From contig OZ218956.1 in the NCBI GenBank assembly GCA_965112735.1, positions 62,001 through 126,000 on the forward strand: DNA of 64,000 nucleotides. The letters are read 5' to 3'. This DNA comes from Phaeosaccion multiseriatum. Lineage: Eukaryota > Protista > Ochrophyta, other classes. This document shows positions 1 to 64,000 of this stretch, piece by piece; positions within the stretch are counted from its first letter, which is position 1; the number at the start of each line of letters is the position of its first letter. The notes under the pieces were generated by a model. The model ran no database searches, was not told the DNA's origin, and saw only the letters and a program-made list of their open reading frames with translations. Made by a program: the position numbers and the translations under genes.

Positions 1-1
1 T

Positions 2-1024
2 GGCTTACGTTTGAACTTGGACGCTGAGGGCGACGTTTACTTATCGAGGCAGCAATCGCAGTCGGGAGGGGGGGCACCAGGGCACAAGGGCAGCGCACAC
101 AATGGGAGCAGCAGCAGCACCTCCCAGACCTCTTCGGCCTCGGAGGGGGACGAGGGGCGCAAGACAACGGATGACAGTATTAATGTCCGACTGCCACGCA
201 GGCGGAGTGAGAGGAGGCTGAGAAGGGGCACCCACGTGGAGCAGCAGCAGCAGCAGGAGACTGCCTCATCATCTCCGTCGTGCTCTTCCTCTTCCGCCCA
301 CCGGTTGTCTTCGAGCAAGCGGAGAGAGCGAACTGTGGGCCGACGGAGAAGGGAGCACGAACTCCGACTGCTCGCTTTGGCAAGATTGAATTATTCCACC
401 ACCCCCTCCTACCTCGACGGGGACGGCGGCGCGCTCAGCCCGGCGGACATGGAGAGGATGCGCAAGTGCATAGAGGAAGCCCGGCAGACACCCATCCCTG
501 CCGCAACGGCCTGGGACTCAGACACTGGCTCTTCTTCGTGCTGGTCCTCCGCCTCGTCCGCCACGGGCAGCAGCCCCGTGCGGCAACAGCAGGACGGCAG
601 CAGGGCTGCTCCAAGAACGAGCGCCCGCGCCTCCGGCAAGGGCAGAACGAGAGCAAGGCCCGTCTCGTGCTGCGCCTACTGCAGCAAGGAAAGCGTCTCC
701 TCCTGCACCGCCCCCCCCTCCTCCTCGGAGGGGAGGACGTCACGCTCTGCATCATCGCATCATCAGCAGTCACAGAAGGACACCCGGTCCTTGTCCTCGT
801 CCTCGTCGTCGAGAAGCCCCCTGTCGACCCTCCGGCGGTGCTTCTCCCTTCAGCACGGCCTCCGCCTCTCGTCTTGCTCGGGCAGTGGCACTCAGTGTAG
901 TAGTCCCCTGGCGGGCGGAGGTAGGTCTGTCTCGAGACCGGCCCCCCTGCAGAGGACGGAAGGAGCGAGGTTTCCGCGCGGCCGACACGTGCTGGAGCTG
1001 ACGGACGACGGGGAGGACGTCTGA
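2..1024 (+). CDS. 3' end (terminal exon) of an unknown Ser/Arg-rich low-complexity protein; 5' part lies outside the window
   Basis: Frame is open from the window start to TGA at 1022-1024 and is followed by AT-richer 3'UTR-like sequence. No recognisable domain. Confidence 0.55.
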   Translation, partial: GLRLNLDAEGDVYLSRQQSQSGGGAPGHKGSAHNGSSSSTSQTSSASEGDEGRKTTDDSINVRLPRRRSERRLRRGTHVEQQQQQETASSSPSCSSSSAHRLSSSKRRERTVGRRRREHELRLLALARLNYSTTPSYLDGDGGALSPADMERMRKCIEEARQTPIPAATAWDSDTGSSSCWSSASSATGSSPVRQQQDGSRAAPRTSARASGKGRTRARPVSCCAYCSKESVSSCTAPPSSSEGRTSRSASSHHQQSQKDTRSLSSSSSSRSPLSTLRRCFSLQHGLRLSSCSGSGTQCSSPLAGGGRSVSRPAPLQRTEGARFPRGRHVLELTDDGEDV

Positions 1025-1468
1025 GCCGCCGGGAGGCACCGCGTTTTTGTTATTTGTCGTTGTCCAGTTATTGCTATTGTAGATCAGGTATAGCCCACCA
1101 GGCAAAGCAAGCACTAGGGTAGAGAGATATATCGCAGCGTGTTCATCGAGGAAACAAAGGGACACACAGATATAAATAGCAAACGACACGAACTAGAGGG
1201 AGACCTTGCTGAACATGCACATGTACATACAAAAAGTTTATATACACGGCTTACATCTCCACGTGCTTCCAACTTGTTGGTGGTGTGGTGTTGTGTGACA
1301 GTATTTTTTTCCCCCGAGAGCGCACTAACCCTAATAAGGTCTGTACTGCCCCATGACGGTCGTCATGTGAGGATGCAGCCCCTCCTCGCGCCCCCTATCC
1401 GCTGTCAGCCAACCCCCTCCGTCCGTCCGTCATTCAGTCAGTCCGTCCGTCACTCCCTCGGGGCCGCC

Positions 1469-4400
1469 TCACCCGCCTCGGTGGTGGTCCTCCCCCTGCT
1501 TTATAGCAAGCAGCAGAGCGCAGCGCTTCACCGCCCACTTGGCATGCAGAGGCCATGCCAAGCCGAGGGGCCCTGTGTCCCCAGCCCAAGCCTTTCCGCC
1601 ATTGCGTGGGTCAAGAGTATCATCATCATCATCATCATCCGCATCAGCAGCAGTTGGTGATACAACAGGAGCAGGCACTCTCTCCTCTGATGCCCTCCTC
1701 ACCATGTGGAGGAGCTCCACGGGGCCAAACCCCGGGGGGCGCAGGCTCAGAATGCTCCGCAGCAGTCTGTCCAGCCTGCTGGGGGGTGGCAGCCTAGGGG
1801 ATGGCAGCCTAGGGGATGGCAGCCTAGGGGATGGCAGCCTAAGCCCTCCCGCCCCACTGCTCGGGTCAGGGCCCTCCCAGGCCGGCCCCAGCCAGAGGGA
1901 GTCAAGCAGCACCTCCTGGAAAACGGCACGGTGCTGCAGCGCCACTTGTCGGCAATACTCTTCCTCGCAAGCGGGCCCTCCTCCTTGCGTGCCGGCTGAC
2001 GCTGACGCTGGCCCCACGCCGCCGCTCCTTTGCTCGCTGGCAAGTGCTTCGCTCCTCTCGCCAGCGCCTCTCGCCGCACTCACCAAAAGGGCAAGGCGCT
2101 TCACCGCGGCCAGCACTCGCAGTATGGCACCCCACGGCAGCCTCCCGGTGGCGCGGGCACTCCTCCTCCCCTCGCCGGGCCTTTCCCGCCCTGTCTCCTC
2201 TTCCAGGGGGGCCTTGATCAAACGAAGGGCGTCCAGGAAGCGCCCCGACGCCAAAGCCAAAGCGACTCTTGCCTGTCTGTGAGGAGCCGACGCGTCCGTG
2301 GGGGAGGGGGGGAGGGCTGACAGCGCCGCTTCGCACACACGTTGAGAGGCAGGAGGCAGGAGGAGGGGCGAGTGGAGCGCAGAGTATCCCTGCTCCTGCT
2401 CACCCCCCACCTCCCTCTCCTTCGTGTCCTCTCCTGCATCGGTCTTCTTCTCCTGCTCCTCTTGCTCCCCATGCACACCCTCCGCCCCCCTCTTCGCCCC
2501 CTCGTCCCCCTCCTCTCCCTGGCTGTGCTTCTTCTCTCCTCTCTCTCCATACTGGCCCATATGCCTCCTCCGCCCGGTAAACGCCACATGACGGGCCACG
2601 TCGAGCACAAAGGGCACGAGCCAGGCCGGGCGGAAGCGAAACAGAGCGCGACAGCAGGCCTCATACCGCGCCGCTCCTCCACTTCCATCCCCCCAATCCG
2701 AGTACACTGACAAGAGGCGAGAGTCCACAGTCACCACCGCAGGGCCCTTCCCCTTCTTATCATCGCGCTGTGAGCACGTCGAGCTGGAAACCCTCTCACT
2801 GGGCAGATCCACACGCAGCAGCTCAAACAGCGACAGCCGCCCTTCCTCCCCCTCCCTGAGGTGGCCCGCCCCTCGTGGGGTGTCTTCGCTCCATACAACA
2901 TCCTCCTCAGCGGCCGAGAGCAGCAACACGCCCATCAGAGCCAGCCCGGAGGAGGAAAGAGAGCTCCCCCCTCCCCCTCCTGCAACCCCAGCCCTCAGCC
3001 CCCTTTCCCTTTGCTCGGTGTCAAGCACATGCCCATCCGCGCCGCTGTACGAGACTTGTCGTCTTCTTCGCTCTCTCCGGAAGGGCTGCGCACCCCCCTG
3101 GAGGATGTCTCCCTCTCCTCCGTCGTAGAGCCCCACCCACTCCCTCAGATGGCACCCTAAGGCCACATCCATAGGGTGTACGCCCCTCCTGTCCGCCCGA
3201 GCTGTCAGCAAGTCTTTAGCGTCCTCCTCGGTGTCATCTCTTCCTCCTCTCTCCGCTTCGCCTTCCCCTCGTCTGCGCGGGCCTGCTGCTTCTTCCCGTC
3301 CTCGCCTGACTCCCTCCTCCCCATCCTTCTCTTCTTGCATCACCAACTGCTGCTGCTGCTCCACACTCCCCAACCCTTGCCTCTTTGCCTTGTCCATGCC
3401 CGCCAGCACGCTTCTCACGGCCCGCAGCAGCTCCTCCAAGGACTGCGTCGCACCGCCCCGTCCGCGCACGGCACTCCTCATGGCGACCCTCAGCACCAGG
3501 GGCACGCTCGCTCCTCTCCCTGGCTGTCCTGCCCCTTCATCTCCCCACGCCAGGGCGTCCCCCACCTCCGACAAGGCGAGCGCCGCGACCTCTCCCTCCC
3601 TCGTCACTTCGTCCCTGCCGCTATTGACACATGCAGTGCCGCCGCTGCCGCCCATATGACTACTCCAGCGTGTGCCCATGCGTAGCAACTCCTCCGTGAG
3701 CAAGTGCGCGACGTGTCCTTCCGAGGCCCGCACCAAATGGCGGTAGTGCACCAACGCGTCCAGGAAGGGCCGGCAAGGGAGAGGTTTCCGAGTCGAGTCG
3801 CCTGAGGGGCGTCGTTGCCCCCTCGAGCTCCGTCCGCTGCTGCTGCTGCCCACATGACTGCTGCTGCCGCTGCTGCTCATCTGACTGCTGCTCATCTGAC
3901 TGCTGCTGGCGCTGCTCCCCGTCCTGCCCAGCTGAGGCCTGGCCGCAGCCGGGCCCCCATCGCAAGCCTCCCCCCCCTCTCCAGCTGCCACTGACCCATG
4001 CAACGCTCCTGCTGCTGCTCCTCCTGCCACTGCTGCCACTCCAGCGGAAGCCGACTCTGCGATACTCCTGACGCTGCCGTGCGTGGTGGTGCTACTGCTG
4101 CTGCCATCTGCGGCCGTAGTGAGGCCTTGAAGCGGCTGCTGCTGCCAGTGCAGGGAGTGCCTCCTCGCGGGTACTTTGAGGAGAAACACGCCCCCCCGGG
4201 GAGAGAGAAGTCCCATGCTGTGGCCCCTGCTGCAGGAGCGCCAGAAGCAGCTGCCGTGTTGTGTTGCAGGGGATGGCAGTGGATGGGGAGCGTGAGGGCG
4301 TGCGTGGGATCAAAGGGAGACAGACGGAGACACGGGAGACACGGGACGCAACAGAGCGAAGAAGTCAGGAAAGGAAGGGGGTCAAGCTTGGTCCGACTCT

Positions 4401-5160
4401 GCACCTGCTCAGCATCCGCTCTCCATCTGTGAGTCGCCCCGCAAAGAGCTTCGTGGGAAGATCCTGCCGCACCACAAGCTGCCCTGACAGGGCGTCGAAG
4501 ACGGAGCAGCAAAGGACGAGGCTGGACCCTCCCCCGCCCCCCCCCTGCGTTTCCGCTTCTCGACTTTGACTGAGGACGAGAACGAGGTCTCGGAACACCT
4601 CCATGGCCACCGCTCGAGGCGCCTGGCTATCCGTCTCCCACCGTCCTTGCCCTCCTTGCCCCTCCGCCTGAGCCTGGGCCTGCCCCACCCTCGGATTGTG
4701 ACTCAAAGCGCAAACCCCAACTCTCTTGACGAGCAGGCCCCCCGCATGGGCAAAGACGCGCAGCAGAGTGTTGCAGGGCCGCTGGAGCACCAACAGCTCC
4801 CCTGTGACATCGTGATGGGCGAAGAGCGGCTCCAGCCTACTCTTGCTCCTCTCGCTCAACGCCCCGCTACTGCTCCTCGCAACTCGCGAAGAGAGAGGTC
4901 TTACTCCCCCTCCCCCCCCTTCTGCGCCCCCCACTGCTCCTACTGCTGGTGTTGGTAGTGACGGTGTAGGGGTGGGAAGGACGGAGACCGCGGCGGCGCT
5001 GGCCGGGGAAGGCGGGGGGAAGGGGAGGGAGGGGGGGGGGTCTGCTTGGGCAGCCGGCGTGGCGGGGGCTGAAGACCATACGGAAGCCGGCCCGGCCCCT
5101 TGGGACGGCGCGGCGCCTGTGTGACTGCTGCCCATGCTGCTGAGGCTGCTGCGCCTCCTC

Positions 5161-5191
<31 letters not shown>

Positions 5192-7013
5192 CGCTGCTGC
5201 TGCCCATCTGACTGCTCCTGCTTTGACGCAGCCTCGTGGAGAGCAAGAGGCCCGTCTTTCGGCAGTTGAAGAGTACCTCCCATTCCGCGCCCCCCCCCTC
5301 ACCAGCGGCAGCGGCTGCGGTAAGCCCCCGTTGGAAAGCCTTCCTCTTGTCCCCCTGGTGGGGCTGCTGCACTACCCAAAGGCCCTTGGTGCTGCAAAAC
5401 AGACGCCCTGCGCCCCCCGAAGGGCATGCAGCGAGACTCACGGCAAAGCCCACTTCCAATTCGTACTCCGGCTGTCTCCTCGCCTCCTCTATTTTCTCCT
5501 CTCCCTCTCCCTCCTCCTTCTCATCATCCCCCTTGTTGTCGTCCTTCTCTCCGCCCACCACCTCCTCCTCTTTCTCCTCGTCCTCGTCTCCTCCTGTGCC
5601 GTTCTCCTTCCTCCCAGGTCCCTCCCAGTCTCCCGCCCCCCTCTCAAGCGCTCGCTCACCCCCTCCCTCCTCCTCCTCCTCCTCCTCCTCCTCCTCCTCC
5701 TCCTCCTCCTCTTCCTCCTCCTCCTCCTCCTCCTCCTCCTCCTCTTCCTCCTCCTCCTCCTCCGCCTCCTCCTCCTCTTCCTCCTCCCCCTCCTCTTCCT
5801 CCTCCACCTCCACCTCCTCCTCTTCCGCCTCCTCCTCCTCCTCCTCCTCCTCCTCCATCTCCTCCTCCGCCTCCTCCATCTCCCCCTCCCCCTCCTCTTC
5901 GTCCTCCTTCTCCTCCTCGTCGTCGTCGTCCTCGTCGTCGTCTTCCTCCTCCACAAGATTGGGTGCCTCAGGCTCGAGCCGGGTGAGTGTCACAACTCGG
6001 CTCCGCACGGACACGTCCCCCCTTGACGGGCAGTCGGCCTGGCGCCACACAAGGCGATATTTGCACACAGGAAGAAGGCCGGAGCGGGGAGCCTCCCCGT
6101 CATCCTCATGAGCACTAGCGGCGGCACACACCACCCTCCCCACAGTGGGTTGACCCTCGCCGTGGACGGGGGGGAGAAGGGAGAAGGCGTTGAGAAAGAC
6201 CCACCTCCCGCCCGGACCCCTCCTCCTCTCCTCTGCCTTGCAGCTCCCGCTCTGCCCTTCTGGGCTCGCTGGGCCTGGTGCTTCCACTTGTTGAGCCCCC
6301 CAAGGTGGCGGCGGTGGCGGTTCCCACTGCCACAGCCTTGTCAAGCCGCTTCCCTCCACGGCGAGGAGTCGTGTCACATCGGGCTCGGCGGGGTGGCGCA
6401 GAAAAGTGCACAGGACAAGCGGTGAATGGTGTGCTAAGATCAACAAGTCGCTCAAGAAACTGCCCCCAGAGGCTGCTACTGCCTGTGCCACGAGCGCTTC
6501 CACAAACTGAAGCGTGGGGTTGACCTTCCTGTTTCGGCCCCTCTTGCGGGCATTGCGTTTGCCGTCTCTAAGCTCATCCCCACTGCTGCTGTCTTCGCCA
6601 CTGCTGTAGCTATAACTGCCGCTCCTGCTTCTGTGCTGCTTTGCGCTTCCGTTTCGCAGCAGTGTGTCGAGAAGCTTGATTAGAGAGCTTGGTCCCCCCC
6701 CACCAGCGCCTCGAGACGTGGACGAGGGAAACACTTCCACGGCGTCCAGCAATACCGTCACAGCGCTGAGCACACCACTCCTCTCCTCCTCCTCCTCCTC
6801 CTCCTCCTCCTCCTCCTCCCTCTCCTTCTCCTGCTCCTGATCCCGCTCCTGCAAGTAGGCCCGGGTGTATGTGGCCGCTGCATGCCCACGAATGTGGACA
6901 AGCCTTTCAAGTGAGAGGGTGTCGCTCAGCTCCGCGAGGAGCTCGCCGCCTCTGAGCGCAGGCCTCTGGCGGGAAAGCCACTCCAAGCCAACGCTTTCGC
7001 CGCCCGTCTTCAT
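1469..7013 (-). CDS. HPS6: HPS6-like protein (BLOC-2 subunit, Hermansky-Pudlak syndrome 6 family), about 1796 aa, 2 exons
   Basis: Exons 7013-4405 and 4250-1469 are joined in frame by a phase-2 GT-AG intron (4404-4251). Motifs are colinear with animal HPS6 as I recall it: SPLVLCTFL..LLAVEGSGLTRLW; GRVVCAAA..RLVW; MEVFRDLVLVL..FDALSGQLVVRQDL; YEACCRALFRFRPAWLVPFV; LALASGRFLDALRL; LLRSILSLRPPGFGPVELLHMVR. Confidence 0.7.
5661..5950. repeat. (TCC/GAG)n trinucleotide expansion encoding a poly-Glu/Asp tract in the HPS6-like exon
   Basis: Near-continuous TCC repeats, read as EEEE... on the minus strand. Confidence 0.9.
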
Positions 7014-7772
7014 CTCCGTCGTGCCATCCGTACTCCAAAGCGCTTATTTCCCGTGGCGTGGAGAAGGTCGCCGGAGCGAAAGTAAGGGTGCGAGTTGGTG
7101 ATTCAGACCATTTGTGATTTGTCACCGGACCGGCCCCTTCATCACCCCCTGTTTGTACCACATGTATGAAACCTTGGCAGCATATGTATTAGCACATGGC
7201 AGCGTACTATGTACAACACCCCCCCGCCCCTCCAGCACCTCTTGGCCCTGCGACTTTTCACCTAATCAAACTCACTGCCTCCTATCTAACTTACTTGTAC
7301 TAACTTACTCGCTGACTTACTCACTGCCATACTAACTTACTCGCTGACTTACTCACTGCCTTACTCGAGCACAATAACTCGCTAATTCGTCGTGTGGAGA
7401 GTGCCGGAAGCAGTTCCCACGCCGAAAGGGCCGTCCAACCATCCACTGCCATCCTCACTGCTGGACGCCTATGCCCGCCCGGATACCGGCCGCATCAACC
7501 ACTGACCCATCCACTGAGTGCCATCTGCCTCCCCTTCGGAGAGCGCACCGTCGTGGGCGGCAGCTCTTCTGCCTGTAATTCCCTGCCTCCCTCCGTACTC
7601 CCTCCCTCCCTCCCTCCCTCCCTGTCATTTCGTCTCTTCCTCCCTCCCTCCCTCCCTCTCAGTCTATCCTCCCTGCACGTGAGCTCTCCCCCTCGCAGTT
7701 CGATCCCTCCCTCTCGCCTCTCGCCCGTCGATCAAGTCAACCAAGTCAATGAAGTCAATGAAGTCAACAAGC

Positions 7773-9700
7773 TCAATCGGTCCTGGGCTTGTATGTGGGG
7801 ATCATATGGCTCGCCATGGAGGGGAGCATGACCGCGCTGGGGCTTGCACCCGGGGCGGGGAGGGAGAAGCCCGTGGCCTCCTTGAACACGCCCTCTACCA
7901 CTACATCCTCCTTCTCGAAGTACTGAGAGAAAGAGAACAAGGGAGGGCAGCACAGCCACACGGGCAAGGACAACCAAGGGGGACCAAGTACATTGATTGC
8001 AGCACAGCACATCACAAGAGAGTAGACGTGAGAGAGAGCGAGAGAGCGCAAGGGCGGGGGCGCACTATGACTAACAGCAGCGTCTGTCCGTCTGGGGGAG
8101 GCAGTGCAATTTGTTGCCATCCTCCGGCCTTGGGCCGTCCATCACCTTTTGGAGTTTGAAATAAACCGCCCAACAGGTAGCGAGCGCAAACTGAAAACTG
8201 ATTCCGCATGGCTTTGACTTCGACTTTGCGCTTGCTTACCTTGGAGGGCACCGGCTTGACCAGGGCGTGGCTGACAGTGGCGACGGTCATGAGCCCCGCC
8301 ATGGTGTACATGGTGGAGTCATACAGGAAGGGGGACGGGTCCACAGTGCCCACCGGGGTGGTGTCCAGGAGCCTGGAGATGGTGAGCGTCTTGCTCTCCA
8401 GCAAAGCCGCGGACTCCGAGATGGGAGAGCCGAAGCGCTGCGGTCAAGAGGAGGGGGGGGTGTTAGCCCTAGATAGAGGCGAGGCGTTGGACTCAAGACG
8501 CGTCAAGTCAAGTCAGTCAAGTCAAGTTAGGTCCTATGCGAGCACGCGGTGCCACACGCACACACACGCACACACACGCACACACACGCACACACACGCA
8601 CACACACGCACACGCACACACACACACATGCACACACACGCACACACACATGGACACACACGCGCACGCACGTACACACGCACACACACTCACCTCCAGG
8701 AACTTGGCGGGGTCGGCCTTGCTCAGTAAGTCAGCGATAGCCGCGCTCTCGCTCCTCGCCTTGAGGGCCATGAGCAGCGAGGGGCCGCCCAGCGCCGCCG
8801 TGGAAGAGAACAGCAGCATGCGGCCGTGCGTGGGGCCCACGTACTTGGTACCGAAGAGGTCCCCCTCGTAGGCGGGCAGCACCGAGTATAGCCCCCCCAT
8901 GATGGAGATGGCGAGGAACGTGTTACCCACGAACAGGTACATGGGCAGAGCGCTCGATGTCGTCACCACCTGAGGGGGGCAGACACAGTGAGGGTCAGGC
9001 AAGGGGCAGTGGGGAGTCTCGAGTAGGACCTCCACACTCACACTCACAGTCACTGTATGACCAACACACTCACCTGATTGACGAGGAATGGCACGGATAA
9101 GTACAAGGGGATGCTTGCCATCGTGAACACGTGGAACGTCGTGCGTCGCCCGAACCTGTGGGCAGAGTGTGGGCACAGGATCATAACGAAGGGAAGGGGC
9201 CCGTCAGTCACTTAGTCGGTCAATCCAGCAGTCAGTACTCCCGCACACACAGTCACAGGCTTCATCCACTTACTTGTCGGAGAAGCTTGCCCACACGAGT
9301 CTGCCTCCGAGGTTGGCAGCTCCGAGCACGCCCACGTACTGAGACGCGAAGGCCGCTGTCACCACACCTGCAACACGTACGAACGCACGCACGCACGCAC
9401 GCACATACACATTCATGGTCAACGAATGAGAGTTGGCCCTCCGGGAGAGCAGCCTTAGCGGATAGATAGACGCGCATGGCCTGCACGCTCTCTACGCTGC
9501 CTCTGCCTCCCTCCCAGTCAAGCGTCAAGCAGGATGGCAGTCGATGGCAGCGCCTTTGACCCCACCTGGCAGCAGCGTGGAGAAGATGTCTCCCATCATG
9601 GGCTTGGCCACAGACAGGAGCGCGATGCCCCCCGCAGCCATCGACGCGAACGTGGTGCCCAGCAGGTAGAACTGCGGCGTCGTCATCACCTGCAGGGGCG

Positions 9701-9740
<40 letters not shown>

Positions 9741-12700
9741 GACGAAAGGAAAGGCTGAGACGAAGCATCGCAAGCGTAAAGCATCGCCAGCGTGAAGCAT
9801 GGCACTTGCCTGGTTGGGGGTAACGTTTCCAGCAGCCACCAAGTCCTGCTTCTCCTCTTTGGCGGCGGAGGGGGCAGGCTCTGGTGGGGTGTATCCTTCA
9901 ACCTGCTCAGTTTCAGTTTCGAGGGGGGGGGAGGGGGGGCAGTGTCAGCATTGAAATTGAAAGATGAGTACACAACGAAAAGAACACTCTCGCACACACG
10001 TTGCAGTGCTCTTCCCCCCTTCCTTCGCCCTCTGCCCTCCGCCCCTCGCCTGTGCCCCCCCCCCTGCATTGGGTTACCAAAAGAGCAGCCCCAGTCAGAC
10101 AGTCAGACAGTCAGACAGTCGGTCCAGGCCCTGCATGCTCTCTTCGTGTGTGCGTGTCTGTGTCGCACCTTGTATCCCGGCGGAGGGGTGCGGATGGTGA
10201 AGGCCGAGGCGAGCATGGCAGTGCCGTACACGCCGCCCGCCACCATCAAAGTCGCCGCCGCGCCGCTGTTGCCTGAGGGGTGGAGGCGTCAGTGGAGGCG
10301 TCAGTGGAGGCGGTGGGGGCACGGGGAGGGGTACGGCAGGGCAGGGCAGGACAGGGCAGGACAGAGGTATCCCTTCGAGGTATCCCTTCGATGTAACCCT
10401 TCGATCGACACCAACCCGCCCCTGTCGTGCAGGTCCCCCTATGGTGCAGTGCCCACCCACCTGAGCCCACCACGTACACGCCCTCCGCCATGTCGCACGA
10501 GAGCTTGGCGATGTCCGCGGCGTTTGCCGTCACCACCTCCACGAGCTCGCCCCCTGACTCGGCCCAGCGCCTGCCCTCCTTCAGCACGATGTCCACCTGT
10601 TGGTCACACGCAAGCCAGCGGTGAGCGGTGCTGGCCCCCCATCCACTGCCATCCTCCCTCCCTCCTCCCCTACCTGCGACACGGCCCCAAGGTAAGTGGG
10701 GCTGACCATGAAGGTGTCCATCAGTCTGTAGAGAGAAAGAAAGAGAGGATTACACTTGATGCATCAAGAGGAGCACAAACCACACATCAGCATCAGTCTC
10801 AACGTGGTTGTGGACATGCACTTCCTTTGGACGCTGCCTGTAACTGAAGGCTGCCTTGCACTCACTTATTGGCCAGCGGGGCGAAGACGAGTGCCCCCGA
10901 TCCGAAGCCCGCGATGCACATACCCGACGCAAGCCCACGCCGATCCGGAAACCACGAAATGAGCGCCTGAGATGGGATTCAGATGAGATGGGGTGTGGTG
11001 TGAGCGATAAGCGACGACGTCGATTCATAGATACGTGGATGAACCGGAAGACAGAGATGGGTTGGACAGATAGGATAGTCGGACTCCCGACACGCATACA
11101 GGCTCTCCCGCTCCTCGCAGGGGGCGAGCCTTTCTCCTCGTCCTCCCTCCTCCTCCTGCTCCTACTCCTTCTTCTCCTCCTCCTCCTCCTCCTCCTCCTC
11201 CTCCTCCTCCTCCTCCTCCCCTTCCTCCTCCTCCTCCTCCTCCTCCTCCTCCTCCTCCTCCTCCTCCCCTTCCTCCTCCTCCTCCTCCTCCTCCTCCTCC
11301 CCTTCCTCCTGCTCAGGTAAGCACATGCTCTGTCCCGCCTTTCCTTCCGCGAGCAGCCCAATGCCCCACCCACCCCCTCTCAGACCAACCAACGAACCAA
11401 CCAACCAACCAATCAACCAACCAACCAACCAATCAACCAACCAACCAACCAACTAACCAACCAACCAACCAACCAACCAGCGCCCCATGCCCGTATGGCT
11501 CCACTCGGCACTGACCTGCAGGGGCGGCGTGTAAGCCAACCCCACCCCAATGCCCCCCAAGAATCCGTAGCCGAGATACAGCAGGGGCAAAGAGTGTAGG
11601 GAGATGCCCAGGCCGCCGAGCGCCAACCCCCCCCCGAAGCACGCCGCTGCTGTCGTCATCGCCTTCCGCGGCCCGGCCTATGATTGGGGGGGGGGGGGGC
11701 AACGGAATGCGACGGAACGCAGAACGAACAAATGTGCAACTTTGAGAATCGGAGGAATGCGTGTTTTCTTCTCTGAGGAATGCGTGCTCTCTTAAGTCAC
11801 GCTCGTGTCCAGTGCGGTGCTGCCTTCGCAGGCCGAGTGCTTGAAGCCCCGGCACGTGCCTTCCTCACTCACATCCATGGCCCACTTGCCCGCCACAGCA
11901 GCAGAGATGCCCTGCATGGCGAACACAAGCTGAATGGGAAAGGTGCTGTCCGCCATGCTCCAGTCGCCAGCAGCCTCCGCCACCAGACCAAGCTCGCGAG
12001 AGAGTGTGCCGCTCATGATGGACCATCCGTACGGGGAGCCGATACACACGTGAGCGATGCACGCAGGAACCACCACGGACCAGCGGTTCGTGCCGGGTGA
12101 CGCCTGGGGAGGGATGGCAGAGTGTGGTGGGGGGGTAGAGGGGGTGTTGGTTATGCACATAATAAGATAGGAACAACAGATCAGAACACCGACAAGTGAC
12201 GGGGCCTTCGGTGGCCTTCACTGAGTGGGTGTATTGGCTGGGTGGGAGGGGCTACAGACCAAGTTCAAGGTCAGGCGTTATGTGTGGTGGCCCCCTCCGC
12301 GCCCTTCCCGGTCTCGAACTGAGGGGCGGCCAACAGCACCGACAGAAGTACATTCCATTGACGTCCACAGAAGTACATTCCATTCACGTCCACATCACCC
12401 GTCCATCACCCGTCTCCCACGCGACTCTTTTTCGTCCCCGCCTCCGGCAGCGACGGCCCCCCCGGGCCAGTGCCAAGCTTCGGAGTGCATGTCTTCTCAT
12501 CGCACGCAGCACCCTGCACCCCTTCCCTCTCTCACCTGCGCAGACTTGGGCCCAAACCACCTGTGCATGAGCCCCTTCTTGTTGCCCTCCTCCTTCTGGA
12601 TCTCCTCCTTGTCCTTCTCGCCCCCTACGGCAGGCGGCGTGGAAGAAGAGAGGCTGCGACTCGCGCCGAGGCCTTGCCATGCTTGCTGCCGCTGTTGCCA

Positions 12701-12904
12701 CCCCCCCTGCTCACCACGATACTGCGGCCGCCCTACTGCTGCCACTGTCGCTGTTGACAGACACCTCGCTCCCTGCTGCTGCTCTTGTCGGCCATAGTCC
12801 GGACTCAGGCTCTGCAGCGGCTCATACTTGGGCAGCCTAGTGCTGCTGAAGCTGCGGCGGCTGCTGGCACGGAAAGCTGTGCCAGCTTTCGCGAATCGCA
12901 GCAT
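7773..12904 (-). CDS. MFS transporter, oxalate/formate antiporter (OFA/YhjX)-like, about 14 exons, with an N-terminal mitochondrial-type presequence
   Basis: Spliced exons give [45 protein letters not shown]|[52 protein letters not shown]|[40 protein letters not shown]. Stop at 7773-7775. Confidence 0.9.
11140..11478. repeat. Intronic (CTC)n tract followed by a (CCAA)n microsatellite
   Basis: Directly visible inside an intron of the MFS gene. Confidence 0.9.
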
Positions 12905-13640
12905 CGCGTCGATGTCTGATCTTTATGTCCTCCTTCCTTCTTATCCCCCCCCTCCCCCCCCAGAAGCTGAGCTGCTTGGTGGACGGAGGCAGGATCATTT
13001 AGTGAAGAGGGCACCGACAAAAGCAGCAGAACGCGGGTCAGTTGGGCAAGCGACGTGGCGACAAATAAGCAAACGAGCACGCCCTTGTAATAGCAGCGTC
13101 AGGGGTAAGAGGAAAGAGAGAGGGAGGGATGAAAGAGACAGAAATTGGAGGAGAAGAGGACGGGGGTTATGGAAGATGTAGGAACAGAGGGAAGACGGGA
13201 GCATGGGAGTGTGGGGGGGGCAGGCTACAGCGGTTCGCACAAATATGGGCATTCCTTGATTCCACGGAGCTACATATCCTTCATTATTGAGGAGGACGTG
13301 ATTTGATGGGAGAGGACAGCCGCATGTGAACCACACCCAAAAACGCACCAGAGAACCTCTTTAACCTCTCCTCGTTGCGGGCCCATCGGCTGCTGCTGCC
13401 CCTCCTCCTCCTCCTCCTCCTCCCCTTCTCTCTATCTTCTGCTGCTGCTGTTGCTGCATCATCTAAATGTCTTTTACGTCCCCAAATCACAAAAGGCCCA
13501 GAAAAAACGTCATGACAGTTTGAGTTCCCGCTTCTTGTCTTGTATCTTGTATTTTCCCCTCTTCCCATCGTCGACCATCGTCGACCATCGGGTCCTGCTC
13601 ACTCCTAGCTGCGCTCCTCTCCTCCTTCCTCATCGACTTG

Positions 13641-16603
13641 CTAGCGGGTCCTGCTCACTGGCCCCAGGCCTGCCCTCGGCCTTACGAGGGCGAGCATCAC
13701 GGCTGCACGCGACGCCCTCGAGATGTACTCCTTGCTCGCCAGCAGCAGTGCACTCTAAAGGGAGGGAGGGAGGGAGGGAGGGAGGGAGGGAGGGAACGCC
13801 AAACGGGTAGGATAGGACCGTCAGGCGTGCGGCGCTACAGCAGTCACAGACAGAGACGTTACAGAAATCACACACAGAGACGTTACAGAAATCACACATA
13901 GAGACGCAATACACAGATAAACAAACAGACAGACAGAGAGATGCTTAACGCTATAGAAATCACAGACAGAGACGCGACAGCAATCACAGACAGAGACGTT
14001 ACAGAAATCACACATAGAGACGCTACAGCAAATACACAGACAGAGACGATACAGCAATCACAGACAGAGACGCGACAGCAATCACAGACAGAGACGTTAC
14101 AGAAATCACACATAGAGACGCTACAGCAAATACACAGACAGAGACGATACAGCAATCACAGACAGAGACGCGACAGCAATCACAGACAGAGACGTTACAG
14201 AAATCACAGACAGAGACGCTACAGCAATCACAACAGAGACGTCACAGAAATCACAGACAGAGACGTTACAGAAATCACAGACAGAGACGTTACAGAAATC
14301 ACAACAGAGATGATACAGAAATCACAGACTGAACGCTACAATAGACCCCTCCTGACCTTGAGGATGGTGTGGAAGAGCTGTCCGCCCACTCCGTGGAAGA
14401 AGCCCCACACCCCCTCGTCTCTGAGGATGGCTCTCAGCGCCCCCGCAAGCGTGAGGTCGCTGGCAGAGTCGCCCCCCCCTCCCTTCCCTCCCTTCTCTCC
14501 CTTCCCGTCCTTGTCCGTGGGCCCTCCGCCCCCCCCCGCCTGCTTCCGCTGAGCCATGACGATGACCTGCGATGGACGCCAAGAGGAGTCAGCACAGCCT
14601 TCCCTCTTCTCTCGCCCTCGTCCTCTTCCTCACAGCACACATACATGCCATTCCTCCACCCCCCGCCCCATATGCCTCTGCCCAGTCCTCACCTTTGCTC
14701 TGATGAGGGGGTAGGTGAGTAGTGTCGCAACGGCCTTTGCCAGCGCGGCAACAAGAAACGCTGCCCAGGGCCCCAAGTAGTCCTGCTTGGGCCCCAACCC
14801 CCCCAACCCCCCTAACCCCCCCCCGCGGACCCTCAGCAGCCTGGCCTTGAGTGCATCGAAGAGCGTAAAGTTTATGGCGGGATTGCACGTCAGCGCGAGC
14901 GCGGGCGCGAGGCCGTTCCAGAAGCGCCGAACTCCGCCCTCTGCGAGCATGTCCAGCACGTGCGTGGACAGGTGCCGCCGCCGCCTCCCCCGCCGCCCGC
15001 CGCCATCGCCCCCCTGCACTTGCTCCAGCCCCTCACTATCCTCTGCTCTGCTGACAGGGGCAGAGGCAGGGCTGGTGCTGGGATGGTCCGAAGACGGCGA
15101 GGACGAGCCCCACACGAGTGCTGACGCTGACGCTGACGCTGACGCTGACGCTGACGCTGACTCTGACTTTGCCGCTGAGTCCAAGTCGCCAAGATCTCCT
15201 CCTCCTCCTCCTCCTCCTCCTCCTCCTCCTCCTCCTTCCCCCCCCTGCCCAGCAGACGGAGAGGCTGAGCCAGCGGAAGAAAGAGATAGCTCTGTCGGTG
15301 TTGTTGAGTATGAGTCTCCTTCGTCGTCACCATCATCCCCACTCCCTTCCAAGTCGGTTTGCACTCGCGTCGTGATGTTCTCCAGAGGAAGCGTGACGAG
15401 CTGATTCACGGACGCTGTGCAGGCCGAGGGAAGGGAAGGGAAGGGAAGGGGTCGGACAAGGCGGACAGGGCTCTGAGTCGGGATGTCTCTGTGGAAAGGG
15501 AGGGCGAGACAGATATACTATGCCCTGTGACACTGAGGGGTGACAAGTGCGGCAAGAGGCAAGCAGCGAGGGAGCTGCTGCGAGCAACATGAGTCCTCTC
15601 TTTCGCTCCTATACCTGCCAGAGTGGCTGAGAGGAGACTCAGGGCGGTGGGGCCGAAGGAGTACCGCCTCTTCAGCACCACCTGCAACGAGGACGGAAGA
15701 GAAGGGGGCAAGGAGGATGTAAGGGGGACACAGTGACTTGACAGACTCTTCCGGGCGGTAGTGAGGGAGGATTCATGCCCAGCGGCTCCGATACAGTCAT
15801 CCGTACAAGCCCACTCGGGGAGGCATGTATCGCCCCCCACATCGTGTGTCCAACCACAGGCCACAAGAGGTTCTCAGGACAATACTGCCCAAACATTCAT
15901 CAGTGGAAATGAAAGCATCCACTCTGCCCCCCCCCCCCCCAACCCATACACCCACCTTGAGCCAAGCGAAGACGTAAAAGTAGAGAAAGCTGCCGCACAG
16001 CGTGGTGAGCAGCTTCACCCCCAGGCCCCTCCACAGCGCCCCCGCCCCTCCCCGCCGCAGCATGCCCACCAGAGAGGTGAGTAGGCGACTGCACAGCCAC
16101 AGACGAGACGAGGGGCACTGCTCACACCCCTCACATCCTTCCTCTCTCGCCTCTTGCTCCCCCACACTACCCCCGTCTTCTCGCGGCGGCGGAGGCGGAT
16201 CGCCACCATCTCCACCTCCATAACTTGAGGTTGAAGCGCTAATACTCGAAGCCATCTGCTGCTGGCCCTCCTTCTGTTCCTGCTCTTCTTGCTCCTGCTC
16301 CTCCTGCTCGTCCTGCTTGTCCTGCTCCTGCTGCTCCTCCTGCTCTTCCTCCTCCTCCTCCTCGTCGTCGTCGTCCTCGTCCTCCTCCTCATCCGTATGT
16401 GCCTTCATCAGCTGCTCTTCCTGCTCCTGCAAAAGGCTCTCCCTTCTCCTCCTGCCGCACGGCGTGTCTTGCATGCTCTGGACACGTGTCTTGGCGACGT
16501 CCAGGGGATAGCACATGGCAGTCGAAAGGACCGCCCCCATGCCTCCCGCCACGGCATCAGCAAACGCCGCCACACTCGCGCTTACCTCCCCATGTTCCTC
16601 CAT
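13641..16603 (-). CDS. Mitochondrial carrier family (SLC25) protein, peroxisomal adenine nucleotide carrier (PNC/ANT1/SLC25A17)-like, 5 exons
   Basis: Three carrier repeats: YPLDVAKTRVQ..LWRGL; LPLENITTRVQ..FWNGLAPALALTCNPAINFTLFD; TYPLIRAK..GFFHGVGGQLFHTILK|SALLLASKE. NPAI and YPLIRAK are typical of the peroxisomal subgroup. Stop TAG at 13641-13643. Confidence 0.88.
13845..14340. repeat. Intronic minisatellite, about 22-24-bp degenerate unit (CAGAGACGTTACAGAAATCACAGA)
   Basis: About 20 imperfect tandem copies, with higher-order duplication, in the last intron of the carrier gene. Confidence 0.9.
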
Positions 16604-16740
16604 GGTTCACTTGGAGCCACCACTTGAAAGCGAAAATGAAAAAAAAAAATCATGCCCCTTGACATAATCAAGTGGCCGTCTTCGGAACAGGGGGTCAGAA
16701 GGGGGTTGATACAAGTATTTATTCCTCTCTCTTTCTTCCG
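16604..16740. promoter_or_regulatory. Putative compact bidirectional promoter (137 bp) between the carrier and PfkB genes
   Basis: Divergent ATGs at 16603 (-) and 16741 (+), separated by AT-richer sequence with a poly-A run. Confidence 0.55.
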
Positions 16741-18761
16741 ATGACATACACCCAGGCCCTGGTCCTGCTCTTCCTGTTGACGCATTCCTGCTGCTCCGGC
16801 CTCTCTGTTGCTCTTCGGTCGTCCTTGAAGAGCGCAATGGGGGGCCCTCACGTCCTAGCTTTGGGGAGTACAGGGGTTGATTACATCGCCTCTGTGGCCG
16901 CGTACCCTACAGCAGACTCCAAAATCCGCTCAGAGAGCCTTCTCATCACTGGAGGGGGGAACTCGGGCAACTGTATAACAGCGTACGTGCATTCAAAGAG
17001 AAGAATTTGCCATCGCAACCTGCTCTCACATTTCCTCGTTGTCTTTTTCCTTCTCTCTCTTGCTTCTCTCCCTTGCTCTGCAGGGTGAGTCGCTTAGGCG
17101 TGTCCGCTGCTATCTGCAGCAAAGTAGGGGCGGACTCCAACGGACGCACCGTCGCGGAGGAGCTGGAGAGGGACGAAGTGGATGTGTCGCACCTCCTCCT
17201 CTCCCCCAACACCCCCACACCTTTCACATACATAGTGGTTGACCAGACCAAGAACACACGGACATGCATTCACACCCCTCAGGAGGAAGGTCAGTGAGGA
17301 CTCAGCAGACAATATGATAGATTCACTCACGAAGAGGAGAGATGCATTCACTCATGTGCGTGGGCAACTCACTCCTCGCAGAGCTGCTGCCCAGCGAGAT
17401 GTCCAAGTCTCTGCTGGAGGGGGTGTCGTGCCTGGTGCTGTGCGGACGGCACACCGAGGCGGCCATCACCCTTGCCACAATGGCCAATACAATGCAGGTA
17501 CTGTATATCGCCCTTGGCAGAGGGACCTTGGCAGGGGGGCTTGTGTACATTCGCCGTCGTTTTTACCGTCATAGACTGCTCTGTGATGTGTAGCAAGTCC
17601 TTTCCCCCCCTCCTCACCATCTGCTGTTGGTGTTTCGTGACTCACACTTGGCAGGTTCCCGTGGTGCTCGACGCGGAGAAGGACAGACCGCACTTTAAAA
17701 AACTCGTGAGTGAGGGGGGAGGAAAGGACAAAAGAAGAAGACAGTTTCGCCTTGTGGCGTTACACTCCACCTCCAGGAGGGCACCAATCACTCATACCCC
17801 ACCAATCACTCATACCCCGCGCTTAAGATATCGATTCCATTGCCCATGATCACTAATGCCCTCGCTATTCACAGTTGGCTCTGGCGGATGTGGTAGTGTG
17901 CAACGAGGGCTACGCAAAGACGCTGCTATCGACCCCGGGGTGGCCGGAGGGGGGTGAAGCGTCGTTTCAGCCGCCTCCGGAGTGTCCAGAGAATGATGGT
18001 GAGGCGCGAGAAAAGGGCATGGCGCATCTTCTACTGCGCCGTAAGGGCCGAGAGCAGAGCAGAGCCAAGCTTGTCATCAGCACCCTGGGGGAAAAGGGCT
18101 CGGTGGTGAGTGACGGGGGGCGCTGGGGGGCTTTGTAGACAGTGGTGGGGCGAGGGAAAAGGGTTCGAGCCAGGCTGAAAGGCGGGACAGTCTGTTGATC
18201 GATTGTTGCTCCTCTCTCTCTCCCGTCCTCCTTCAGATGATGTACGACAAGTCGAGAGAGCAGGAGGTCGCGACTCTGTTCGGGGGCTTGGGCTTGTTGG
18301 GGGGCAGCGAGGATGCCCACTCTGAGGCCTTGCCCGCGGCTTGTCCTGTGCTCCTCACGCAGGAGGTTCGAGAGGGAGGTGACCGTGATAGCGGTGACGG
18401 CAAGTTGAACATTGTGCGGTGCCCCGCTTGGCGGGTGCCCGATGACGAAATTGTGGACACAACAGGAGGTGAGCATCTGGCGGGAGGGGGGCGGACAGGG
18501 ACTGAGAGGGACTGCTAGAGACGGCCCACGTACCTTCCTTCTCCTCGCACTCACAGACTTGTCGTATGATCGCTGTCCCCTTCAGCTGGCGACGCCTTCA
18601 TCGGCGGCTTGGTGTACAGCCTCGTCAACAAGACGGGCGTGGCAAGGGGGTTGGTGCTGGCCTCGCTCGTGGCGGCTCAGAAGCTCAGGCAGCCCGGCCC
18701 GAGGAAGGGCCTGCCCACAGCCCAGGACATTGCGGCGCTGGGGCACGCCTACCTCTTGTGA
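16741..18761 (+). CDS. PfkB/ribokinase-family carbohydrate kinase, 7 exons, with a probable signal + transit (bipartite) leader
   Basis: GGGNSGNCITA|VSRLG, SKVGADSNG, PVVLDAEK, VVCNEGY, VISTLGEKGS, and the PfkB signature DTTG|AGDAFIGG split by an intron. Leader MTYTQALVLLFLLTHSCCSG-LSVALRSSLKS. Alternative ATG at 16837. Confidence 0.9.
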
Positions 18762-19122
18762 AGGGGCACACACACACTTGCCAAAGAGGAGGGGTATTAT
18801 CGGAGGGGCCGTCCTGAGCCCCTCCTGAGCCCCTCCTGAGCCCCTCCTGAGCCCTATCAAGCCTCTGCCCCAGAGTTGCGCCCGCCCCTGCTGCTGAAGC
18901 GAGCAAGACCTGCTGCTCCACGCGCTCGAAGCTGATGTACCCAAGCCTTCTGCTGGGGCAGACTCAGCTACACCTCAACTACGGCCATGCGGCTCTGCGG
19001 CCCTGCCCCTGCCTGTGCCGGTGCAAGTCCTCGGACAGCGGATGTGGGCCCCGACCACAAAGGGTGGACGCAAGCGGTGGACAAAAAGGGTGAAAAACAA
19101 GTTTTGCTTGAGAGAGACAGGC

Positions 19123-19179
<57 letters not shown>

Positions 19180-19502
19180 GCATCTCGTGTGTGCCCGAGA
19201 GGGGGGCGGGAGCGCACGTCGGGAAGAGGAGCAGACCCTTTGACCCTTTGACCCGTTATGTGCAAAGTAGCACCGCGGCCCCTCCGGTTCGCTCCTGCTT
19301 GGTACAGCGCCTACTGCCTCAGTAGTTTCATCCTCGATGAAAAAGGAGAAAAAGAAGAAGGAAAGGACGATAGCCCCCAACAACCAACAACACTGACAAG
19401 TGCTGCTGGATGGGTCTCTGCCGCGCTTCCTTCCAAATGAATACATGACTAAAAATCCATTGTGTTTGACTAAAGATGTATGCCTCTATATACTGCGGCG
19501 CC

Positions 19503-19535
<33 letters not shown>

Positions 19536-19667
19536 CGGACACGGCTGGAGGCCCCAAGACGCTCGTGTGCTGCTCCATTCCAATTTTTTAAAGGGAGCGA
19601 CATGTGGGTCGTGGGAAGTAAGCCAGTGGGAGCGTGGATGTATCTCCCCAGGGGGCCCAGGGGGGGC

Positions 19668-21979
19668 TCAGCCCTGGGGGGCGGCGGTGGAGCCTACGGC
19701 GGCAAGCTTCGCCTCTAAAATGCCAGAGCCGCGGCGCTGATGGTCGGCCCCCTCCAGAGCCTGAGGTGGACATGAAAAGGGGAGGGTTGCAAGGCGTGAG
19801 TGAGTGCGCGTACCAATCAGAGAGTGCGTGGGCATGTCAGAGGCATACAGAGGCATACAGAGGCAGGCTGAGGGAAAGAGAGAGAGAGATTGGGAGGGGG
19901 AAGTAGAAAACTGTGTGACTGATCGAGAGGATAATAGATAGTAGTCTCTCATCGATCAACTCCATCGCCTGAGGACAGGCTACAATACCCCATGTGAGTG
20001 ATGCTCCCATCCCGTCCCGTGTTCCAGTCTCACCCGTGGCGTGTTCTCCCTGCTGGCCATGCTCGCTTTGCTGTCCACTCTGCTGAGCATGAGCTTAGTG
20101 GGGGCCACGAGCCGGCTATCCAGAGAGATGACGGGCGGCCCGAAGCGGGATTTGTAAGACTGAAACGCATGACCATTCGCCCCTGCCCCTGCTCCGGCCC
20201 CCGCTCCGCCTGCCCCGCTCTTCACCTCCCCCTCCCACGACCACGAGCCGAGGCGCACGCCGCAGGCACTATTTGGGCATTTGATGACCCCTGATAGATA
20301 CCCAAACAAACACACGTGGAGGGATGCGCAGGACAGGAGTAAGAGGACGGGGGGCGGCACCTCCGCTGGGATGCGGGCAAATCAAGCAAACACGCAATGG
20401 GCCAAGCCAGCGAACAAGCACCGAAGCAAAAGGACAATGCATATGACCTGTGCTGCTGCTCATGATGCTCCCCATCCACTGCAGGTAGCCCACGTAGATC
20501 CATCGCCCGTCGTGCGGATGGAGCACCGCCATCTTCTCATTGGCCTCGGCAAGCCGACTGACAAGCCCACGCACACACGCGCACACACAGAGAGACAAGG
20601 GAGGTTAGAGCTACAGGCGCAGTGATGAGCAGTGGGCAGGCATATGGGCATGGGAAGTGGACAAGCGGCAGGCATATGGGCATGGGCAGATAGGCCGGAC
20701 AGTCGGGCAGAGCACAGCAGAGCGCACACTTGCTCCGTCCTCGGCAGCACAGCACTGATACTTCGGACGAGAGGGGGTCGAGTCCACAGCCCATCACAGA
20801 CGACCAAAGACAGACACCCCCCCCTCTCTCTCACCTGGACCTTGCGTGGCTTGGCGTGTCGATGAGACTCATCCTCGCCAGCCAGCGGCGCTTGTCCGCG
20901 CTTTGCGTCGACAACCCCGCCCCTGCCGCCCCGTTCAAGGCTCCACTGCCGCCCCCACCGCCACCGCCGCTCCCCCCCTTGCCGGGCGGTGGAGCCCCAT
21001 CTATGGGCAAGGGGGTGGTCAGCGGGCTCGCCGGCCCGCTCCTGCTCCCCCCGGGCTGCCCGTCGGTGCTGCCCGCGAAGGACATTTGTGAATCCTCATC
21101 CTCGTCGTAGCTTGCCCCTCTGGTGACGCCCCCTTCCTGCTGCGCCCCTTGCTCAGTGCCATGCTCACTGTCCTGCAGCTGCAGTTGGTGCTCCTTGCCG
21201 TACGCGTAGAGCGATGAGCTGTGGAATGCCCTCGACGCGCCTTCCTCCCCGAGCCCCCTCGGAGAGTCTGTGGGATGGTGGTGGCTGACTGCCCCTGCTG
21301 CCGCCCCGCCCCCCGGCCCCGCTCCCCTATCCTGCTGCCCGCCATCGACATTATCCAAGTCGATGCCAACATTGTCGCTCAAGTCCTCCTCTGTCGCCTC
21401 GCAGTCGCTCTCGTCCATCATCGCCGCCACTCCATTGTCTTCCCTCGCCTGCCGTATCACCACCCGCTGCGCCCCCTGCACAGGGCTCCCCTCCACAGGC
21501 GTGGGAGAACTGCTAATGCCTCCGCTGCCTCCGTCGCCTCCCGCGCTGGACGGTGAGCGCCCCCCGGGGTCCCCCTCTCCCCCCTGCATGAGTGGTTTCC
21601 GACTCATGGCCCACTCCATGTCCATGTCCCTCCCCTCGTGGGGGCGCGAGGTGTCAATCTCCGCTAGTCGGGACCCCAACCTCACCCTCACCCCCCCCCC
21701 AATTCTCAAGCCCTGCACAACCCCCCCACTGCCGCCGCCGCCGCTCCTCCTCCCGCTCCGTCCTCCGTCTCCACCCGCTAAAGGAGGAGGTGTTGATGGC
21801 GGCAGACTGACTTGCTGCTGTTGGGCATCCGCATGGTTGTGGTCATCCTCCTCTCCGCCCTCATAGCCGTCGCCGTCTCCGTCTCCCCCTCCCTGCGCTG
21901 AACTCATGGCGCTGTCCATACTTGTAGAGGACACTTCCCTCTCCTCCCCCTGCTCCTGCACCTGGATCACCAACGGCCC

Positions 21980-22013
<34 letters not shown>

Positions 22014-25000
22014 GGCTGCTGCTTCTCACTCAACAAGTCCGTCCTCAGGCCGCACTTGCTGCGGTCACATGGCGTAGTGCCGTCACACGTCGTGCCAATG
22101 GCATGGCCGACCTTCACCTCAAAGTTCCTGTCACTGGCCAAGTGGTCCCTGTCACTGATGTCCGCCCCCTCCGCCCTGTCCTGGTGCTTGGGCGTGCCCG
22201 ACTCCGAAACAGAGATGGACGGAGACACAGAGGCTGAATCAGAAGCGGCGGACCCGCCATCCTCTGCCGCCCCTTGCCCAGCCTGTTGTGGGTCGCCATG
22301 TCTTCCCTCTGCGGCTTCTAAGCTATCGTTTGTGCTGCCGCTGTTGTCCCGGCCAAAGCCCCCGCTCTCTCGCCCTCTCCCCCCCATGCCCCTTCGCCGC
22401 AGCAGAGGAACTTGTTGGAGCCGAAAGCCGCCACCGCCACCGCCACCGCCACCGCTGTAGCCTGCTTGTACCCCGCCCATGGCCATCGCTGCCATCACCC
22501 CGTCGCGGAGCCCCTCGGCCACTGTGGCGCTGGAGTGGGAGTGTGGCGAGTACCGAGGGAGAGGCTGATGCCCCCCTGGGGTCGTCGCTGCGGCCTTGGG
22601 CGTGGGGGTTGACACGGAGCTGAAACTGCCCACGCGGGTGGGCGCGGCATAGCACGCACTGAGATCAGCCTCACTGCATGGAGCAGACAAAGGAAGGAGA
22701 GGAGGGGCGGCGGCAGTTTGCGGATTGGATTTGGCAGATAAAGCTCAGACATGCATGCGCCCTGCTCTCCACCCCTCTATATCGTGCACCCTCTGTTCTG
22801 TGCCGCTCGTACAAGTCCTCCCTCCTCACCTCCATTCCGGTACGTCTATCTCGTTGTTGATGATGTCCCCGGCCGTGAGCAGCAGCGAGCCGCAGCTTCG
22901 ACAGCAGTAGATCTCCTCCATGGAGCTCAGAGGGAGAATCAACTGAGGCGAGGCACCATCACGCAAGAGGAAGGGTCGCGTCGAGTGAGACAGGCGCCGG
23001 AGTAGTGGACAAGGGGGTGGAGGCAGACGGGCAGACCACAGAGAGACCCTGTCCAAGGGGCAGCCTCCAACCCCTCTACAGCAGCAGTATCGCCCTACCT
23101 TCATTGACGTGAAGCCCGGCCTGGACAGCCTGATGTTGGCAGGTCGCGGCATCTTCATATCGAGAAAGTTCGGCGGCACATTGCCGCCATTGCTGCACCC
23201 TGCCCCCGCCCCTGCTGCTCCTGCTGACGCCCCTGCTGCTGCTCCGTCCCCTCCTCCCCCGCCCTCTTCTGACACGCTGCTGCTGTTGCTCCCGCCGCCG
23301 CCAGCGACTCCGCTGTGTGGTAAGGCGGTGTGGGTTGAGTTGGGGTTCGGAACGATGCCCACTCCCCCGCCCCCTCTGCTTCGTGGAGAGCGGGACCAGC
23401 GGCCCTTGGGAGAGCGGGGAGGTGCCACCACATCGCTGGAGCGCGGCGTGGACGAGGGGCTCAGGGCCGCTCCCTGAACAGAAGAGATGAGACGAGCACC
23501 CGACAGAAGAGGGACAGGGGCAAGAAGGATGGCAACGTTAGTCCCCTTTAGATAGGAGGGAGGGGGCCCACAGACAGACAGACAGGCAGACAGCCGCATC
23601 TCCATGTCGTACAGCCTTATTCCCTCCCCTCCTCCGAGCCTCACTCCCTCCCCTCCCCTCCCCTCGCCACGAGCAACGCACGCGCCCCCCTCCCCGGACA
23701 TGAGTCAAGCAAGAGTCAAGCAAGAGGCAAGCAAGAGGCAAGCAAGAGGCAAGCAGACACACACTTGTCTCACCTGCTCCGAGTCGCCCGTGCTCCCCTC
23801 GCTCGGCCGCCGCCCCCCGCCCCCGCACCCACTCCCGCCGCTGCCCTCGTAAGGGTGGCGGGGAGACTTGGTGTCAGGACCCCCACCCCCACCTCCCACC
23901 CCCGCGCTCATCTTAAGGTTATACATCTGGTGCAGATGCAGGCGCAGCATCATCTGGTGTGACCTGAACACGTCGTGTCCGGCGGCGGAGAAAGCCCTCA
24001 ACTGCTGCTCGAAGCCTTTGTTGACCGACACCACGGGCCGCACGGCTCGTATGCTTGCGATGGCCTGCTCGTAGCTTACATTCTGCGTTGACATCAGGTA
24101 TGCCACCAGGAAGGCTGCAGATGGGAACGAGGGAGAGAGGGGGAGAGGGCAGGCTTTGAGTCGCCTCTTTCGTTGTTGATTGGCTGGCACCATACCTTTC
24201 GTCTAAAATGCCCTGCTACGATGAAGGTGTAGGTTTGGGGGTTGGTCCTTCCTTCCTTCCTGTATGACTGACCTGCCGACCTGGACCTCCCCCCTGCGCA
24301 GTGCACGAGCAACCCCCCCTTCTCGATGCCCGCCTCGATGAAGATGTTGGCTGGTCCGATGGCGGACAGCAGGTTGGCACCCTCCTTGTCCCGCAAGTCA
24401 ACACTGAAGTACGTGAAGGAGCGCGGGAAGGTTGGCGGGAGACCGGACGCGTTGAGAACCTAGAGGAAAGGAAGAAGACGGAGGGAGGGCCGCCAGGGGG
24501 TGGGGGTAAGGGTCGTCATGATGGTTGGTTGGTTGGTTGGTTGTTAGAGCAAGCATAATCAGTAAGTGGGTGGGCGAGTCACGCATGGGGTGCCTCGCCT
24601 GGCCAGCTGTCCTCCTTCCTGCCCACTCGCTACTCACATGCGTTATGCCCCGCTCGTGCATACCCTCCTGGTTGAAGGCCGCGTGGATGGAGCCGATCCA
24701 CACTCGGTCCATTACCTGCGCCGGCACATTGTCCTGTACAGTGTGCAGAGGGGGGGCAAGCAGAGGACAAGCGGAGCATGAGGCGTGCTGTGCTGAGCTG
24801 AGCATCACAGGCAAGCCTTCCCCTGTGCTGAGCAGAGCATCACAGGCAAGCCTTCCCCTGTGCTGAGCATCACAGGCAAGCCTTCCCCTCATACTCCACG
24901 CCCCCGCGACAGCAGCCGTGGCTGGCATACACCAAGGTGCGCTGGTGGGGATCCCCCCGCCAGGAGATGAGCCCTCCCCCCCAAGACTCGTCCAATGACT

Positions 25001-25754
25001 TGTGCTACACGGCACAATCTCGCGACAAGAGGCAGCGCAACAGAGAGAGCGGAGACGGCATCTGCACCGCCAAATGTGAGTGCCCCGCGAGGTGCTTCCC
25101 CTCCAGCTTCCCCCCTGTCCCCACCCCCCCCTCGTGCCTCACGGAGGATCAAAGCCAGTAGGAGAGGGCACACCGCTGCTGAGCACCACCCAACAAGCCT
25201 TCTTCAACAGCTGATGCCTTTGTCAGCTTGGTGAGGCGTCCCCAGCCACAGTAACAGACACGCACAGAGCAGCTCCGCTGTCGTCTGTCTCTACCGCCTC
25301 CACGATGCCCTCTCACCCACCCGCACTCTCGGGACGAGACGCAGAGGAAAGGCCAAGCAAGGCCGCGACTAACGGCATCGCATCGCACCCCGAGCTGAAA
25401 AGAGCGGCCAAAGAACCCTCGTGCACTACACCGCGGCCACACTCTTTCCCAGACATGTGCATCGCCTTGTCCTTGGGCGTCCCACCCTCTTCCTCTGTCG
25501 CTCTCTCCCAATGGAAGCGCCGCAAACCCGCTGAACACGCGCCCAGGCTGAAAAGCGGAGTCCCCAATCCAGCAGCACAACACTTTCATTTCTCATCTTC
25601 GTCTCTCGCACCCCCCCCCCCCCTTCTCCGCGCGTATATGTCTTCCCGCGGCACACTTGAGAGTGTGGTTGAGGAGAAGCTTGTGACGTACCTGCACGAG
25701 ATCGGGCTTCAGAGAGAGGTCCAAGTTGGCCCTGGGCCGGCGTGGTCCGCTCAT
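19668..25754 (-). CDS. Dual-specificity phosphatase, DUSP12/YVH1-like, with a split and degenerate C-terminal Zn-binding domain, about 10 exons
   Basis: RVWIGSIHAA..ERGITH|VLNAS, catalytic LVHCAGGRSRS|AAFLVAYLM, RPVVSVNKGFEQQL; C-terminal YCCRSCG, YLQWM, IKCPNSACGVRLGSWSW, SRVD. The first exon (25754-25692) is inferred from a CAG|GTACGT donor with matching phase and is less certain. Confidence 0.82.
24796..24889. repeat. Intronic tandem repeat, about 30-35-bp unit x3 (GAGCATCACAGGCAAGCCTTCCCCTGTGCT)
   Basis: Directly visible in the first intron of the phosphatase gene. Confidence 0.85.
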
Positions 25755-27122
25755 AGTGCGCTCACTGGGCTGCACGCTTCAAACGAGTTCGTCTACGCTG
25801 TGCTGTGCCAAGCGTACCGTTGTACCGGTACCGTTCCACGCAAAAAGCGATACGCAACATGGCGGGTGGGGGCAGAGGCGGAAGCCACAGACAGGAAGGA
25901 GGAGGTTTGTGAGGAGGAGGGGGGGATGGTCCAGGAAGGATCACAGTAAGAGAGGCGGGGGGTGTGTTGTGGAGCAGAGCAGAGTATGAGGTAGGAGCAG
26001 AGCATGCGAATAAAGATGTTCTCCCTCATTCCCTCAAGGTCTAACAGAGGAGAGGGGCGGGGGCAGAGAGAGCATTGAAGCACACATAGGCCTTTACTCA
26101 CCCTGGTAAAAGCAGCAGAGACGCAGGCAACACACATTGCAGCGGAAGCGCCGGCCAACCCTCCTCCCCACAACTTGGGCGGGGCCTCCGATAGCTGCCT
26201 GCTGGCAGGGGGGCTGCAGACGGAGAGACCCCCGAAGAAAGAACGGCAATGAAGAGTCTTACTCTCTTTCCTGCTCTCCACCTCTCGTATCCTTGAATCA
26301 ACGAAGATGCCTTCCCTGCAGTCCTCGTCCCCTATGGCGCAGTAGCCCACCCTCCCCGTTCCCGCCTCTCCCTCTGCACGCTACCCTAGGAGGAGAGGTA
26401 TAAAAAAATTACGTAATCTTATTCTTGGTCAAAGCCCTGGCCGCGGGTTTAGGGAAGAGCCTTTGAGAAGATTTTTCGCTGACATAAGAGCCGTTGGGCT
26501 TTTTCGCGCCATCTCCCCCCCTCACCTTCTCCCCTCCCCTTTAAGTGCTTGCACCGCTGCTGTCCTTACGTTGCCTGCTCTTCGACTGCTGCTAAGGTGA
26601 GGAGTGCGCGAGGGATTCTGCTGGTGTGGGATAAGGAGCATTGCGCTGGCTGGGGAAGTGGCGTCTTGAGTTGTCATTTACAAAAAGGGGGAAAAAGGGG
26701 GAAGAGGAAGATGATTCATTTGTCCAGCAGCAGCAGCAGCAGCAAGCAGAGCAGCAGAACAGAGGCGAGCATGAATGAGAGATTGGGTGGAAGGGCTGGT
26801 GACAGGTCGTAGGCTGTACATGCTGATGGGGGCCACGGGAAAGACGTAAAACAAAATTGAGTGCCCTGTTCAAACACGAGCACGTGACAGCCCGAAGGAG
26901 GAGAAGGACAGAGTGGAGCAGCGCAACTCCCGAGTGACGGTCGTATCACGTAGCTATATGTGTGCTTGATCCGTGTGAGAAATGAATGCATTGAGAGGTA
27001 GACACCTGGCTTTTCGAATGCTCACAAGCACATTCCCAATTCCCTCTCCCTGCCTGCAAACACAAACCCACGCCTTGCTCCTCCCATTTCCTTGTTTGTT
27101 TGCTGCACAGGGGTCTACAACG

Positions 27123-27521
27123 ATGTTGAGCCCTTGCCGCGCGGAAGCTCCTGGGAGTGGCCCTTGCTCGCCGCCCTCCACGCGCACAACTGGAGGCGCA
27201 GCTACCGCTGTCTGCACCCCTAAGAACGGGGCTGAAGCTCCCGAGACGCTGGCCGAGAAGCTGGCTAGTATTACTTTGCCCCCCGCCCCAGCTCTCTTCT
27301 CCGGGCGCGGATGGCAGCCCTCCACGGATAGCAATAAAGAGAACATGCACCCGCTCAGCGAAGTGTTTGTGGAGACTGGGCTGTCACGAGGAGCGAACAA
27401 CAAGGGACCCAGGAAGACAGGGAGCAACAAGAAGCTGCGGCGACAGCCCCTTCAGGACATTACAGCTGTGTTGGCCCTGGGGCAGGGCAGTGGGGGGGAT
27501 CTCGCGGAGGACGATGCATAA
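27123..27521 (+). CDS. Small disordered protein (132 aa) with a KEN box and a D-box; putative APC/C substrate or regulator
   Basis: ATG lies just after a pyrimidine-rich acceptor (..TTTGCTGCACAG, about 27110), with a candidate 5'UTR donor AAG|GTGAGG at about 26597. Motifs: SNKENMHP, RQPLQDIT, and SP/TPK sites. AT-rich 3'UTR converges on PRP31. Confidence 0.65.
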   Translation: MLSPCRAEAPGSGPCSPPSTRTTGGAATAVCTPKNGAEAPETLAEKLASITLPPAPALFSGRGWQPSTDSNKENMHPLSEVFVETGLSRGANNKGPRKTGSNKKLRRQPLQDITAVLALGQGSGGDLAEDDA

Positions 27522-27785
27522 GCAGCCAGGCACAGAGAGGGAGAGAGAGGCTTGGGGATGAGCGGGCTTGACGACAGCGCCTTAAGTGGCGCTGTCCTTC
27601 CGGGACACCCCTACTCACGTGACTCATAAGAGAGAAGAGAAGATACACCACAGGGTGCAGAGCACGTTTCTACTTGATAATGTTATTATTATTTACACGC
27701 GACCTTGAATAGTGCTTCACCGTACTCCGATCGTGTCTTGTCATATTCTTCATGCAAGCAGATGCCCTGGACTAAGGACTACGGA

Positions 27786-31313
<3,528 letters not shown>

Positions 31314-32203
31314 GGTATGTCTGTAAGCACCGGGCAGGCAGCTCAGCTGAAAACGGGGGTGGGGTCCACGGCCTTGCTTAAGACAAGGCCCTCTCTCTAA
31401 GTACGAAATCTGATACCGTCGGTAATTGAAGAGAGGGGCGGGAGGCGTCAGACCGGGCAAAAGGAGATCAGGTGAGGGCGCGGTGGGGAGAGGAGGGTGC
31501 ACAGTACGGGGAGGGGCGGAGCTTTGAGCGTCTGCGTTGCGCACTTGACCCTTCTCTTGGAAAGGATCTGCGTCCCCGTTTTGGTGAGGAAGCTTTGGAG
31601 GGGTGGGGAATTTACACCTCGGGGCTCCGGAGGACTGGGATGGGACGCATGGAAGTCTATATCGGAGGTCAATGCCTGCGCTCTCTTCCTGTGCCGGTGT
31701 ACGTTCGCCGCTGGCCCAGTCCGGCTGGAAGAAGATAAAGACGGTTCTCCGACCGAGCTGAGGCTCTGAGAAGCAACCATGGGGGGGAGACAGCCGGAGA
31801 GGACCACAGAACAGTAGCAAAGAGATCTTGTAGAGTTAACCGCACTGATCCATTGTTGAGGACCAGGGGTTGCGCACTCTCAAGTGGATGAGGTTTCTTA
31901 TTCTTTCTTTTCACCTTCCCCCTTCCGCCTCTCTCCCTTTCTCCCCCTCCCTTGTGGGCTTGTGTGTAATACTCCAAAACTCACATTTCTCAGCCTACCG
32001 GCTTGCGTGATATATCTACTACGAGTGCATCGTCTGGCGGGTCTGCCCGCCTCTGTTGAAGGCTCAGCGCGCAGAGCCTGGCTCAAAGCTCAACCAAAAT
32101 ATTTGTGAGGGAGAGTACCCTCCGAGAGGCGCGCGCTCGCCTTGGGCGGGCTAGAAGGAGCTCCTTAGCCTGCAGAGGGTAGTGTAGAAAGGCGTGCGTG
32201 GGT

Positions 32204-34785
32204 ATGACTTCGCCTCCTTTCCCGCCTCCGCCTCCGGGCGACAGTCGTGGAGGGGAGGCGAACACAAGGAGGAGGGGGGGAGAGCGGGATGGGGGGGGCA
32301 GCCACGAGGGCGAGAATCATCAGCCGTCCAACGGAGGCAATGGCAGTAATGGTCATGGTGGTGTCGACGGAGACGGAGACGGAGAGCAGGACCGCACGAC
32401 GTTTCACATGAGAGACAGAAACGGTCGCGACGGGGGCAGCACCAACGGAGGGACCGCCCCCATGGAGGAGGAGGAAGAGGAGGACGACGACGACGAGGAG
32501 GAGGGCGATTTGGAGGGGGGCTTCGAGGAAGACTCCAACGTTATTACCACGCCCCCACACACCGCCCCGTCGAGAAGAAATGGGTGCGTCGATAGCAAGC
32601 GATGCATCTCACCATGCCTTACGCATCACCCCACAATACGCCTCACTGCCAAATGAGTTACTGACCGACTGACTGGCCAGCACTTGGGAATTGAATCGAG
32701 CGGTCCGAGCCACATGCACGCAGCGCAACCCTGACCCTGATGCTGAGCCTGACCCTGACCCTGGCCCTGGCCCTGGCCCTGGCCCTGACCCTCCTCTCCG
32801 TTGTCTGTTTGCCTCCCCACCCCCACCCCGCCGCAGTAACCACGCCCCCGGGGCCGGAGCCGTCCACCCCCGCGCGGCGCCGCAGGGGCCGGACTTCTCC
32901 CTATTCAGCAAAGTGGTGGAGGGGCTGGACACCACACAGACGGTGGGCTGGGACAACTCACACCTCAGCTTCAGCCTCGCCCTCAAGTACATACATGCCC
33001 CGGAGACAAGGGCCTTCCTCGACAGAACCCACCAGCAGGTGTGTGTGTATGCGTGCGTGTGTGTGTGTGCGTGTGTGTGTGTGCGTGTGTGCGTGCATAC
33101 TTGTGTGTGCGTGCTTGTGTGGAGAGAGGCTGGAATGCGAGTCGAGGACCGGAGCGCCTCCGCCCCCGTCCCCTTCTATTTCACCATGTCACACTCACAC
33201 CTCCTCCTCTCTCCACCCCCTCCTCCTCCTCCTCCTCCTCCTCCTCCTCCTCCTCTTTCTCCTCCTTCTCCTCTGCACTCAATGAACCGACCAACCAATC
33301 AACCAACCAACGAACCAACCAAACAACCACCCAATCAATCAATCAACAAATGGCGACGCTTGCTATAGATCACGTGCATCATGCTGGACCAATACCCGAA
33401 CAAGCTTGGGTCCTTCGAGCGAGGCTGCGTGGAGCGCTGTCTGGACCGCAGCATGGACATACTGGGCCTGATGCTCAAGCAAGCACGGGACGATCCCGCG
33501 GACACGGAGCGGTGGCTGCTCACCGTGGTGCATACCTTCAGCAAGAAGAAGCCGCTGTACAAGGGCACCAAGAACAACTGGAGCAACAACAGCTCGGGGG
33601 CGCCTGAGGTGCGTGTGTGGGTACATTCAGTTTCAGTTGCATGCATGCCATGCTTGAGCGCGCAGTGAGTGGGTTGGTGCGTGGTAGTGGGCCCTTTGCT
33701 TTCCCGCCTCCTCTTACGTACATGCACCTTCTTCTTCTTCTTCTTCTTCTTCTTCTTCTTCTTCTTCTTCTTCTTCTTCTCCTCCTCCTCCTCTTTCCAG
33801 CTCCGAATGAAGCGCATTCGGCAGTTCGCTGCTCTGGAGGGCTTCGACCATCTGCTGGCCTACTACCAGTCGCAAGCAGCGGCAGCGGCGGAGGCAGAGA
33901 GGATCAAGAAGGAAGGGCCCAAGTCTCCAGACGGAGGAGCAGCAGACAGCGCCAAGCAGCAGCCGCAGCATCTCGGCGGGTGGCTGGGGGCTGAGAACAC
34001 GCGCATCCTCATGTCGGCCCTCATGGAGGCAAGGCTCATTGAGGCGAGGGAGCTTAAGATGGTGGAGAAGCTTGCACCCAACCCCAACGCCGAGCCCATC
34101 CACGTGTCGCGCGTGCTGGAGCCCATCTCCACTTGCGTGATGCGCCAATTCCTGGCGTTGGGTGAGGAGGGCCTCAAGCGCGAGCCGGCAGACAGCGTCT
34201 TCGCAGTCGTCAGGGACGTGGGCAGGCTGCTCAGGGGCAATGAGCCGGCGGACAAGTGAGTGGAGCGAGGAGCAAGCCTGGGGTTGGGTTGGGATGGGAT
34301 GGGATGGGGACGTGAAGGGGGGGAGGGGGGGCGTGATGAAGATTTATCTGATCAAGGCAGCGAGAGCGATTAGCGAGGTACTTTCTATCCACCCGCCAAC
34401 CCCTCAACCCCTCCCCGTATACTGCCATCTACTGCCACCCTCCAGGGCGAGCTTCACCTTCTGGTTGCGGGCCACCCTTGTGTACATGCGAGCTGCCTCC
34501 CTCCCCATGCGTCTCCAGGCCTGGGAGCAGGTGGGGGAGCTCATCGACAGCGCCGTGGATCAGAGGCCACCCCCTAAGAAGTACAGGGTGTCAGGGGCCG
34601 GGGTGGCGGAGGTGAGTAAGGGGTGTCAGGAGGCAGGAAGGAAGGCTCTTTCCACGCCCTTCGCACAGACGTGCACGAGACGCCACAGTCTCTCCTCCTC
34701 CTCCTCCTGCTGCTGCTCCTCCTGCTCTGGTCATGTAGGACTGTCAGAGAACGGTGGCTTAACGCGGCTGGGCTGACCCGCCATC

Positions 34786-34824
<39 letters not shown>

Positions 34825-36358
34825 GCTGAAACTCTTGTCTGTTCATCTGTTGTCCCCCCCCCCCTCCTCCTGCTGCTCCTCCTGCTGCTGCAGGTGAACG
34901 GCATGTACTCGTGGGTGAAGGACATTGACCACGCCCCCGTGTACGAGAAGGACGAGGTCCAGCCCGGACAGGAGGGGCAGGAAGGGCAGGAGGGAGGAGG
35001 AGGAGGGGATGACATGTCAGTCACGGAGGACGGAGACGGGAAGGGGGGGGGCAAGGAGGGCGGCAAGGGGGAGAAGGAGGCGGTGATGACCATCTTCCGC
35101 TGCAAGATGAGGAGCAACACCAAGTGGTGGTTCATCTCCAAGCCCGATGTGGTGCGTGGGGCTGTGTGTCGCTGACTGACTGCCTGTGTGACTGACTGCC
35201 TGTGTGACTGACTGACTGACTGCCTGTGTGACTGACTGCCTGACTGCCTGTGTGACTGACTGACTGACTGCCTGTGTGACTGACTGCCTGACTGCCTGTG
35301 TGACTGACTGCCTGACTGCCTGTGTGACTGACTGACTGCCTGTGTGACTGACTGCCTGACTGCCTGTGTGACTGACTGACTGACTGCCTGTGTGACTGAC
35401 TGCCTGACTGCCTGTGTGACTGACTGACTGCCTGTGTGACTGACTGCCTGCCTGACTGCCTGTGTGACTGACTGGCGGACTGACTGCCTGTGTGACTGAC
35501 TGACTGACTGACTGACTGCCTGTGTGATTGACTGACTGACTGCCTGACGGACTGACTGACTGACTGCCTGTCTCTGCCTGTGTGACTGACTGCCCGACTG
35601 CCTGAGTGAGTGACTGACGGAATGACTGACTGACTGACTGACTGACTGTGTGAGTGACTGACTGACTGCCTGACGGACTGACTGACTGAATGCCTGTCTC
35701 TGCCTGTGTGATTGACTGCCCGACTGCCTGACTGACGGACGGGCTGACTGACTGACTGACTGACTGACTGACTGAATGGCCGCTCACAGTACGCCCCGGG
35801 CACGGACAAGGATGTGGACTACTTCCAGCACCGCAACACGAGCAACGCCGACGACTTCGTCATACCGCCCACAGACGGTCAGTGTTGGCAGTGCCCACAC
35901 GAGGGATGCGGCTCTCGGAGGGTGGGAGGAGAGGGAGGGAAAGGAGGGGATACCCACACCCCCCTGGTTTCCGTTTCCGTTTCCTTTTCATTGTTACCCC
36001 TCAAACTCCACGAAACGCACTTAGCCGCCTTCCCGCTCCTTTTTGTTCGTTGTTTTCACCCTCTGTCCATGGTAGGCTGGTCCACGGTGCCCGCTTCCGC
36101 CTCCAACAAGGAGCCGTGTCCGGTGCTCACCCCCCTGGGCCTGGCCGACGAAGACCCCAATGCAGACACCTGCGAGCATCGGGTAAGTCAGTGATGTGAG
36201 GCAGAGCCTTCATTAGGCATACGTATTCTTACGTGCTGTGCTCCACCCGCTGCATGATGGACACTCGTCCTCCATCGATTCACCACTTTGATGCCAACTC
36301 GTGCATTGTATATTACTACGTAGTAATTCGTAATTCATATTCACCCCCCTCCTCCGTG

Positions 36359-36394
<36 letters not shown>

Positions 36395-39300
36395 ATCAGC
36401 TGGCCAAGTGGGTGAGGGAGCATGAGATCGTGGAGAAGGCAGTGTTCGGCGGCAGCATGCACAGAGAGGTTGTGTCTCGCAGCGGCGGCCTGCTCAAGTT
36501 CCTGTGCTCACTGAGGCCCGAGGCGGGAGGCATGACGGAGGCCTACCTGGACCTCATCTGGGGGGCGTGTGTGGGCAGTGCGGAGGCCGAGCTGCAGGCC
36601 GAGATCTACGTGCTCTTGGGGGCGCTGACGGAGAGCATGCGGCCAGAGCTCAGTGTGTATCTCATCTCCAAGCTGAGGGCCTCGGTGCGCAAAGGAGAGG
36701 GGCTGGGGGAGGTGGTGGACTTTATTGCGAGTTCGCTCTGCGCATTGCAGGGGGGGGCGGGGGCGCTGTTTCTGGTGATGCGCAGCGACGAGGTGTGTCT
36801 GGAGATGCTGGAGCTGCTGTGGGAGGTGCTGCTGCTGCAGGACCCACAAGTGTACAAGCACAAGTCATTCAAGCAGGCAAGTGTTGTATCGTTCTTCATT
36901 GTAGTGTACTTAACTTACGTGGCACTCACTCTGTAGAACTGAGAAGGCAGCCCGCGTGTGAGGCATGCTGTTGTGTGCTGTATCACCAACATGTCAGCAT
37001 GACAACATTCTCTTGTCTCGCTTCTGATTAATGCAGGTGGGCGAGCTGTTCACGCAGATGCTCCGCTGCAGCAGCCTGGTGAAGAAGAACGCCGAGTGTC
37101 AGGACAAGTACCACTACCAGGAGAAGTACCTCGGACAGTGCATCGCCTGCATCCACGGGACGGGCCTGCGCACAGACGAGCTCAGCGAGGCGGAGGAGAC
37201 CAACGTGCAGCGCATGTCCCACCACGCGCGTTTCTCTCTGCTCGACAGCGTCGACTCCAATGATCTTGGCACCGTGCTTTCCCGGCTGGTGCTACCATCT
37301 GCTGGTGGAGGAGGGGATGGCAGTGGAGGGGCAGGGGGAGGGGGCGCCACGGCACTGCCCTCTCTGTTGCTGTCGGAGCTGGCGGCGTTCAAGAAGCGGT
37401 TTCCGGCCCGCGTGGGCAGGCACATCCCCGCGGAGGACGCTCCTCGCGTGCTGCAGGAGAGCCTTAGGCACAGACTTGCCATTGTGCGGTACCTGCACGG
37501 GGTCAGTGAACAGGTGCGTGTGTGTGGGTCTTGAATGTGTGTGTGTGTTTGATGTGATGTGAGCTTTGCATCTACCTCGTACCCTATTGCGCTTCTTCCC
37601 TCCTCTTGTGGAGCACTCATTCGCTGCCACTCAAGCGCAATACACCCTTCACTCGCCTGCCTCGCCTGCCTCGCTGCCTCGCTGCCTCGCTGCCTCGCTG
37701 CCTCCCTACCCCCCCCCCCCCGCGCGCTTCCGCCGTGCTGTACTGTGCTGTACTGTGGTGTAGGTGGGCATGATGACCGTGCCGCAGCTGTCGTGCCTGT
37801 GGGGCATCCTCAACAGCCCCATGGAGCGCGAGCTTTGCCTGTCCTTCCTGCACGACGGGAGCATGGACAAGTACGTGGGGGGTAACGGTGATGCCCAAGG
37901 GCAGGGGCAGGGGCAGGGGCATGTGGTGACGGGTCCACAGCCTGAGCACGTGCACACGCAGAAGCTCGGGCCCATCTTCGGGCATGAGGCCAAGCTCTTT
38001 GTGTTTGAGGAGCTCATCTGCGTAGACGCCGACTGGTCCAGCCTGGGGCCAAGGGCCTACAAGTGCTTCCACGCCTTCTTCGCTGAGCTTGTGTGGAACG
38101 CGGGGTGTCAGGATGACGGCATGAGTACTTCGGCCAACGGCGGCATAGGCACGAGCGGCAGCGGCAGCAGCGGCAGCAGCGGCGGCAGCATCAGCCGCAA
38201 GCAGAGGAGCACCAGCACCAAGGGGGTGGACACGCTGTGGGCCATCATGCTCACTGCCAGAGAGCCCGAGGTGGCGGCCTCTGCCAGCAACGACCTGCTG
38301 TACATGTATCAGGATGACGAGAACGCCAAGCAGCAGGAGGCGGCGAGGCAAGGCAAGGCGGCGGCGGCTTTGGTGCCCAAGCAGCCCAGGCAGGGGGCTA
38401 AGCCTACACAGCAGGAGGTGGACCCAGAACCGGCCCCTTCCGTAGCGGTGTACGGCCCTCAGCCTGCCCCGTCAGGCACCGTCACAGGGACTACGCCCCT
38501 CCCGACTTGCTCGTCACCGTCCCCCACCTCCTCCTCTTCCTCCACGCATTCCGTGCTGAGGGGAGACGCTGCAGGAGTGGTGGGAGAGGGGGGAGATGTA
38601 CGAGGAGGAGGAGGAGGAGGAGGAGGAGGAGGAGGAGCGGGGGGGGAGGTGCGCACGCTGCGGCACACGGAGAGCCTGGTGAATATGAGCAGCTCCGGAG
38701 AGACGTTCCTCGCACGCATCTTCCGTCATCTTGCTGAGGCGAGAGAGGCGTTGGAGAGGATCAGTGCTACAGAGGCAGACAGGATACAAGGGGGGGGCGG
38801 AGAGGAGCAAGGCGAGCAGCAGGGGGCGGGGGGTGATGATGACCGGGAGCTGCAGTGCGCGAGGGTGACGCGGTGTCTGGAGTTGCTGCAGGGGAGCATC
38901 TGTAGAGCCAAGGCGGGCGGGGGGGCGGAAATGGGCACGGGGCACGGCCTCAGGGGGACTGGTGCCACATTGACGCTTCACGTCGTCATCAAAGTGGCAC
39001 AGAAGGTACTTGATGGAAACAGGGAGGGAGAGGAGGCAGAGAGAGAGAGGCATAGAAGGGCGGGAAAGCCCTAACCCTTGGGTGCGTAGGCGTAGTGGAA
39101 GCTTCGAACCCTTGGCCCCTACCTCCTACCCTTGTGCCTCACTTCAATCCTGCCCGCCCTCCTCTCTCTCCCTTCCCCCCTCTCTCTCTCCCTCCGTCTG
39201 CCTCCGCCTCTCCCTCTCTCCCTCTCTCGTCACAGGCGGGGCAGTCCACCCTCCACGGCAGTAGCGACGGTGGCAGGGTACCTATGGCCCCTGCCATGGG

Positions 39301-39504
39301 TTCTCTCTCGCATGGGGGTCAGCTGCCCGCCCAGCAGCCGCAACAGAAGCTCAATTGGTACGACACAATGCCTCCCCTCGTGCTCGAAGCGCACCTGCTG
39401 GAGACGGTGGAGAGCCTCAAGAAGAGGGCTGTGGAGCACGCCGCCCGCTCGCAGATGAAGCAGCAGCAGGACCAGTACGAGCAGCAGCAGCAGCAGTTGG
39501 CGAT

Positions 39505-39542
<38 letters not shown>

Positions 39543-42500
39543 GGGGGGGCGAGGGGCAGACGGGCCAGCAGCAGCAGGGGCAGGGGCAGTCCCCTGAAGC
39601 GCAGGAGGCGCAGTTCTTGTTGCTGCAGCGCCACCTCTCGCAGCACGTGCGCTTCCTCGTGAAGGGCAAGAGCCTGCTGCCGGACAGCATGGCCAAGACC
39701 ACCGTCACACAGCTCGGCCTGTCCGACGGGGACGAGGTCAGTGTCTTCTGCCTGCGCCAGCAGCAGCAGCAGCAGCCGCAGCCGTTGGTGATACAGCAGC
39801 CGTCCGGCCTTGAGGAGCCGCCCCAGGTGGAGGTGGCCCCCCTGGCAGAGGCGGTGGGCCCGGTGGTGCGGCCAGTGGCGGTGGCGCAGCCTTCAGCAGC
39901 AGCGGTGGCGAGCGTAGCGGCGCCAGCAGGGACAGTCCTGACACCAGCCTCTGCCTCTGCCTCTGCCTCTGCCTCGGCGGCCCCTTACGTGCACCCCGGG
40001 GACGCCATCGCGGCGGAGGAGGAGTACTTTGACGTGTTGTTCGATCTGCTCGAGTGCCTCCGAGCCCTCCCCAAGCAGAGGCCGCAGCAGCAGTTGGTGG
40101 CACAGCTACCGCCAGCCTGTAAGGCCCAGGGCCCGGTCTCCACCCGGCCGCCTTGTGCTTTGTCGGCCTCTGCTCAGGAGGTGTGTGCATCGGTGTGGCT
40201 GCTGCTCACGGCCCTGCCCACCCAGGTGCACATCCTGCAGCGCGTCAGAGAGGCGGGAATCAGAGACAACGGCTCACAGGACGAGTGGAAGGTGAGGGGG
40301 TGGAACCGTGGGGGTGATTCTACTCTGGAGGGCCTGTGTATGTGCGTGTGTATTTTGCCTGCCCTCCCATCAGTGTAGTCTAATGTATTGTGGACGCTGC
40401 GTCATGCCTTTCCCAGGACTTGCTCGCCGGCGGGAAGGACCTGACCCGCTGCATGTACCGCCAGGTCAGTGAGTGAGTGAGTGAGTGAGTGAGTGAGTGA
40501 GTGAGTGAGTGAGTGAGTGAGTGAGTGAGTGAGTCAGTGAGTGAGTGAGGGGGCGGGACGAAGGGGCGCTTCTCCGAAGACCAAGCTTGACTCATTGGTT
40601 GAGTCTCTCTCTATGCCTCTCTTTCTACGCAAGCCACGGTCACGATGGCCCTTCCCCTCACCCTCCATCCACTGCCATCCATCCACTGCCGTCCCTCCAC
40701 TCCCATCCTGCCATGACAGGTGTACGTGCTGCAGGTGGTGGACTACCTGCTGCAGCCCGCCAAGGTGCTTCTGGGAGAGGCCTGGGCCAAGGACTGCGAC
40801 GCCTTCCGCCGCGGGTTCGAGGCCCGGGGCTTCGACATCGTCCTTAAGGCCTTCCTCGCCACGGCCACGAACGGGTGAGTGAAGAGTGAGGCAGTCAGTC
40901 AGTCAACCAGTCAGTCAGTCAGTCAGTCAGGGAGTCAATCATTTTTTCAATGATTCAGTCAGTCAGAAGAAAGAATTGTGAGGGAGAGGGAGGAAGGGGT
41001 GCGTCGGAGGTGGAAGCTGAAACTCAAACCGAAACTGAACCTGAAGTTGCCTCGTTGCTGGCACACCCTCGCACCATACGAATGCGATACCATACCATAT
41101 CGTACGCCATACAGGGAAGACCACGCCACCTCCATCGGACACGCCACAGAGCTGCGCATCGTCAAGGCGTGTCTCTTCGGGGACAATGGCAGCTTGGGCA
41201 GCTTGGGCAGCGGCGGGGGCCCAACCACGCCACCTGCGACTCAGCCCCCCCGGTCTCAACAGTCTCATACCCCCGCAGTAGCCCCGATGGCGACGGCCGG
41301 TAGCACCAGTCGTAGCAGCAGCGGCATTAACGGCGGTGTGGGGGCGGAAGGCTCGTCCACAGAGGCCGTTTCAGAGCCCGACGGGCCCTTGCCTCCGCGC
41401 AGGGGAAGGGTAAGTACCCTCTGGAAGGGGAGGGGGGGGATGGAGTCGCTGGTGGTGCTATTGCTACATGCTGCTGGTGCTGCTACTGCTGTCGCTTCTA
41501 CACAAGTACATGAACAATACATGCACTACTGCGCTGATGGGATGTGATGTTTGGATGACGATGCATACACGTATTGTGTGTTAGTGACCCCGTCCCTCCC
41601 CATCCACTGCCCTCCCTCCTCCCCCCATACAACAGCTGGGGCTAGCCTCGCTGCAGACAGACGCCGCCCTGCTGGACAAGCTTGTGGACAAGCTCTTGGA
41701 GGTGGCCCTGGCGGCACATCAAAGGAGCATGCGACACGTGGCGATGGCAGCCAACGGCAATGGGAAGGCAGCCAATGGCGGCCAGGCCCAGGACCTCCCG
41801 CAGACAGGGCAGCAGAAGAACGGCAGGGGAGGGGGAGGAGGGGGGGCCGCGGCCTCGTTACATTGCCAGATGCTCATGGACTGTCTCGTGGGTATCGATT
41901 TGTTGCTTGAGCTGCAGCCCTCCCTCATCTCGCATCTGGTGGAGGGGAAGGGAGGAGCGGCGGCGAAGGAGCTGCTCACCAGCGCCCTGAGGAAGAGTCC
42001 CAGCCAGCCGGTGAGTGAGCTTGGGCCATCAGGCATTGGGCTTATGGGTTTGGGCATTGGGCGTGATGCGTGGTGCCGTGGGAACCCAACCCAGCCCAAC
42101 CCAACCTACTGAAGCCTCTCTCCTTTGTTTCATTTCCTGTTCCGACCTTCCCGTCTGGCACCCGTCTCAAGCAAATACCCCCTCCCCCCTCCCCCCTCCC
42201 CCCTTCCGCAATTGACAAATGGCGACTGACTGACCAACAGGTGCGGCAGCAGGTGGTCAGGTTGGTGAGCCACACGCCCGCCCTGGCCTCCCACGCCTGC
42301 GCCCTGCTCACTCAAGAGGTGATGACCATGGACCTAACAACGAGCACCTCCCCCGACTCGGCGGGTGACGCCTCGGGGGCCTCACAGTACGGGTGTCAGG
42401 ACAGCACCAGCTCCAGCTCGGAGCAGTTCTTCGCTGCCCTCACCTCTCTGGTGCTGCAGTACGCCGGCAATTCCAAGTCCCCGGGGGAGGGGGAGGAGGA

Positions 42501-45500
42501 GGGGACCCCGGGGGGCGAGGAGGAGGCATCCCCAGGGGGGGACGGCAAGGGCGCCGTGCTGGACGTGCGAGCGTTGGGCGGGGCCCTCTGCAGCAAGCTC
42601 GTGAGCATGCGAAGGGACGGACGAGCGGACAAAGGGGTGGACAAGGGTGGGCTGCTAGGCTGTCTGCACGTGCTAAGGGACCTCATCCGTCTGGCGCCTG
42701 GGGGGGTCGAGGCGGTGCTGGGCGGGTCCGAGCTGGGCAACGACCCTGTTACCATCTTGCTGGAAGACTTTTTGCTCACCAGACAGACGCTGCTGGGCGT
42801 GGATGGGGCGGAGCAGGAAGAGGAGGCGGAGGCGGAGCAGTTGGTGGTGCAGGGCGGGGATGGCAGTGGACGGGGCGGCAAGGCCAAGGCCATACTGTAT
42901 CCCATCTGCAGGGGATCTCTGGCGCGTCGGGCGGCCTTCGACGTGCTCTGTGCCTGCGCAGGAAGGAGCCCGCCTCTGCTGAGGCAGGTGCACGGGGTCG
43001 TCAGTGCCTTCAAGGACCAGGTACGGTGCCAGGTGCAGTGGTGCGGCGGTTGGTCGTAACATGAAAAAAGTGACAACTGTGAAAGATACCACTGTCGTGA
43101 GCTCGGTCCGTCCGTCTGTGCCTTGCTTGCTTTGTTTGCTTTCTGGCTTTCGCTCGCTTGCCTGATTCCCTCCTACTGATCGTTCCTGTTCCTGACCATT
43201 TTAATTTCAACGTGAATTTGGCATCTGTCTCGTGTTAGGTGGTTCCCGGGCTGCGGCACCGCTGGGGCTGTGAGTGCTCCTTCGACGCCAAGTCACAGAT
43301 GGCCTTCGTGGGGCTGAAGAACCAAGGCTGCACCTGTTACATGAACAGCCTGCTGCAGCAACTCTTCATGGTGCCTCAGCTGAGGAGCGCCATACTCGGG
43401 GCCAAGCTGCGTCGCACGAGCAGAGCGCTCATGCTGCCGCCGGCTCTGCGCCAGGCCAGGCTCATCGGCCGCCGCCTGGAGATCAAGCACAAGGATGGCA
43501 GCCTATTGGACGCCACGGTGGTCAAGTACGACGAGGACAGCGGCATGCACACCGTCAGGTGGGTGGGGTGGGGGACTGCCAGGTTGGATGGCTGGATGGC
43601 TGGACGGGTGGATGGAGGGAAGCATATGTTCTTTCTCTCCCTCTCGGCCTGTCCACTTGCTCCTCGACGGCCCAAGGGCCCCTTGCGACTGACTGGGAGC
43701 AACTCCCCTTTGAGTCTTTGCTATCCCCTCCCGACCATCCTCGCACATCTATCCAATCGTCTTTGTATCTGTTGCTCCACGACCACCCACCCACGCATCA
43801 TCAGGTACCATCCCAACACGGAAGCCACGTACAACCTCACAGACGGGCGGCCCGGCAAGGAGACAGGCCACTTCAGCGTGCTGGACCACGAGGGGGAGGT
43901 CATCTTCACGTTCAAGGACGACGAGGAAGAGAAGGGCGCCGACAGCGACGGCGACAAGGACGGCAAGGACAACAGCGCCAAGAAGGAGGAAGACGAGGCC
44001 ACGCGGCTGCTGCTGGAGCAGGTGCAGCGCACTTTCGCCTACCTTCGGGACAGTGAGAAGCGCTTCTTCGACCCTCGCTCTCTGGTGGAGGCATGCCGCT
44101 GCCTCAACCTTCAGTACCTTGTCTATCAGCAAAACGACGCCTCGGAGTTCTGCGACCAGCTGCTGGACAAGCTCGAGCTAGGCCTCAAGGGCAAGCCGCA
44201 GGAGCGCGACCTGAAGCGGGCCTTTGGCGGAGGTCTGGTGTACCAGAAGATCCCCAGGGGCTGCAACCATCGCACAAGCAGGCAGGATCCCTTCATCAAT
44301 CTCGAGCTCATTATTAGGGGCAAGGAGAGCATTCAGGAGAGCCTCGGCGCCCTGACGGAAGGCGAACTGATGGACGGGGACAACAAGGTGGAGTGCGAGG
44401 ACTGCGGAGTCAAGAAGGACACCATTCGCCGCACGTGCTTGGGTCGCCTCCCGAACCTTCTCATCCTTCACTTGAAGCGCTTCGATCTGGACTACACCAC
44501 CTTCGAGACGGTCAAGCTCAACGACCGCTGCGCCTTCCCCATGCGCCTCAACCTCAAGCCCTACACGCAGCGCGGCATCGAGGAGAGGGAGGCGTTGGAG
44601 GAGGCCCTAAAGGCTGCCAAGGAGAGGGCAGGGGGGGGCGACCTCACCCTCGCAGAGAAGGAGAGCCTAGAGGACAAGGGCGGGCAGAGAAGCGTATCGG
44701 GGGGGGGGAGAGGAGGCGGTAAGGGCAAGGAGGGGGCGGGTGCAGCTGGCGACGACGATGATGATGTGGAGTACGAGTACGAGCTGCAGGGCATCCTTGT
44801 ACACTCGGGTGTGGCGCAAGGTGGACACTATTACAGCTTCATCAGGGAGAGGAGCGCCATGGGGAAGGGCGGCACAGAGGGGTGGAAGGGGGGTGCTGAT
44901 GCAGCGGTTGGTGGTACAGCGGCAGGGGCAGCGGCAGGGGCAGCGCAAGATCAGGGGGAGACTGAGGAGGGCAGCAAGGAGGGGGACCGGGACAGGTGGT
45001 TCCGTTTCGACGACGATGACGTGACGCCCTTTGACCCATCGCACATCGAGTCGTGCTGCTTTGGCGGCACCTACAGCACCACCAACACGTGGCAGGGCGT
45101 CACCAACACGGTGGAGCAGGAGCGCATGGCCAACGCGCTGCTGCTCTTTTATGAGAAGGTCACGCCGGCCAAGCTGGAGGGGGAGGAGGAGGAGGAGGAG
45201 GCTAAGGAGGAGGAGGGAGGTGGCAGTGGCGGAGGGAAGGGTGAGCCTGTGCCTCAGCAGCAGCAGCAGTTGGTGGTACCGAAGCAGGAGGTGGTGCTAA
45301 AGCAGGAGGCGGCAGGGGAGGAAGGGGAGGAGGAGGAGTATCCGATGACAAGTGGAGAGGAGTGCTTCGCGCCGGAGGTGTGGCGGGCCAACGTGCGTTT
45401 CATTCAGCACTGCGCCGTGTTCGACACTGAGCTGCACCGCTTCGTGTTCGAGCTCGTCAAAATGGCAGTGGATGGCGACAGCGAGGCGCGCACAGAGGTG

Positions 45501-47258
45501 CTGCAGCTCGGCGTGGCTCTGCTCCTTGACGTCATCCTGCACAGCAGAGAGAGGTGAGTGGGGCGTGGGTGCGTGGGTGCGTGTGGGGTGTGCGTGTGAG
45601 GGGTGTCCGGGGGCATGCCTCTGCCTCTGATTTTCGGATTGTGCGGATACAAGGAGCCTCCCCTCCTTTCTTTTCCTTCCTTCCCTCCCTTCCTTCCTCC
45701 CTCCATCGCTCACTCCCTCCCTCCTTCCCTCCCTTCCTTCCTCCCTCCATCGCTCACTCCCTCCCTCCCTCCCTCCCTCCCTCCCTCCCTCCCTCCCTCC
45801 CTCCCTCCCTTCCTTCCTTCCTCCCTCCATCGCTCACTCCCTCCCTCCTTCCCTCACTTCCTTCCTCCCTCCATCGCTCACTCCCTCCCTCCTTCCCTCC
45901 CTTCCTTCCTCCCTCCATCGCTCACTCCCTCCCTCCCTCCCTCCCTCCCTCCCTCCCTCCCACCTTTTTCTTTTTCTTTTTCTCTCGCTCCCTGCCCTTC
46001 CCTTCCTCTCTTCCCCCTCTCCCCCTTTCCCCCTTTCCCCCAGGGTGGGCGTGAAGGCATGGCATGACGTGCTGGGGCCTGCTCTGGGGAGCGATGTCGA
46101 GGCCTGCCGCCTGCTCGTCGACTCCATGAACCATCCCGCTGTGGGCACCCCGGGCTGGCTGCGGCTGTATATGCTCGAGTGCCCCGCCTCGGAGCAGGTG
46201 GCCAAGAAGGCCGCGGTCACCGTCTTCACCGCCATCATTAGGAGCCTGGCCAAGGTGAGCACTAGGCGAGCACTGCACTAAGCACTAAGCACGCATGTGT
46301 CCTGGTGTCATCACTGTGTGTGCTCCCTCTCAGGCTCAGGCTCTGTTTCAGGCTGTGTTTCAGGCTCTGTTTCAGGCTGTGTTTCAGGCTCTGTTTCAGG
46401 CTGTGTTTCAGGCTCTGTTTCAGGCTCTGTTTCAGGCTGTGTTTCAGGCTGCGTTTCAGGCTCTGTTTCAGGCTCTGTTTCAGGCTGTGTTTCAGGCTCT
46501 GTTTGAGGCTGTGTTTCAGGCTCAGGACGTGTGGTCGGGATGTCGGTTGGGGCATTGGCTGTGCGCTTCCTTCGGCGCTCTACCCATCATTCCCTCTGCT
46601 CTACTCTTATCTGCCCATACGCCTCTGCTCAATCCATGTGCCTCTCCCTTGCGCGCGAGCCTCGAGGGCAGCGGAGATGATCCTCACGCGACTTGCGACC
46701 CCCAACCCTCACGTATCCTCCCTACTACCCTCCCTACTACCCTCCCTACTACCCTCCCTACTACCCTCCGTTCCTTGCCTTACTCCCTCGGCTGCTCTCC
46801 TCCCTCCCAAGGACCCGGAGGAGGCGGCGGCGCTGGCGAGGAGCAACGGAGCGGGAGAGCCCACCTTGGGCAGCAGCTCGCCCCCCTCGGGCAGCAGCGG
46901 CGGCGGCAGCAGTAGCAGCAGTAGCGGCAGTAGCAGGAGTAGCAGCAGCCGCGTGTGCCTCTGGCTGGACGCGGTGACAGCCCTCCTCGCAGAGGTGCCC
47001 CAGTACTGGCGGCAGGCAGAGGAGCTGTTCCTGCTCATCAGAGAGCTTGCGGCCTGCGACGCCAACGTGTGCCTGTACCTCGTGCGCGGAGACATGGTGG
47101 CAAGGCTCGCCAACTTCGTGCTGCGCGACAAGGCTAGTGACGAGCTCAGGCAGGCCTTCCCCCCCGTGGCGGCTCTGGGCATGCTGCAGCACGCCCCTGA
47201 GTACATGTACGTGCTCGAGGCCATCGCCATGCTGCTCGGGGCAAGCCAAGTCAAGAAG

Positions 47259-47300
<42 letters not shown>

Positions 47301-50300
47301 CCTTCCCTCCCCCCCCTCCCCCCGCCGTGGGGCTTGTGCTGCAGTGCTGCCGTCTGTGAGTAGTGTGTATTCCCACCGAGCGAGCCTGCTAACGCACACT
47401 GCGATGGCCATGCCCTGCCGATCAACGGCTCTGCAGGTGGAGCTGCTCGAGGAGCCCTCTGCCTCCACCCCCACCGGGGCGTTACACCATGTGCACCATC
47501 CACAGTCCGAGCTCACTCCCGAGGCACGGGCCGCCTTCAGCGCCATCTTCAGGCTGTACGCGCCGCCGGGGGGGGGCATGGTCAGTGCTGATATCGTCAA
47601 GTACATGGACTTCTGCGGCCTGCAGTCTCAAGTGTCTTCGGCGTCGCTCAAGATGTTGCTCCAAAAGTACGACACGCTGCCCGACGGGGGGGGACTCAGC
47701 CTCGAGGGCTTCCTCAGCTACTACCGTGACACCGCCACGACAAGTCCCCGACAGGCCTGGGCAGCTCTCTACGCACACGGCTTCAGCAGCGACCTCACGC
47801 AGAGGGACGAGGACTATGAGGGTGACGTGTACGGGCCCTCTTCGGCCAGCGGGAGCGGGAGTGGCGCCATCCGGCTCGGCAGGGGGGATGAGGGCGGAGT
47901 TGGGGGGTCGGAGGCCCAATCCGTGGCGGTGGCGAGCGTGTTGCCGGAGCTGAGCCTGCGTGCGGTGAACACGTCTCTGTTCTACGACCTGGCCTGGGAC
48001 ATGCAGGAGCACACAGCGGCGAGCGTGCTGGCGAGCGTGTGCACTAATGCGCTGCAGCCGTCCCTCACCCTCATCAAGGAGATACTCCGGGATGTGGCCA
48101 CAGCGCAGCCCGGCTGGGCAGGACAAGTGAGTGGTGGTGCTTCTTGCTTTGCTTCTTTCGCGTCTTGCTTGGGGCTGGGCTGGGCTCATTGTCGCACGTG
48201 TGTGTCGGAGGGAGGGGGTGGTTTCTGGCTCTGGATGGGTGGGCGCCATGGGGGAGGGGAGGAGCTCCAGTAAAGCAAAAGACGCCCCACCCACTCACGT
48301 ACACACCCTCTGTGTTCTATTGCTACTGCCGTGTCTCCAACTGCCTCACTACAGACGACCCTGGAGGTGGCTCTGACGCTGCTCAAGGTGGTGCTGAACA
48401 TCGACGATTGCTTCCAACAGCAGCGCCTGCAGGCCACCTTCGACGGCCAGTGCGGACTGCTCAACGTTGTAGCGGAGCGTGTGAGCGGCGGTCAGCAGCA
48501 ACACGCGCAGCACCAGTTCAACAACGACTACCAGGCAAGTGACTCGACGCTCTCTTCCTTCACTCTTTTGTCACCTTCCCCCCTTGATTGCTTTGCAGTG
48601 CCGTTCTTACCCGGCCCTCCCCTCCTCTTCCTACCGCCTACTACCGCCTCCTACCGCCTCCTCACTGCGCAGTCCCACGGAGCGTCAGGGCGGTACCAGG
48701 CCCTCGTGCTCGAGCTGTGCAAGTCCAGCGCAGCGGTGACGGGCTACGTGGACTCCGTCAAGAAGAGGTGGAGCTGGATGCGCCACTGGGGGGAGGGGAG
48801 GAGCGGCGGACACCACACGCCTCATGGCGGCTCACACGGGGGCGGAAACCTCAGGCACGGCATGCACCACGGGGGAGCGATGGCACCCCACGGCGGGGTT
48901 GGAGGCCCGTCTGGTCCGATGGGCTCCACCAATGGGAGCGACGCAGGGGAGGAGGGGCTCGATAGCGACTTGGAGGCCGCGCCCAGCAAGGTCACGGTGG
49001 GATCAGCAGGGCTCGGGTGGGTCAACGGAGACTACCACAAGAGGGGCATGTGAGTATGTGACTGAGTGAGGGAGGCCGGGGTCCGACAGGAGGTGCGGGG
49101 GCAGGCATGGGAGTATGTGACTGAGTGAGGGAGGCTGGGGTCCGACAGGAGGGGCAAGTGAGTGGGAAGTCACTCACTCCGAGTGAGTCGAGCGGAGTCG
49201 CGTGGCACGGGCTTTTTTGCTGTGGTGTTGCGGCGCTGTACACCGACCTAACCCTACCCACGTCGGGCTATGCATGGCATGCGGATGATGCGGGCCTGTG
49301 GAGGGTTGATTGATTCGCTCCTCTGCACGAAGCCCCTCCCGCCCCTCCCACCCCTCCCACCCCTCCCACCCCTCCAACCCCTCCCACCCCTCCCGGCTGC
49401 TTCTCACGCCCCCAACCTCCCGTCACTCCTTGCTCATGTAACGTCCCCCAAATGACATCAAATGCCATCCCTCTCAGATCCGACGGGACGTCCCGTTACG
49501 TGAACTTGGCCCAGGGCCATCAGAAGGATGGGAAGGTGCTGACACTGTACCGCTGCCAGATGCAGGACGAGACCAGGCGTTGGTTCATCGGACACGTACC
49601 GGCCCACCCGGGCTCGCCCGGCTCCAAGGAGGTCAGTCAAGAAGAAGCCCCATCCATCCATCCATCCATCCATTGCCATCCATCCATCATCCATCATCCA
49701 TCCATCCATCCATCCATCCATCCATCTATTGCCATCCATCCATCCATCCATCCATTGCCATCTATCCATCCATCCATTGCCATCCATCCATCCATCCATT
49801 GCCATCCATCCATCCATCCATCATCCATCATCCATCCATCCATCCATCCATCCATCCATCCATCCATCCATTGCCATCCATCCATCCATCCATGCATCCA
49901 TCTATTGCCATCCATCCATCCATCAATCTACTTGGTAGTACAAGAGGATAGGATTACATTAGTCCTAAATCTCTCTCTCCTCGGCCGGCTGCTTGGACCG
50001 GCCTATTGCTGCTATTACTGCTGCTTCTTCTGCTGCTGCCCCTTCAGGACGTGGACTACTACTCTGCCCTCAGCAAGGTGCCCGGCGGGAGGGGAAACAG
50101 CAGCCTTGGCAGCACGGGCCACCGCGCGCCCTTCGCGCCCCCGAGGGGGGAGGAGCTGCCCCCCGCCTCCGAGTGGCAAACTCTCCATGATGATTACGGA
50201 CCGCCCCCTCGGGTAAGTCGCAGGCATGCGTCGTGTGTCTGTGTGTCTGTGTACGCGGGGCCCTGTCCCGTGCAGACGCCGAGAGAGGGACTGATACACT

Positions 50301-51338
50301 GCCATACACTGCTGCCATACACTGCCATAGAGTGCCATAGACTGCCTGCTCGTTTGGCCGCGTTTTGCGCTCACGCACCCTTTTCACCCCACTCACCCCA
50401 TTGCATGGCATTGCATGGCATGGCATGGCATTGCCCGCACAGATCTTCCGAGCGTCTTCGGACACCGGGGAGGACGATGACGACGAGGATGACGACAGTG
50501 ACGACGGGGGAGGGGGGGGCAGCTACCCGCAGCAGCAGCGGCAGCACTTGGCCCCTCAGCAGGGGCAGGGGCAAGGCGTGTCGGAGCGGGACATCTCCGG
50601 CCTGCCTCCCGTACACCCCCATCCAGGTGCGTTTGGTGTGCACGTGGGCCCTGCCTGCCTGCCCTGCCCTGCCCTCCGCTTTGACCAAACACAGGGCACA
50701 CTACAAAATTGAAAGTGCCAAAAGAATGTGCATACACATACACATACACGTGCATGCACTCACACAGAGCCCATCCATGCCTCTCGCCCGCCCCCGCCCG
50801 CCCCTTCCCTTTGCAGGCCTGGAGGAGAGCCTGGACGCCGACGACGACGCGCTGGATGACCGACTCGATGACCAAGGGGCGGCATCCGACGACGGCGTGC
50901 ACGGGGACGCAGGCTCGGACGGAGCTTCGGACGGGGGCTCCGACGGCGACGGAGACGGCCGGGCACCTGTTTCGCCCCCTGCTACGCTGAGCCCGCTCAA
51001 CCCGGTCCTCCCCGCACCGCCCCACCGGGGGCCGTCTTCGACCGTAGCCCCTCCTCGACCAGGTGAGAGGCAGTCACGTACAGTATTATGGGTAGAGCAG
51101 CCAGCCACAAAGTGCTGCTCAGAGGTGTGGGCGGGGCTTGGGGTTGGTGTCGCATTCGCACAGGCCGCCCTGGGGGGACAAGCGCCAATCTCACCCCTCG
51201 CCCTCTCCTTGCTGGCCTTACTTGGGCTCCTTACTGGCCTTCCTTGGGTCCCGTACTGAGCAACTTATGTACCCATGTCCCCTCTGCGCAGGCCGGAGCC
51301 GCAGGAGAGGAAGCGGCGCTGAAGACCCCGCGTTTTGA
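32204..51338 (+). CDS. Very large ubiquitin-specific protease (peptidase C19, USP9/24/34-like), about 29 exons
   Basis: Cys box [19 protein letters not shown] (about 43310), [20 protein letters not shown], His box [41 protein letters not shown]. Also an N-terminal helical region ([21 protein letters not shown]), a ubiquitin-like segment ([26 protein letters not shown]) and an EF-hand-like pair (about 47510-47730). The last exon ([15 protein letters not shown]) is inferred. Confidence 0.92.
35172..35775. repeat. Compound intronic satellite (TGAC)n/(TGCC)/(TG)
   Basis: Fills almost the whole of intron 35152-35789 of the USP gene. Confidence 0.95.
45680..45961. repeat. Intronic (CCCT)n/(CCTT)n pyrimidine tract with periodic CATCGCTCACT inserts
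   Basis: Directly visible. Confidence 0.9.
46330..46522. repeat. Intronic 12-bp minisatellite (TCAGGCT[C/G]TGTT), about 15 copies
   Basis: Directly visible. Confidence 0.92.
49650..49924. repeat. Intronic (CATC)n microsatellite with periodic ATTGC inserts
   Basis: Directly visible. Confidence 0.92.
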
Positions 51339-52096
51339 TTGCAGAAGAAGCGTTACATTTTATACGGGTCACGCCACAGCTCATGAGAGTCATATGGGTC
51401 ACGCCACAGCTCATCGAAGGCCTTCGCTGGCGGCCCTGGACATACGTACTACGCGCTCTTCGGAGGAAGAGCACTGGGAGTGGAGGGGAGGTGGAGGGGA
51501 GGTAGAGGGGAGGTAGAGCTGGCGTCTGTATGGACCAAGTCGGGGCTCGAGTGGAGTGAGTGGAGTGAGTGGAGGCACTTCCTCGCCCATGGGGGGCACG
51601 GGGGGAGAGTTTGGCGGCAGGCAGTGTAGTGCAGTGCAGTGCAGTGCAGTGCAGTGCCAAAGTATGCGATGCAGGGGGTGTAGGGGTGGGGTGGCTCCCT
51701 CGCCGCCCTTCATCTTGGCCGCAGGGAGGAAACCGGGCACGATGCTGGCACGGACGCTCTCACGACGCACGCGCCCACGCTCGCGTCAGTGGGGTGGTGA
51801 ATGGGTGTGTCTTTGGAGAGGGTCCCATACAGCGGAGGGTGAGGGAGAGGGAGAGGGGCAGGGCATGTGGATACGGTACGATGTAAAGGGAGGAGGGACG
51901 GGAGGACTGGCTTTGTTGCTGCTCTGCCTCAGCCCCGATCAATCATGTAAAGGAAAGGAAGGGAAGGAAGGGCTTTTGTACTCGGCGGCAAGTCCGGCCC
52001 CGTGTTTTGAGGCGGAGCGTTTTATCTTCAACGCCCAGCAGCTAGACAGACAGGCAGACATATCATAAAAATTAATTTAGCTGTCGTCAGCATATG

Positions 52097-52178
52097 AAGC
52101 GTTCGGCCCCTGACATGGTTGGTTCTGAGGCACCCTGGGCTGGCCTTTCTCAGAACCATGTCAGGGGCCGAAAGCGTT
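52097..52178. other. Intergenic inverted repeat (hairpin) with a 24-bp stem
   Basis: 52102-52129 TTCGGCCCCTGACATGGTT(GGTT)CTGAG pairs with 52149-52172 CTCAGAACCATGTCAGGGGCCGAA; 4-nt bulge, 19-nt loop. Confidence 0.85.
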
Positions 52179-52405
52179 GGGGTTTTGTCGAGTGTTTTGC
52201 CGCGCTGTGTGCACCCCACAGGGCCGCAGGAGGAAGGAAGGGGCTTGCGCCTCAACAGACGCCTCAGACAGCGGTGCCCTCTTGAACTAAAGTTACGATA
52301 CACACGCCAACTGGAGAATGATGGGCTGTAGGACCAGTTATCGGGCTAGAAATACAGCAGCGCACGGAGGGTGGCGAAGCGAGGGCAGCGCACCCCCTCC
52401 TTGGG

Positions 52406-52594
52406 CTGAGGAAGCTGCCTGCCCGCCTGAGGAAGCTGCCTGCCCGCCTGAGGAAGCTGCCTGCCCGCCTGAGGAAGCTGCCTGCCCGCCTGAGGAAGCT
52501 GCCTGTCCGCCTGAGGAAGCTGCCTGTCCGCCTGAGGAAGCTGCCTGCCAGCCTGAGGAAGCTGCCTGCCCGCCTGAGGAAGCTGCCTGCCCGC
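52406..52594. repeat. 21-bp minisatellite (CTGAGGAAGCTGCCTGCCCGC) x9
   Basis: Nine nearly identical tandem copies between the convergent USP and acylphosphatase genes. Confidence 0.95.
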
Positions 52595-53006
52595 CTGCCT
52601 TTCGGCCAAGTAGGGAAGAGCGCCTTGCTTCTTTCCAGCCGCGCTCCCATCCTCAGTGCAGTGTGTGTGTACTGCTATGTCTGGGGGCGTTGGCACCTCC
52701 GCCCTTCTCGGCTCGGTGCCTCGCGTTCCGCTTTTCATCGGTGCAACAACAAGTATGTTTCGGCGATCCTTCACTGCAAAGGGTAGCCTGCACTCTGACA
52801 CTGCTTGTGACCCGTCTTTGCGCTCCCCCTTGAGGCAGGAAGAGCAAGTCCGTTCCCGACGGGAGTATCTCAGACATCCACGGAGGGGTAAGCAAAGCTG
52901 GTGTGTCCAACTACGCTAATTCTTGGCGAAAACAACATTGCTGACCGGCCAAGCCCTGTCCATAGCTGTACGTCCTTCGCACTGGGTCCTCGCTCAGTGC
53001 CGCTCC

Positions 53007-53333
53007 TTAGGAGCGTTGCTTCGTCCTTGCTACCTTCCTGATCTCGAAAGAAGGGCTCTGCTGCGGCTCTACCTCTCTTTCATTGGCAAACTCAGCCTTT
53101 GTGATGGTGCTCTGAGGAGAGCCCGTGGTGGTGAGCCACTCCCGGAGAGTATCCATCGCCTCTCGCGGTCCGCGAGCCTCACCTACCACCGTCCCCGAGG
53201 CGGTGTTCATTACCCAACCGGAAATGTTGAGCTCAGTGGCCTTGCTCTGCGTGCACTTCCTGAAGAAGACGCGCTGCACTTTCCCGCTGATGACAAAGTC
53301 CCATGCAACATCTCGTGCTGCGGATGCTGACAT
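53007..53333 (-). CDS. ACYP: Acylphosphatase
   Basis: DFVISGKVQRVFFRK, GWVMNTASGTVVGEARG, WLTTTGSPQS, SFEIRK; 108 aa; the catalytic Arg and Asn are retained. Confidence 0.93.
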   Translation of the reverse strand: MSASAARDVAWDFVISGKVQRVFFRKCTQSKATELNISGWVMNTASGTVVGEARGPREAMDTLREWLTTTGSPQSTITKAEFANEREVEPQQSPSFEIRKVARTKQRS

Positions 53334-53806
53334 TTTGACCGCGCAAGAAGCCGCCTAAGCGACAAGGAGGGAGGGGGGCGATTAGAAGAAGGTGGAGAGA
53401 TTTGGAGAGAGTTATACCAGGTGGTCACTCCCTTGTACTCCTCTGGACTCTCCTCTCCAAGTTCACAGGTAAGGTTTCCCTGTCCCTCTCTGGCCCTCAA
53501 GACGCTGGCTTCCAACATTCTGTTGCGTTTCTGCACCCCACCCCTCTCCCTCCTCCTCTCCTCTTTCCTCTCTCCTTCGATCCCACCCCTCTAACCTCAC
53601 CACGCCTTCCTTCCCTCCTCTCCCTCCGTTGCACAAGCTTTCTTACTCACCCGATCTTGTAGCTTTCTCACTCTCTAAAAAAAGGGAAAGGAAAGGGGAA
53701 AAGGTGGGCGCCAACTGTGATTCTGCGGAGGACCAACACGCGAATTAACACGACCCCGATCCCAAACAATGAGGAACAAAGAGATAAATAGATAAATAAG
53801 AGAGTG

Positions 53807-55970
53807 ATGTGCAGCACCAGGCTATTGGTGACATGGGGGAGTGATAGTGACGGGCAGCTGGGTCTGCGTGAAGCGTCTGCGGATGGCGGAGAAGGAAGCA
53901 AGCCTGGTGCTTCGTTGGCTGCTCCCCTCAACAACGACATCTTCCACGCAGAGCCGCAAGTGTGCCCCGCCCTCAGGCACCTTCAGGTGTGGAATATGGG
54001 TACCTCTAGCTCCCGAGAATACAAGCCTTCAGATCATTTCTCTCCTTGTAGAACTATCTCCTTCATTTACCCACCCACCTTTGCTTGTGTGTCTTTTCTT
54101 GTTGTTGTTGTTGTCCATCCCAGGTATCCAGCGTGTCGTGTGGGTCTCGTCACAGCCTCTGCGTGACATCTGACGGCATGGTATTCAGCTGGGGTTGGGG
54201 GAAAGTCGGGCAACTTGGGCATGGAGCCTGCTTCGACCTCTCCGCCCCGCAGCCGATCAAGGCTCTGAGCGAGGCAGGCGTGCAGGCAGTCGAGGTGTCC
54301 GCGGGAGGGATCCACTCGGCCGTGCTGGCGAGTGGGGGGAATTTGTACACCTTCGGATCCAGCGGCTACGGGCAGCTCGGCCTGGGGCCTTCGGTCATGG
54401 GCACGGAGGCCCACTCCACCCCATCGATCGTCCGAAGGAACCCCCGAAAGGAGGGCCGTTCCACAGCCTCGGCACTGGCCAGCCGCGGTAGAGGGGGGGA
54501 GGGAGACGGAGGGGAGCGGGGGATGGGCGGCAGGAGGGCCTCGCTGACTGCGGTACCCAGCAGCACCGCCTTGGAGGACTTGGATGGTAGAACCGCTGGG
54601 GAGGGGCAGCAGAGTTCGATGGAGGCCTCCGTAGGCCCGCCGTCGGAGGAGAGTACTGACCCTGACGCTGAGCTTGTGGCGCTGCGGGTGCAGCAAGTTT
54701 CCTGCGGAGGAATGCACACGGCGGCGGTGACGGACGAGGGGAAGCTCTTCACCTGGGGCAGGGCAGACAGGTCAGGGGCGGGGGAAGGAGCAGGTGCTAG
54801 TCACTGACTGACTGACTGGCTGACTGACTGACTGGTGCTTTTATGGCCGCCCTCCCCCTCTTGCAGCGGCCAGCTTGGCATCGGTTATGGATGGGTTCAT
54901 CAGCAGTCGCCGCACGGTATGGGGATGGAATGGCCCTCACCAGTCACCTTGAGGGACGCAGACGAAACGGTCGAAACTGTCAGCTGCGGGGCGTTTCATA
55001 CGGTGAGGGTGTGTGTGTGAGTGTATGCGTGTTGCTGGCAGAGGCGACGGAGGAGGGAGGGAGGCCGGTGAGGGCCAACAGAACAGCGACAAATGTGAGG
55101 AGTGAAGCCAAGCACATGTCTGAATCTGAAGAGGACTACAAGAGAAGCAATATCGCCGCGTACAAGTGCATCGCGACGGAACCCCCCCCCCCACCTTCCC
55201 TCCCGTACGCACGCACGCCGCTCTCCTGCCCGCCTGCTGCAGGCCATCACGACGAACAGAGCCGAGGTGTACACATGGGGCAAAGAGGACTACGGCATGC
55301 TGGGCTGTAGCGACGAGGGGCTCCTGAAGGGGGGGCTCAACGATCCTCACAAGCTTCCTCTAGAGGGGGTAACAGCCACAGACGTTCAGGTCAGAGGGGA
55401 GGAGGGGGAGGGGGGCAGGGAGCGAGACCCGGTGAGCTCGTGTGTTTTCTGTCCTGTGCTAAAGCGAGTCCCGCCCCCCCTACCTCCCCTCCTGCGTGCC
55501 TCTGCCCCGTGCGTGTCAAACAGTGTGGTGCCTGGCATACAGTCATCTCAGATAGACCCCGGGGGCAGCTCTGGGTCTGTGGGAGGGGCGAGTACGGAAG
55601 GTGCGTGCGTGTGTGCGTGCGTGCGTGTGTGTGTACGAGTGTGCGGACGTGTGCTCCTGCCTCCTCCCCATAAGACATCACCAAGAGACCCGTCCATGGG
55701 AGACAGTTTCGGTGTTTCAGTTCATTGACACCCCACTGACATGCCCCACTGCTGCATGTGATTGGGTATCCCGGGCCAGGTTGGGGATCGCCGACGAGAA
55801 CTGCCGGAGAGCCCCTGTCCTCCTCGACCTCCCCACGGCCCCCGGGGAGGCTGTCAAGCAGGTACGATGAGTTGGGCATCGCATTGAGCATCTCATTGTT
55901 GGGAGAGAAAGGCTTAGTGGGGCGGGCCTCAACCTGTCCTGTGTGCTTACTAGTTAAGGACTTGCTTCCG

Positions 55971-56001
<31 letters not shown>

Positions 56002-56330
56002 AGGTGGCAGCTGGGGCGACTCACACTTTGCTGCTTACAACGCAGGGCAGAGTGTTTGTAACGGGGAGGGCCGACGACGGACGGCTGGGGCCTAAACTGG
56101 GGCCCAAACTGGGGCCCGGGCCGGCAGAGGCAGGCACAGGGGCAGCAGAGCAGGGGGGGGGGCAGGGAAGGGGGTGGGGACAGGAGCAGGGAGAGAGGGA
56201 CAGGGAGCTCTGCTTCCGCGAGTGCCGGGCAGAGAGGCTCAGGAGTGGGTCCTTCCCGGGGGGGGCGGCCCCGGAGGGATGGAAGGTAGACTTGGTCTCT
56301 GCGGGCGGGAAGCACAGTGCAGCCATCCTG

Positions 56331-56361
<31 letters not shown>

Positions 56362-56366
56362 CGTAA
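53807..56366 (+). CDS. RCC1-repeat (7-bladed beta-propeller) protein, 7 exons
   Basis: Repeated blades: TWGSDSDGQLG, VSCGSRHSL..SWGWGKVGQLGHG, VSAGGIHS..TFGSSGYGQLGLG, VSCGGMHT..TWGRAD|SGQLG, CGAFHT, CGAWHT, AAGATHT, SAGGKHS. Confidence 0.92.
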
Positions 56367-56769
56367 CAAAGGCGAGAGGAGGACAGGAGGAATTAGACCT
56401 TCGTCCCTAATTGGCTTAGAGCATTGCGACTGCTTCCCTCCTCTCAGTGGAGGCTTAGAGCATAGGAGGGGGGAGGGGGACTTTATTGACTTAATAGGGG
56501 GAGGGGTGGGAAGTTGAAGAGGAAGTTGGAGTTTCAGCTTTTTTTTTGTTGTCAAAGGGTCACAGGTGGCACGTTGGTCTTCCACCTTTTCCTTTTCCCT
56601 TATCAATTATCAACAAAGTACTTGAAGATAAGGGGCCCCGCACCAGCTAAACACCCCTACCACATCTCGTGTTCTCTTCCCGCCTCCCTCCTATTCGAGC
56701 GGCCTTAAGTTGGAAAGTCTCTATTGTACTGAGCTTAGGGACATATCCAATGAGGAGGCTGTGACCAAC

Positions 56770-59053
56770 ATGGGGAAGGGGGCGAAGAGCAAAGGGGGGA
56801 GCGCAGCTACTGGTAAATCGGGAAAAGGAGGTAAAGGGACAAAGGGCGGCGGCGGTGGCGGCAAGGGGGCAGGCAAAGGTAAAGGCAGAGACTCACCGGC
56901 AGATGAGGTTGTGCCCAGCAAGAAGCAGGAGAGGGCCAAGAAGGCGGAGCTGAAGAAGAGACGGAACAAGGAAAAGCACAGAGCCACAGATGCGGTGAGT
57001 GAGTAGCTCGACAAGAGTGAGGCTTCGCCTTGGCTTAGGCCTTCGTTTTTCTTCCTGCAATCTCCTCCTTCTGCTCACGTCCCTCCGTACCCTTGGCAGG
57101 AGGACAAGCTGTTCGAAGAGCAGCTCAAGAAGATGGGCCTGCGCATCACCCCCATCCGGGGGGACGGAAATTGCCTCTTTCGCTCCATTGCAGATCAACT
57201 TTTGGGGGACCACGACAAGCACGCCCAAGTGCGGAAAGAGGTGCGTGGCACTCCAGGTCTCGCGCACGCGTCCTTTCTGCATGCACTCGAATGAAAAGGC
57301 AGCAGCACAGCCTCCCCTCTCCTCCCCTCCTCTCGTCTCGCGTCCCACCTGCTGCCCGCCTGGCCTGGAAGAGCATGACAACTCGACTCCTTCTTCCTCT
57401 CAGAGAGAGAGAGTCTCAGCCCGTCTGCTTCGGCTCCATGGTCCCCGCACCCCCCTCCAGATCGTGCAGTACATGGTGTCAAAGGAGGACCTCTTCTCCC
57501 TCTTCATGGAGGACGATGAGACGTTTTCAGACTACGCTGAGCGCATGGCCGGAGACGCCGAGTGGGGAGGGCACCAGGAGCTGTACGCCGCCAGTCAGGT
57601 AGGTGCACATGGGTGGGGTGGGGACGAGGCTCGACCGTCCGTCCGTGACTTACGCCTCTGCTCTCTCCGTCGATGCCTTCCGATCATGCTTGCCTCGTGC
57701 CTGCCTCCCTTGGCCTCCTCTCATCGATGTTGGCTGCAGTTGTACTCTGTGACCATGGTGGTGCACCAACTGGCCGCCCCCCGCTTCGAAGTGGCATGCG
57801 AGCCCCGGCAGGCGAGAGAGCTGCACCTGAGCTACCACGGAGAGGCGCACTACAACAGTGTCCGGAGCGAGGAGGACAGCGGCGCGGGGCCGGCCCTGCC
57901 CATCAATGTGAGTGGGCGAGAGAGAAAGAGAGGGGAGAGGGGAGAGGGAGGGAGGGAGGGGAGGATCGGCGAAGAGGTGGAGGTGGCGGCGCTCCATGAG
58001 GAAGGGCAGGTGGGCGGGCCTCTAACCAGTGGGGATTTGCTGCTCTCTCTGACGGAAATTGCTCGGCAGCGGACAGAGGGCATCTCCACCATTGCCCACC
58101 AACGCCTTCGGCCCCTTTGTCTCTCTCGTATCCTCGCCCCTGTTGTGCCCGCCCGCATGTGTATGTGTATCAGCTGGCGTCCGCCCAAGCTTCGCCGAGT
58201 GGAGGGCGTGGTAGTGGTGGTGGTGGTGGAGGAGGAGACCGTAAGAAGGAGACCAGCAGTGGGTCGGGACAGTCTCCAGCGGAGGAGGTGCGTCCGTAAG
58301 GGCGGTGTTCAGAAGTTCAGTCTCTCTCTCTCTCTCTCTCCCTCTCCTCCCATATTCTCTTCTCTTCACTCTTCTCTCTCCCACCCTCTCTTTTCTCCCG
58401 CTTTCTCTCGTGGCTGTGGGAAGAAGCAAAGAAGGCACGTTGATTGATGTCGCCCTTCTTCCCTTTCTCTCTCCCCCTGCTGCTCGCTTCCCCCCCCTCC
58501 CCATCCCCTCTCTCGCTGACTTACTGCTCGCATGGCCCATGGCCCGCCTCTGCAGCTTGTGATGCGCAGCTGCCCGGGGGTGGACGCGGCCGGTGCCAAG
58601 CGGGCCTTGAGCTTGTCAGGCGGCGACGCTATGAATGCCGTGGAGCTCGTCCTCGCAGGGGGGCTGGAGCTGGAGGAGGAGGAGGGAGGGAGGGAGGAGC
58701 CCGGCCACTTGTATGGGGGAGAGGAGGAGGGAGGCGATGGGGCCAAAGAAGGCGACGCAAAAGGAGGAGGAGGACGAGGACGAGACGGGGTTGCTGCGTC
58801 AGGCGCTGTGGAGGGACAAGAGGAGACCAAGCGCAGGACGGGAGAGTCAGGGACAGGAGGTGTGGAGGTGACCAAGAAGGTGGCACGGGGCTCGGCCTGT
58901 CCGTGCGGCAGCGGCTTGAAGTATAAGAAGTGCTGCAGGAAGAGGGAGAAAGCTCTCAAGGGAAGGGCCGGGACGGGTGACTGCGGGCAGCAGCAACAGC
59001 AGCAGGCCGCGGAAAGGGCCGTCGGAGACGAGTTCGGGGCGCTGCAGATTTGA
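56770..59053 (+). CDS. OTU-domain deubiquitinase (OTUD3/plant OTU7-like) with a UBA-like domain and a SEC-C motif, 6 exons
   Basis: IRGDGNCLFRSIADQL, WGGHQEL, LHLSYHGEAHYNSVR; UBA-like AKRALSLSGGDAMNAVELVL; SEC-C CPCGSGLKYKKCC; C-terminus FGALQI*. Confidence 0.93.
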
Positions 59054-59448
59054 GTTTGAGATTCTTGGTCCTTTGGAGTGAGGGCCCTGCAGTGACAGGC
59101 CTCGAGGCATGCGCGACCCGTGTTCCGCAGGCAGAGCGGACCCACGCGAGAAGGAGACCGAGCCTTACTCTGTGGTCGGTCAGGGCCTTGCTCCTTGCTG
59201 GACGACTCTCCACAGCTACCATGCTCTTTTGTGCGGACAACGCCCTGAAATGAAACCGCCACGACCTCTGCAGCAGCTCCGGAGAGGCTCTGGAGAGGGC
59301 GTCAAGTCAGTCCTCAGTGGCAGTGGATGGCAGTGGATGGCAGTGGTCAGGGGTCCGTGGCCCTCGGCTTTGCTGGAGAGAAGAGAGAAGCGGCCCCCAC
59401 TGACGCTGACGCGGCAAGCGCTTTGTGCTACCGCCCCCGCCAGGACTA

Positions 59449-59497
<49 letters not shown>

Positions 59498-60010
59498 CGG
59501 GAAGACTCGGGAGCAGAGCCGTCCCTGACCAACCGCCCGACCGAACAGGCCACTCCACAGACGCAGACAGCAAGGCCGCTGTCAAACCCTTCTGAGGAGG
59601 TGACCGTGTGGTGTTCCTAGGAAGAGCGTCTGGTGTCTGGTCTGTGTGCGGGGAGGTGATGGGCTCCGGCGGGCAACTCTGCCCGGCAAGACGAGAGCAC
59701 CAGGGAAGATGGAGCCAAGCCGCGGACCGTTCGCGGACGCTGGGACCGAAATCCTTCCCAGAGGAGGCCAAGTTGGGCGTTTCCCCCATGAAATTTACCT
59801 GACAGAGAAGTTGCTCATTGCCTTGCTTGTGAAGCGAAAGGGTTTCTTTCCGATTGAAATACAAGTATGAACAGGGCGGAAGCACTCTCTCCGCCAGCAC
59901 GGGGGTGATAAAACATACAAATGCCTACATGAATTTCTCAAAAGAGAGTTTCTATCGGCCACCCGCCCTCCTATTGCATGTGAAAGGCCGTTTGGCTCCG
60001 AGCTCCGAGC

Positions 60011-62257
60011 TCAGCGCCACTCGCTCTCCAGGCGGGCGGCGAAGTCGGTGCCCCACGGGCCGTCAACGCGGTAGTCCTCATCACGCACAGACGAGAGCAC
60101 CAGATCGCGGCCCCTGAGGATGGGGCGTCCATCGGGAGTGTGCTTGACTCGCTGCGTCTCACCCAGCACGCCACTCCACTGCTCCACGCCCTCGTCATTG
60201 GGCTTGCGGATGAAAGTCACGTCCATCACGTGGGCATGGCAGCGCTCCACTTCCTGGCGGTAGTCCACCTGGAAGGAGTACGTGTCTGTGAGGATAAACA
60301 CGCTGGCCCACGACCCGGGCTCAGTGAAGAGGTTTCTCTTCACGCGCTTGTCGGCGATCCAGTCCTCGCAGAGGGCCTTGTCCTCCGCCACGTGCAGCTG
60401 CTGCTCGACCAGCAGCAGCGCGTCCAGATCGGAAAGAGGAGCTGCAGACTCGGCCAGGCGACGGGCGGTGAGGGGGGAGGAGGCTTCGACAGCGGCGGCC
60501 TTGAGAAGCTTCTCTTCCTGCATGAGCTCTTCGAACAGATTGGAGGTGCGCTTGAGCTGGCACGGGCCGTACGCGTTGAAGGCCATGACCACTCCGCCGT
60601 TGGATAGACTCTGGATCCCGGGTGTCGTGAGCTCCGTCCCCTCGACTGTGTACTTGAAGGAGCCGTAGCCCAGAGTCTGCTCCTCGCCGACAAGCCCACC
60701 CGCCTCCTCGCCCTCCACGTAGGTCGGGTTGTACTTAGTGACGTCCATCACCTCCAGCAGCACTTGCTCCTCGCTCTTGCCGTCGGGCGACGCGATTGTA
60801 AAGGCGGACGCCGTGATGTACGTCTGAGTCCACGCATACAGCCAACGGTAAGCAACGCACACACGCAGAGCGACGAGAAGGAAGCAGGAGTAAGACGGAA
60901 GATTTGGAGGGGTGGCTGGCTGGGAAAGCAGAGCCAGGGCATCTGACACTCACCGGCAGGGCGTTGTTTTCGCATTCAGGGAAGACGTGCAGGCGGAGGT
61001 TCCACTGGAGATGCGTCTCCGCCAGACCGGCATACCAGCCGCCGTCCTCGCCCTTGAAGAGGAAGGTCTGCCCGTGCAGGCCGGCACCACGGGGTCGTTG
61101 TTCACTCCGACGGTAGCGGTGTCTTGTGCAACACAACACAACACGGAGCAACAATAAGGAGAGGAAGCCAACGGCAGCACTAGAGTGCCCAATCACGGCA
61201 CGCACAGAAGCAGCAGCAACACAGTAGCAGCAGCAGCAGTAGCAGCAGCAGTGGCTGATTCATCACCAGCAGCACCAGGCCTGACTCACATGTTCCCAAA
61301 GGAAAACCGTTGGCTGCCGCGGAATTTTTGGTTGTGTCATCAAGGGCATTCTTGTTCTCGACGTCCCAGTTGTCAAGGATGAAGGTTGGGGAGGGGTCGG
61401 TTTCGCTCATACGATACGCCCAGCCGTCCAAGTACTCCCAAACCTCGCCTGACAGGGGAGGGGAGCAGCAGGACCGGGGTGGAGGGAGAGGCGTGCGGGG
61501 GAATGAGCGAGGGAGCCAGGCGCAGCCAGCCAGAGCGGGGCAGGCCCGGCCGGCCGGGGGGGAGCGAAGGACGGCGACAGAGGCGACAAGAAGAGGCCAG
61601 CCAGTGGACAAAACAAGCAAGGCATAGAGGATAGACAGGCAGTGGGACATTGGGAGGTCGCCTGGCCAGCGCCGCTCGCCACTCACCTGTTCCGTCGACA
61701 TTATTGTCTCCAAAGGCATCTATCTTGACACCGTTTTCGAACAAGAGGATTGCATCGTCTCCGTTTATGTTCGCCACATTTTTGTTAGGGAAAAAAAACT
61801 CGGGGGTCTCGGCCTCGCTAAGCTCAAAGTACTCCCTGAATGCTGGAGGAGGAGGAGGAGGAGGAGGAGAGGACGCCGGATGGGGGGTGGAGGTGGGGGG
61901 CGGAGAGTCCATGAACTGTTGCGATCACGCAGACTCATGCGGGACGCAAGCAGCAAAGAAGGCAACACATGTGAACTTACAATCACCATTGCCCTGGTTG
62001 AGGTAAAGAAAGCTTCCTGCCGGTACCATAAGGTTCTCGAACTCGTACTCCACTGTTTCCTGCCCGTTCCCATTGTTAGCGCTGGTTACTCCGTATATGG
62101 ATAAGTCTGGAATGCCTGTGTCCGCATAAAGCTCAATCGTCTTTGGGAGACCGTCTGTCAATGGTCCGTCAATGACGCCTGTGATTCGCAAGCCCGCGAG
62201 GCAGCGTTGCGTCTGCACCAAGGCGCCAATTACGGCAAGTAAGCGAGAGGGAACCAT
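60011..62257 (-). pseudogene. Secreted chimeric protein: bacterial-type lamin-tail-like domain plus a vWD/root-cap-like domain; 5 exons; 1-nt frameshift near 61086 (pseudogene or assembly error)
   Basis: Signal peptide, then LRITGVIDGPLTDGLPKTIELY..DLSIYGVTSANNG..ANINGDDAILLFENGVKIDAFGD..WEYLDGWAYR..NALD..FPLGT|Y. Exon 4 enters in frame as YTATVGVNNDPVV, but the continuation AGLHGQTFLFKGEDGGWY (whose phase matches exon 5) lies in another frame. C-terminal SGVLGETQR..DYRVDGPWGTDF. Confidence 0.7.
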
Positions 62258-62546
62258 CTCTCGCTGCTAATCTATCTCTGTTGCCTCAAGCCGGTTTCTG
62301 ATCGTGTGGTGTGCCTGACCTGGTGTGTGTTGGTCCCTCTCGCTGAACAGGGCCTCAGCGGCGAAAGGAAAGGCTCCCCATCCCCGCCGCCATTTTGGGG
62401 TACCACGGCCCCAAACCCCAACAACATCAATGCCAATCTATTCTGAGTAAAATGTAAAATTAATTAATAGGGGTATTTGGTATATAAACCGTGCGGGGGG
62501 GCTGTCGTTTTTTTTTTGATTTTTTATGGCACCGGTCTGGATAGAG

Positions 62547-62699
62547 TGTTGGGATATCTCCCTCCTGGAGACTGGTGTCGTACTTGCACGAGTGTGGGAA
62601 AGCGTCTTATTAGCTACATAACACTAAAAGAAGAAGTGAACGGACTTGTACCAGCGATATGAGATCGATATCTAGTGTCGACATCGATTTATCTCAACA
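62547..62699 (-). repeat. 3' LTR of the copia element (153 bp)
   Basis: TG...CA termini with a 9/10 terminal inverted repeat (TGTTGAGATA ... TATCCCAACA on the minus strand), abutting the PPT. Flanking TAGAG (62542-62546) is the candidate target-site duplication. Confidence 0.8.
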
Positions 62700-62732
62700 C
62701 ACCTCCTCGCCTGGTACTGTCCATTCCGCTAA

Positions 62733-64000
62733 CTACGCCCTAAAACCCATCATCTTTTCACGTAAAGCTACAAGTACTGCCGGGGTCACATGCTTCGTCA
62801 AAAGGTCAGCCAGCTGCGCCTTCGAAGCCACGTACTCAAATGCAATAAGAGCCTCCTTCACTGCGTCTTGCAGAAAATGAAACCGAACATCAATGTGCTT
62901 CATCCTCCGTGTCGATGCATTGCTCTCTGCCAGCTTGATACACCCCATGTTGTCCTCAAAAACAACTGTCGCCTTCGACGAGTCATCAGGGAACAAGAAA
63001 CTCAATACCTGCCTAATGTATAATATTTCCTTCACACAGTCACTGGCTGCCATGTACTCGCTCTCCAGCGAAGACATCGCCACACTCAGCTGCAATCGCA
63101 CACCCCAAGTGATAGCTGCACCTCCGTACATCAAAGCATAACCAGTCGAACTCCTGCGAGTGTCAACACATGCAGCGTAATTCGCGTCTGCATATGCTTC
63201 CAAAACACACTCGCCCTTGCCAAACACCAAAGCACGATCCACAGTACCCTTCAGGTAGCCAAACACACGCATAGCCTGCTTCCAATGCTCAGGGCCGGGG
63301 TTCTTCATATACCGCGACAACTCTCGAACAGCATAGGCAATATCAGGCCTTGTCCAGTTTGAGATCCACATCAAAACGCCCACCACACCGGGGTAGTCCT
63401 TGTCAGTCATAAAAGCTACATCAGCTGCAGACGATGGCTCCATACTCTTGCTGAGTGCTGTGCCAGACACACCGGGTGTCGAGTAAACTCGATCAGACTC
63501 CAAACCAAACTTCACTATCATCTTCTTGATGTAGTGCTCCAATGTCAATGTGACAGTGCCTACGCTCCGGTTGAACACAACGCGCACTCCCAAAAACTGA
63601 TCAACATTGGGCCCAAGTCTCTTCAACGAAAACTTGTTGTCCAGCTCTGTAAAGAGCCAGTCCACCACCTCCTGCTTTCCTCCGCAGGACAAATCATCAA
63701 CAAATACAATGAGGATGCCAACAAGCTCCCCATTCTTCCACAAAACAAATAAACACGGCTCAGCGCCGCACTGTTGCCATCCAAGCTCAAGCAGAAACTT
63801 CACCAATGTCTGATACCAACGTCTCGGTGCCTGATGTAGACCATAGAGTGCCATCAGCAAGCGCATGACCTTGCCCTTCCGCAGAAAACCCGGAGGCGGT
63901 AACACATACACCACCTCATGCTCTTGCAGAGGCGCATGCAGAAAAGCTTGATCCAAATCAGCAAACTCACACACAAAACCAGACGTCTTCATCTTGTCAA
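62733..64000 (-). CDS. Copia pol, reverse transcriptase plus RNase H (partial)
   Basis: ADLDQAFLHA, ALYGLHQAPRRWY, IVFVDDL, RPDIAYAV, YADANYA..RRSSTGY, SSLESEY, FEDN, KHIDVRFHF, QLADLLTK; no stop codons over 419 codons. Confidence 0.96.
   Translation of the reverse strand, partial: DKMKTSGFVCEFADLDQAFLHAPLQEHEVVYVLPPPGFLRKGKVMRLLMALYGLHQAPRRWYQTLVKFLLELGWQQCGAEPCLFVLWKNGELVGILIVFVDDLSCGGKQEVVDWLFTELDNKFSLKRLGPNVDQFLGVRVVFNRSVGTVTLTLEHYIKKMIVKFGLESDRVYSTPGVSGTALSKSMEPSSAADVAFMTDKDYPGVVGVLMWISNWTRPDIAYAVRELSRYMKNPGPEHWKQAMRVFGYLKGTVDRALVFGKGECVLEAYADANYAACVDTRRSSTGYALMYGGAAITWGVRLQLSVAMSSLESEYMAASDCVKEILYIRQVLSFLFPDDSSKATVVFEDNMGCIKLAESNASTRRMKHIDVRFHFLQDAVKEALIAFEYVASKAQLADLLTKHVTPAVLVALREKMMGFRA

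What the first reader, a model, noticed from the sequence alone, without database searches (positions are those of the whole stretch)
1469..7013. Divergent, greatly expanded HPS6 (BLOC-2) homologue in a probable alga
Seen in sequence: two ORFs splice in frame into about 1800 aa, with six or more motif blocks in the same order as animal HPS6 (from recall), for example YEACCRALFRFRPAWLVPFV vs [20 protein letters not shown] and SLRPPGFGPVELLHMVR vs RLCPPELAPAELLLLLR. Established: HPS6 is a BLOC-2 subunit for lysosome-related organelle biogenesis, studied mainly in animals. Inference: this lineage has BLOC-2-type sorting for a specialised organelle. The protein is more than twice the animal length because of low-complexity inserts, so automated annotation would probably miss it.
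Basis: partly seen in the sequence, partly recalled or inferred. Interest (0 to 1): 0.72.

Follow-up and report, generated by a model that had tools for sequence, protein, structure and literature searches.

The report
Divergent HPS6-like propeller-solenoid gene
This alga has a real two-exon gene for a 1,796-residue protein, with relatives only in brown algae, whose single database resemblance is a short, below-threshold match to HPS6, a protein that helps animals build lysosome-related organelles; HPS6 identity is therefore likely but not proven.

Summary
Two minus-strand ORFs (7013-4405 and 4250-1469) join in frame across the only canonical frame-keeping GT-AG intron (4404-4251), giving 1,796 codons, about 36% of them low-complexity.

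I found orthologues on brown-algal contigs, one from Ectocarpus fasciculatus. They have four conserved coding blocks and are collinear with the window protein from start to stop, across the splice junction too. So this is one gene in a conserved stramenopile-alga family.

An AlphaFold model of an orthologue's N-terminal part is a beta-propeller. A model of the window's C-terminal part is all-helical. HPS6 has the same layout, but so do many trafficking proteins.

The HPS6 assignment is only partly supported.
- HPS6_C is the only Pfam family that recurs: window E 0.044-0.14, 23 of 24 family members at E <= 1, best 3.8e-5 at 23.2 bits.
- Every hit is below the 27-bit cut-off and covers one stretch of about 30 residues.
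- The other conserved blocks and the N-terminal part match nothing, and fold and language-model searches gave nothing.
- No HPS3, HPS5, RMC1 or HOPS/CORVET model matched.

I put HPS6 homology at about 0.6. That would extend HPS6 from oomycetes to photosynthetic stramenopiles. I could not test for a BLOC-2 pathway.

The parts
4405..7013 (-). Exon 1 (ATG at 7013; 869 full codons plus 2 nt). It holds an N-terminal segment followed by a beta-propeller region interrupted by poly-E, S-rich and P-rich inserts.
   Evidence: ORF. hhalign of the brown-algal exon-A profile against this exon: E 1.2e-4 over 383 columns, aa 194-856. Collinear blocks in the MAFFT alignment A5. Weak N-terminal match to brown-algal block A0, E 0.012, aa 6-124.
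4251..4404 (-). Intron of 154 nt, GTGCAG...CAG.
   Evidence: It is the only canonical GT-AG pair that keeps the frame in the interval allowed by the two stop codons. Both flanks are homologous to one continuous brown-algal exon.
1469..4250 (-). Exon 2 (926 codons plus stop at 1469-1471). It holds the last propeller strands, a middle helical region and a C-terminal helical domain.
   Evidence: ORF. A local HMM of brown-algal exon C hits this frame at E 2.9e-15, with no comparable hit among the 1,014 six-frame ORFs of the window. Exon-B blocks align to the middle part.
4407..6434 (-). Region homologous to the brown-algal beta-propeller exon (aa 194-869 of exon 1).
   Evidence: Alignment A5. The AlphaFold model of the orthologue L005 is all-beta, pTM 0.59. 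It matches 7-bladed propellers: Foldseek E down to 1.8e-5, VIA Z 13-15 for Nup88, Sec12, Vps39 and Vps11.
5475..5963 (-). Acidic low-complexity insert, largely poly-Glu (aa 351-513 of exon 1), in a propeller loop.
   Evidence: Translation and entropy mask. It falls where the brown-algal orthologues have a short variable loop of low pLDDT. GC skew is -0.73 in this stretch.
2810..3850 (-). Middle region equivalent to brown-algal exon B, with conserved blocks such as VHPMDVALGCHLREWVG.
   Evidence: Alignment A8. hhalign E 0.11, weak but collinear.
1472..2809 (-). C-terminal helical domain (last 446 aa) carrying five conserved blocks shared with brown algae.
   Evidence: Alignment A3. AlphaFold model with mean pLDDT 66.5, pTM 0.56, helices only.
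2603..2680 (-). Block 1, the HPS6_C-like motif (RYEACCRALFRFRPAWLVPFVLDVAR).
   Evidence: Pfam PF20468 HPS6_C aligns at profile positions 171-196 of 387: E 0.14 with the whole ORF and 0.044 with the C-terminal part. The same block gives E 3.8e-5 to 0.07 in 23 of 24 family members.

Best explanation
The locus is one two-exon gene for a 1,796-residue cytosolic scaffold protein. It has an N-terminal beta-propeller with long disordered acidic and Ser/Pro-rich loops, followed by a long helical (solenoid-like) C-terminal half.

It belongs to a family conserved between this alga and brown algae. That family is most likely the very divergent ochrophyte counterpart of HPS6, the propeller/solenoid subunit of BLOC-2.

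By inference from animal HPS6, it would act as a non-enzymatic subunit of an endosome-associated sorting or tethering complex that directs carriers from endosomes to a vacuole- or lysosome-related compartment.

Shown here: the gene model, the conserved family, the fold classes, and the recurring sub-threshold HPS6_C match.
Inferred only: orthology to HPS6, the partners and the cellular role.
For: Gene model.

Family:
- Exhaustive phmmer with exon 2 found one true relative, P0001, at E 7.6e-5.
- A word search with a profile found 23 proteins, one named Ectocarpus fasciculatus.
- The genomic loci show four conserved coding blocks.

Collinearity with the window over its whole length:
- exon C HMM, E 2.9e-15;
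- exon A hhalign, E 1.2e-4 over 383 columns;
- end of exon A against the start of exon 2, E 0.016;
- exon B, E 0.11;
- block A0, E 0.012;
- alignments.

Fold: propeller and helical C-terminus. The literature describes HPS6 as beta-propeller/alpha-solenoid (PMC10193976, PMC11513930).

HPS6 signal:
- PF20468 is the only Pfam family hit by exon 2.
- It is hit by 23 of 24 members, best E 3.8e-5 at 23.2 bits, always at profile positions about 169-198.
- It was absent from 10 other ORFs of the same GC-rich window scanned at E <= 10.
- The block lies about three quarters of the way along the protein, which from my own estimate of the domain layout is roughly where it lies in animal HPS6.

HPS6 is already known in another stramenopile group, the oomycetes, where it also needed profile-profile methods to be found (PMC11513930).
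Against: - All HPS6_C scores (12-23 bits) are below Pfam's gathering score of 27 and cover only about 30 of 387 profile positions.
- Blocks 2-3 and 4-5 scanned alone gave no HPS6_C hit in five members.
- No block of the N-terminal half or middle (A0, exon A, exon B) hit the HPS6 N-terminal model or any other family convincingly.
- The family members are related, so 23 hits are not 23 independent tests.
- Language-model look-alikes of the window's C-terminus were nucleoporin- or Vps16-like at noise level, 0.82-0.85. A brown-algal member gave no usable hit.
- Fold searches of the C-terminal model gave nothing meaningful.
- The published survey reports BLOC-2 as almost absent from Diaphoretickes outside oomycetes (PMC11513930), so the partners HPS3 and HPS5 may be missing.
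Confidence: 0.6

Rival explanations
1. It is an ochrophyte-specific beta-propeller/alpha-solenoid protein that is not HPS6. It could be a lineage-specific protocoatomer-type protein or a very divergent member of another trafficking family. On this reading the single HPS6_C-like helix is a chance or convergent resemblance.
For: Only one stretch of about 30 residues matches, always below the Pfam cut-off. The other conserved blocks and the whole N-terminal half are silent. Structure and embedding searches do not point to HPS6. The propeller matches many families equally well at Z 13-15.
Against: A best E of 3.8e-5 against 24,736 models remains about 1e-3 after allowing for the roughly 35 sequences scanned. 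HPS6_C is the only family that recurs. It does not appear in 10 control ORFs of the window. The matched block is the best-conserved block of the algal family and is not low-complexity. No other propeller-solenoid family model gave any hit at E <= 10.
Confidence: 0.33
2. It is the alga's RMC1/Bulli-type third subunit of the Mon1-Ccz1 Rab7 GEF, or a comparable accessory subunit of a tri-longin GEF, rather than a BLOC-2 subunit.
For: RMC1 has the same propeller/solenoid layout, is reported to be pan-eukaryotic, and has been speculated to be related to HPS6 (PMC11513930, PMC10193976).
Against: No Pfam RMC1 model was hit at E <= 10 by either exon or by any family member. No solved Mon1-Ccz1-Bulli chain appeared in the profile searches against PDB sequences or stood out in the fold searches.
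Confidence: 0.04
3. The two ORFs are separate genes, or chance ORFs in GC-rich DNA, and do not form one protein.
For: Long ORFs are common in DNA of 64% GC.
Against: Both ORFs carry blocks collinear with one brown-algal gene. The brown-algal exon A spans the window's junction. A unique canonical intron restores the frame.
Confidence: 0.03

Closest known systems
Animal HPS6 (BLOC-2 subunit; Pfam PF15702 HPS6 and PF20468 HPS6_C)
   Same: It has the N-terminal beta-propeller plus C-terminal helical layout. One conserved helix-turn block aligns to HPS6_C positions about 169-198 in the window protein and in 23 of 24 relatives.
   Different: It is 1,796 aa against roughly 775-800 aa for animal HPS6 (length from my own knowledge). 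The match is below the family cut-off. The N-terminal model is not hit. The other C-terminal blocks give no signal. It has long acidic and Ser/Pro inserts. Partners are unknown.
Oomycete HPS6 proteins reported by More et al. 2024 (PMC11513930)
   Same: They come from the same supergroup (stramenopiles), were also unannotated, and were also detectable only by sensitive profile methods. They would be the expected closest true HPS6 relatives.
   Different: I could not compare them directly, because no oomycete sequence could be obtained by reference. Oomycetes also have HPS3 and HPS5, while the same survey reported an almost total lack of BLOC-2 elsewhere in Diaphoretickes.
Unannotated brown-algal proteins (P0001, P0003-P0024; loci L002-L012; one 'unnamed protein product' of Ectocarpus fasciculatus)
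   Same: They are true orthologues. They are collinear over the whole length and share blocks in the propeller, middle and C-terminal regions.
   Different: Identity is only 20-28% in the C-terminal domain. They are about 1,400 aa with four coding blocks and different intron positions. The window protein has much larger low-complexity inserts.
RMC1/Bulli and HOPS/CORVET propeller-solenoid subunits (Vps39, Vps11, Vps41 and others)
   Same: They share the fold class. The Vps39 and Vps11 propellers are among the structural matches at Z about 14.
   Different: There is no sequence-profile match to any of their Pfam models. The structural matches are no better than those to Nup88, Sec12 or WD40 proteins in general.

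Membership tests
HPS6 (BLOC-2) | Match to Pfam HPS6_C (PF20468) at or above the gathering score of 27 bits | tested here: not met
   The window scores 11.5-13.1 bits, E 0.14-0.044. Relatives score 12.5-23.2 bits, best E 3.8e-5. The hits are consistent and specific but sub-threshold, and cover only profile positions about 169-198 of 387.
HPS6 (BLOC-2) | Match to the Pfam HPS6 N-terminal model (PF15702) | tested here: not met
   There was no hit at E <= 10 for window exon 1 or its parts, and none for brown-algal blocks A0, A or B.
HPS6 (BLOC-2) | N-terminal beta-propeller followed by a C-terminal alpha-solenoid | tested here: met
   The orthologue's exon A is modelled as a propeller. The window's last 446 aa are modelled as helices only. 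This feature is not specific to HPS6.
HPS6 (BLOC-2) | HPS6 is the best or only family hit, in the reciprocal sense | tested here: inconclusive
   HPS6_C is the only recurring Pfam family, and no other propeller-solenoid family is hit. I could not run the reverse search from a genuine HPS6 or a profile-profile search.
HPS6 (BLOC-2) | Several collinear conserved blocks shared with animal HPS6 | tested here: inconclusive
   Only block 1 is detected by the Pfam model. Blocks 2-5 scanned alone gave no HPS6_C hit. No HPS6 sequence was available for a direct alignment.
HPS6 (BLOC-2) | Assembles with HPS3 and HPS5, with those genes present in the genome | not testable with these tools
   Only this window can be read. 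Earlier notes on the genome mention no HPS3, HPS5 or BLOC. PMC11513930 reports BLOC-2 as almost absent from Diaphoretickes outside oomycetes.
RMC1/Bulli | Match to the Pfam RMC1 N- or C-terminal models | tested here: not met
   There was no hit at E <= 10 or at E <= 1 in 24 members.
HPS3, HPS5, HOPS/CORVET subunits | Match to HPS3, HPS5, Vps39, Vps41 or clathrin-repeat models, or a C-terminal RING | tested here: not met
   There were no such Pfam hits. The C-terminus ends in a helical block (LKxCLLLL) with no RING.

The most novel reading that the evidence does not exclude
Photosynthetic stramenopiles (brown algae and this alga) have kept a working BLOC-2-like pathway. On this reading HPS6 is so divergent that surveys missed it, HPS3- and HPS5-type partners are equally hidden, and the pathway serves a lineage-specific lysosome-related compartment such as physodes or another acidic storage or secretory vesicle. 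BLOC-2 would then be ancestral to all stramenopiles, not an oomycete peculiarity.
Probability: 0.25. Interest if true: 0.65.

Novelty: new member of a known kind. Interest (0 to 1): 0.45.

Why it matters
BLOC-2 is studied almost only in animals. The most thorough survey (PMC11513930) found HPS6 outside Amorphea only in oomycetes, and described the patchy distribution of BLOC-2 in Diaphoretickes as puzzling.

A conserved HPS6-like gene in brown algae and in this alga would fill part of that gap. It would push the origin of the stramenopile copy back to the common ancestor of oomycetes and ochrophytes. It would also give a concrete candidate for reverse genetics in algae with unusual acidic or secretory organelles.

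If the HPS6 link fails, what remains is a conserved, unannotated propeller-solenoid family specific to ochrophyte algae. That is modestly interesting in itself.

Tried and rejected
- Word-index search with exon 2 alone found nothing in the 503-1,601 aa range, because low-complexity words swamped the candidate list.
- The same search with alignment A6, with the 915-aa exon 2 first to reach full-length proteins, found nothing. The words probably came from the low-complexity first 500 residues, so that search was wasted.
- Sequence and profile searches against PDB chains found nothing. No BLOC-2 structure seems to exist.
- Language-model search of the ESM Atlas gave nucleoporin- or Vps16-like rows at noise level for the window and no usable hit for P0004.
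- Fold searches of the C-terminal model (atlas, Foldseek PDB, VIA wide) gave only chance-level rows.
- Two metagenome scans for further relatives found none.
- tblastn and plain hmmsearch did not find the N-terminal homology. hhalign and MAFFT did.
- BLASTP of the first 193 aa against one brown-algal N-terminus was not significant. A profile gave a weak E of 0.012.
- P0002, an RCC1-repeat protein at E 6e-4, was rejected as a single-repeat chance match.
- An exact-product look-up of exon 2 in public assemblies found nothing on record.
All searches went exon by exon, by reference. Only a 75-nt junction context was translated inside a script to check the frame.


Full report
**Observation**

The window carries two long minus-strand ORFs: 7013-4365 (882 aa from ATG) and 4216-1469 (915 aa from ATG). 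The sequence between them reads ...CTGAGCAG|GTGCAG...CACGGCAG|CTGCTTC....

The upstream frame ends at a stop at 4367-4365. The downstream frame opens after a stop at 4312-4310. I enumerated donors and acceptors in that interval. There is a single AG acceptor (intron end 4251), and only one canonical GT donor keeps the frame with it (4404). This gives a 154-nt intron and a model of 2609 + 2779 nt = 1,796 codons. About 36% of the residues lie in low-entropy runs: poly-Glu, Ser-, Gly- and Pro-rich.

**Relatives**

- A word-index search with exon 2 found nothing.
- The exhaustive phmmer search with exon 2 found two proteins below E 1e-3. P0002 is an RCC1-repeat protein that matches one short stretch, and I set it aside.
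- P0001 (535 aa, E 7.6e-5) shares five collinear blocks with the window's C-terminus.
- A profile of the two found 23 proteins of about 480-600 aa on Logan, ENA and NCBI contigs. One is named 'unnamed protein product [Ectocarpus fasciculatus]'. These are last-exon fragments of a larger gene.
- In nine fetched loci the + strand carries four conserved coding blocks in the same order: A0 (about 185 aa), A (about 480), B (about 275) and C (about 500).

**One gene, collinear from start to stop**

- A local HMM of block C hits the window's exon 2 frame at E 2.9e-15. The next-best of the 1,014 six-frame ORFs of the window scores E 0.17.
- hhalign of the block A profile aligns 383 columns to exon 1 residues 194-856 (E 1.2e-4).
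- The end of block A aligns to the first 39 residues of exon 2 (E 0.016).
- Block B aligns to exon 2 residues 142-447 (E 0.11).
- Block A0 aligns to exon 1 residues 6-124 (E 0.012).
- The MAFFT alignments show the shared motifs directly. Examples are LLAVEGSGLTRLWQWE / YACIEASGLLRLWKWG, KYRLVWRQAD / RHRLVWEQED, PLFAHHDVTGELLVL / RLFAVHDxTGDLMxYD, CCSVFDALSGQLVV / VCSVYDLCTGRLLG, HPMDVALGCHLREW / DPATALFEGTLREW, and the five C-terminal blocks.

The residues CFWRSCSRGHSMGLL lie upstream of the second ORF's ATG and match the brown-algal LWxSxTRGHLxGxL. The brown-algal exon A thus spans the window's intron. That is independent support for the splice and for a single gene. The C-terminal block (LKxCLLLL) sits just before the stop in both, so the 3' end is also right. 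The weaker matches (E 0.01-0.1) would mean little alone. They count because they fall in the expected order.

**Fold**

- AlphaFold on the window's last 446 residues with the 24-sequence alignment gave mean pLDDT 66.5 and pTM 0.56, with helices only.
- AlphaFold on a brown-algal block A with ten sequences gave mean pLDDT 62 and pTM 0.59, with about 24 strands.
- The second model matches beta-propellers in general: Foldseek E down to 1.8e-5, and VIA Z 13-15 for Nup88, RAVE, Sec12, Vps39 and Vps11.
- The low-confidence loops of that model coincide with the places where the window protein has its poly-Glu and Ser/Pro inserts.

So the family is beta-propeller plus helical C-terminal half. This is the architecture described for HPS6 (PMC10193976, PMC11513930). 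HOPS/CORVET, RMC1, SEA, COPI, IFT and nucleoporin subunits share it.

**Is it HPS6?**

For:
- Pfam gives exon 2 a single family, HPS6_C (PF20468): E 0.14 for the whole ORF and 0.044 for the last 446 aa.
- 23 of 24 family members hit HPS6_C at E <= 1. Individual E-values run from 3.8e-5 (23.2 bits) to 0.07, always at profile positions about 169-198. No other family recurs.
- Ten other ORFs of the same GC-rich window scanned at E <= 10 never hit HPS6_C. They returned sensible families instead: mitochondrial carrier, Nop/Prp31, UCH and OTU.
- No HPS3, HPS5, RMC1, Vps or nucleoporin model was hit.

Against:
- Every score is below the curated 27-bit cut-off.
- The match is one stretch of about 30 residues.
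- Blocks 2-3 and 4-5 scanned alone gave no HPS6_C hit in five members.
- Blocks A0, A and B hit nothing.
- ESM Atlas look-alikes were noise-level nucleoporin or Vps16 rows, or none.
- Fold searches of the helical model were uninformative.
- There is no HPS6 chain in the PDB sequence set to compare with.
- I could not obtain any genuine HPS6 sequence by reference, so I could not run a profile-profile or reverse search.

Allowing for about 35 related sequences scanned, the best E-value still corresponds to roughly 1e-3. Together with the architecture and the absence of competing families, I put HPS6 homology at about 0.6.

**Context in the literature**

More et al. 2024 (PMC11513930) found HPS6 in Holozoa, apusomonads, Amoebozoa and, by HHblits only, in oomycetes. 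[quoted passage not shown]

An ochrophyte HPS6 would therefore be a new lineage for a known family, plausibly inherited from the stramenopile ancestor. It would not by itself show that the alga has BLOC-2, because HPS3 and HPS5 were not found in such algae by that survey and I could not search for them.

**Organism**

Earlier notes on this genome call it an alga, once 'green' and once 'stramenopile'. The only relatives of this gene are phaeophyte, at 20-28% identity. This fits a stramenopile alga that is not itself a close relative of brown algae. Neither ORF 2 itself nor any close relative of it is on record in the public protein collections searched.

**Limits**

All work was exon by exon, by reference.
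- One of the three word-index searches was wasted.
- Two metagenome scans found no further relatives.

**Verdict**

This is a real, correctly described gene and a conserved algal propeller-solenoid family. It is a probable but unproven, very divergent HPS6 homologue. I class it as a new member of a known kind, of moderate interest.

Noticed in passing
window 3485-3595 (-), aa 208-244 of the second ORF: The stretch ALSEVGDALAWGDEGAGQPGRG resembles a single RCC1 repeat (P0002, E 6e-4 in the exhaustive search). It is one copy only, inside a block that aligns with brown-algal exon B, so it is probably chance.
   Followed up: partly
window 14630-16603 (-), 28960-31820 (-), 43239-45557 (+), 56999-58447 (+): Pfam names the neighbouring ORFs: two mitochondrial-carrier exons, a Prp31-type gene (Nop domain plus Prp31_C), the UCH catalytic core of the large USP gene, and an OTU-like protease at 22.8 bits, just under the cut-off.
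   Followed up: no
L002, L003, L005, L006, L008-L012 (coordinates): The brown-algal orthologue has four conserved coding blocks separated by short introns. The window gene has a single intron at a different place, inside the part that is one exon in brown algae. Intron positions are therefore not conserved between the two lineages.
   Followed up: partly
window 1600-1700 (-), aa 793-812 of the second ORF: A short tandem peptide repeat (LPSPR three times, then LPPPS) is inserted between C-terminal blocks 3 and 4, where the brown-algal proteins have no insert.
   Followed up: no
whole genome (earlier notes): Earlier notes on this genome disagree on whether it is a green or a stramenopile alga. 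The only relatives of this gene are phaeophyte, which favours a stramenopile.
   Followed up: partly

Follow-up and report, generated by a model that had tools for sequence, protein, structure and literature searches.

A 132-codon open reading frame (ORF) on the forward strand of a 64-kb stretch of Phaeosaccion multiseriatum DNA (27123..27521; positions are those of this whole stretch, hereafter referred to as the window) may represent a real, lineage-restricted small gene, the disordered and probably nuclear 132-residue product of which would carry working APC/C degrons, a reading to which we assign a probability of roughly 0.36. In its C-terminal half, the predicted product would present a consensus-grade KEN box and then, 32 residues on, a D-box preceded by a basic patch. 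The analysis shows the open frame with its motifs, its biased codon usage and a fold prediction devoid of structure, and the ORF is put forward here as a candidate lead for a cell-cycle protein, not as a discovery.

The initial annotation of this region had described a 132 amino acid ORF on the + strand together with a set of short motifs, all of which could be located at the positions given for them. The ORF starts with an ATG at 27123, with an A at position -3, and ends with a TAA at 27519-27521, and could be either a complete gene in one exon or the final exon following a 5′ intron. In its amino acid composition, the translated product resembles a protein (R 5%, W 1, C 3, K 7, N 6). The stop-free frame stretches further back to 26979, and a 179 amino acid version starting from an ATG at 26982 was considered but rejected, as the 47 extra codons have a score of -0.38, corresponding to non-coding codon usage. 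A pyrimidine-rich tract ending in CAG (27063..27110; + strand) is located 12 nt before the ATG and is in phase 0 with the ORF. Similar tracts are found at the 3′ splice sites in the neighboring PRP31 gene, where the acceptors are all YAG following C/T-rich tracts, and as such a 5′ intron or an upstream exon could precede the ORF. The non-coding character of the 47 upstream codons and the acceptor-like CAG at 27110 together suggest that the coding sequence starts at 27123, or that the ORF represents a last exon or follows an intron in the 5′-UTR.

By sliding codon score, no + strand exon with a coding signal was observed between 25000 and 27100. A 27-codon ATG-initiated stretch at 25638-25718 (+), helical-looking and with a codon score slightly above zero, shares its phase with the acceptor-like site at 27110. 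While joining these two sites is feasible on paper, it would require a weak donor (GTCCAA) and an intron of 1.4 kb, and this gene model was given no weight. A downstream continuation of the ORF was ruled out, with the PRP31 coding sequence ending at 27838 on the other strand.

Codon usage was evaluated by means of a log-likelihood score, for which eight confident exons from the window served as training set. At 0.043, the candidate ORF surpasses the other five frames, and a sliding version of the score identifies it as the only sustained positive coding signal in the 2.8-kb gap in which it is located, with no coding signal on the - strand beneath it. Random ORFs generated with a third-order Markov model score -0.163 ± 0.069, which places the candidate three standard deviations above their mean, with 0.2% of them reaching its score. 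True coding chunks, scored on a leave-one-out basis, average 0.20 ± 0.195, with the candidate falling at their 27th percentile, and the coding-to-random density ratio at its score is about 15. The signal is unevenly distributed along the ORF. The first half, rich in Pro, Ala, Ser and Thr, scores -0.14, while the second half, which harbors both degrons, reaches 0.23, where coding sequence averages 0.20-0.27, and has a GC content at the three codon positions (GC1/2/3 = 0.62/0.45/0.70) typical of exons in this DNA. We consider it probable, with moderate confidence, that the candidate is a real translated gene.

An alternative, which we regard as nearly as likely as the reading with working degrons, is that the ORF arose by chance in intergenic DNA, whether promoter or 3′-UTR, that it is untranslated and that its motifs are coincidental. 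Its size is uninformative, since random sequence with the composition of the window (third-order Markov) yields ~113 ATG-initiated ORFs of 100-300 amino acids per 64 kb, and an open frame of these dimensions is thus no evidence of a gene. The non-coding scores of the first half and of the 47 upstream codons are in keeping with a chance ORF, as is the overall score, which lies well below the 0.35-0.50 of the PRP31 exons and is equaled by several non-genic ORFs in the window. The latter comprise antisense and low-complexity ORFs, some of which score as high as the candidate, indicating that the realistic null distribution is broader than the simulated one. Against a chance origin stand the 0.2% of random ORFs that attain the candidate score and the density ratio that accompanies it, the superiority of its frame over the other five, and the rarity by chance of its motif pair in extended form.

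This rarity was determined in 150 simulated windows produced with the third-order Markov model, in which ATG-initiated ORFs of 100-300 amino acids were searched. The minimal pair, a KEN and an R..L..[ILVM] in the same ORF, was encountered 0.087 times per simulated window (8% of windows), while KENxxP with a D-box was encountered 0.013 times per window and KEN with RxxLxD[ILV] in none of the 150 windows. Extrapolated to the genome (~1,100 windows), the minimal pair would be expected ~95 times by chance and the extended pair well under once, although the extended pair was defined after the sequence had been seen and its rarity therefore overstates the case. The real window contains 344 stop-free stretches that reach 100 amino acids, and KEN occurs in two of them, the candidate and one located in a large real gene.

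The KEN box of the candidate (S-N-K-E-N-M-H-P, aa 70-77; 27330..27353, + strand), recognized in the initial annotation as NKENMHP at 27333-27353 (aa 71-77), has an N at P-1 and a P at P+3. Both flanks agree with the extended KEN consensus, in which P-1 is D/N and P+3 (or P+2) is P, and which He et al. (2013, PMC3690534) obtained from 46 validated KEN boxes and rationalized structurally. The D-box-like nonamer (R-Q-P-L-Q-D-I-T-A, aa 107-115; 27441..27467, + strand), the first eight residues of which had likewise been correctly reported as RQPLQDIT (27441-27464, aa 107-114), retains R1, L4 and I7 of the RxxLxx[ILVM]xN consensus and shares D6 with cyclin B, but has an A rather than an N at P9 and a Q rather than a G at P5. 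The KEN box thus precedes the D-box, with 35 residues separating K72 from R107. Immediately before the D-box the translation contains a basic patch (K-G-P-R-K...K-K-L-R-R, aa 94-107; 27402..27443, + strand), which supplies lysines and which, from its residues, may be NLS-like. An acidic/hydrophobic patch with Glu, S-E-V-F-V-E-T-G, is found between the KEN box and the D-box, a further Glu-containing patch occurs in the tail, and only 17 residues remain after the D-box.

The CDK-type SP/TPK sites that had been noted in the ORF are also present, as two SP sites and one TPK. S3-P-C-R (27129..27140, + strand) is the sole site in the candidate with the full CDK consensus (S/T-P-x-K/R), while S16-P (SPPS; 27168..27173, + strand) and T32-P-K (27216..27224, + strand) are minimal sites. 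The earlier description of the product as disordered is consistent with a single-sequence AlphaFold2 prediction for the 132 amino acid product (mean pLDDT: 52.7; pTM: 0.12), which contains no secondary structure, a result that a non-protein would equally give. With no structure predicted, the degrons would be accessible.

The same coding evidence would also fit a real small disordered protein with another function, such as a nuclear or chromatin-associated linker, in which the KEN and RxxL motifs are incidental. Short linear motifs are often false positives in disordered proteins containing K, E and N, the D-box is imperfect at P5 and P9, and no third co-activator contact was found, neither an ABBA/A-motif-like pattern nor an MR or IR tail. 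The ABBA-like pattern searched for in the translation ([FILV]x[ILMVP][FHY]x[DE]), which gave no match, is a simplified proxy of our own rather than a validated model of the Acm1 A-motif. On the other side, both KEN flanks fit the consensus, a D-box with D6 and I7 is located at a workable distance from it and beside a lysine-rich patch, and such a combination is uncommon by chance. We consider an unrelated function with incidental motifs unlikely.

The candidate had been described as an orphan, and this characterization held in every collection searched. No family was recovered from Pfam at E-values up to 1, and NCBIfam was likewise empty. A word-indexed search of 5.8 billion proteins at E-values up to 10 returned no relative, an exhaustive phmmer comparison against 1.84 billion cluster representatives gave no match, an exact-sequence look-up among 15 billion proteins showed the candidate to be absent, and a tblastn-confirmed scan of the JGI metagenomes was also negative. 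In the PDB, the top match falls in a SAS-6 chain, on its disordered N-terminal tail (e-value: 0.011), and was judged to reflect composition and rejected as homology, and no securin is included among the PDB matches at E-values up to 10. The ESM Atlas, searched in all and in named clusters, yielded only unnamed plant clusters at 0.90, with a low recognition value (1289). Such empty searches are expected from a fast-evolving disordered regulator and equally from a non-gene, and the lack of a homologue or database entry and the low Atlas recognition are as such also points in favor of a chance ORF.

A further point in favor of a chance ORF is that no RNA run was found among the public sequencing runs containing the locus, although these runs, four DNA data sets from one sample, speak neither for nor against transcription. 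Their identity as DNA follows from the contigs of these runs, which cover introns, those of PRP31 included, and intergenic DNA alike and contain no splice joints. Contig depth over the locus is flat and single-copy, indicating that the candidate locus is not a repeat. The contigs of one run (X3) contain 1-nt deletions at 27492, in a G-run inside the ORF, and at 25919, 26515, 28543 and 29277. As the other three runs lack them, these deletions are most likely sequencing errors and not alleles.

The gap in which the candidate is located is flanked upstream by a dual-specificity phosphatase gene on the - strand, the first exons of which extend up to about 25000, and downstream by PRP31, also on the - strand, which was mapped by tblastn with four homologues and runs from 31313 to a stop codon at 27838-27840 with at least six GT-AG introns. 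The candidate and PRP31 are convergent, with their stop codons 317 nt apart (27521 on the + strand and 27838 on the - strand). An AT-rich island (27674..27697) is found about midway between the two stops and is possibly a shared 3′-end or polyadenylation region. The TGTAA motif, considered as a poly(A) signal and given no weight, is absent downstream of the candidate on the + strand, occurring there only on the - strand. None of the ORFs in the gap has a Pfam match, and no Rfam family was identified anywhere in the 64-kb window. The closest PRP31 in the databases shares 42-57% amino acid identity per exon (at most about 50% for the protein). This PRP31 is intronless and is located on a 6-kb ENA contig that ends 478 nt after it, and within this contig no ORF comparable to the candidate is present beside PRP31.

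Several additional elements were observed in and around the gap. A single canonical E2F-type site, TTTCGCGC, occurs at 26502-26509 (+), 620 nt upstream of the candidate ATG. The looser TTTSSCGC pattern shows no enrichment in the window (nine found against six expected), and a cell-cycle promoter reading was not adopted. A C13 run at 25608-25622 and a G16 run at 27808-27824, with CT/AG-rich flanks, form an imperfect inverted pair of 23 nt, 2.2 kb apart, which brackets the gap. The possibility that the candidate is transposon cargo was rejected, as the depth between the two runs is single-copy. Depth spikes occur only at the runs themselves while the interior remains single-copy, and the pair thus probably represents low complexity rather than transposon ends. 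A CAG/GCA microsatellite (26724-26757) is located inside a + strand ORF, where it would encode poly-Ser/Gln, and many contigs from other parts of the genome join at this position, which accounts for apparent but false joints in the aligned contigs. A 35-nt unit is present in three tandem copies (24788-24887; 86-97% identity) close to the 5′ exons of the phosphatase gene (- strand). In PRP31, a CAA/CAG run at ~28261-28395 would encode a long poly-Gln tract if part of the last large exon, while a CAG acceptor at ~28252, immediately 3′ of this run, would be just as compatible with an intronic position. A possible terminal intron of 105 nt in PRP31 (27845-27949) is in frame, such that the spliced and unspliced forms would both end at the TGA at 27838-27840.

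Among the known proteins with this pair of motifs, securins had been proposed as one possible identity of the candidate in the initial annotation. Securins (Pds1/Cut2, PTTG1, PATRONUS/RSS1) resemble it in being small and disordered and in having a KEN box before a D-box, and they evolve too fast for sequence searches, the candidate likewise having no detectable relatives. Sequence comparison identifies securin in Metazoa and Fungi only (PMC3195147) and, remotely, in plants and some green algae (10.1101/606285), and in Chlamydomonas a "hypothetical securin analog" is still assumed (PMC9448001). The earlier remark that no characterized equivalent is known in algae of this kind is a fair one in light of these three studies. 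A securin of the alga, that is a pseudosubstrate that binds separase and is destroyed by APC/C-CDC20 at anaphase, would be a special case of a protein with working degrons. It would be consistent with the small disordered product, with the order of the motifs, with the Glu-bearing patch S-E-V-F-V-E-T-G between them and with a family that cannot be detected by sequence outside animals, fungi and plants (PMC3195147; 10.1101/606285).

The layout of the candidate is, however, the reverse of that expected. In the profile common to animal, fungal and plant securins, both motifs, KEN box and D-box, lie N-terminally and precede a long C-terminal part that binds separase and in which an invariant Glu is located within a conserved patch (Cromer et al. 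2019, 10.1101/606285), whereas the degrons of the candidate are C-terminal, at aa 72 and 107 of 132, with 17 residues left beyond the D-box. No plausible + strand exon that could supply the remainder is present before the PRP31 coding sequence at 27838, and there is no Pfam securin match at E-values up to 1. The securin proposal is weakened by these features, and on account of the reversed layout and the missing downstream exon the candidate is not filed as a securin, an identity we deem highly improbable.

A parallel in architecture is provided by Acm1, the pseudosubstrate inhibitor of APC/C-Cdh1 in Saccharomyces cerevisiae, which is similarly small and largely unstructured, with CDK sites and a KENxxP followed by a D-box some 20-35 residues on. 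In the inhibitory region of Acm1, the KEN box at 98 and the D-box DB3 at 119 both engage one Cdh1 propeller (PMC3690534). The spacing between the two motifs is 35 residues in the candidate and 21 in Acm1, close enough that both motifs could engage a single co-activator. Unlike Acm1, with which it shares no sequence homology, the candidate has no match to the simplified ABBA-like pattern and no CDK site over its KEN box. Mes1 of Schizosaccharomyces pombe, a competitive substrate and pseudosubstrate, binds co-activators via a KEN box and a D-box, one of each, that act jointly (PMC3084671). The candidate is comparable in being very small and in having one motif of each type, but there is no homology between the two, and Mes1 is meiosis-specific and fungal.

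The plant proteins OSD1/GIG1 and UVI4 are characterized by a GxEN box and a C-terminal MR tail. They are small and, as with the candidate, contain APC/C recognition motifs, but neither the GxEN box nor the MR tail pattern is present in the 132 amino acid translation, which has no homology to these proteins. The N-terminal destruction region of B-type cyclins has a D-box of the type RxALGDIxN, and the succession of a basic stretch and R-x-x-L-x-D-I in the candidate is similar to this region. The candidate nevertheless differs from B-type cyclins in having no cyclin box, its frame ending 17 codons later with PRP31 located opposite downstream.

With these comparisons in mind, we suggest that the most economical mechanism for a translated candidate may be that of a short nuclear protein carrying a bipartite APC/C degron. 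Solved APC/C-degron complexes provide the analogy, according to which the KEN box would dock on the top face of the WD40 propeller of CDC20/CDH1 and the D-box in the co-receptor that the co-activator forms jointly with APC10. The product would be ubiquitinated on nearby lysines and subsequently destroyed from anaphase to G1, and as long as it is bound to the APC/C, other substrates would face competition from it. CDK phosphorylation of the N-terminal S/T-P sites could modulate this process. Expression of the candidate, use of its motifs and any securin or inhibitor role are what we infer from its sequence features. If the degrons do work, the product may possibly be a plain APC/C substrate or a competitive inhibitor in the style of Mes1 and Acm1, with inhibitors of the latter kind taking a share of this outcome about as small as that of securins. 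It is a long shot, though one better placed than the securin identity taken singly, that with the candidate a regulator of the APC/C resembling securin or Mes1/Acm1 would be known for the first time from a stramenopile-type alga, as a minimal protein of 132 residues with its degrons at the C-terminal rather than the N-terminal end.

Outside animals, fungi and, since 2019, plants, sequence searches do not detect securins or small APC/C inhibitors. The candidate illustrates the reach of motif-only calls in a genome with neither RNA data nor close relatives, and its validation would test whether motif grammar alone can find such regulators. A validated small protein with a KEN box and a D-box would open a way to study how a major algal lineage controls anaphase and, if the proposed reading is true, anaphase control by means of a small disordered KEN plus D-box protein would exist where securin has never been found by sequence.
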